The translations under genes were made by a program, and so were the position numbers. The notes beneath the pieces were generated by a model that saw nothing but the letters and a program-made list of their open reading frames with translations, was not told the origin of the DNA and did not search any database. A stretch of DNA of 63,017 nucleotides, the filler included, from Platydemus manokwari (lineage: Eukaryota): assembly GCA_037951405.1 (NCBI GenBank). It is 5 parts of 5 records of this genome, joined end to end, with 100 filler letters (N's around TTAATTAATTAA, not from the genome) between each part and the next. Parts side by side here need not be neighbours in the genome. Positions count along the whole stretch, not along the records: positions 1 to 23,189 come from JBBMOY011122551.1; 4 more parts are not named here. One strand, written 5' to 3'. Shown in pieces: positions 1 to 63,017 of the stretch (position 1 is the stretch's first letter; each line of letters begins with the position of its first letter).

Positions 1-75
1 TAATAATAATATTAATAATAATAATAATAATATTAATAATAATAATAATAATAATAGTAATAATAATAATAATAA
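1..75. repeat. (TAA)n microsatellite
   Basis: Near-perfect TAA array at the window start. Confidence 0.95.
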
Positions 76-1081
76 CAGAGAATTAAAAAAGAATTAAGAA
101 AGAATGTATATAGAATATCAACCTTTACTCCTGAATCGGGAAACTCGTTGGAATATTAGTATTCTGTTTGAAAATCTTTCCTTCTAATTTAGCTTGCCCT
201 TCACCATAACCAATGTACTTATTTCATGCAGAAAATCCTTCTTGACAATGAATTCTGAAAGTCCCATTGATATAGTCAAATATTAATTTAATTAGCTTAT
301 CATACGGCCTTTGTTGATTATAACCAGGCAAATCCTATTTCCCGCTCAAATTGTTTACACCGGGCTCCTCAGAACGATAGTAAAAACCGGTTTAAAAAAG
401 CAAGATGGATAACAAACCATCACTTACATCGAGCCGAGTGTGTGACTGTATGTAGTGGTGGGAAAAATTAAAATCAGTCTAGAGAGATTCGAAAACCATC
501 ATCATTTCACAGAAATATAGAAATATCGATGTGTTATATATTATGGAAATATTGTTTTGTTGTGATATATTTATTTTTTCATATTATATTACTATAATCA
601 CTTATCTCTCTTTACAATCACAGTAAACCCAGGCGCAATTTTCTGGTAAATAAATTTTGTCATGGTGCTTTGTGGCCCTTTGGTATTGTGATTCGACTCT
701 AGCAGTTCTGTAGTTTTTGTCGCTCACTATCAGTTTTGATGCGTTTTGTGATATTGTATTTACATATATTTTGTTTGTGAAACTCATCTCACTCATATTT
801 TCATCATCAAACAGTCTCTTGGGAAAGAATGGACATGAAATTATTTTTTTTGTATTTTTTTGTAATTCGTTTTAATAAATTTGTTTTTTTATTTTAATTT
901 TTAGATTATACCAAATTCTAATTACTTTACACCAAATCCCACGAGACCGTTTATTCACCCGTATTATAGATAAACGAATTTCTAGTGAATTTACTAATCA
1001 TCATTGCGGTTGCCCGATTCTGTATTACCTTTTTCTTTTACCATGTTTTCGTCAGATGACACAATGATTTGTTGTTATTAG

Positions 1082-1225
1082 GGCCGGAAGATTGCAACCT
1101 CTTCATTTATCACCTACCTCCGGAGTTTGGAGACCACGATCTGCTGCAGATGTTCAGTCCCTTTGGAACCATCACTAGCGCAAAAGTATATGTAGATAGA
1201 GCTACTAACCAAAGTAAATGTTTCG
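1082..1225 (+). CDS. CELF: Internal exon of a CELF/Bruno-like RNA-binding protein (N-terminal part of RRM3)
   Basis: Translates [48 protein letters not shown](G), the CELF RRM3 signature. AG acceptor at 1080-1081 and GTGAG donor at 1226, both phase 1. Other exons were not identified. Confidence 0.9.
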
Positions 1226-1340
1226 GTGAGATTTATGTTTTCATATTATTTTTGCTCGTATATGATATTAACTATATTACTTATCATATTAAACAATTAT
1301 TATAACAATTATTAATACCATTTTTGATATTTTTAATATT

Positions 1341-1517
1341 NNNNNNNNNNNNNNNNNNNNNNNNNNNNNNNNNNNNNNNNNNNNNNNNNNNNNNNNNNNN
1401 NNNNNNNNNNNNNNNNNNNNNNNNNNNNNNNNNNNNNNNNNNNNNNNNNNNNNNNNNNNNNNNNNNNNNNNNNNNNNNNNNNNNNNNNNNNNNNNNNNNN
1501 NNNNNNNNNNNNNNNNN
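1341..1517. other. Assembly gap (177 N)
   Basis: Run of N with no linker sequence. Confidence 0.99.
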
Positions 1518-1519
1518 AA

Positions 1520-4500
1520 AATATCAGCTGTTTCCATTTTAAAAAATCTATTTATCTTGTGTGATTTTTTCTTCAGAAAAACGTCTTCTCCAACCCAGAA
1601 AATTTTACAACCTCTTTTCTCAGCACTGAATTTCCTTAGGTTTGTGGTTACTGATTTTAGCTGGTTTTCCGTTTCTTTAATGATCTGGTTGTGATGGCTT
1701 GATTCATTTAATCGTAACCCATGCACACTAATTTCAAAACGAGAATGTTGAATTGAATTCTGATATGTTGCATTGACGATGAATTATATCCGCGGTATTA
1801 ATTTATACCAAGCCCGTTTCTCTGATGCCATCGTTGTTACTATCATATCTCGAACCATCCTTATCATCCTTTCAGCTAAGCCATTTGTCTGATGTTGGTA
1901 TAGAGAGATAAATTCTTGCTTGATTCCAAAAAGGTATCGCTAATTCCTTCATTTCCATTCCCTCTAAGACTCTACCCCGATCAGTGAGCATTGATACCTC
2001 TAGATCCAATTATTGATAATGGACTTGGAAAAACTGATTTTGTCTTGTCGAATAAGTGGCACTAAGCTTACTAACTTACTGAATCTTTCTACTATAACCA
2101 ACAGATATTTGGTTTTAATCAAAAGCAATTCCAGAGCACTAAACTCCTCCATGGGAATCGGAATTTCTTTAGCCAGTCCAGTGTGAACCTTCCGTCTAGC
2201 ACAAATATCACAATGCCGTACTTTGTGTTTAATCCTTCCTAACCAATTTCTTATTACCGATACGACAAAACTCCTCATTACAATTCGTTTCTTTCCATTC
2301 TCATTATACACCGCCATATCTTCAAACAACACATATTTCTTTAAAGCGTTAAAATATTTGCTTTTCTTGACAACTAAATTGAGTGCTGTTTCCGTTTTCG
2401 AATGGAACCAACGACAATATCTTCTTCATGAATCTTTCTTAGTTCGTTATTATTTACAATTAAATACTTGACAACATTAATAAGCCGAGTTTTTGGTTGA
2501 CCTTCTTTAGGCCTCTGGTGCTGAGTTAAGCATTGTAAACAAAATGCTTCGTCTATCCTTGAAAGTCCATCTGCATTTCCATGATCTGATCCCTTCCGAT
2601 ATTGAAATTCGAAATTGAATCCAGACAGATGCCATGTTTGAACCATTGAACCATGTTTGATACTGAGGGCTAGAGGGTTTGTTAGTTTTCTTCATGTATC
2701 TCAAGGCTTTGTGATCAGTGTGGGTCACAAATTTCTTATCCAACAGATAATGTTTGAAATGCATAGTAAACTCGTGGATTGCCAAAAGCTCTTTCCTCGT
2801 GACTCAATAACCTTTTTGGTGACTGTAAAGAGTTCTAGAACCCTAGGCTACTACTCTTTCTTTTCCATTGTCATCCAAATAACATAGAACACCTCCAATT
2901 GCTCCGAAACTAGCGTCGATGTCTAAAATCATCTGTTTGTTTGGATCCGGAAAGGCCAACATTAGAGCTGTGCATAATTGTTCCTTAATGTTTCCAAAAC
3001 TTTCCTCACAGTCTGTATTTCACTTCAATTTCTGATCACTTCCAGTCATCATCGCATATAATAGAGTCGTAATTAATGCGTAGTCCTTGATAAATCTTAT
3101 GCAGTAATTGTATAATCCTAGGAACGACCTCAACTGAGTGATGCAACCAGGTTTTATTGCTTCCTTAATCTTCTTTACTTTGTCGTCATTACTTTCTATA
3201 CCTTTTGCACTGACCGTATGATCCAGGAAATTTAACTTTCTAGTGCCAAAAGTACATTTCTCGGGATTGATTTTCAAACCTGATGATTTAATTAACCTGA
3301 ATACCTTGTACAGTTCCTCATTTTGTTCTTTTACTGTTCTTCCATACACTAAAATATCGTCCAGATAAACCAGAACGGCCTTGTAAATCAAGTCCTTGAA
3401 TATAGTATTCATTAGACTCTGAAACGTTGCTGTCACGGTAAATAATCCAAAAGGTAGTCTGTTAAAACAGAACTGCCATTTCCAGTGCTGAACGCCGTTT
3501 TCATTTTAGAATCTTCCTCAAGTTCCACCTGATAATATACTTGGCCTAAATCTATCGTGGAGAAAACTGTCGTTCCATACACTTTTGGATATTAGGTCCC
3601 GGAAAAGAAAACTTCTCAGTCTGTTCGTTTAATTTTTCGTTAATCTTTCTTAGGAACCATGACCAAAGGAGAGTTCCAAGGTCTCTTGCAAGGTGTTATG
3701 ACATTACTTTCCAGAAAATTTTCTATCAATTTTTGAATTTTGGTTTCTAAATTTATTGGCTACCTTCTGGGGTTTTAAGCAATAGGTCTCTTTTGTACGG
3801 ATCTCGTGCTTCATCAAATCTGTTAGTCCCAAATCAAACCGAAACCATAAAAATCGAGCCATTTTCTTTTATACACCTATTCAATGAAATATCGTTCTTA
3901 TCAGCAATACTCTTCAGTGCCATTTCGATTCTGTCTTGGTCACTGTATTTCTTTCCCACATCCTTGGCATCAATTGATTTTATCCCTGCAAGGAATATTC
4001 CACAAGTCTTCATCATATCAACTCCTCCGATAAATCCTGGTGATATTTCTTTTACTACAATGATCTCCTTTACTAGAATTTTGTTGTTCCAAACTATTGG
4101 GATCCTTATTTTCCCTAAACACGATTTGTGTGTATTGGAGAATACACCAGCCAATCGAACATCAGAACTTTTAATCTGAGGCGCTCCAATACGCTTCCAA
4201 TTGCTCTCGTTCATTACTGTTATTGATGCACCAGAATCCAATAACATTTCAATACGTGTACTTTGCACTCAATTTTACTCCACTGTCTACTATCTGCTTT
4301 CTAATACATCTGTGAATGCTTCCTCTTCCTCTTGCCGTTTTCCTTTTTACTCCTATTCTATCTCTAGCTGATATATCTTCTATTGACTCAACCCCACTGA
4401 CGAGATAGGCACAGGAGGTTGATCCCAGTGTTTTTGTCTTCCAAGGAGAGTGAACTTACATAATCACTTGCTTCACTTTAAGTTTGAATAACGGTTTCCT

Positions 4501-5400
4501 CTTCTTCATCATGGATGCACAGTATTCTCCTCGGACTATTGTAAATAGGCTTCTGGGTAAATAACATTCTCGGAACGAATGTCCTTCTTTACCGCATATC
4601 AAACATTTATTCCGCAGTGGATATTCAAACTTGTTTGTCTATGATTGTTTGGAGATTCAGTGCCATTAACTGATGCTCGGTGATATTCTTTTACACCAAA
4701 ATCTCTTTCCTGCACAATTGGACTTGGCTTTTTGAATGACGTCTCCGTCTGAAAGATCTTTCTTGGTTCACTTTGAAATACCGACTGAGCATATGTCTTC
4801 TTGATGGTGTTTATGGGCTTCGTAGGAGTTAACTTCTCAAAATTGACAACCAGCTCTCTTCTTCTATTGTCGGACATCGCAGGGTCGAGAGTAAATGACT
4901 CTTTCAATTTCTTACTATATAGACCTTGCAGAATAAATAGTCTTGAAATTTCTTCAAGAGTGATTTTCTTGTCAAACATTTCCGAAACTAGCTATTTTAC
5001 TCAAAGTTCATAACTACGATATTTTTCATCTGGTCTTTGTTGAATTGCTGCCAAATCCTAAACCTTGTCATAAACTGTTTTGGCATGTGAAAATGTTTCT
5101 AAAAACCATTTCTCAATTTCTTCATTTGAAACAGCCTCTTTGAAACTGCTGAATTCTTGCCACAGTTGTTTGGCGTCATCTCTCAAAAGCAGTTCCATTT
5201 GATTAAAGGTCACTAAGTCTTTGGTTGTTTGGAACCATTTCTCAGCGTATTGGATTGATAAATCAAAAGATGATGGTTTCAGAATTAATAGTTCCTGCGT
5301 TGTTTGTGGCAGATTCGCAAAAATTTTCTGCCTCTCTTCTCGTTTAGCTCTAGTCAGATAAAAGCCAGTAAAATGATAACTCGTTTGCATCAATATTTTA
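1520..5400 (-). mobile_element. Degenerate Ty3/Gypsy LTR retrotransposon internal region (gag-PR-RT-RNaseH-IN), copy 1
   Basis: Minus-strand ORF fragments: gag (5058-5393, 4599-4979), protease LLDSGAS (3834-4268), RT YLDDILV (3020-3436), RNase H TDHKAL and HGNADGLSR (about 2500-2990), and integrase zinc finger CDIC plus core YLLVIVERFSK (about 1700-2330). The order PR-RT-RH-IN is Gypsy-type. Many frameshifts and stops. LTR boundaries not resolved; about 5400-6200 may be leader or LTR. Confidence 0.93.
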
Positions 5401-7642
5401 TTCTAATTCAAAATTGCACCGTTTGTTTTTTTTTAAATATTTAAACAAATCTCATTTTTTATCTAACTCGTACCGTAAAAGGTGAATGCGACTTAGTACC
5501 GTTACTTGTTTTCATTTGGACTTTTCAGATATCCTTCAAGTGGTTATCTGCTTAAGCAGCGGACCACACAATTTGATAATTTTATGTTCTATTTTTGAAT
5601 GTTTAAACCTTTATGTCTAAATGAATTTTATTACCTATTATCGAGTTTTGATTAATGATGGCATATGAAGGCATTTAAACCTCGTTATTTTAAGTTTGCT
5701 TTAACCAGAACTAACGTCCCGTTACATCAATCTTTTCAAACTACACAGTTATCTTTACATAATTTCAATTTAACCGGTACTTTCGACCTTATACAAATCG
5801 TCATAGTCCTCTAAGACCAGTGATAGGTCATACGAATTATCCCACCATAAAGTCTAAGTCCAACAACGAATTGATTAAAAAAATTATTAATGAGGACTAA
5901 GTCCTGTGACTTCTGGTAATTTACCTCATAATCTCCTTCTACCTATATAACAATACCCAGTAACTACTATTCTTTATTAACGCAACTACACTAGATGTAC
6001 TAAACAATGCAATACACCGATTTACTATCTTACAATCTCACCAGTTCCACGAGAAATAGTTTAAGAAATAACTTATCATTTTACCATGTATACTACATCT
6101 GGTTGCAATGACGAATCTCTTGATTTGTCCACACTGGAAAATAAAACATGTTCGTTCCGAAACTGGTATTTAATAATTAATTTTCATCCTCATTTTCTTT
6201 TTCGTTTTCGTTTTTTAAATTAGTTCTTTATGTTTATTTGTTTACTTATTTGGAATCTTTTATTGGTCAATCGATTAACATGCATCTGTATTAGGTATTC
6301 AGTGATCAATTTCTGGTTCAAAGTACTTTGTTCGTTATTCAGCTCATTAATCATTCACTGTTATGAATTTTTAATTTTAATCCTGACTGATACTGTTTAA
6401 TTTTCAATGTTTTATTTATTATTAATCTATCAATTTTGAGATTAATGTCGAATATTTTGTAAAATTATATCGCTATCAATGAACATAATACCTTTTAATG
6501 ATATCGTGGTGCTTTACCTTTATTTTATTAATTAAAAAACGATCAATTGGACACAATCAAGTCTGATATATTTTTTTCAAACTACAAATGCCGAAATTCA
6601 AACCGCTTCTAAGTGACAAATATTAACTACAATTAATCTTCGAATTTCAACACAAATACAGTTGCTACTGACATGTACTCAAGAGATATTCAGATATACA
6701 AAGGACGGATATTACCGAAATGAGCTAATGTTATTTATTTATAAATGGCTGGATGTTGGTCTACTTGTTTTAGTGATTTATTCAAAAAAATGTTATTAAT
6801 TTTTATATTATGATTTAAGTAAATTATTAATGATTTTGTTTTAGAATTTTTCTAAAATGTTTGTTTACAATTTTTTAATTATTTTAATAACATTTAGTAT
6901 AGTTTACAAACTGAAAAAATTATTGCTATTACAATAAAGTTTCGTCTCCAAGATTTTAGAGAATTGGCTTAAAGTTATGAAAAAAATTAATTAATCCAAG
7001 CTTAATTTATGAAATCATGATTTGATGGGAATCACTACTTTACTAATTTAGACTTATATTTTATTTTATTCTTAACTTGATTCTTCTAATCATCTCTTTC
7101 ATCAGATATTTCAACACTTTCTTCTTCCATTCGTTGTAATTATCTGTTTAAATATTTTAATTTATTTCACTCATAAGTTTTTCACTTCTGTTCCAGTAGT
7201 GATAAATACATAATGAATCAGATATCTTTGTTTTAAACGATAAAAACTTGTTACCCATTAGAAATTGCTCGAAATTTTTCGAAGATAGTCCTCGCAACTC
7301 GAGATATTAAGCTTAACTGCTGAAAAACCTATTATTAGGCATCTCGAGTGTATTGTGTAATAATAACAAAAACAAGTTAAGTTACCAAATAAATATCGAT
7401 TAAACTCCCCATACTTGTTCATTAAATCACACCAAAATTCGAATACAACTTTGATTTATAACGGTTTCTTACAATAAGCAGTCCACAAGAAATGTATTTA
7501 CCATAAGAACTCAACTTTTTATTATCATAATTAAATAATAAATTAAAATAAACATCGAATATCTCCACTTTATTGAATTTTACGATAATTACACATTTTT
7601 TACAGTTAACTTCGAATCAAAAGCATGATATTTCAAAATATT

Positions 7643-10600
7643 TTATCTCATAAACTGTAAAACTAATTCAACATTAGTCGTGTGAGGAAATGGATCTAAT
7701 GGGATAGCTTTCAACAATTTGAACGGCTCATCGATGGCAGGAGATTCTTTTATCTTGCAAATTTCATGTAAATTCGAAATCGAGTAATTGCTTATGTCCC
7801 GTGAGATATGGATAATTGTTTTTAAAGCCTGACATTTGCGGAGTTCCGAAAACAGGTTGGTTCCTAAAACGTTCAATTAAGAGTCTATGCTGTACATAAA
7901 TAATGCTGTTGGAAAACAACTGTATTTCAAATTTATATTTCAATTTTCCTCAATTAATTCTGTTCGAAAAGAGATCGTCAAAATGTATTTCAGTCACATA
8001 TATATATATATATATCAGTTGAGAAAGTTTAAACCATATATCGCTTTATTAGTATCATATAGATTTATTAAAATATTTTTGTAATTGTTGAGTTTTAGGA
8101 TATTGATTATGTACTAAAAAACATTAAAAAAACTGATAGTCCTCAGTTAAACCTTCTTAAATAAAAGACCGCAAAAATGCTTCTTATCTAGTTCAGATGG
8201 AAAGACTAAAAGTTATAAACTTGATTTGATATTTTCACAAACAATAATATTCCGCGTTTCGACAGAAGATAATTTTAAAAAGTGGAAATGTTGTATCTTA
8301 ATTCTCCGAAGATATTTAATTGAAAATCAAATGCATTTTTTAATAAAAATAAATTAAATTTATGCTAAAAATAAAGAGGCAAGATTGATATAAAAATAAA
8401 GATTTTCAAAGGATGTAAATGCGTACTGGTGGAACTTCATTATCAAATTACCAACCAAAGAACGATTTTGAGAATGGATTTTGTCACCATTAAGAGTGTA
8501 TTTATATAAATCATAAATTGTATTAATATATAATTTATATGACATTGAAAATAAAGAAATGCAATGCAAATGGCTACAATATGTTTCTAATCATCAATGA
8601 TTTTAATTTAATTTTTTATTAAAAAAAATTACAGAAATTCTTTGTCTTTTCTCCTTATAATATAGTCCATATCCCCGTCGTGTAAATATTGCTATTCAAA
8701 TTCAAACTTTTATGAAATTAAAAATTATTTCTCTTATTCTTCATCCCAGAGTGCTTCTAAATAAATGTGTCTCAGGCCTAAAGACTAAACAAAAATCACG
8801 TGTTCAAAATATGCAGTTGATATTGATGATGAAACAGATTCGACCTCAATATTGTCGACAAATTCAAAGACCATAGTCAGCTTTCCGTGATTTTTGATCA
8901 AAGCAAATCGAAAATCATTTCAAATCACCAAATCGAACCAAAAAATCATAAAGAGAAACAAATAAATGAAAAATAATTATTAGAATAAATTATATTTACA
9001 TTATATTATAATAGCTATCGACAATTTCTGCATAGTTAGGCTTTAAAACATCGGAGCTAACGGATTAGTGAATAGCATCAATGAAATCATAAATTTCAAA
9101 GGTGAAGAACGAAACATTATTTTACAGAATGATTGATAGACAAATCCTCATTTTACAAACCTTGTAATTAGCTTTCTAATTGATACTCAAAATACATTAA
9201 ACGAAATGAGAATTTAATCTTGTAACAAAGTGAAATATCTTTCGTAAACCGTGGTATTATGAAGGATAAATTTTTATCTGAGATCATTTATCATCATCCC
9301 ATTACTTTGGATCGATTCTGGTTTTTTTATTAGATGCCACACACAGGAGTAAAATGAGAAAAAAGCATCATCACATGAATAATTTATGAGATTCTTAACG
9401 TTTTAAATTCAAACCACCATGTAGAAATCAAACTCAAACTAACAAAGTGTAGGAAACTAAACATTGAGAAAACATGAAATGGGAAAGATACACACAAAGA
9501 ACAGTACTGGATTATTCCAATTTAATTCCAAAAAACGTTAATCTCAAGAAAATGTAAAACAAAGAAAGGTGATAAACCCAATGAACATAAAATTACCAGA
9601 TAATAAGGAAATGAAATTTCTTATTATTTTATACTTATATTAAAAAATGGAAATACATAAACGAAATCACACACTTACTTAAACCAAAACTATTAGGATT
9701 AACAACAACAATTATATTTTCATATAATCGAGCTGCTTCAGAGTTGATAAAATTTGGGATAAATTCTTCCACATCTTGACAAATATATTCCGTATTGGGG
9801 ATTTCTGTACAGGTTATTAGTAAAGTAACCATTTGGACAAACCTTACGATTTAACAATGAGTTTTGTTCAGCACTGTGACTGTTGGATGATAAAATATCA
9901 ACTCCAATGACCTTACTTACGATATCCGATAATAAAATCCCAATAGCCCCTACTTATCTTTAATAGACTTATTATAATATTTAAAACACTACCATTTCCA
10001 CAACAAAGATCAATAATCAAACTATTTTTCAATGAAAATTTAGACGATTCTTTAACTATTCTCCTCGTTGTCTGATATAAGGCCTCGGCTACTTCGACAT
10101 TTGTCTGTTGTTTTTTATAATTTTTAAATATATTTCAAGAAATATCAATATAAACAATATTAATGCACTGAATTTTATTGATTTATTTCAATGATCTAGA
10201 TATTAACAATTGAAAAAATATTTAAATAAAAATTTAAATTTAACCAATAGAATATGGATATTAAAAATAGAAAATAAAAATCGTGATAGTCAATCAATTT
10301 TTATAACCAGTAAAAAAATTTAATAAAAAAAAACTCCTGTCTTTGACCAACTAATTAACATAGGCAAGTTATGAATATGGGTGCATTATTATGGGTGAAA
10401 AGACATCAAGAGACTACCCCCTACCAACACAATTCTCATTTGTGAATATTTGAAACTTTAATTGAATTATTTTGATATCTGTTTGGATTTATTGATGATA
10501 TCTTTGAAAATTATTTACTCTTATCAAAACTAGTAAAGTGAGAATGGAGCAACTATCAATTAATTTGAACCATTCGATTCCATTCAGCAACAGATACATT

Positions 10601-13600
10601 CATTAGCGAAAATCAAATTAACAAATTATAAAATCTTTTCCCGACAGGAATTGATTACAAGTTGAATAAGAAAATGAATTTTTTGAATTGTTTGAATTTT
10701 TTGGAATTTAATCCGTCAGTAGTTATTTATATTGCAAATTTTATCGGTATCAATCTCCATTGATACTACTGGATTTACTGTGCGTTGTCGTTAAATAAAT
10801 ATATAAACGCTGAGGAGATGACATTTAAATGGACTTTTGCTAATACAAGCTTTAGGATTCAACGCGAAAGACTGATGTCAAAATTTATGTGGAATGCAAA
10901 TCATAATTTTAAAAAGGTGTTTCATTCATTTTTCTTCATCCAATGAAATGAAATATATTTTAAATATTATTGAATTAAACTTCATTAATAAAAATGATCC
11001 CTAATAATTAATAAAATACGTCCCTCTAGTGCAAAGGTGGCCAACTTTTGTGTACGTAAGATCGACATTTCATTTGAATAACATATCACGCAATAGACTA
11101 AAATTGGCTTCAAGATCGAACAGTCGATCGCGATCGACCGCTTGGCCACCCCTGCTCTGGTCCATAGTAAGAATATAATTATGTTGTAAGCCCACGATTA
11201 GTATACATAAATCATTACATCATTATGTTTAAGGGAATCAAACAGATCTTTATGTACTGTTACATGAAATTATTTTTAAGCTTTATTGATTTTCCTCAAT
11301 TTCTCGCCTGTTCATAAAAAAATATTTCCCATCTTAATAATTATTAAGAATAAATTATTAGAAAATTATCTCATTATCTAATCATATAAAATTAATAATT
11401 GTGTGACGTAATCAATAAAAATAAATGAATTATCATTGTTTTCATAAAATTTCCGATATTAATTAAAAAATTTCTGAATTTTTTAGCCTTAGCAGCGATA
11501 TACTGGTGACATAAAAAAATGATATCACGCCTAATCATCAGTAAATCAATGAGGAGATGCATTATCTTGGTATAAACATACATAATACCCTGATCATATC
11601 TTTTGTTGTTATTATTTAAGTCGGCAGTGACACAACAAATCCCACTTATTTGCTTATTCGGACTAAAGAGCTCAGGTAAGAGGATAAAATAGGCCCAGGA
11701 ACTCAGGGCTCACAAAGGTTACAAATTTTAAACCAAAAATTTTAGCTGAATTATTAATCATATAACAAGCATAAATTACTGGAAATTTAGACTTGGGACC
11801 AATATGGAATGTTTTCCCGCATAAAGTTTCAGTGATATATTGATCACCCCATAAAAGTTGAGTGGGCAGTTTTTTCCCATCTTCTGACACGACTGAACGA
11901 CTAAGATATTTATGCTCAAATTTCGTTATATATTTTCATTTTTACTTCAACTGAAAATATAAAGATCGAATATCGACATGTTCATTCTTCAACATGGGAA
12001 TGAATTTGTCCACTAAATCATTTTTAATGTCTGATATTCCATCCTAATCAAGAACTAAACAAATCTATTACATTCAATCTCGCTATCATACTGGTGATAA
12101 TTGAGATCCGTCGAATCCTATATGAATCATTGATTCATCTTTTCTATTCGATCTCACTTGAATATTTTCCCAGTATCTCGGAAATTTTCTCTTCGTTAGA
12201 AGATCTTTGGAATGTTTTCGGATATATTGTTCAAATAACTATATACAATATAATAAAAATGAAAAACAATAACCAGATTTAGATGTATATATTAAGTTCT
12301 CTTTTAACCAGCATTATAAATCACTTATTTCGATAATAAGACTTAGAACGAGTCGGGGCTGGTAAAAATAACATAAATAACAGATAGTTATTAAATCACA
12401 TTTAAAACCAATTTAGGAATGCTTAATGTGAGTATTTTTAGATGGATTAAAAATTTAAAGATTTAATTCAGATTTGATATACAATAATACCGGCTTCCAT
12501 GACGACCACGCAACTGGGTACGATTTCGAGAAGATCAATGGCTGAAAATTAAAGAGAAGAAGAAAGATATTGATAATATATGAGAAGATATAATGAAGAT
12601 TTAAAGAAGATATAAGACGATGTAGAGAAGATATAAAGATAGAAGAATTAGAGAAATTATGTAGATAATATGTAGAGTGGAGTCAATTAAGAATACAAAG
12701 AAAATCAAAGATTTCAAAGAAAGGGAGATGTGAGACTTTATAAATGAATAAAATTTTTAAAGATTTAATTCGGGTTTTATATAAAATTATATTAATTTGA
12801 TTATATAATTGTATTTAAATATATAATTTGGTGTCGTGATTTTTCAGTTTGTTTTCAATGTGTGCTTTATAAAATAGTAGCGGCTTACACTTAATATTAT
12901 TTATTTTATATTAAATATATGTTTGGCGGATATTTAAAGTCAGTCTTGGAAAAAGTGAGATTAAAACCTTTTGTCACTGCTTTGCTAGAGTACAGGGTAA
13001 GTTTGACTGTTAAAATGAAATATCGATATCTGGCACAGGAATTTTTAAAAATTACATTAAAAATTATATCTGCATAACTAAGAACTCAGTTTATATAAAT
13101 ATAATGATGTACTTTGATGATCAATATATTGTTTTTCTTATGAAGCTGTGGAAACATTTCTGGATCAATAATTGCCTTTTTATCTGAAATGTTTTATTAA
13201 AAAGAAAATATTGATCAAAATACATATAAATAATCGAATAATACAACCATGTTTCATAGAAAATGTGTGACCAACTATAAGATTTCCTTCGGGATCCAAT
13301 CCTACTGAAGCACTTATTTTGTTTCGATAACCATCAATAATTGGAGACTGGAATATTTTCAATAATTTCTCATTGTATTTGATATGATTATAAAATGTTT
13401 ATATAAAGCTATTTGATACACAGCCAGTAATTTCTTTTTTTAATAAGACTTAGCAAATGCCACTTAGCAATATTTATATTTATTATTGATAATTTCAATA
13501 AACATCATATAAAGCAGAGGTGGCCAACTTTTGTGTACGTAAGATCGACTTTTCATTTGAATAACATCTCACGCGATCGACTAAAATTGGCTTCAAGATC

Positions 13601-14850
13601 GCCCAGTCGATCGCTATCGACCGGTTGGCCACCCCTGATATAAAGCATCCAAATGTGCTATTTGATAATTTGCATCCAAAAATCGTTCTTTAAACATTAA
13701 ATAAAAAACCAGCATGGCATAGTTTGGGAGTGAATTTTAAACATAATCAAGATAAAATGCTTGTCACACATTTCGATGTTTTACTAAATCAGATATGATT
13801 TATTTCTTTACACTACCAGATCCCTGATAAAGCACCCGAAAATGGATAAAATTAAAAATTACATTTTCATTATTCTCTTTATTCAGTGGATTGTCAAAAT
13901 TTTGATAATTAATGCCAACATTAAAAAATCATCAATAAAGATCTTCATTAACAAATTCGATAAGAAACAATGGACACAAAAAATAATATCTTTCATGTTT
14001 AAAAGTCACATTTCAATTAAAATGACAAAGCTTTGTAATTTGATTCGTGGAGGACATGATGATTTGGAGCTAAGGCATTGAATAATGTGAACGCTGAGTA
14101 AATGGTGTGCTCGAGATTCTATTTGGTACTGGTGAGAAGGGATTACAAAAATGAAAACGTTCAATTGGCGAACTATTATGACACTTATATGATTAATAAT
14201 TTTTCAATATTCATTAAAATTGCATTAAAATTGGTACATAAAATTTTCTTTTTTCTTTTCTTATTTTCATTATTTTTTAACAATAGTTTGAAAGTAAATC
14301 AAAAACTTAAACCAACAAAAAAACTAATAAAATATCTGATGACGTAATTATAAAATTCAATATTATTCGAAATATTATTTTAATTATCTTAATCATAAAA
14401 AATTTAGAAGTACATACTTAACCAAAAAATTATTTCTCTATTTTTGTCACCAATAATAATACACAACTAAAATAATTTTTAAAAAGTTAAAATTATCAAA
14501 GTAATCTGACAATTAATCACTACAATGAAACATAAATAATATAACCCCTTGTATGGATTCGACTGGACAGAGAACTCTTTTTTTCGATCCTTGAGTTTCA
14601 TACATTTCAACTGACAAAGAATTAGACTTTCTAAGTACTGAACCAAGATTCTTTAAAACATTTAATACACGAATCTCTTTCATCTAGAATAAAAGGTATC
14701 GAACAATTTTTCTAATTTATCCACAATACTTTCAATTGAGCATCGTAAGGTATATTAATTAAAGGAGAAAATTTTTTCCAAGCACTGCTGAAAATAGTTA
14801 TCTTATTAAATTATTTAAAAACAAAACCTCTTAACAGTAATTTGGTTCAT
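7643..14850 (-). CDS. TRMT2A: TRMT2A/B-family (TrmA/RlmD-like) tRNA m5U54 methyltransferase homolog with divergent catalytic residues; 12 exons, 438 aa model
   Basis: Exons 14850-14828, 14787-14730, 14683-14546, 13347-13248, 13183-13113, 12238-12092, 12043-11946, 11900-11780, 10104-9993, 9949-9848, 9804-9679, 7863-7643. All introns are GT-AG with consistent phases; total 1317 nt with no internal stop. Motifs SPLINIPYDAQL, CPVESIQGSPIIDGYRNK, WENIQVRS, LIIDLCCGNGAIG and PFKLLKAIPLDPFPHTTNVELVLQFMR match the TRMT2 family. The start exon is less certain, and A versus B orthology is not determined. Confidence 0.85.
11032..11154 (+). mobile_element. 123-bp hAT (Buster/Charlie-like) MITE, copy 1, in a TRMT2-like intron
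   Basis: TIRs CAAAGGTGGCCAA...TTGGCCACCCCTG. Degraded 8-bp TSD: CTCTAGTG (11024-11031) and CTCTGGTC (11155-11162). Near-identical to 13515-13637. Confidence 0.85.
12426..12795 (+). repeat. Dispersed purine-rich repeat bounded by about 60-bp direct repeats, copy 1
   Basis: ATGTGAG...AAAGATTTAATTC occurs at about 12426 and 12728. The interior matches the reverse complement of about 61530-61960. Confidence 0.7.
13515..13637 (+). mobile_element. 123-bp hAT (Buster/Charlie-like) MITE, copy 2, in a TRMT2-like intron
   Basis: TIRs CAGAGGTGGCCAAC...GTTGGCCACCCCTG with a perfect 8-bp TSD ATATAAAG at 13507-13514 and 13638-13645. Confidence 0.92.
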
Positions 14851-17800
14851 GAATAAATAATCTAAATTAATTTGAATTATTATTTAAACAAGCATCGTAT
14901 TAAAGATTTTGGACAAAAATAATCTAATTACACATACTAGCGTGTGACTATCTTCTAATGAAAATCTATACTTAATATTTTTACAGAACGAAGTATACTT
15001 AAATTGGTCTGAGTGAATGTGTAAGCTTTAAGTAAATACGTACACTTGAAATAGAAAAAATCGATTTTAAAACAGATATTGTTGGAATTCGCTCTCAAGA
15101 GAATTTTAAATTGATTCCCTAATTGTTTGAATACTTTTCATTATCGTAACAATAATAATAATCAAGACCGTTTTAGTCAAAATTATTTTTAAGTCAGACA
15201 ATTTCTTAAATTGATATTAAAAGTGTGTGCATTTTATATCTAAAAACAAAATTCCCGTATCAGTCTTAATTACTGGTGTAAAATATTTTAAAATTAATTT
15301 GATCTTGCTTTTTAAATAAACCAGATAATTAATTCATTAGATTTTCGTAAACGCCCTGCTTGAAAATGTTTCGAGTGTCAGAAAATTTTTGCTGATTACA
15401 AACGTGGTGAGACGTAAAGATGGATAATCCTAGATTAGATGCCCAAAACATTGCATAAAAAATAAATTTGATTTGATTAAAGGATTCTCCATAAATAATA
15501 ATTATTTAATTTTTCGTAAAGAATATGGAAACAATTCTTTGAAACTGGTGTGGCATGTACATTGTTGAATTAAAAGGTTAGTAGTAAAATGATTCAATTA
15601 ATATAATTCCTAATTGATTGTAAGTCAATTTCTTCTTTAATTGACAAATCTGAATCAACAGAGTTTTAACGATAAATATTTTGAAGATAATTACGACAAT
15701 AAAGTTGGTACAGCAAGTGTGTCTGATATTAAATGTACACTAAAATCAATTAATATGAATTCTATTATTCAGTGTGAGTATAGTGATAATGATACTGCTG
15801 ATATTAATAAAATTTATATAGGAAAACGAAAAAACAACAAATTTTATCAAAACACGCAACGCTCTACTCAAGTAGATTTCTGCAAGCTATCCATACGAGG
15901 GATATCGGAAAACCAAATTGAGGTAACTTTTATGTTTGGTATACTTGCTGTAGAGCGCAACAAATACTACTAAGATCCTATCCTGACTCTAAAAAAATAG
16001 TGGTTGGGAGCTAGCAAATCACCCAAAAAAAAACACAATCAAAGGTTCAACCCTTAAACTCAAGTTATTATTAATGTTAGGATCCGAATCCATTCCGTAA
16101 TGAGTCACAAGAGCATATTACGCACACAAACATAATCATATATTTAAAATTCAAAAAATAAATCAAATTCTATAAATAGAATTTATTAATTCCAAAAATA
16201 GATTAGAAAATAAAAATAGGATTTTAAAATTTCAGAAATAGAAAAATCGTGATTGGCCACAGTTATAACGAAAATTAGTATAAAAGTAGCCGGAGAAACA
16301 GAACAAATCACCAAAAAGTTAACTAACAGTTACATATTAAAGCAATTATCTAACAGGAAACTCCGATAAACGAGAAAAGTTAATTAGCGACTAGACAAGC
16401 ACAGGAATCTCCGTACAAACCAAACGATTTAAGCAGCGAGGTACAAAGTGACTTATTGATTGATTTTCATACCGTGTCGATAGATTCAGTATTAACTAAT
16501 ACCTCTTAGTCTTCCTCCCATCTTTTTAATAGTTTTTATTTCATTGTACGGTTCACCCGTATCGTGAATCTTGCCCTCTGGTTAAGCGAGCCACGCTTCG
16601 CCAGTTCTTAGTTTACACAATCTTAATAATTCAATTTTTATTTAATTTATAGGTTGTATTGATTCATAATTATATTTTAGTATCACTGCGTTATTGTTAT
16701 TTATTGTCCTATTATTATTTATATTTAAATTCATCTACTTCTAACGAACGCAGCCAATCATTTGCAGTCTGGTTGGCACCACAAATGACCACGGTAAAAC
16801 AACAACAAACACATAAAAAACCCAATAATACATTTAGAAAACCAATACTAATAACGGATCCAGTCCCTTCAAAAATTTGATCTATCGGTCGAGAAGCTAC
16901 TTCTGGTCTTTACTACGTACAAGCGTGCGCATTAATCAGTTACGGACCCACTACACTAACTTCCTTTCTGATTTTCAGATATTCGGGAGCAACATTTTCT
17001 AACATCCCGCAGTTATAGTCTATAAGTAATCGAGTATTAGGGAAACAATTTTCTCGAATATTTCAATCTAAATAAAATAATAAATCAAAATCAATAAACC
17101 TGATTTCCGTTCGAAATATTTCCCTTTGTAATTCCACTATCAGCAATCAATATTTCTGGTAAAATAATCTTCTCAAATTTCTTTTGTTCTTTCCAGTCGC
17201 TACTATTGTGACAATCAAAATTAATTGCCTTATTTATACAGAATTTTGCTGTCCACAAAATTCTCTTCCTATTTGACATGCACTGCCGACTACTATTTTC
17301 GATCAATAACTTCCTACTCTAGGAAGTTATTTCTATTTACATTTTTTTAATTGTTATAAACAATAATTTCTAATAATTATTTTGTATTATTTTTTTATTT
17401 ATTATTTTCACATAATATTTATTTTTACCAATAATAATTTTATTTAAGCATAATTATCCTATTTTCCTTTCTTTTTTAAGATATAACAATTTATTTTTAG
17501 TATTCATCATTTTAACACTAATATTAGTCTTTAAATTTATTATTTTAAATATCTTTATCATTTATTGATTATTGGACTCTTTCAGTTAATAAATATTAAT
17601 TAAATTAATTATCGATAAAATAAATTTTAACGATAGTGTTATAAGTTATAATACAAAAATTTATTCACTCTCGAAATCTCCTTCGTCAGTAGCAAGTATC
17701 TCTAGTCTTTTCTAGTAACCTTCACGTCTTAAGATTTTTAATTGATGAATTTTATGAAATTTTCTGACTTTGTATACTATTTTTTACTGGTTCTCATGAC

Positions 17801-18441
17801 TTCCATGTCTTCTGATGGAAACTTGTTTGGTGATTAGTTAATAATAAATCAACGATTTTTCAATAGATAATTTACTATGTTACTAGATGAGCTACCGTGA
17901 GTTAGAGATTGATTATTCCAACAATATCTGAAATTTCACAGATTTATAGGTTGCGTATAGATGAACTATATAAATATTAATAATAACAACAATAATACAA
18001 TAATGAAATACTTTATTATAATAATAATTATCAAATGTGTTATGCAGTAAAGTTAAAAGGAAGAAGCTGTTGTGCCCTGAAAATTTATAAACAACCCACT
18101 GCGATATAGAAACTAAAGAAATATGATTTTAGAGCTCACAAATTCAGTTACGACTTTGTGAGGTTTAGTATTCACTGACAACAAATCTCCTTTCGAAGAA
18201 TGATATCAGGTGAATAGGATAATAATTTGAATTTACCATTTTAATTGAAAGTTGGGAAATAATGATCGTTGAATATCTGAGAGTAGCCGATTATCACGAA
18301 TAGCGTTTTCTCAAATTTTCTTAGTGAGCTTCCTCGTTTTGTGGCGAAAATACTGAATTTTATTTCAGTATTTATAGTGTTTTTGAATGTGGGCGCATGA
18401 ATAAGTTTTTTTATTTGTTGATTTCCTTAGTAATATCCACC

Positions 18442-18506
18442 GGTGTCATGGCAATTTGCATTTAAATTTGAATTTCTATGACTATATTTCTGATTGCCAT
18501 GGCAAC
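18442..18506. promoter_or_regulatory. Two RFX X-box-like motifs and an overlapping octamer motif
   Basis: ATTGCCATGGCAAC (18493-18506) is a 13/14 match to GTTGCCATGGCAAC. Also GGTGTCATGGCAAT (18442-18455) and ATTTGCAT (18454-18461). May be repeat-derived. Confidence 0.35.
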
Positions 18507-20308
18507 GTGAATTAATAAACATTTTGTCAAAAAAATTATGGTTATTACTAATGTAATTGAGTCCACACGACTACATTCTAACGAATGTGGGTTTATTTGC
18601 TTATATTTTCTGTTATATTTTTATGTAATATTTTATATTATATGTATTGTTATTGTGTAATATTTTGCGTTATGAGGCTTGCAGCCTGCGTGGGTATTAT
18701 CCTGACACTTCATTTATTTTAAATTTTTATTTATTCTATAATAATTTTCTCATTTTTCAATTTTTGTGTCCAGATACTATTGTTATTTATTAATAAATTA
18801 TTTTACAATTTTTATGTTTCGTTTCTATCTGCATTCGCTCTTTAAATTTGATAAAATTTTATTTTTCTAACATCACTCATTACTATTTTATCAGTATTAT
18901 TCTATTATTATACAATTTTTTATAATGGTTTGTTTTACCTTTTCGATATTATAATCTCATTTTATTATTATCATTATTATCATTATTATTATTGTTATTA
19001 TTATTTCTTTATAATTGATCTCATTTATCTTAAATATTATTTATTTTTTCAATTTACATATTATCTATCTTTTTTTCTGACTAATTTTAAAATTTATTTT
19101 ATTGTATTTTTATTATTATTTATTAATTATTTATAATGAAAATTATTTTTATTATATTCACATTAATTTTAATATTATTTATAATTTTAAATTATTTTTG
19201 AAATATATATATATATTTTTTATATATTTTAGGTTCTGATAATATGGACGTGATAGCAGATAAAATAAATCAATAAATCACTTTATATAAATAATCATTC
19301 AGAAGGATTTGAAACACTATTACGAAAATAATATCAATGTTAACAACTCATTTCGTCAAAATCAATATCACGTATGCAGTAAATAGTGTTGGATCATCAA
19401 AGAAAATAAAGATCACAAGTCAGGATCATCACGGTAAATATTGTCTCGAAAGACTTCATCAATCTGCTGGTTCCTAATTGTGCTTAATGATATTAATGAT
19501 ATCAGGACCGAATATACTTTATTCGTATGAAGTACAGCTAATATGCGTTCATGTTTTTATGTTGCAAATACAACTTCTTACATATTTTAATGGTTTTTTC
19601 TTTAGTATCTATCTGATTATTCCGTAAACTTATTGCTACACTACTGTGTAACTAAGCAATAAGGTTTTACTAGAGATCTCAGCACTATGTATAACCTGTC
19701 TTTGACAACATACTATCAAATGCCATTTTCAAAATTGTTACATGATTAAGAGAATGACATCTGATAAAGGATAAATATAATTTAAATAATAATTAGGTAA
19801 ATTTTTTCAAGGTTTATACCTTAATTAATAAAATAACACTTTACGTAATTGATGGATCAGTAGAAACAGAAAGTAAATTCACATAAATAATAAGTTATAG
19901 ATTAGAAAAAGATAATTGAAGTTACAGCTGAAAAATGATCAGAATAATATTTTAACAAATTAAACAAAATATGATTTAATTACTCTTAAAGAATTTTATG
20001 TGTAACATTCAAGTTTAAGTTATGATATCTGTTAATTTAGATCGTTTTAAACTAATATTCTTACCAGTATGTAATGTTCAGATTTTTTCTAAAATATAGG
20101 GAATGTTCAAATATACTTAAATCTAATATTAAAAAAATAATTTATCATTTTTCCGTTTATTTTTAAACTCAATTCAACAAATTTAATTTAGTAAAAGCCT
20201 TTAATTCAATTTATTATTGATTACATTATTAATTAAAATCAAGAGCAATTGTTTAAATGACTTATAAATAAATAAGTTTCCATAAATTACAAAGAAAAAT
20301 TTTAAAAG

Positions 20309-23189
20309 ATGTCTGATTCTAGCTCTCTCGAAACAGAGACTATTGAAAAGATATATCAAAAGAAATCACAATTAGAACATATCTTACTTAGACCAGATTC
20401 CTATGTTGGTTCGATTAAAAATGAAGAAAAGACAATGTGGGTTTACGATCAGATAAAAGGTGCAATGATTGAGAAAAAATTTGCTTATAACCCTGCACTG
20501 TACAAAATATTTGACGAAATTTTAGTTAATGCTTCCGATAACAAAATTAGGGATCCAAAAATGTCTGCTATTCGAATTGATATTAATAGGTATTGTAAAT
20601 ATTACAGAATTACGTAATTACTTTTTATTAAGCAATGAAAATCTAATAAGAATTTGGAACAATGGTAAAGGTATTCCTGTAGTTATGCATAAAGATTTGA
20701 ATGTGTACGTTCCGACAATGATATTTGGTCAATTGTTAACCTCAACTAATTTTAATGATGATAAAAAACAAGTTACAGGAGGTAGAAATGGATACGGAGC
20801 TAAGCTGTGCAATATTTTCAGCACAAAGTTTGTGTTGGAAACATCTTCGCAAGAATATGGGAAAAGTTTTAAACAAGTTCGAATTTATTATGACATTAAT
20901 TCAAATACATTCCACTTCTGTTATAGACTTGGTCAGAAAATATGAGTTCAAGTACTGATCCAGTAATTGAAAAAAGTACGAAAGAAGATTTTACTTGTGT
21001 AACATTTTATCCAGATTTAAAGAGATTTGGAATGAGCCGTCTAGACGAAAATATTATTGCATTATTCAGTCGTCGAGCATTTGATATAGCTGCATGTACA
21101 AATGGTATCACTGTTCATCTTAATGGTCAACAAATTCCTGTTAGAACTTTCAAGGATTATGTCGAATTATATACCAAACGTTCGGGGAACAATGATGAAG
21201 AGTTGAAAGTAATATATGAAAAATATGGAGACCGTTGGGAAGTTGCGATGACAACTAGTGTCAATGATAGTTTCACACAAGTCAGTTTTGTAAATAGTAT
21301 AGCAACAACGAAAGGTGGAACGCACGTTAATTATTTGACTGACCAAGCTGTTTCGAAATTATTGGAAATTGCCAAGAAAAAAATCAAAAGTGAAAAGAAA
21401 GAAGTCAAATTAAAACCCAATCAAGTTAAAATGAATATGTGGATATTTGTAAGATGCTTGATAGAAAATCCCAGTTTTGATTCACAAACCAAAGAAAACA
21501 TGACATTGAATGTCAAAGATTTTGGATCAACATGTGTGTTGTCGGATAAATTCATCACTCAGGTAATTATTATTTTTTACCTAATGACAACGTCGATTTT
21601 TAAAATGGAATATATTATTAATGTTATTAGCATACTATAAGCCTTAGAATTATTCATGAATTAAGGTTGTTTGATTAAACTTTATCAATCTGTAAGATTC
21701 GTTAATAAAATTCGAAAAATAATTGTGTAATATTAATAAGACTTGAATATTCTATAATTATTTTTATTTAAACATTTTAAATCAAGTGCTTTCTTATTTT
21801 TTGATAAGTTAAACTAAAGATTTGTTAAAACTCGTTTGGTTCTTTATATGATTATGTTGCTTCGTTGGGTTCAAGTTTTGCTTCTAATCAGCACCAAGTA
21901 GTAGGATTTAAATAAATTGGTCTCCAATTGAAATCTCTTAACTAGATAAGAAGATTAATTAAAAACAATCTTTATGAAGAACCAATTTAATTGAACTTGT
22001 TCCAAATATACTTTGCCATACGAAACATGGTGGATAATTTCTCGAGTAATTTAATATCACCCATTACATAAATTTTTGAAATCAGTCAACGTTATATCTG
22101 TATTTTATAATCAACATTTCCAATCAAAATTGTTCAAATTTTTTAATAAAATTATTTGATGATTAAATTTTAACATTGTATTAAAAATTATTTTACAAAA
22201 TTAGTCTTTATTAAGATTAATTTAGGAAATCAGCCATCAATTGGAATCAGTTCTTAATAAATCTTGATTTAAGCAGAAATACTAATTCAAAGAAAATAAA
22301 ATTAGTCTTTTCCTTAATATTTTAAATTAATATTATGAACAAGATCTTTAAGTTTTATCATAATTTTAACGATAATTACAAATCATAATCATTCCTTAAC
22401 TCTGTAAATCAATTTTTTTTAATTCAATAAAATGTAAAGATTTTAATGTAATGTTTCAGGCTCTAAAGTTATGATTCGTTTTTATTTTTATTTAAATATA
22501 TTAATTATATTGATATTAATTACACAATTATTGATTAAATATATTTGTCATAGCTGGGTAAATGTGGTATAATTGAAAAAGTTACTCTCTGGGCAAACTT
22601 TCAAGATCAAGCATTATTAAATAAGAAATGTAGCAAGACAAAACAAGCGCGCTTAAAAGATATACCCAAATTAGATGATGCTAATTTTGCTGGAACAAAA
22701 AGTTCCATTCAATGTAAATTATTCTTAACCGAAGGAGACTCAGCCAAAACGTTGGCTGTTTCAGGGATGAGTGTCATTGGTCGAGATCACCATGGAGCAT
22801 TTCCTTTAAAGGGTAAATTGCTCAATGCTCGTGATGCCAGTTCAAAGCAATTAAGTGAGAATGCCGAAATATCAAATTTAATAAAAATTTTGGGATTACA
22901 ATATCAACAGAAATACGAGCTTCCAGAATCTTTGAAAACTTTGCGATATGGCAATTTAGTATTAATGGCGGATCAAGATCAAGATGGCTCGCATATTAAA
23001 GGATTAGTTATAAATTTCATCCATTCTAAATGGCCCAATTTGTTAAAACATGGATTCATTGAACAGTTTATAACACCGATTGTGAAAGTTTTCAAAGATA
23101 AAAATGAACTTGCCTTCTACAGTATTCCAGAATTTCTTGAATGGGAGAAGAATACACCGAATTCTAACAAATGGACTAAAAAGTACTAC
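20309..23189 (+). CDS. TOP2: DNA topoisomerase II (ATPase and TOPRIM domains), 3'-truncated by a contig join
   Basis: Exons 20309-20589, 20633-20876, 20927-21562 and 22554 to beyond 23189. Motifs YQKKSQLEHILLRPDSYVGS, FDEILVNASDN, GGRNGYGAKLCNIFS, FDSQTKE, LTEGDSAK, PLKGK, MADQDQDGSHIKGL. Confidence 0.97.
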
Positions 23190-23289
23190 NNNNNNNNNNN
23201 NNNNNNNNNNNNNNNNNNNNNNNNNNNNNNNNNTTAATTAATTAANNNNNNNNNNNNNNNNNNNNNNNNNNNNNNNNNNNNNNNNNNNN
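23190..23289. other. Artificial contig-joining spacer N44-TTAATTAATTAA-N44
   Basis: Exactly 100 nt; the 12-mer puts stops in all six frames; the same spacer occurs four times in the window. Confidence 0.95.
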
Positions 23290-23299
23290 AAGATGAGAT

Positions 23300-24660
23300 A
23301 ATTTTATAATTTAATTTTATATTTATTATAATTTTATATTTATTAACTGCGATGTTTGATTTATTCGTATAATTCAGTTAATATCTCATTTTTTGGATAA
23401 TAGTGACAAAACATATTTCAAAAACCAAGTTCCCATTCTAATCACAACACTTCTATTTGATTATCTTGCTTAAGTTAAGAAAAAGGGTCGTGAGTTATTT
23501 GATAATAGAATTTACAAAATTAAAAGAAATTAAAATTTTTACATAAAATTCAACTTTATATTAAAAAAATATAACAATGAAAAACCATGTTTTCGATGCC
23601 AGCTACTGCTTGACACTTTCAAAACATTCCTCGACAATTTCTACGACGATATTAAGACCTTCAGTTATATGCCATTGGGGAGAAATTTACACATTTTGTT
23701 GTATCTCAATAAATAACTTTAAATTCTTGGTTTTATTTTAATAATAATTGTCAATATTTTATGATTGTTAGTTTGGATTTGTAAATATAATTTTTAAATT
23801 TTAAATATAATTTTTGTGTTAGCCCCTTTGTTCAGAATGTCGAAAAGGGACAAGGCTGAATCGTTGAACCAAGTCCCTATTTGAATTCCGAAATTTATAT
23901 ATTTGTGGAATCTTCAACTGTACGATTTATTTGATTTGGATCAAATCTTCATTTCATTACATCATCGGCAAATTTAGGATCTGTGTATCTAATCTATTAA
24001 ATAGATATTAATATACATATTTTGAGAGAAAGCACACGCGCTTTGTTCCTGGCCCTTCTCAATAATTCAGAAGTTACTTTCTTTATAAAATAATTCTAAA
24101 AATCTTAGATATCATTTCAATTGCTTCTGATGTTAAAAGAATCGGTCCTCGCTAATTTTCAATTAATTGCATTTTGACCTACTTTAACCCGCTTTTCAAA
24201 TAATTAATTTTTAGGAGATTTTAAAAATCCTGTACTTGATAAATAAAATTTTACTCAAGTACTTAAATAAAAAATTAAAAATGTTATTAAATAATTTAAT
24301 TAAATAATCTATAAAGATTTTTGTAACACACTCCACAATTTTAAAATTTTATTTTAGGACCCTATTTTTTAACGTTAACTGATTATCTGAGTTTTTAAAT
24401 TAAAACTTTTATAATTATAAATTGAGTTAGTTAATTACAGATATGTTTCATTGCTTATTTTTATAAAATAATTCTAAAAATTGAGAATGTCTCTCAACTT
24501 GCTTCTGATGTTAAAAAAGGTGTCCTTCATAATTTTCAATAAATTGCAATTCGACCTACATTTTCATTTTTTCAAATAATCAAATTTTAGGAGATTTTTA
24601 AGCTCTGGTATATTTAATATTTGATTTCAAACAACTAAAATTCTTCTAAATTCGAAAATT
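23300..24660 (+). repeat. AT-rich dispersed repeat family with internal subrepeats (left, forward copy)
   Basis: 23340-23440 and 24080-24400 match the reverse complement of 31400-31520 and 30930-31270. A tandem partial subunit lies at about 24460-24660 and another fragment at 34920-35035. Confidence 0.7.
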
Positions 24661-24930
24661 CATTTAATGACCTTTTTTAATTTCAAGTTCAATTATTAAA
24701 ATTATATCAAGAAATTATTTTTAAAATATGTTTGTTTACAAGCAAATTTGTGAAGCTTATTGAAATAATTTTATTTATTTAAATTTAAGGAATAAACAAA
24801 ATAATTATTTATTAATTATCATTTATCATCTCATAAATTTTCAATGTTTTTCAATAAATTTTCATAGTTTCGTTTTTGATTTTTAAATGTATTTTTTAAG
24901 TAAACATAGATTGTTTAGAACGTATAGATG

Positions 24931-26852
24931 TTAAATATCTATTCTAAAATTACCTTCCACATCGTTAGTAAAATCATCCGCTCCACTGAAATGATCACCG
25001 AAATTTGTGGCCGATAAAAATGTAGTTGGCGATATTGTATCATGTGAGGAATATCCACAGACTTTCGGACATAGCAAATATCTTATTTGACTCCACCTGC
25101 AAAACTCGCACTTTCTGATACATATAACATATCTTAACAAAACGATTCCTAATATGATCAATGGTGGAGTAAGAGTACATAAAGTCACTATTCCAATAAT
25201 ATATATTCTTTTCGTCGGCACTAATTCACTCGTCGTATTACGAATTGGTTGAGCTAGTAAAACCTGCTTACTAGCATTTTCTAAAATATAAATTGAAAAA
25301 CTAAATATATAATTTAAATTTTGATGATCACCGAAAATGAGTGTATGGATTAATCTAAGCTATTGGTGTTGATTTTGCGAAATAATAATAATGAATAAAA
25401 TAAAATATAGTGAATAATAATAAATATAAAATATAATAAATAATGATAATATCAATATCAATAATAATAAGTAATAATAATCTATTGAGTTTTTTATGAT
25501 TTAGTATTTTGTTACTTATTTAATTATCTAACTCAAATATTTATGGTTGTAGTTAAACTACGGTAATATGAATATATGACTAAATAAATAAATAAATAAA
25601 TAATATCTAACAATAAGTATGAACAACTATAAAATATGATACAAATAACGAAGTTATAATTATTGATGGATTCTAGAATGCTAGAACAATTTAACTCGTT
25701 TTCGACTGATATCGCTTTTGAGGATAATTAGGCACTATGAGCGGCCATAACGATGAAATTTAGTGATTTTAGTTGTATATTTAATTAATTACATTTACTT
25801 TTAATTACTTATTTAGGCTGGGTCAAAGTTAAGAATGCGAAGCAATCGTGATAAAATTAAAATTAATGATGTAAAGGCCTTCTTCTAACAGACTAAAACG
25901 CATATGAATAAGAAAAATGTTACTTTATCACTTCATGGAATGTTTTGCTTGGCACAGGAGTGAAATTATTAATTGATTCCTGGTGGTAGTAAGCTTACCC
26001 ATATTTTACGAAATTTCTGTGACTTGAATTTATACTTGCAGATAATTGATTTTTTTGCTTGAAGTTGCTTATGTCTTTTTCTTATTGATTTAATTATTTT
26101 GTGGAATAGTTATTCCTTAGTTGGGGTTTTACTAGAGTGAGGTCTGCACTCAACAAATCTATATTTTTTTAAAAAACATAATTCGGAGGCAAATATTACT
26201 AACCAAAATATTATGTCTGTTTAAAATTATTTATCAAAAAACTATTGAAAATTGATGAGCGCATTTTTTAGAATTATTTATTTATTTAATTCGTTTATAA
26301 AATTTTCCTTAAACGATAACTGAAGAACAACTTGTTCATATCGGTACCATTATATTGGAAAATAAGTTAAACTTTTAATAAATGCTGATAAATCATGCTG
26401 TGTCGCTTCTGTTTAAATTGAAATTCTTCTTCAACTATCTATTTTTTTACTTAAATCCTCCTGAAATCCATTTTGGATAGAAAATTATTGAAAATGAAAT
26501 TGTAGTAATTGGATAGGATATCATATAATTTCATATTTTACTCAATAAAGGATTAAAATACATAAACATATGTTATAATTAAATTTTGACTCCATTTAAA
26601 ATATCGCTTGGTTAATATTCTTGTAGGCAAGCAATAAATTATCAAATTGTTGTCGATTTAGTACAATTATCACAATTTTACCATTTCTTGCAGTAATTTT
26701 AAAAATATTTAAGTAAATATAATAAATGAAAACATTAAAAAAAACTCACTTAATTTATAATAGGTAGGATATGCTGAAAGATTACTAATATTTGCTTCAT
26801 CTAAAATCGAGATGAAAATCCAGAAAAAGGATAAAATGGAAAGTAATTTCAT
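24931..26852 (-). CDS. Putative orphan 150-aa type I single-pass membrane glycoprotein (2 coding exons)
   Basis: Exon 26852-26750 (MKLLSILSFFWIFISILDEA..., signal-peptide-like, GTGAGT donor, phase 1) joins in frame to exon 25280-24931 (TTTTAG acceptor). The product has four N-glycosylation sequons, a hydrophobic TM segment and a Cys-rich juxtamembrane tail. Confidence 0.65.
25800..26150 (-). mobile_element. Decayed 3' fragment of an RLE-type (R4/Dong-like) non-LTR retrotransposon in the orphan gene intron
   Basis: Minus-strand translation fragments ADLTLV...KKSIICKY...FRKIW...IIISLL resemble the end of a restriction-like endonuclease domain; heavily interrupted. Confidence 0.35.
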
Positions 26853-28099
26853 CTGCCTAAAACAGATGATTCCAAACTGAACGTTTACTACATATATGTA
26901 AAATATTTTAAGATTCCATCTAGATAGTAGATTTAGGATTAATATTTTTTAATAAAAACGATTGACGATTTCATTGATAAATCAATTCTTGATTGACTAA
27001 TTGAGGATTCTTGTTAAATTAAATTATTTCAGATGGTAATTTTAAAATTCAACAAGTAATTTTTAATTTTTGTTTTGATTTCTGATCAAATTTGACTTTA
27101 AAACTCCAAATTTGGTGATCTCGAATTTTCTTGTAACTTGGAAACCAAAAGATTGACGAATTGAATTTAAAAATACGAATTAAGCTCCATTGGAATTTAT
27201 TTCTGAAGTATTTGTATATGGTAATATGATATGATCATAAATAATATTTAAGATTCATGCTTTTACATTCTCATGGATAAACAGTGAGGAAAAAGCTGCG
27301 TCTATCATTCTATTAAGAATGAGTGTTACAAAATGCTTTAATAACAATTAAGCATTGTCAGAAAAATTTGGAAAAAATGCAAAAATACGTATAAGAGAAA
27401 CGCACCATCATACTTTAAATTGAAATATAATGGGATGTCAGGAAGTATCAAGGAGGTTTTAAGGACCTTCGTTGAGCAATGTTAATGTGTCTTTATGGAA
27501 AGGGCTAACAATGCCAGAAAAATAAATGGTATAACTAACTGACTGACCTAGCTGTGTCAGATCCAGATCAGTAATATACATTCATAACTCAGACACTATT
27601 CAAGTCCTCAATGTAAATAATTCAATTGATATTAATTTCTTAAATGTCTCTATTACTCTTATTCTTGTGTATCCATTCGATATCTATTTCGATTACTTTT
27701 AGTCCTTTAAATTCTTTACTTTTAATGTATATTGTATAAAAAACTTGTCTTATCTGTATAACGTATATTTTATATTTTTGAATAACAATACAATTTATTA
27801 AAAATATTTTCACTTGTTAAGAATAATAAACATTTGAAATAGTGGATATTCAGTAATATCAAGTTCCCCACAAAAAGTTTGAAATATTTTAAACCACTGG
27901 AGATCACGTAATATAACTAAATTCACTAAAACTAGAAATTTACCAATAATTAGAAAAAATCTTTCGCGAAATTAATTAATTATATCATCATTGGTTTAAA
28001 GGAAATTTGACTAGTAAAGATTACATAAGTTACATCAATTATGCTTTTGCAAGTGGTCTATGCTTTATAAATTTGTTGTCCTCTGACAACAGAAATGAC

Positions 28100-30770
28100 T
28101 TTATGAGTATTCCTACAACGATGACGAACCTAGTCATTCCCATAGTCCTAGGAGAAACTCCAACAAGAAGAATTTAAAAAATTTTAACTGTCTAGAAAAA
28201 ACTAAGAATACTGGTCAATGAAGACAACCCGAATAGTAAAGCACTAATGACAAGTACTTCAAGAACATAGATGACAAAAAGCTAACAGGAGATCAAAACC
28301 CCTTCGATCTAGGGATGCCAAAACTACAAGAATGGTTACAGACAAATAAACCGGTTGGTCAGAGTTTTTGATAAATACTTATCTAATTATTCTATTGAAA
28401 AATATCGATGGATACTCCAATATAGAGAACAGACAATACCATGCCAATGTAAGATCGTTCTATGCAAATGTTGAGAAATATGTAAACTGGAAAGATGGCA
28501 ATAGCAAAGAGGCTCCAAGCACACGGTGTTCAAGAGATAACAGGTACAAATTGAGTTTAAAATAGAAAGCAATACAAACTCATTACCTACTGACCATACA
28601 AGAAAAATGGAAGAAAAATTGATATGCATTCCAAGGAAAAACGACGACTCCTCATTTTTACTATTATTAAGTACTATTAACATTGACATCAAATAACTAA
28701 AATTTGAACAAAATCTCACAATAACTTTAGATAAATTCAGAAAAATTCTTGGAGGAAAGGAAAAATAGAGGATAGTTACAAACATACATGAAAGCAAGTG
28801 TTAATGGTACTAACTGTAATAATGACCCGGTATTAAAGAATAAAGACGTAGTAATAAGGATAATCTTCATGATTACCAATAAAAATATAGAAATCTGAAA
28901 AGATATCTATCGGGCAACGTTAGATAATAATAAATGAATTAAAATGGATAATAAAAACCCATACAATGTTTTAATCTTGACAATGGCGACTTTGGGCCAA
29001 ACAAAGTTTTGAAAACGAAAATTAGCACGAATCCTCAAACCAAAGAATCACCTGAACCAGGATATCCTCAGCCTAAATACAAACTAAAGAAAGAAACTTA
29101 GAAATGATTAGCTAAGCTACTCAAACAGAGATGCCTTTTGTAGTTCTGGACAGTTCGATCAATACACTCAGCTCACTTTTCACTGAAAGATCCATTAAAA
29201 TCAATACGGCCACATCTTCTTTTTCGTCATGGTGGATCGATAATGTGAAAGTATTGGATAAATTCACTCTTCTTCCAACAGCAAATCGTAGGTTTTAATA
29301 GGAAAGATTTGAATTAGAGAACAAAAAGATGAATAGATTATAGATGGTGGATTATACAAGAAAGGAACCTCAAAGCTTTGCAAATCAAGAGGAAATAGTA
29401 AGCCTAATAAGTAAAGAAACCATAGCGTCGACACTAAAGAACTTAAATACGAAATAATCCTTGTCAACTAGCCCACCTCAAAACTGTTAAAGAGTCAGAA
29501 GCACCCAATATCTTGTAAAACGAGCTTCACGAAATCTGGCTTTTGATGGGATCTAACTAGGGCCTCATTTGGAGAGAACAGAAGGGCTTCAGTGTGATAT
29601 AGTGAATGGTTTTTCAGATAAATATAGGTCAACACATTTTAAGTTAAATGATTACCTGTTCATCAGTTACTATGTTACATAATTAGTTACAAATGAAGTC
29701 GATCTCATTGAAGTAGATGTTAAGTCCACGTGGCTTACATTGTGTAAAATATTAACTTACGAAACCAACATTAGGTACTAGGCCCCATTTCGAAGAGGCA
29801 TATTTAGCCCACTGAATAGTGAATAATTCTTACATGAAGCTGAAACAAGCTGAAGTGTGAAACATTAGATGAAATGTTTAGCTAATACTGCATCAGCACA
29901 ATCAAATCACCAAGTAACTCATATTTTGTTAGGGCTTAATGAGGAAAAAGGGGAAACTGTTCTGGAACTAAGAATACTGTTTAACCACTCTCCACCTGGT
30001 ATCTTTGAATTAGCCTGCCAATACACTGTCCACCTACTGAAAAAAGACTTCTAAACACATTTCGAGGAAAAACAGAAGCATAAAAAAAATTTCTTAATGC
30101 GAAAGATCGTACAAGAGAGCATGTAAAAATTATTGCACACTAATACAAATTTTAAGTTTATACTGAATCTTGAAAGTCAGGTAAAAACTACCACATATGT
30201 CGCTTAACAACCGTGCACCAAATGAAGAGACAGGTTTAGAGAAATTTAACTTTGTCATTTTAAATATATCAACGCAAGTTCAATGTCCAAATTGTCCGAT
30301 ATCAATAATTGAAATTACTTTGTGAAATCATATCCCTTGAAAGTTTTTGTTCTATTGTCTAAATCACGATCCGATAAGATACAGGTCCAAATCCCGTCTG
30401 TGAATGTTCCGGTAATTTTGTATATGTTCTTCACTCTTCCTGCTATCGATAATAATCATAGATTTCACTACAAATTTTCCCCGTAAAGTCGTGGCAAGAG
30501 TTGACTTATTTTAAGAAAAAATTTGCTGTATGCAAGTTTTCCTGGTAAACTTTGAATTGCCCTAGACTTTTGTCGTCGGAGACTTGTTCGATAACTTTTT
30601 ATGATAAAACTGTGCTGAAGATGGCTGCTTATATAGTAATTCCAGAGCTTTACTTGTATGGTAACAAATTTCAAATTTGCTTGTCCTTGCATTCGATTTC
30701 TGTGGACAAAAAATTGTAATTCTTGGTTTCCGCTTCTCTGCTGATTGGCTTGTCTCAAACAAAGCCTAAT
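28100..30770. mobile_element. Decayed retroelement-like coding fragments (gag-like); family unresolved
   Basis: A-rich fragmented ORFs on + (about 28100-29560 and 29870-30270) and on - (about 30270-30770), without host-gene motifs or splice structure. Confidence 0.35.
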
Positions 30771-30929
30771 TAAGTTGGATAGTCGAGAAAAAAGTCAAAT
30801 TAAGAAAATTAGAAAAATTTCAAATTATCAAAAAGGTTTGTAATTTTGGTTATTTATTTTACATAGGGACTCCACAAAGCAAGCGTCCGAGAAAAATTAA
30901 AATGAATAATAAAGTTTAAGAAAAAAATC

Positions 30930-31590
30930 AAAGCAAAAATTAAAATACAATTTGAGTTAATATAATTACTGGATAGAAAATTAATTTCTAATGAATTCTT
31001 GACTAAAGTTAAGAAAAATGGTCCTAAAATAAAATGTTAAATTTGTTGAGTGTATTGTAAAAATCTATATAGTTTATTTAATTATATTCTTTAAAAACAT
31101 TTTGAATTTTTTATTTGAGTTCTTAAGAAGAATTTAAGTTGTTTGAAATAAAATATTAAATATACTATAGTTTTAAAATCTTCTAAAATTTGATTATTTG
31201 ATAAACCGATCTAATTAGATCAAATTCCAATTTATTGAAAATGGGCGAGACCCCTTTTCTTAATATTTGAACCAAACTTCTAACTTTTACAATTACTTGA
31301 TAAAACAAGTAACACTGGTCTATTAAATATGCCCGAAGTTTCTTAAGTTCATGTACAATCAAATAAATTTAAATTTATAAAAGCAAAATATCATGTAAAA
31401 ATAGGAAACTGGTTTAAAAACTTTGTTTTATGCCTATTAGACATCCTAAAAAGTAATGTATTAAGTGAATTATATGAATAAATCAAACATTGTAATTGTA
31501 TATTAAATTAAGTTATAAAATTCCCTTATGAACGAAAATTCATCATTACGAAAATAGGTTAAAGGACCCCTTTTCTTAGCTTTAGCTGAA
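30930..31590 (-). repeat. Inverted copy of the 23300-24660 repeat family
   Basis: The reverse complement contains TGTTTGATTTATTC..ATAATTCA, TTTTCAATAAATTG and ATTTTATTTTAGGACC, shared with the left copy and in the same order. Confidence 0.7.
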
Positions 31591-33818
31591 TATAATTATA
31601 AAGATATCGCCATGATTTTAAATTACTCGTCAAGCAACTAATTGAGATAAACAATTAACTTTTGCAGGAAATAGATTGCATAGAACTCGATGAATGGTAG
31701 AAAAAGAGTACATTTATACTCGAATTTATAAGTCTTAGCTTACTTAATCTGGTTTATATTAGTGTAGAGATATTTTGAAATATATAAATTCTAAAATAAC
31801 TGCGCAGTAGATAGGCCACTCATTTGATATTAAAGAATAAATTACTCATACAAAGGTACTGTCAAGCGAGTGATAGAACGAGACTATAAGACTTTTATTG
31901 GATTATTCTTACGAGTATTGACATTGATACTAAAAGTAATAATTGTGAATAGGGTCAATCACTTTATTTGTATTATTTCATTCAAATTAATCCAAAATCT
32001 TCAATAAAACTGAAGCGCATAATAATTCATATTAAAAAAATACTTTAAGTTAATTAAAATAGATTATTTAGAGAACAAATAATAAAAGCCAAATAAAATT
32101 TTTATTATTTATATTTGATAATATTTATTTTTAATAATATTTCAATTTTACATCACATAATACAATAAGCTAAATAAGGCAATAATGGCTGAAAGCTCAT
32201 GGAATAACAATAATTTAAACTCGAATGCATTCGCTTGATTTCGATCTGAAAATAAAACCAAAACTGTCATTTTGTGATCAAATCGTCAACACATCAATTT
32301 TTATAGCAACGATAATTGATCGAAATTAAGTAACAATTTATAAAAATAATACAATACTTACAATTTGTAAGTAAATAAAGAATAAGCATATACAAAAGAA
32401 ATATTTAATTGGATCAGAAAAACTAATAAAATGTTAAGAGTTGTCTATTTTAAATTTATTTTTACTTTTCAATGCTTAATTAAATTATTATTGAAAAAAT
32501 ATTTTCATTTAAATCAATAAAATTTCAACATATCAAGTTTAGTTCAAATAAAATATATTAAAAAAGAATAAAAATTTTTTAAAAATGCTACAACTTAATC
32601 TTTTTGCTTGTAAATTTTTATTATATACGAATGGAAGCCTAATAGAATTTCAGTATATATTCCAAAAAAAACACAAAACAAGTCTGATATTTTGTAAAGA
32701 ACACCGAATGTTACAACCCTATAGTTTTAAATAGATAGTAATTGTTAGATATTTAAAAATAATAAATGAACTGTTTTTATTAATTTATCACAGAAAATTC
32801 TCACCTGCTTTTGCATCTTGATCCAGTTCTGTGATGCTGGAAATAAATGATTGTTGATTCTGTGATTACTGGTTTTTTGCGATAAGCTAATGTGGAATCT
32901 AGGTTACATCTGGGTAAGCAAGGTAAATAACTTTGCTTCACTGTTCCTCGAAATGCCGCTTGTTTTCGTAGCTGGTGATTTAAATAAAGAACAATTTTAA
33001 CAATCCAATACAGATCATCAAAAAAGAAATAATAAAATACGCTCATTTCGTTAAAATTTATGTTTGGCTTTCTTTAAGAACAGAATTTTTGTTGATAATC
33101 AGATAATGTTTCATATAATCAGAAATGTTGCTTCATAGATCATAGTTAAACAAAATTATGTGCTTCCGAATTTTTGAATTTCTTCGTCTCACCCATGTTT
33201 AATGATCATGATTAATGGATATTTTACATGAAACTGAATGAATATGAGATTTTGTTTACAAAGTACAACATATAACAACACTTTGTACCAACTTCTGGTT
33301 GAAATTTAAAGTCCTCTTCGTAACGTGATATAACACAGGTTAAAGGATCACTTTAATTATTCGAAATTTGTCATGGCATTCTTTTTTGAAGAATTTCCAT
33401 GTACATGTCATTTATCCTTATTATTTATTGAGCATCTGTGAATCATAATATTTGTCAGAACTATTTCGATAAGGTTTTTAATATTATCTAATTTATAAAG
33501 AATTTGGCCAAGTAAATTATAAGAAACCCTAAATTTCATTATAGATAATAACAAAGAAAATCTTCAGATGAGTTTAGTTTCAATTTCTTGTACACAATTC
33601 ATAATGACGACAATCAAATTACAGATGACCAACTAAATAGATGCTATAAATATATTTTTTAAAAATGCCGAAAATTTAATGTCATATTCTGCGAAAGTTT
33701 GTGGAAATTTTGAAATAAACTATTCTTATTGAAAACAAATCAACGAAACACTTACAAATACAGAGTAATACAATAATAATTATTAATATTACCATTGTAG
33801 TTACAAATCTATTACAAC

Positions 33819-33918
33819 NNNNNNNNNNNNNNNNNNNNNNNNNNNNNNNNNNNNNNNNNNNNTTAATTAATTAANNNNNNNNNNNNNNNNNNNNNNNNNN
33901 NNNNNNNNNNNNNNNNNN
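33819..33918. other. Artificial contig-joining spacer N44-TTAATTAATTAA-N44
   Basis: Same 100-nt spacer. Confidence 0.95.
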
Positions 33919-35125
33919 TTATTTGTTTTCATTATTTCATTTTATTATCATTCTTTTGTGAAAAATGGAGACATTTTATTACAAAATAAAAGCCATTATA
34001 TTGCCAAATATTATGATTTATTACAAACTGCAACCTTAATTTGAATTCAAATTGGGAAAATAACCCATGGTATAGGATATTTTAAAATTGTAATCTTCAC
34101 TTTTATTAAACTCCAACAATTGTAAAAACAGATCGTAAACTGCTGAATTTCAAACTAATTATTGAATTGAATCGAATTAGCTGAATGCTTCCGAATTTCT
34201 CTTCTTATTCATAGTAGTGATTTATGTTTAAATCACATATTCTAATATTTTGAATCGCATTTGTATGTATTTCGCGGTTGACTATTGACTTGTTCATTAG
34301 AATTTCACTTTTGAGTTTTTATTGATATACAGATTTATAGTTATTTGGATAACAATGGATAGCTGATGCAATTCTTGATTATTTTTTCATATATTTTATT
34401 ACTACATTTATTGATTCATATTCTACCTTATACATTGACTTTTGAAAATTTGTGTTGTATTATGCAAGTGCTTATCTAAATTACAGTATATAAATGTTGT
34501 CATATAAAAAATTGAGTTTTATCGTCTAATTTTCAATTTAAAATTATTTATTTCATTTTCTTTCAATTTATTAATTTTTATTTTTTGTTAATTAAAAGAT
34601 ACGGAAAATAAATCATTTTAAGAAACGAGTCACAAGACCATTTCAAGTATTATTCTAGCTGTACTTTAATGTCTTCTTCAACAAAGAAAAATACGAATTT
34701 TAATGTATTTTCAAATAGTTGTTGTAAATTGTGATACTTATTTAATAATAAACAATCAGTGATAAAATCGAGCTACAAACAAATATAATTTGTTTTGTGA
34801 TTAATAATAAACACTTAGCTATTTTTTCAATATTAGGGTAAAGAACATCATGTACATTTGCAGAGTATTTATAAGATAGAAACAAGTGTTCATAAAAACT
34901 TTAATAATTATAAATAGAAATTAATGTTAAAAAATTTTATTAATAAATTTAATTAAATAATCTATATAAATTTTTGCAATACAATTCACAATTTTAAGAT
35001 TTTATTTTAGGAGCCTTTTTTTTAACTTTAGTTGGAAATTGAAATATTTACTGTAAAATTATTAAGCATTTGTAAAATAGTGAGGGATTTGTTTAAATAT
35101 CTAGATTGTATTTCAAAAATAATTT

Positions 35126-37656
35126 ATGGCACATTATTTAGTATGACAATTTTTATTAACAATTTATATTCTAATTATTACATTTAGAATTATGCTGATG
35201 TACCATATGAGGAAGACTTACTTAGAAATCCATATTCTGTAAAATCATGGCTTAGATACATTGATTTTAAAAATCATACTAAAACTAACGATAATGAAGT
35301 TAAATTACTTTACGAAAGGTCATTGAAACAACTGCCTGGAAGTTATAAATTGTGGTATAATTATCTTAAAATGGTTAGGACGAACACAAAAAAGTTTTGT
35401 CCTTCTAATTCATTATATGATGAAGCTAATGATGCTCACGAACGGGCATTAATACATATGCATAAAATGCCGCGAATTTGGATTGATTATTTATCATTTA
35501 TAAAATTTCAGGGCTTTATAACTAAATTTAGAAGAACTTTTGATCGTTGTTTAAGATCATTACCATCAACTCAACATAAACGAATTTGGGTTATCGGTTT
35601 GGAATTTATTACATTACATTGCAATATAGTACCCGAAACAGCACTTCGCATGTATCGACGATATGTCGAACTGGCTCCTGAAGAAACGGAAGATTTCGTC
35701 GATTTTTTAATTGAACAAAAACGAATGGACGAAGCTTCCCAAAAGCTAGTGGAAATATTGAAAAATGATTTGTTTTCAAGCAAATATGGTAAAACTAAAT
35801 TTGAACTTTGGCAGAAGTTATGTGAGATAATTACTAAAAATCCAAACGATATCCATTCGGTTAATGTCGACGTTATTCTTCGACAAGGTATTAGTCGTTA
35901 CAAAGATCAAGTTGGCGTTCTGTGGAATAATTTGGCCGATTATTATATTCGCAGTAACAATCTGGAACATGCCAAAGATATTTACGATGAAGCCATGACA
36001 TGTGTGGAGACGGTTGCTGATTTTAAATTAATTTTCGATGCGTACAGTGATTTTTATTCGACAATCATCAAACGAAAAATTGAATTATTGATGAAAGAAT
36101 TCGATGAAAAAATGGAACAACATTTAAACAATGAAACCGACAGATATGAGGATCTGATCAATCGACGAGCTTTATTGATTAACAGTGTTCATTTGAAACA
36201 AAATCCTCACAATGTTTCCCATTGGTTGGAACGAGTAAAATTGTACGAAGATTCCGGCCCGAAAGCACAATTCGAAACGTTCAAAGAAGCCATTGCCAAA
36301 ATCGAAATCGATAAAGTGACCGGCGGTCGAATCAGTCAAATCTGGAAAGAGATGGCCTGGTTGTATTTGAAGTACGACAAAATCGCCGATGCTCGACAGG
36401 TGTTCAATGAAGCAGTCAAACAACCTTTCGATAAAGTGGAAGATCTGGCCGACATCTATTGTGCTCGATGTGAAATGGAAATCAAATTGGACAATATCGA
36501 AGAAGCGATTAAAATCCTACAAATCGCCACTGTCTTGCCAGGCAAAAAGATCAACTACCAAGACAAAACGTTACCAGCCCAGAAACGGATCCATAAATCA
36601 TTGAAGATCTGGTCGTTGTATGTGGATCTGATTGCATGTGTGAGATCGATTAAAGATGTGATCGAAGTGTATGATACGATCATTGATCTCAATATCTGTA
36701 CACCAAATATCATTCTCAATTATGCCTATTATTTGGAAGCCAACAATTATTTCGAACAAGCATTCAACGTCTATCAAAAGGGTGTGTCGATCTTCAAATG
36801 GCCAATCGTGTATGATATCTGGTTGAATTACATCCGTAAATTCATCCAACGGTACGAGAGCAAACATTTCGAACGCGGCAACGAATTGTTTTCGTCGTGT
36901 TTGGAAAATTGTCCACCGGATTATTCGACGGAATTCTATTTGATGTATGGCAAATACGTCGAGGATTTTGGTTGGTCGAAAAAGGCATTGCAAATCTACG
37001 AGAAAGCTGCTATGTGTGCCAAACCGGCCAATCAGTACGATTTGTTTTTGTTGTACATTGAAAAGGTGAAACATTTCTGTGGCATCGCTGCTACGCGACC
37101 GATCTATGAATTGGCCATTGAACATTTGTCGGATAATGATACGAAAAAGATGTGCATTCGATTTGCGGAAATGGAAACGCAATTGGGCGAAGTCGATCGA
37201 GCGAGAACGATTTACAGTCATTGTTCACAATTCTGTGATCCACGCATCACTGAACAGGAGTTCTGGATGAAATGGATGGATTTCGAGACAAAATTTGGCA
37301 ATACGGAAAATTTGGCCAACATGAATCTCGTCAAACGATCGGTGGAAGCCAAATACAACACGCATCAAAACTTGATTAATGTTCATCTGAATAAATCGTC
37401 GAAAACTGGCGCAATATCAGAAGACAGCATGCAGAATTTGGAAGCCAATTTGCAGAAAGTGCCAAATCCGATTGCTTTTGTCAGCGGTGGAAGCACTGTG
37501 ACGCAGAATCCAAATGAAAATCCAGAAGCCATGGATTTGGATATGGATGATGAATATTCGGATGATGGTGATGATGATGATGATGATGAAGATCATGAAT
37601 TGCCGAAAGAAATTCCAGTTCCAGAAGAAATTTATGGAAGTCTTTTGAAAAATTGA
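35126..37656 (+). CDS. XAB2: Pre-mRNA-splicing factor SYF1/XAB2 (HAT repeats), 827 aa model
   Basis: Mini-exon 35126-35140 (MAHYL), a 47-bp intron, then a single exon 35188-37656. Motifs PYEEDLLRNPYSVKSW, LPGSYKLW, HKMPRIW, LKQNPHNV, LGEVDRAR, SQFCDPR and an acidic C-terminal tail. Confidence 0.96.
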
Positions 37657-38429
37657 TTATTTTTTTTATTAAATACATGTATGTTGAATTTGATTTCTAA
37701 AATGATTTCTTTGACGGGAAATACAGAATTTGAAAAAATTAAGATTTTGAAATTAGAAATGGCTTTAATTCTTGATGCTAGAATCCATATTAGTTTCACC
37801 GACCTAATCAACAAACTTTATCTTTGAATTTCTCAGAAACACTAAAGATCATATAATCAGTGTCAGCTCCGTTTATAATTGGATATTAAAACCCTATAAA
37901 GATTTGAGCTGTATTATTATTAGTCAAAGATTTTAATTGTACAACCGACTCCAAAACTTGAATGTAAATAAAATTATAAACGAATTGAATTTATAACAAT
38001 AAAATAAATATCTGAATAAAGTATAATTTGGCAAATAATCAATACAATTTTGAATCAAATACAATTGATGTTAAATATAACAATCAATAAAATAACTAGA
38101 CTTTATTAAGGGTTTTACTTAATTCTCGATTGTTAGATTCTATCGAGATAAAATTTGTAATTTTAATCGACCTCTTTTGGCTAAGCCCTCAAGTTAATTT
38201 ATTGGTGGTTAGCACTAATGTCACTTGTAACCACTAGACTTGATTTGCGTTCCTGATTTTAGTAATTTAAATATTGATTTTAATTTATAGGTGAATTAGG
38301 TTCGGGTTAGAGATATACCTACGTTTGTATCGTTATAAAAATTTATGTAAGAGTATAAATTAATTCTTAAAAGGTTTTACAATACAAATATAAACTTACG
38401 GCTTTTTTGTTATTTAGATCCTGAGAGAA

Positions 38430-39500
38430 ATGCGACAGATAAGCAATTAGATAATAGAGTATGATTACATTAAATTACAATGCACTATTTTTTCTAAGAA
38501 GAGTCTTTTGTAAATATCGATTTGCGGAGATATACGCAAAGTGTGGCTATAATAGGAAATGAATTCGTCTTCTCTTGTACTTTCAATTTCAATATTTTTG
38601 AGCAGTTATGATGCCGAGTGAGACTTAAATCTTCTTGCTAGCTAAGTCCAGAGCCAAATTTCAATTACGAATTCGATAGTTTGGAAAAATTAATATTACA
38701 GATTCTTAGCTCAGGCTATTTTATTTTCTATCTTCATTAGCCACAGAGTTTGCATCTTGTCTTTGTATTCACCCTTTTGCGTTCTATGGTAATCTTGTCC
38801 ATCTATTATTCTTAAATCCTAGACAGTTTAGAATAATATTGTTTTGTGGAGTACAAGTTCTAAGTACTCCCACGATGAAGGTATGTTGTCCGATTTACTT
38901 CCTTGATACTTTTTCGAAGACATTCAAAGTTTTTGGAGTTACTTTTTATGCGTGTTTAAAAAATATTGGTTCATTGTTAATGATTGTTTCTGATCTGTTT
39001 TTGGAAGCACTGTTCTTAGACATGAGTGAATACAAGAAATCTCAATGCCTTGAATTTTTTCCAGTACAGAATTTGCGTATATTTTTTCTTTGAAGAAGAT
39101 ATAATTTTCACTCTCCATTTTTTACAAAATTTGGTCCTTTTCCAGTCAGTGGTTTGCAATTCAATTGTCCAATTCTGTCTATATCTATTTCTTTAATGTT
39201 AAGTTTTCGAAATCTTTTTTTCGAATAAATAAGTAACTGGATTGCAGCCGTTCTCCTTTTTAATATATCTGTCTGTTTTTTGTAAATGTTTTTCATATTA
39301 TTATTGTCAGTTTCGATTTTGGAGTAATTCGGTTTTATCGAGAAATTTTCCTGCTTTATTGCCATATCTTCTGTAAAGGTGATTTCTTCAGACGGGTTGA
39401 GTAGGCAAAATTTTAGTCTTTTTCCAATCAAGAATTTTTCCAGCTGATGCAAGTGACTATTATTTCGTTGTTTTATTAATTTCATTATCAAAATCGATTT
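38430..39500 (-). mobile_element. Decayed non-LTR retrotransposon 3' region (probably RLE-type)
   Basis: Lys/Asn-rich broken ORFs on - with a TRCKLCG zinc-knuckle remnant near 38740-38765. Confidence 0.4.
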
Positions 39501-39829
39501 TATCCAATATAGACCAACCGTGAATTTTTAAGAATTTCATAGAAAAATTATTTAATATCTCTTAAATTTATTTCTAATGAAAGCTGAAAAATGTACATGT
39601 ATTCATGAAATTCTTTGGCCTAATATTTAGCGAAACATAAATTATTTTTAAGAGTTATCAGTTATCATTTTAAACGATCTATTAAAATTAATTTTTTTTC
39701 TATAGAAGATGATTTTTACTAAGTAAATCTAATTTATTGAAGAATAAAATAAAATAAAAAACGAAGGTAAATTTCCAAGCATATTTTTCAAGACTATAGA
39801 ATACAATCACGAAGATAATCAAAGAGAGT

Positions 39830-41891
39830 TCAAAAGGTATCCAATTTTCTACAAAGAGCACAACCAAGTGCAAATTCTTCGCCTGTTGGAGGATGTATAA
39901 CATGTAATGGGCATTCTGTACTTGATAAATGTTGTAATGCTGGTCCTGAAATGAGAACATGAAGACATTAGTCTTATATAAAAATATATATACTATCACC
40001 TGCTGGGCATTGGGGTAACCACGTGGCTTTAAGAACACTGTCTAAATTATCGTGACACCGTTGGCAAAAATGAGTGGTACCAAAACAAAAGAACACTGCT
40101 ACTGAACAACAATATCGACATTTATATTCAAGAAAATCTGTTGAGTGTTTCGGGCAAATTTTAGCTTGAGCTACATCTGAACAAGCTGCGCAACACAATT
40201 CCGTAGCTGGATCTGCAGCTGGAGAATTTTGAACTCTGTCCGTATTAACATGGGCATTCAATAGCAAATCAGGCTCACACCTAGCCTCACCTCCGTAGTA
40301 TGACTAAAAGTAAATAAAAATTCAAATTTCCAAAACCCAATTTTTGTAAAAATACATTTTTATTTACAATATACTTCTGAACTATATTAAATAAAATACC
40401 AAAAATGGAAATTCACGAAAAATTTAAATAAAATTTGATAAATCTTATTCGCGGTTTGTAATTTCATTAGTGTGTTTTATTTTAGAATTTTATAGTTTCA
40501 CTGAACAGAAATATTTTTAAAAATATCTCCTTTAGCTTTCTTTAAAGATAGCACATTATCCACAAATTCAATAATAATGCATTACAGAAAATATGAAATT
40601 AATTTATTGATTTCGTCTCTTTAATTGAAACTCCAGTTCTTCCGGGTTCCATTTAACTGTGCTAGACTAATCGACGAAGAAGCTCTTTACGGATAAAATA
40701 ATAATTTTACGAGAATAAATTTACTTTAAAACATTCTAAATTTCTGTCCTAGTTTTCTTGATGAAATAAATACTTTTAAATGATTATCAAAATTTTTATT
40801 AAAATAAACTTAAAGTAGTATCGAAGAGTTGATTTTGTAATGATGAAATCCGAATTTATGTCCCGATAGTTTGGAATCAAAAAGAAAACATATTAAGTAT
40901 TTTAACTGGGATAATCAAATTTTAAACCTCAAATTAGATATATAATCTTTATGGAGTATCAAAAGAGATAATATTTTCATTCCACTTATAGTTGTTTTCT
41001 AAACCATTAAAATACAATAAAATCAACGTGGCATGAATCCGGAAAATACGATAAACGTATGAAAATGCCAAAATTGATTTGTCTAACAGAAGTATAGGAA
41101 TTTTGTTGTTAAAAAGATACTCATAAATAAATGAAAAAATAAAAAAAAAGGAAATCATTAAATGCAATAGAAGGTTAGAAATAGCTGAAATATATTATAA
41201 TATCAAAATCAATTTAAGGTAATTTAAGGTAATTTAATAAGGTAATTTATATTTATAAGGTAATTTAATATTTATAATCTTGGTATTATAATATGACAGT
41301 GGACCAATCTAAAATCTCAATAATTAGACTAATATTTGAATTTGATTTTTACGGCAATGCAAATATTCAAAACTAACATTTTTACATTTATAGCACAAAT
41401 AATAACAATATCTGTTGAGAGCGAACTCTTCTGGCTGATCTTTTAAGGAGCCATCGGCATATTTCATTTCAGGAGAATCTATCAAACCTTCGTGCTCTAA
41501 TCTCAACAAAGCTTTCCTCTTTACCTCCTTTTCCAGAATATCATATGGTTCCAAAAGGTCCTGTAAAAATTATTCGATAAAGTGATGTCAAATAACAAAA
41601 ATATGCTAAAAAATCTAAATGATGAAAAAGTGACTTATCTAGTTTGGACGAAACTAAAAATATTACTAAAATCATGATTCAATATAAAACCTGTAAAGCT
41701 GGATGTTCCATTCTCTGTTTACAAAATGGGCATTTGCGGAAATTGAAAGTAACCCGATATCCCGGCCAACCTGCTTGAATTTGCCGCCTGGCGCAATGAT
41801 AATGTAACATATGACGACAATTATCCAGAATGATTATGGGGCCTTCCAAAAGTGTATCGGTGAAACAAATCATACACACATCATCTCCATC
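39830..41891 (-). CDS. MYCBP2: E3 ubiquitin ligase MYCBP2/highwire/RPM-1, C-terminal RING and tandem-cysteine domain (last 4 exons; 5' part not in this contig)
   Basis: Exons 41891-41691, 41560-41378, 40303-40000 and 39945-39830, with consistent phases. Motifs DDVCMICFTD, YYGGEARC, CPKHSTDFLEYKCRYCCSVAVFFCFGTTHFC, HPPTGEEFALGCALCR. Confidence 0.96.
41211..41270. repeat. Short minisatellite (AATTTAAGGT-like units) in a MYCBP2 intron
   Basis: About four degenerate copies of TAAGGTAATTTA. Confidence 0.7.
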
Positions 41892-42849
41892 CTAAATGAA
41901 GTTCATTATCAAATACAAAAAAGTTAATATTTAATTCAATTTACAATATTTCGACAAAGAAAATGAATAAAGATATTAATAATAATAATAAAATCAAAAA
42001 TAATATAAACTCTATCAACTATAGTTATTTTTCATTCGAAAGTGTTATATCGTTAATTCAGAAATAAATTATCTAATATTTCTCTCAACTAGTTAACATT
42101 TGGTTCAGTCTCACAAAATATGCCATATCATAATAAATTCTTCTAATCTGTTCATATTAAAATCTCCAACATTCACGTGAAATTCAATCGAGATATTATT
42201 ATCCAATCTAGATGATAATAAACTTGAAAATTTTAAATGTAAATATTCTCAATAAAAATACTTGTAGTATCCACGAGAAATTTCCCGATACGGTTAAAGA
42301 GATATATTAACCTGTGACCCATTTTTGAAAACTCATTGTTTAAGCGCTTAAAAAATTCAAAATGTGATATAATCACTAATACTTATTTGCGATTAAAGAT
42401 GTTCATTTCAAAAATATTTATAATATAAACTACACTTCCATTCAATATTATCTTAACCAATCATTTAGAAATTCACAGTGCTTATGTTAATACCAGCGAC
42501 TGCTATGATTTAAATTCTGAAATTAATTTCAGAAAAGTAAAATAACATAACATAGACAGAAAAATGGATTTTCATTTAATGCCATTGTTCATTCTGAAAC
42601 TATTAGAAAATGTGTTTCAAGTTGACGTTATATTATGCCGAGAAGTTGCAAGGCATTAACAAAATTATAATAGCATTTTCTGAGAAAAAATATATCGAAA
42701 CAAAAAATGAATTACGAAAAATTTATTCAATTTAAAGAAAATGTTTAGCATTTCTGTTGTTGGGTCAAACTGTAAATATTAGGTGTATAACCTTAAAATT
42801 TCGGTTTTTTTTGAAAAATATTTATTTATTTAAAGTACATTTTGCATAG

Positions 42850-42949
42850 NNNNNNNNNNNNNNNNNNNNNNNNNNNNNNNNNNNNNNNNNNNNTTAATTA
42901 ATTAANNNNNNNNNNNNNNNNNNNNNNNNNNNNNNNNNNNNNNNNNNNN
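42850..42949. other. Artificial contig-joining spacer N44-TTAATTAATTAA-N44
   Basis: Same 100-nt spacer. Confidence 0.95.
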
Positions 42950-43034
42950 TGTTTAAATGATTTGGTAAAACAAAAACTTTAAACAACTAAAAAACATGAA
43001 TAACTTTTGACTCAGCCTAATATTTGCAATTGAA

Positions 43035-43750
43035 TGCTTGACAACATTAATAAACATGCTTTTTGGCTTACCTTATTTAGCACCTTGGTGCTGAGTTAAG
43101 CATTGTGAACAAAATGCCTCGCTTATCCTTGAGAGTCCATCTGCATTTCCATGATCTAATCTTTTCCGATATTGAAGTTTGCATTGATAAGTTTGCAAAC
43201 CAAGTTTGAAACTGAGGGCTAATCGATTTATTAGTTTTCTTCATGTATGTCAAGGCTTTGTGATCGGTGCGAGTCACAAATTTCTTCTTTACTTCTATTT
43301 TATCTCTAGCTGATATATGTCCTATTGACTCCACCCCACTGACGAGATAGGCACAGGAGATTGATTCCAGTTTTTATGTCTTCTATGGAGAGTGAGCTTA
43401 CACAATAACTTGCTTCATTTTTGGTTTGAATATCGGCTTCATCTTCTTTGTCATGGATGTACAGTATTCTCCTCGGACTGTTGTAACGACGCTTTCTGGC
43501 TAAATAGTATTCTCTGAACGAATGTCCTTCTTTTCCTCAAATCAAACATTTATTCCGCAGTGGACATTCAAACTTTTAATGTCCAAGCTCACCACAGTAA
43601 AAACAAGCTCCTGGTTTCAAATAATCACCACGTGACATTGGTTTTCCTCTATAATCGTTGTAAAATTTAGAAGCAATAGCTTTCATTGATCTTGTTGGTC
43701 TCTCATTGTTTTGAGATTCAATGCGATTAACTGGTGCTTGATGATAATTA
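43035..43750 (-). mobile_element. Gypsy family copy 2, internally deleted (gag zinc knuckles joined to the end of RNase H)
   Basis: 43035-43286 matches 2465-2737, 43287-43575 matches about 4343-4632, and 43700-43750 matches about 4640-4690. Encodes CFYCGELGH*KFEC and TDHKAL. Confidence 0.9.
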
Positions 43751-43899
43751 TCTATATTTATGCACAAATGTACAAGCTTAATTGTTTTATGTACAATCAG
43801 ATTATATGCCTGCATGGGCAAGCCTTGAAATTTACATTTCAATCCGCGCGGCCACCAAAAACAAAACTAAACAATTCATACAACAAGCATACACATCAG

Positions 43900-44750
43900 T
43901 AATTCATAATGGTTCTTCATTGCCGATATAGATATTGGAGCAGTGCAGATGCCAGATTCTTGCCGAGTATCTTATCGAGGTGATTGATAACTTTGCTGCA
44001 ATGGCCGACAAGTCATCTTCGGGTATTCCCATCTTTTTGAGTGTTGATAATGAGGTGTTTGGAACTTGGATCTCTATTCGTTGGTATCGCGTTTACTGGA
44101 AATGTGTTTGTTCTAGCTTTGTGGATGAAATTCCAGGCAAACGGACCAATTTCACCACTGTAAATTAGCTTATTAAGTTTGGTGTTGTGGCTCACTGTTT
44201 GGGATAGATAGTTGCTACCGTTACTTGACGCCCATTGCAGCAGATAAGATACGTGAACGGTTTCGTGTAGGATTTTTGTGATTTGTTTAAGATGACATAT
44301 TTGTATGACTGATATTATTTGTCTGGCATCTGTAAGTCTGATATTGAAGAATCCATCTGCACATTCGAATGAGATTGTTGTTTTGTGGGTAGCTTTGAAA
44401 TATGTGATTGCTCTTCTAACTCGGACCCACCATGTTTTGCATGCATATTTGTTTGATTGCGGGTATACTTGTCCATTTAGCCATTCTAATGATTGGTTTG
44501 TTGTTGCATTTTTATTGTAGGCTTTGATAGAAGGTTGATTGAGACAATTGGGGTTTGATCTTCTGATATGCTGAAGATAAAGATGATGTTGTAAGCTTGT
44601 TGATCCTGCCTTGTAACATAAGGAAATGATTAAGTTTTCGGTTAATTGTTCCCTCAGGTTTGATTCTTTCGATTTTCTCGCTTTGGATGGCTTTTTCGGG
44701 CTTGAACCTACGATTTATAAGTAGTTCCAATTGCCCTCATCGTCCAACTC
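43900..44750 (-). mobile_element. RLE-type (NeSL/Utopia/R2-group-like) non-LTR retrotransposon fragment
   Basis: Minus-strand translation ...WWVRVRRAI...WNFIHKARTNTFPVNA... resembles the W-x-FIHRAR-x-N segment between RT and the zinc knuckle in this group; interrupted. Confidence 0.6.
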
Positions 44751-44792
44751 TATTCATTCTTTTTTTTAGTGAGTGCCTTTGACTGAGATGAT

Positions 44793-44799
44793 TATAATG

Positions 44800-44848
<49 letters not shown>

Positions 44849-44892
44849 TAATAATAATAATATAAACAATAATAATACAAATAATAATAATT
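44793..44892. repeat. (TAA)n microsatellite
   Basis: About 100-bp TAA/CAA array. Confidence 0.95.
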
Positions 44893-45765
44893 ATCTTTTA
44901 CAAAAATAAAAAACCATTGTGACTAAGAAAAGTGAGATATATCAGATGGAAAAACTATACAGACCTCAAGAAGTATGCCAGGTAAAAATCAAAATTATGA
45001 CATAACAGCTACCTTAGAAAACTGTCTAAAATGTTGTGAAAATAATAAATAAACATTCGATATTATGACAAATAAATCAAATTTTTTTAATTTCTCATTT
45101 GAAAAATGAAAAACATTTTCATTTTCTCACATGGAAAACACACCTAACCTGAGTGTATGAAGAGTACGTGGGCTGATTAGAGACATTCTCAGAAAAAGAG
45201 TGAATAAATTCATACACAAGCCTATAGAAGTAATCGAAAACTATTGCAGAAAATAATTTAAAAGTATTTTAGAAAAATTAATTAAGAAATTATTGAAGAA
45301 TCGATCTAAGAATATTCAATGAAATTCCTTTTGAAAGAATTTCATGAAAGTTATTATTTATTTATATTACCTGAAAATGTATTCAATTTCAAAATATTCG
45401 ATCAATCTTCTCGTAACAATATCTTCATCTACTCATCTTCTCATCAACCAAAAGATCAAAAAATCGAAAATTTTGAATGGTAAGGAACTGAATATTGGAA
45501 CTGCCGAAAACCATGGATGTGAGAAGAATTTCTCTGCCATCAACAGGAACTAAAGCCGAAAAAGGAAGGAAACTAATATTTACAAACCATAAATGAGATG
45601 AGGGATTTCCCACCGCCTCGAGAAGATCATATTTGTGTTTAAATAAATATTAGATTTTTTTATTAAAATTATAAAAACCGAATCCATATTATCTACTCGG
45701 CACTCAGTGCCACTTATTCAACAAGTCGCGATCAGTATTTCCAAATTTATCATCGATAATTGAAT

Positions 45766-45968
45766 CTATAGTTTTGGTGCTCCAAAATTAATGCTCACTG
45801 ATCGGGGTAAAGCTTTTGTGAGAAAGGAAATGAAAGAATTAGCAATACCGTTCGGAATAAAGCAAGAATTTCCCTCTCTATACCAATACCAGGCAAATGG
45901 CTTGGACAAAAGAATAATTAGGACGGTCCGAGACATGGTGGTCACAACACTGGCATAAGAGAAAAACG
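45766..45968 (+). mobile_element. Gypsy family copy 3, isolated integrase-core fragment
   Basis: Translates FGAPKLMLTDRGKAF...LYQYQANGLDKRIIRTVRDM and is the reverse-complement homolog of about 1815-2000. Confidence 0.85.
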
Positions 45969-47984
45969 TCTGTTTTATTTTTGAAACAATGAATTTTGAT
46001 GGAAACAAGAGACTGTTTTTACTTATATGATTTGTTTATTTATCTGTGCTTTCCCAACATATGCACTATTTTCATACGTATTAGTATCATTGTACTATTA
46101 AATTCAATAATTCTATAACCGTTTATCGATTTTACCTATTCATTTCAATATCTGACATTATAAGCACACAATGTTTATTTGATGATATTAAATAAGTTGT
46201 TGGTTGGGCTAGATTTTTGGTGTGCAGGTGCTTCAGTAACCGCTATGATGACTAAATTATTGGAAAATTAATTATTTAGCTAAAGGTCTCTCGATAGCAG
46301 GAAACTGGTTGACGACTGACCTAAATGATATTAGGTATTTCATTATTCCCAAGATGATAGGATTTATAATGAAGCTACGATGGCTGCGTTGCGTGGTCTT
46401 ATTGCTCAAGCTGATATTTCATCTTTAATTAATTGTTTAAATAGACTACCACCAGGATCGTGCTGATGATTATGATTTGAACCCGCTTTATAGGCTTAAA
46501 TCACCCAAGTTGTATTGCGTTTATAGATATTTAATATGATCAATATTCTGATAATTCAGAACCACAAAACGTTTAAAACAAATTTATTTAAGAAACAAAA
46601 CAATGCGACAATTAATATCAAATAACAAAAAATAGAGCAGATCGCCAGTACCTTGCCTCAGCAATTAACTGACAGATCCGTAAGACGGATGAAACAGAGA
46701 TTAATATTATATGAAAGAGACGACTTATCGACAATGGTAAAATTTAAAATAATGTTAGGTATATCACAAATTAGTCAAAAGAGTCCCGAAAAGCAAGGAA
46801 AACCCTAAAACGGGTTAAAGTACACAAACCACAAAAGTAAATTTTACTATAAAATCAATTTTTGGTAAATCGTAATGTCTTTAATAATCCCCTAGCTACT
46901 ATTTAATTAAAGCTTAGTCTCATTAATTTAATGAATTCTTCACTGTATAGTTGCTGGAGTAATAGACCTTGCAGCTCTTAGCAAAAAGAACTTCTAAATT
47001 CGTACAACGAAACAGTAGTTACTAATTAATAATAATTCTAACTATTTTTCCCGGGTTATTTTTCACTGTAATTAGCTATTGTATTTCACATTTATAATTG
47101 TATTAATAATTTTGATTTAGGTGAATTACATATATTATTCTTTAATATTTTTATTTATTTATATCTAAATTATTTCTGTCATTTTTAACTTCATCTTGGG
47201 AGCCAGGCATAAACTAAGAGCTTATAAAACTTTCTGAACCAAACCAAACCAAACAAGATTAGTCAAAATTATTTTATGTATAGACACAAATTTCAATCAC
47301 GGAAGAAGGAATACACTGTCAAAAATCTCAAATAGCTTGTCAGATGTGGATATGTTAGAATCTCTCTCAATAACGACATTATCGGGTTCTTAAAATATTG
47401 AGTTAATTGCCAATGTGAGAGTGAATTATTTGAATCAATAGTTTATAACAATAAATGCTATTAATTTAACAAGATATAATAAGTTCTTAATACAAAAATA
47501 TTTTTAATTTCAAATATATAATAACAATGAATAATAAAAATTAAACATAATTGAATCATATAATATGTTCCAAACAATTTTAATATTCTTTTGTAAGCTT
47601 AAATATTATCATCACAACTTTAATTATTGGTTATGATATTTCACTCATTCGATAGGAAAATAAAATCAATCAATTTTAACTTTTACTAAAATAATTTATA
47701 TAGTTTATTATTTCTTATTTGATGACAATTGTCATTATTAAAATAATTTCTTTCTCAACATTATTACTTGTAGAAACAACATTATTAAATTAAAGTTATG
47801 AAATTAATTAACAAAATTAATTTAGAATAAAAATATAAATTGATGTAAAAATGTAATTTACCGATATTTAGCTTAAATAATTTAATAATTTATGTTTAAA
47901 TTTGTTCAGTGATTAATTTATTTTGTTTGTGTGGTATAAATAATTAAATTCTTTAGTTCTTTTTCAAATTATTTCCTTGAATCA

Positions 47985-50625
47985 ATGGTAAGACTACTTA
48001 GGATTTGATGATGATTTATTAGTTTATTTTAGGCACGTTTAACAGAAATGGAACTAAATGGTTACTTTTTATTGTATTATTAAAAACAAATTTAGATTGG
48101 TATTTTTAGATGCATTAGAAACATTTGCATTATTTGATACTAAAGGCGATAATAAAATTGAAGCACGTCAAATCGGTGAAGTAGTCAGGGCTTTGGGATT
48201 GAATCCAACAGAAGCTGAAATTAAGAAGTGCGGTTACAATAATCCTGGTAAGAAATTGAAATTTGTCAATTATTAAGTTGTTATAATGTTTTTATTGCAG
48301 AAGAAAGAATTTCCTTTGAAATTTTTATTCCAATTTATCAAAGTCTAACCAAACAGAAAGTCAGCTCGGATCCACAAGAATTTGTTGAAGGTTTCAAAGT
48401 GTTTGATAAAGATGGAAATGGAATGATTAGTGCCGCTGAATTAAGGCATTTGCTGACTGCAATCGGGGAACGATTGCGTGAAAATGAAGTCGATGCACTT
48501 TTGGCTGGAATGGAAAATTCTCAAGGCCAAATTAACTATGAAGGTACATTTTACATTATTGATACGGATTTTTTGACGGAATCCATTATATAATTCTACA
48601 AAAGAGAAAAATTGAATATATTATAAACTGTTTCCATTTATATCATTAAATACGCTAGAAACTGAAGTACAGTTGTACAATGATATTCCATTGAATAATT
48701 TGAATGTTTGAATATTACTCATTTTATTTGTGTGGTGAAAACCAATCGAGATAATCAATAAAGTTTGTCAAATAATACAAATTATAATTATTTTTTAATT
48801 TCAAAATTATGCTTGTTAAATTTAAATAAATAAATTATCATTTGAAATTCGGTGTTTCCGAGAATTGCTTTTAACTATTTGATGAATTAATTATCGATTA
48901 AAATTTAGTGATATATTAATTTATAATAATTGATTGTAATTATTTATCGATATATTTATAATTAAGTATTGAAAATCAACTAATTCAATGATGGATTGAT
49001 TATTGATTAAAATCTGACCAATCACATTGCTCCATTTTATTTTCTTAATGTGTGAGATATTATTAATGTGATATCCGATCGAATTGATGTCGATTTTCTC
49101 ATCTCAAGTTTTGATATCATTTGATTGATTTCGATCTCATAGTTTGTTGCTTCAAAATATTCTTTATTTTCGATTTATTGATTAATATTGATGTTTTATT
49201 TCACTTCAACAATTATTATTACAATGATTCAATTAATCTATTGATTTTTCAAGGATTTGAATCATTTTATTTTTATTTATAATTTTTCTTAATAATATTT
49301 AATTAATTTAATAATTTAATGTGGATTTATTAAGCTTTCTAAACTTATATTTAATAATATTTTATGCATTTAATATCAAACATTAACATATTAAATTAAT
49401 TTCTAATTAAATTAATTACGTATTAATTAATAATTATTAGATGTTTATGATTTTCTACAAAATAATATTATGAAATAATATATTAATTTAAAGTTAAATT
49501 TAATGTTTTAATTATTTTTTTAATTAATTATTATTTGATCAGTATTTATAACATTTTTCGAAATACTTTTCATTAATTTGATAAAGCATTGAGCACCCCC
49601 ACTGTCTATCAGATTATCGCAGTAACATCTTTCAAAATTATTTCTAAAATACCACATAACTTCTATTTAGAATTTATTTTCATTAAATTATCTGTGAATA
49701 TCTGATTTATTTTTCGTTCAAAATGATCGTGCCAATATTTTGATCTATTAACAAAATTGTATTAATCATATCAAATATTAACAAATTGAGATAATTATAT
49801 ATATACTTTTATTCTATTGATATCACTATTTTGGAAATGGAAATCTTATATTGTACAGGGCTTTATTCGTCTTATTGAATACTTTATCATCTATTTGATT
49901 TCATCAATGAATCAACATTATATCTTTATCTCAATTTCCATAATACTGATCGTCAACTCAATTCTTTCCAAATTATGAGCTGAATTACATAATCATCTAG
50001 TATAGGAATTATTTGAACTAAAATAATTGATAACGATACCTCGAATTTATATTGATTTTTAATATTAAATCCAATTAATTATTAGTGAAATAAATTTAAT
50101 GAAAACTAGTTTAATATTGATATTACGTATAACATGTTCGAAATATGTAAATAATGAGGCTTGGTCCAACGGACTTGAATCTTAAATATCACATGAATTG
50201 TGAGAACAAAACTCGTTTTGAAGTTATTCAAATCTTTCCTTTACTTTTCTAGCTTCATCAATAAATTAATTTATAGTTATTAAAAATTCAACACAGAAAA
50301 CAAATAGGAACCATGGAATATATCATACAGTGGCAAGAATAAACATAAAATACATAATTTTTAACCCCAAATTTTAACCCCAGTTATTAATAATCATCAA
50401 ATGCTTCTAATCTAAGGATATTCAAATGCCACGTCACTAAAGCTTGTAGTGATTAATTGCCGATCCGAAAAATCTAAAAATGAATCATTTCGTTTTGGAT
50501 AACATTTATCTCTTTTAATAGATGATATACATCATATTACATTTCCAAAATCACGAAAATTATGTATTTATTCTGTTGATGTTCGTTTATATTTTTCAGA
50601 TTTTGTTCACCACATCATGAATTGA
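47985..50625 (+). CDS. Myosin essential (alkali) light chain, EF-hand protein
   Basis: Exons 47985-47987 (ATG only), 48033-48060, 48110-48247, 48301-48543 and 50600-50625, with consistent phases. Motifs [58 protein letters not shown]. The ATG-only first exon is typical of this family. Confidence 0.93.
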
Positions 50626-51960
50626 TCTTTCACATTCCAGAAACGACGAGATTGTCCGGAATTTGATTTGAGTGTTTGTATTTGTGCGTGCTCATTGAAT
50701 GAATTTAATTTATGATTAGGCTATATTTATTTGTTAAAAAACGTATTGATTATATATATATACATCACTAATAATAAATGTGGCTTTTGTTGATCGTTGT
50801 TATTTCATTCTGTCTACTCGTTCTTGTTTTCATTGTATATCTTTATATTGTTACACATTATTTTCATGACTATCAATTGAGCCAATCACGATTCATTTTA
50901 AATAACAAGCTAAAATGTAGTTCTTGTTTTTGTTGTGTTGGTGTTTAACAATGTTGTGTAAACATCTCTTTGACACGAAATATGATAGGTAACAAAATAT
51001 TGTTGTGTATGTAAATTTATTTTTAACGGTATGTGAATGTTTCTAAATTATCTTGAAACTTTGATAAATTTTAGAAAACATTAAGCTTTTTTTGCAGATA
51101 AGATCAATAATGATACCGGTGGTATAGTTGTCGTATAATTGCCAAGATTGAAATGGTCATTATTAATTAAATTTGGTTTTATTTAATGATAAACAGCAAG
51201 TTAAAAATCCTATTTTAATGAATCTGGAATTTAAAGAAGTTTTCCTTCCTTTTTAAAATATTGAAATATGAGTGATTTACTCGATTGAGGCTATGAAAAG
51301 AAATTTAAAAGAAAATTAAAACCGAAAACATGGATTTTGACGAACTGACTTTTATTTAGGTTGATATAAAGCTAGAGAATTTTCTCGTTGAAATTTTAGA
51401 TAATAGAAAATAATAAAAATAAATATTTCACAAAGTTCCAGTAAATAATCCTATTAAAGAAAAATAATAAACGAAGTGCAAGGAAATAGGATAGAGCAAA
51501 CTGATATGTAGAATTGATTCGTTTATCAGACAATATATGCTATAAGATTAAAAATTAGGAATTTATGAACAAATATGACAATTTAATGACGATTTGTTTT
51601 ACTGATAAATACTGAATTAATAACAGTAGAGGCTAAACAAAGCGGACGAAGTGTCTCAAGAAGGAGAAATCAGAATACTTCAACTATTAGATATTGTTAT
51701 GATTATTTCTATCAAAAGCCTCAGATGAATACCAAAATACAGATATGAGCAAAACATGAACCAAAATAAATTTTTTGAAGCATGAGTACTAGGCCAACGC
51801 ATGTAACAGTGTAAGAAGTATTATGAAACTCAGACATTTAGGTGAGAAGTTGGTGGAAAGTAATGGACTGGAATTGTGTTGGTGAATTATTTCTGATTCA
51901 CTTTGCTTTGTTTCTTCTACTAGACTTCGTATTGCAAATCCATCAATTGGTGAAAGCCTT

Positions 51961-63017: not shown

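Follow-up and report, generated by a model that had tools for sequence, protein, structure and literature searches.

The window analysed in this study, a 63,017-nt stretch of DNA from Platydemus manokwari (assembly GCA_037951405.1), contains on its minus strand (14850-7643) a predicted gene that is probably an intact descendant of the TRMT2 family, incapable of forming m5U by the family mechanism and kept by purifying selection. The modification m5U54 is near-universal, and deleting its writers leads to little phenotype. Point mutants of TrmA and Trm2, and the bovine TRMT2B that lacks the Cys, have been taken as arguments for a second, catalysis-independent role as tRNA chaperone. TRMT2B of Bovinae and rat is a published case of a gene retained after loss of the catalytic Cys, and the window gene is a further example. 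Its active site is thoroughly dismantled and its RNA- and SAM-binding parts appear to be still under selection, so that it would offer an independent natural test of the chaperone idea, and a handle on the identity of the non-catalytic function. For annotation, the name that would be assigned automatically, “tRNA (uracil-5-)-methyltransferase”, is almost certainly wrong.

Gene model and family assignment

The gene model was rebuilt from the sequence, and it turned out that the 12-exon, 438-aa ORF with canonical splice sites and no stops, described in an earlier note on this DNA, was reproduced. The predicted CDS of 1,317 nt comprises 438 codons plus the stop without any internal stop, and all 11 introns have GT-AG borders. 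By arithmetic, a random frame of 438 codons would be open by chance with a probability of about 1e-15 at the local base composition. The exons are as follows.

14850-14828, minus strand: exon 1, ATG plus 7 codons plus 2 nt; the least certain exon, with an open frame and a GT donor
14787-14730, minus strand: exon 2, conserved N-terminal motif P16, Y22, Q25, L26, K29, all kept
14683-14546, minus strand: exon 3, within the full-length alignments to relatives
13347-13248, minus strand: exon 4, S-P-x-x-x-x-Y-R-N-K motif of the central RNA-binding domain; family HMM 31 bits
13183-13113, minus strand: exon 5, its junction with exon 6 contiguous in the orthologue contig L003
12238-12092, minus strand: exon 6, family HMM match
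12043-11946, minus strand: exon 7, a 41-nt intron in L003 at the exact exon 7/8 site and phase
11900-11780, minus strand: exon 8, C-terminal end K250-F251-P252, where the family has F-F-Q (motif X)
10104-9993, minus strand: exon 9, T253-N254, then SAM-binding motif I (D284, G288; G290 split by intron 9)
9949-9848, minus strand: exon 10, end of motif I and the acidic D307 of motif II; family HMM match
9804-9679, minus strand: exon 11, motif III (E336) and motif IV, N359-P-N-S362-F-G
7863-7643, minus strand: exon 12, motif VI H384-I-S-R387 and motif VIII F-P-H-T-T-N-V-E431; stop 7645-7643; family HMM 67 bits

For each of the 11 introns, the TRMT2 genes of amphioxus, sea urchins or a moth have a counterpart at the same codon or the one next to it. 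Amphioxus TRMT2B and sea-urchin TRMT2A have an intron at most one residue away from the one after exon 1 (phase 2), the intron after exon 2 has the same site and phase in amphioxus TRMT2B, and the exon 5/6 site is common to the TRMT2 genes of amphioxus, sea urchin and moth. Introns of about 45 nt at 27% GC would, like the genes neighbouring this one, fit an AT-rich invertebrate. Alignments of relatives begin at residue 13-15, in exon 2; the 7 residues of exon 1 have no homology support, and the start codon is placed by the open frame and the intron at a conserved position. In exon 4 the family residues S74, P75, Y80, R81, N82 and K83 are all kept, and residues 123-211 (exons 5-7) share 57% identity with L003.

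When family HMMs were run across the whole piece holding the gene, the matches were confined to the exons of the model, one each and colinear, and alternative exons with canonical motifs were not found by them. Exons 4-12 show no difference to contigs of one public DNA run, which may be the assembly's own data and thus non-independent; a contig of this run over 12042-12550 has one differing letter, whose site was not located.

By sequence comparison, the predicted gene is by descent a member of the TrmA/RlmD/TRMT2 family (Pfam PF05958). Residues 13-438 of the spliced protein scored 130-260 bits against TRMT2A/B relatives (local phmmer, 40 database relatives). Local HMMs gave 333 bits for a TRMT2A-type set and 279 bits for a TRMT2B-type set, a difference which is uninformative about the paralogue because the broader A profile scores divergent sequences higher. 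The closest relative, P0001, passes PF05958 with 33.8 bits (cut-off 23). The catalytic domain of this orthologue, as distinct from the window protein, has a pLDDT of 89, and its top Foldseek matches are RlmCD, TrmA and RumA. Single exons had no match in Pfam, and the last exon had none in PDB sequences or in a word-index protein search, as pieces of this size are too short and have diverged too far.

Loss and retention of active-site residues

We took a census of each active-site position in 145 full-length relatives. The motif VI Cys makes a covalent adduct with C6 of the target, activating C5. This nucleophile (C324 in TrmA) is present in 145 of 145 relatives, while the window protein has R387 (CGG, 7801-7799) within H-I-S-R at 7810-7799, where the family reads Y-[IV]-S-C. 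Motif X reads K-F-P / T-N across the 11780/10104 junction (codons 11788-11780 and 10104-10099); K250 and P252 stand in place of the first Phe of FFQxN and of its Gln, the residue that contacts the uracil (Q190 in TrmA), both likewise found in all 145 relatives. These two changes had been proposed in the earlier note as YVSC to HISR and FFQxN to KFPTN, and both are borne out by the census. Its third change, DPPRxG to NPNSFG, stands in part. In the motif IV sequence N-P-N-S-F-G (9700-9683) the Arg found in 143 of 145 relatives has become S362, and the Asn, Pro and Gly are kept; the leading Asn is no change at all, since it is what TRMT2B normally has (118 of 145).

The other signatures of the family are largely retained, and we agree with the note that SAM motif I is intact and that the final Glu of HTTNVE is kept. 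Motif I, D-L-C-C-G-N-G at 10011-9948, spans intron 9 and keeps D284, G288 and G290, which are invariant as D, G and G in the 145 relatives. The motif II acid is present as D307 (Glu in 130 relatives, Asp in 15), and motif III keeps E336. The general-base Glu of motif VIII (TrmA E358) is E431 at 7669-7667, being Glu in 144 of 145 relatives. Altogether, the window protein keeps 56 of the 83 positions that are conserved at >=90% in the family.

Whether another Cys, such as those in LRKC or HEIC, could take the nucleophile position was a question raised by the note. Both of these are also present in canonical active enzymes beside the catalytic Cys, and were rejected as candidates; each of the seven cysteines in the model is at a site that is also Cys in canonical enzymes or non-Cys in the orthologue, so that no new conserved Cys emerges.

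In TrmA, the Gln190Ala mutant lowers the rate only 4-fold (PMC7641329), so the decisive loss is that of the Cys. The C324A mutant is inactive, yet it binds tRNA at 0.03 uM with SAM, and promotion of folding by TrmA is independent of catalysis (PMC7641329). Because the Cys adduct is needed and C324A is inactive, the window protein would be a pseudo-methyltransferase.

A relative with the same losses, and purifying selection

P0001, encoded on contig L003 of another organism, is 52% identical to the window protein over 318 codons. At the four active-site positions it, too, is without the Cys, Gln, Phe and Arg, and it reads V-F-P-I-N, K-L-N-K-L-G and C-I-S-N, each uninterrupted, so the losses recur in the nearest orthologue, as the earlier note had suggested looking for. 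The two proteins have the derived states S246G, Q252P, G333Q and F397L in common, and their replacement residues differ (R vs N, S vs K, K vs V, window first). L003 has a single intron of 41 nt, and the frame is open on both of its sides.

For the window gene and this orthologue, dN is 0.32, dS is 1.8-2.8 (saturated) and dN/dS is 0.12-0.18, an estimate from one saturated pairwise comparison with one orthologue having the same losses. The low dN/dS at saturated dS indicates a TRMT2-type gene that is maintained by purifying selection and is not decaying, as far as coding sequences can tell. Together with the matching losses in the orthologue, this supports the previous proposal of a maintained rather than a decaying paralog.

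P0003 and P0005, which belong to this clade at a greater distance, have kept the Cys and Arg; the loss must therefore have arisen after the clade did. With P0001 as its lead sequence, a profile search returned only P0001, P0003 and P0005, within a length window of 131-416 aa that leaves out full-length 438-aa proteins. The stem of the clade is long, with 1.26 changes per column in the tree. Motif IV of the orthologue is fully degenerate (K-L-N-K-L-G), from which it follows that even SAM binding may be unconstrained.

Alternative explanations

It is hardly credible that the odd motifs come from a wrong exon model or from assembly errors, the real transcript being canonical. The F-F-Q site does fall exactly on an exon junction and exon 1 is short and without homology support, but the orthologue reads through all three altered motifs without interruption, no alternative exon in the whole piece matches the family HMMs, the contigs of the DNA run agree in exons 4-12, and the intron positions match those of other animal TRMT2 genes. 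There is a small chance that the gene is turning into a pseudogene and is still intact by luck or because selection on it ceased only recently. The long branch that carries the clade would fit this, and so would human TRMT2B knock-out cells without obvious phenotype (PMC7237155), which indicate that the family is dispensable in some settings. However, stop codons arise easily in an AT-rich genome such as this one, and yet all 438 codons and 22 splice signals are intact. The frame of the orthologue is also open around its retained intron, and the two genes have derived active-site states in common. The erosion is therefore older than their split, whose synonymous divergence is saturated, and the dN/dS ratio has nevertheless stayed low.

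The product could instead be a still active SAM-dependent enzyme with changed chemistry or target, which transfers methyl to an atom that does not need the Cys-C6 adduct or takes its nucleophile from elsewhere; we regard this as unlikely. In its favor are the retained motif I residues, motif II acid, E336 and motif VIII Glu, and strong purifying selection fits any function, catalysis included. On the other hand, motif IV, which lines the junction between SAM and target, is eroded here with its Arg gone and is unrecognisable in the orthologue. The replaced residues differ between the species, which is what relaxed constraint, and not a new conserved active site, would look like, and there is no new conserved Cys among the seven of the model. 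We thus favor a gene maintained by selection whose product is unable to make m5U by the family mechanism.

Relationship to TRMT2A and TRMT2B

To relate the gene to the two animal paralogues, we compared motif IV, domain content, trees and introns. Among the diagnostic columns, motif IV alone is informative. Of the 145 relatives, 118 begin it with Asn and 26 with Asp, Asn occurs in none of the 26 D-P-P-type relatives, and the window protein has N359. The TRMT2B-type motif is N-P-[SA]-R-A-G; the local B profile was defined by 116 named or TRMT2B-like sequences with N-P-x-R-x-G, and 23 A-type sequences read D-P-P. An upstream RRM exon was rejected, since no RRM-like exon or RNP1 motif was found on either strand of 14700-20400, which covers 5.5 kb upstream. 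The absence of an N-terminal RRM, remarked on in the earlier note, thus stands within this interval; as a peculiarity it does not, because TRMT2B normally has none.

The first tree left the placement of the clade as a polytomy. A second quick tree put it with TRMT2B, and the tree forcing a TRMT2A-type grouping had a log-likelihood 8.8 higher (p-AU 0.67). TRMT2B-specific intron positions were a first impression that was overturned by a moth TRMT2A-type gene: intron positions 131/0 and 253/0 also occur there, and are thus common to both paralogues. The fish TRMT2B examined is intronless. About 14 residues precede the conserved domain, too short to be called a targeting peptide, and the start codon is uncertain. 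The motif IV Asn and the RRM absence hint at the mitochondrial TRMT2B branch as a possible assignment.

Comparison with known systems and possible function

We consider it most likely that the product has kept its binding of RNA, and probably that of SAM, and that it acts as a folding or assembly chaperone of tRNA or rRNA. This proposal goes by analogy: TrmA C324A still does so, and the same role has been put forward for the TRMT2B of cattle and rat, which lacks the Cys. TrmA C324A is the laboratory analogue, which is inactive, binds tRNA and aids folding (PMC7641329).

The natural analogue is TRMT2B of Bovinae and rat, which is Cys-less but conserved; this was read as not gene decay, and a role in RNA binding or as chaperone only was proposed (Powell & Minczuk 2020, PMC7237155). 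As in the window, the catalytic Cys is replaced, the rest is conserved and there is no RRM. The change there is a single Cys-to-Tyr replacement in recent mammalian lineages, which tracks with measurements showing that bovine mitochondrial tRNAs are without m5U54 (PMC7237155), while in the window gene four active-site residues are gone, a state common to two organisms at saturated synonymous distance and known from sequence. For Trm2, a catalysis-independent role is reported according to the citation of it in PMC7237155.

Compared with canonical TRMT2A/B, the window protein is only 25-32% identical. Human and mouse TRMT2B are active and make mitochondrial m5U54 in tRNA and m5U429 in 12S rRNA. 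They resemble the window protein in length class, lack of an RRM, the N-P start of motif IV, motif I and the F-P-H-T..E of motif VIII, and many intron positions are common to the window gene and invertebrate TRMT2B genes, but the window protein is without the Cys, Gln, Phe and Arg. TRMT2A and yeast Trm2 are cytosolic writers of tRNA m5U54. They are homologous to the window protein over the central and catalytic domains, and intron 253/0 is found in the moth TRMT2A-type gene as well; the window gene differs from TRMT2A in having no RRM exon in the 5.5 kb upstream and in starting motif IV with Asn, not Asp. E. coli TrmA (3BT7) and RlmD/RumA (2BH2) have the same fold as the catalytic domain of the orthologue, with motifs I, IV, VI and VIII collinear; identity to the window protein is only 17-19%, and the bacterial enzymes are active.

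A broader suggestion, which we offer tentatively, is that an invertebrate lineage has long kept a TRMT2-type protein solely for a task that needs no methylation, for instance SAM-gated binding of RNA or tRNA/rRNA chaperoning. If this is true, the gene would be a natural separation-of-function allele. If, in addition, it is the sole TRMT2-family gene, or the mitochondrial RNAs are without a T-loop substrate, the loss of catalysis would be tied to the loss of the m5U site.

Scanning the piece for Rfam families and for tRNAs gave no match. The neighbours of the TRMT2-type gene are a CELF-type RRM gene and topoisomerase II.

Gene model of the TRMT2-type gene

The minus strand of 7500-15000 and its stop-to-stop frames were read, and the gene model of the earlier note was rebuilt by script. 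The proposed 12-exon, stop-free model with canonical splice sites was reproduced: the exons run from 14850 to 7643 on the minus strand, the CDS of 1317 nt has 438 codons with 0 internal stops, and all 11 introns are GT..AG (introns 1-11: 40, 46, 1198, 64, 874, 48, 45, 1675, 43, 43 and 1815 nt). Each of the 11 introns has an equivalent, no more than one codon away, in TRMT2 genes of amphioxus, a moth or two sea urchins; this confirms the exon model, the exon 1/2 junction included, and shows the gene to be an old animal gene. Exon 1, with its start codon, is tentative.

When every open frame of the piece (positions 1-23,189) was scanned with TRMT2A-type and TRMT2B-type HMMs, only the exons of the model matched, once each and in order, and no alternative exon with canonical motifs was found there. 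Contigs of the DNA run listed 0 differences from the window in exons 4-12, a consistency check and not an independent one, since this sole public run with this DNA may be the assembly's own data.

Family membership and the two paralogues

Single exons had no match in Pfam, and a single-exon query had none among PDB sequences or in the word-index protein search, because of their small length and high divergence. When the last exon was the query of an exhaustive representative search, 40 proteins came back. The full model scored only 16 bits with E. coli TrmA and 15 bits with RlmD, though motifs I, IV, VI and VIII line up in the same order. In local comparison the spliced model aligned over residues 13-438 with full-length relatives (104-182 bits), and its best match was P0001, a database protein fragment (260 bits). 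Analyses of the complete spliced protein of the window used local HMMER.

The assignment to TRMT2A or TRMT2B was weighed from several sides. The motif IV Asn and the lack of an RRM are TRMT2B-like. The scores with the local HMMs, 333 bits (TRMT2A-type) and 279 bits (TRMT2B-type), are higher with the A profile, which is the broader one, as expected for any divergent sequence. One tree gave a polytomy and a second placed the clade with TRMT2B, while a tree constrained to join the clade with the TRMT2A-type rows had a log-likelihood 8.8 higher than the tree with the TRMT2B grouping (p-AU 0.67). Intron positions are common to both paralogues; introns 28/0 and 290/1 recur in amphioxus TRMT2B alone, and intron 253/0 in the moth TRMT2A-type gene alone. 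Among TRMT2B genes, that of the fish Hoplias malabaricus (contig L009, 301-1710) is one uninterrupted frame of 469 codons, whereas those of sea urchin and amphioxus have 10-12 exons.

Active-site residues lost and kept

The key columns were read from an alignment of 145 full-length relatives, and the motif readings and coordinates of the earlier note (KFPTN, NPNSFG, HISR and the final Glu) were confirmed from the sequence.

Catalytic-motif sites of the window protein (minus strand)
Across the 11780/10104 junction, motif X (F-F-Q-x-N), K250-F-P252 / T-N254
9700-9683, motif IV ([DN]-P-x-R-x-G), N359-P-N-S362-F-G
7810-7799, motif VI (Y-[IV]-S-C), H384-I-S-R387
7669-7667, motif VIII Glu, E431

Replaced residues, with their occurrence in relatives
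Motif X first Phe, 145 of 145, K250 in the window
Motif X Gln, 145 of 145, P252 in the window
Motif VI Cys, 145 of 145, R387 in the window
Motif IV Arg, 143 of 145, S362 in the window
Tyr ahead of the motif VI Cys, 137 of 145, H384 in the window

Motif IV had been described as changed, which holds for the Arg and fails for the leading Asn: Asn stands in 118 of 145 relatives, the proteins that sources name TRMT2B, so it marks the subfamily rather than a loss. Similarly, no RRM-like exon lies in the 5.5 kb upstream of the gene on either strand, as had been noted of the N-terminus, and TRMT2B is likewise RRM-less. The Cys of L-R-K-C or H-E-I-C, once raised as a possible substitute nucleophile, is in both cases shared by canonical enzymes, which have it in addition to the catalytic Cys, and thus gives no evidence for relocation.

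Motif I reads D-L-C-C-G-N-G-A-I-G, with D284, G288 and G290 kept (each 145 of 145 in relatives). The protein also retains the motif II acid D307, motif III E336, the Pro and Gly of motif IV, the motif VIII F-P-H-T..E including E431, and the central-domain S-P....Y-R-N-K. About two thirds (56 of 83) of the positions conserved at ≥90% in the family are kept.

Closest relatives and selection

The model and three database fragments form a clade on a long stem (98% SH-aLRT), and between 131 and 416 aa a P0001-led profile search brought up no other member.

Fragments of the clade
P0001, 238 aa, on the 1067-nt contig L003
P0003, 163 aa, UniParc entry
P0005, 122 aa, on the genomic contig L005

P0003 and P0005 retain N-P-x-R-x-G and Y-[IL]-S-C. 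P0001 is the nearest relative (52% identity to the window over 318 codons), and its motifs read V-F-P-I-N, K-L-N-K-L-G and C-I-S-N. The earlier note had suggested looking for orthologues with the same losses and a dN/dS well below 1, and both were found, for this one orthologue: P0001 is without the same Cys, Gln, Phe and Arg, and the window CDS against L003 gave dN 0.32, dS 1.8 (NG86) to 2.8 (ML) and dN/dS 0.18 (NG86) to 0.12 (ML), with synonymous sites saturated. As both frames are open at 52% identity despite this saturation, the two cannot be neutral relics. The derived states S246G, Q252P, G333Q and F397L are identical in window and P0001 while the remaining replaced residues differ, a pattern consistent with loss of active-site function before the two lineages parted, followed by drift.

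At 276-316, L003 carries a 41-nt GT..AG intron that matches intron 7 of the window (45 nt) exactly in site and phase, and L003 has no intron at six other window sites. It may be a gene with few introns, but more resembles a transcript in which one intron was retained. The fold predicted for the catalytic domain of P0001 is confident (pLDDT 89), and its best structural matches are solved m5U methyltransferases: RlmCD, TrmA, a Pyrococcus rRNA enzyme and RumA. In L005 (610-714 and 1330-1686), the equivalents of window exons 11 and 12 are a single exon, and the exon 9/10 boundary is conserved.

Putative function

The family's reaction starts with attack of the Cys thiol on C6 of the flipped-out uridine; the methyl of SAM then passes to C5, whose proton is removed by Glu (PMC7237155; PMC7641329). 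TrmA C324A has no activity, Q190A lowers the rate only 4-fold, and SAM binding is lost in the motif I variant G220D; tRNA binding persists in C324A (~0.03 uM, SAM present), and TrmA promotes tRNA folding without need of catalysis (PMC7641329). With the nucleophile gone and the SAM motifs and RNA-binding-domain signature intact, the window protein would be a pseudo-methyltransferase. By analogy with TrmA, it is most likely a chaperone-like factor that can still bind RNA, and it probably still binds SAM as well, although motif IV is wholly lost in P0001, so SAM binding itself may be free of constraint.

Powell and Minczuk described a catalytic Cys changed to Tyr in Bovinae TRMT2B and a rat TRMT2B that appears inactive; the rest of the protein is still conserved, unlike gene decay, and bovine TRMT2B may now serve solely as a tRNA chaperone, in keeping with the lack of m5U54 in mitochondrial tRNAs of cattle (PMC7237155). 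The window gene is the same kind of case, but in an unrelated invertebrate lineage, with much deeper erosion (Cys, Gln, Phe and Arg) and a longer history. It adds an independent natural separation of function, which is useful, yet no new principle.

Other features of the piece

1069-1230, plus strand, exon-like open frame with an RRM (Pfam RRM_1, E 1.3e-9), which we take to resemble the third RRM of CELF/Bruno-type proteins
1341-1517, N run after this frame, an assembly gap
About 2000-5400, minus strand, degraded LTR-retrotransposon pol region with RVT_1 (E 1e-12) and aspartyl protease fragments in different frames, GC raised to 0.36-0.38
15641-15973, plus strand, 110-codon open frame between the TRMT2-type and topoisomerase genes, no Pfam match
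20309-23189, plus strand, several type II DNA topoisomerase exons (DNA_gyraseB, Toprim and TOPRIM_C matches) running off the piece edge

The topoisomerase gene and the TRMT2-type gene are arranged head to head, with about 5.5 kb between them. A 124-nt MITE-like element with palindromic ends occurs twice (93% identical), in intron 8 (11031-11154) and intron 3 (13514-13637); at these places the DNA run has a word depth of about 43,000 (unique sequence: about 11), indicating thousands of genomic copies. A second very-high-copy repeat region (about 12450-13031, intron 5) reaches a word depth of about 11,000, and contig joints and loose ends of the DNA run are numerous there.
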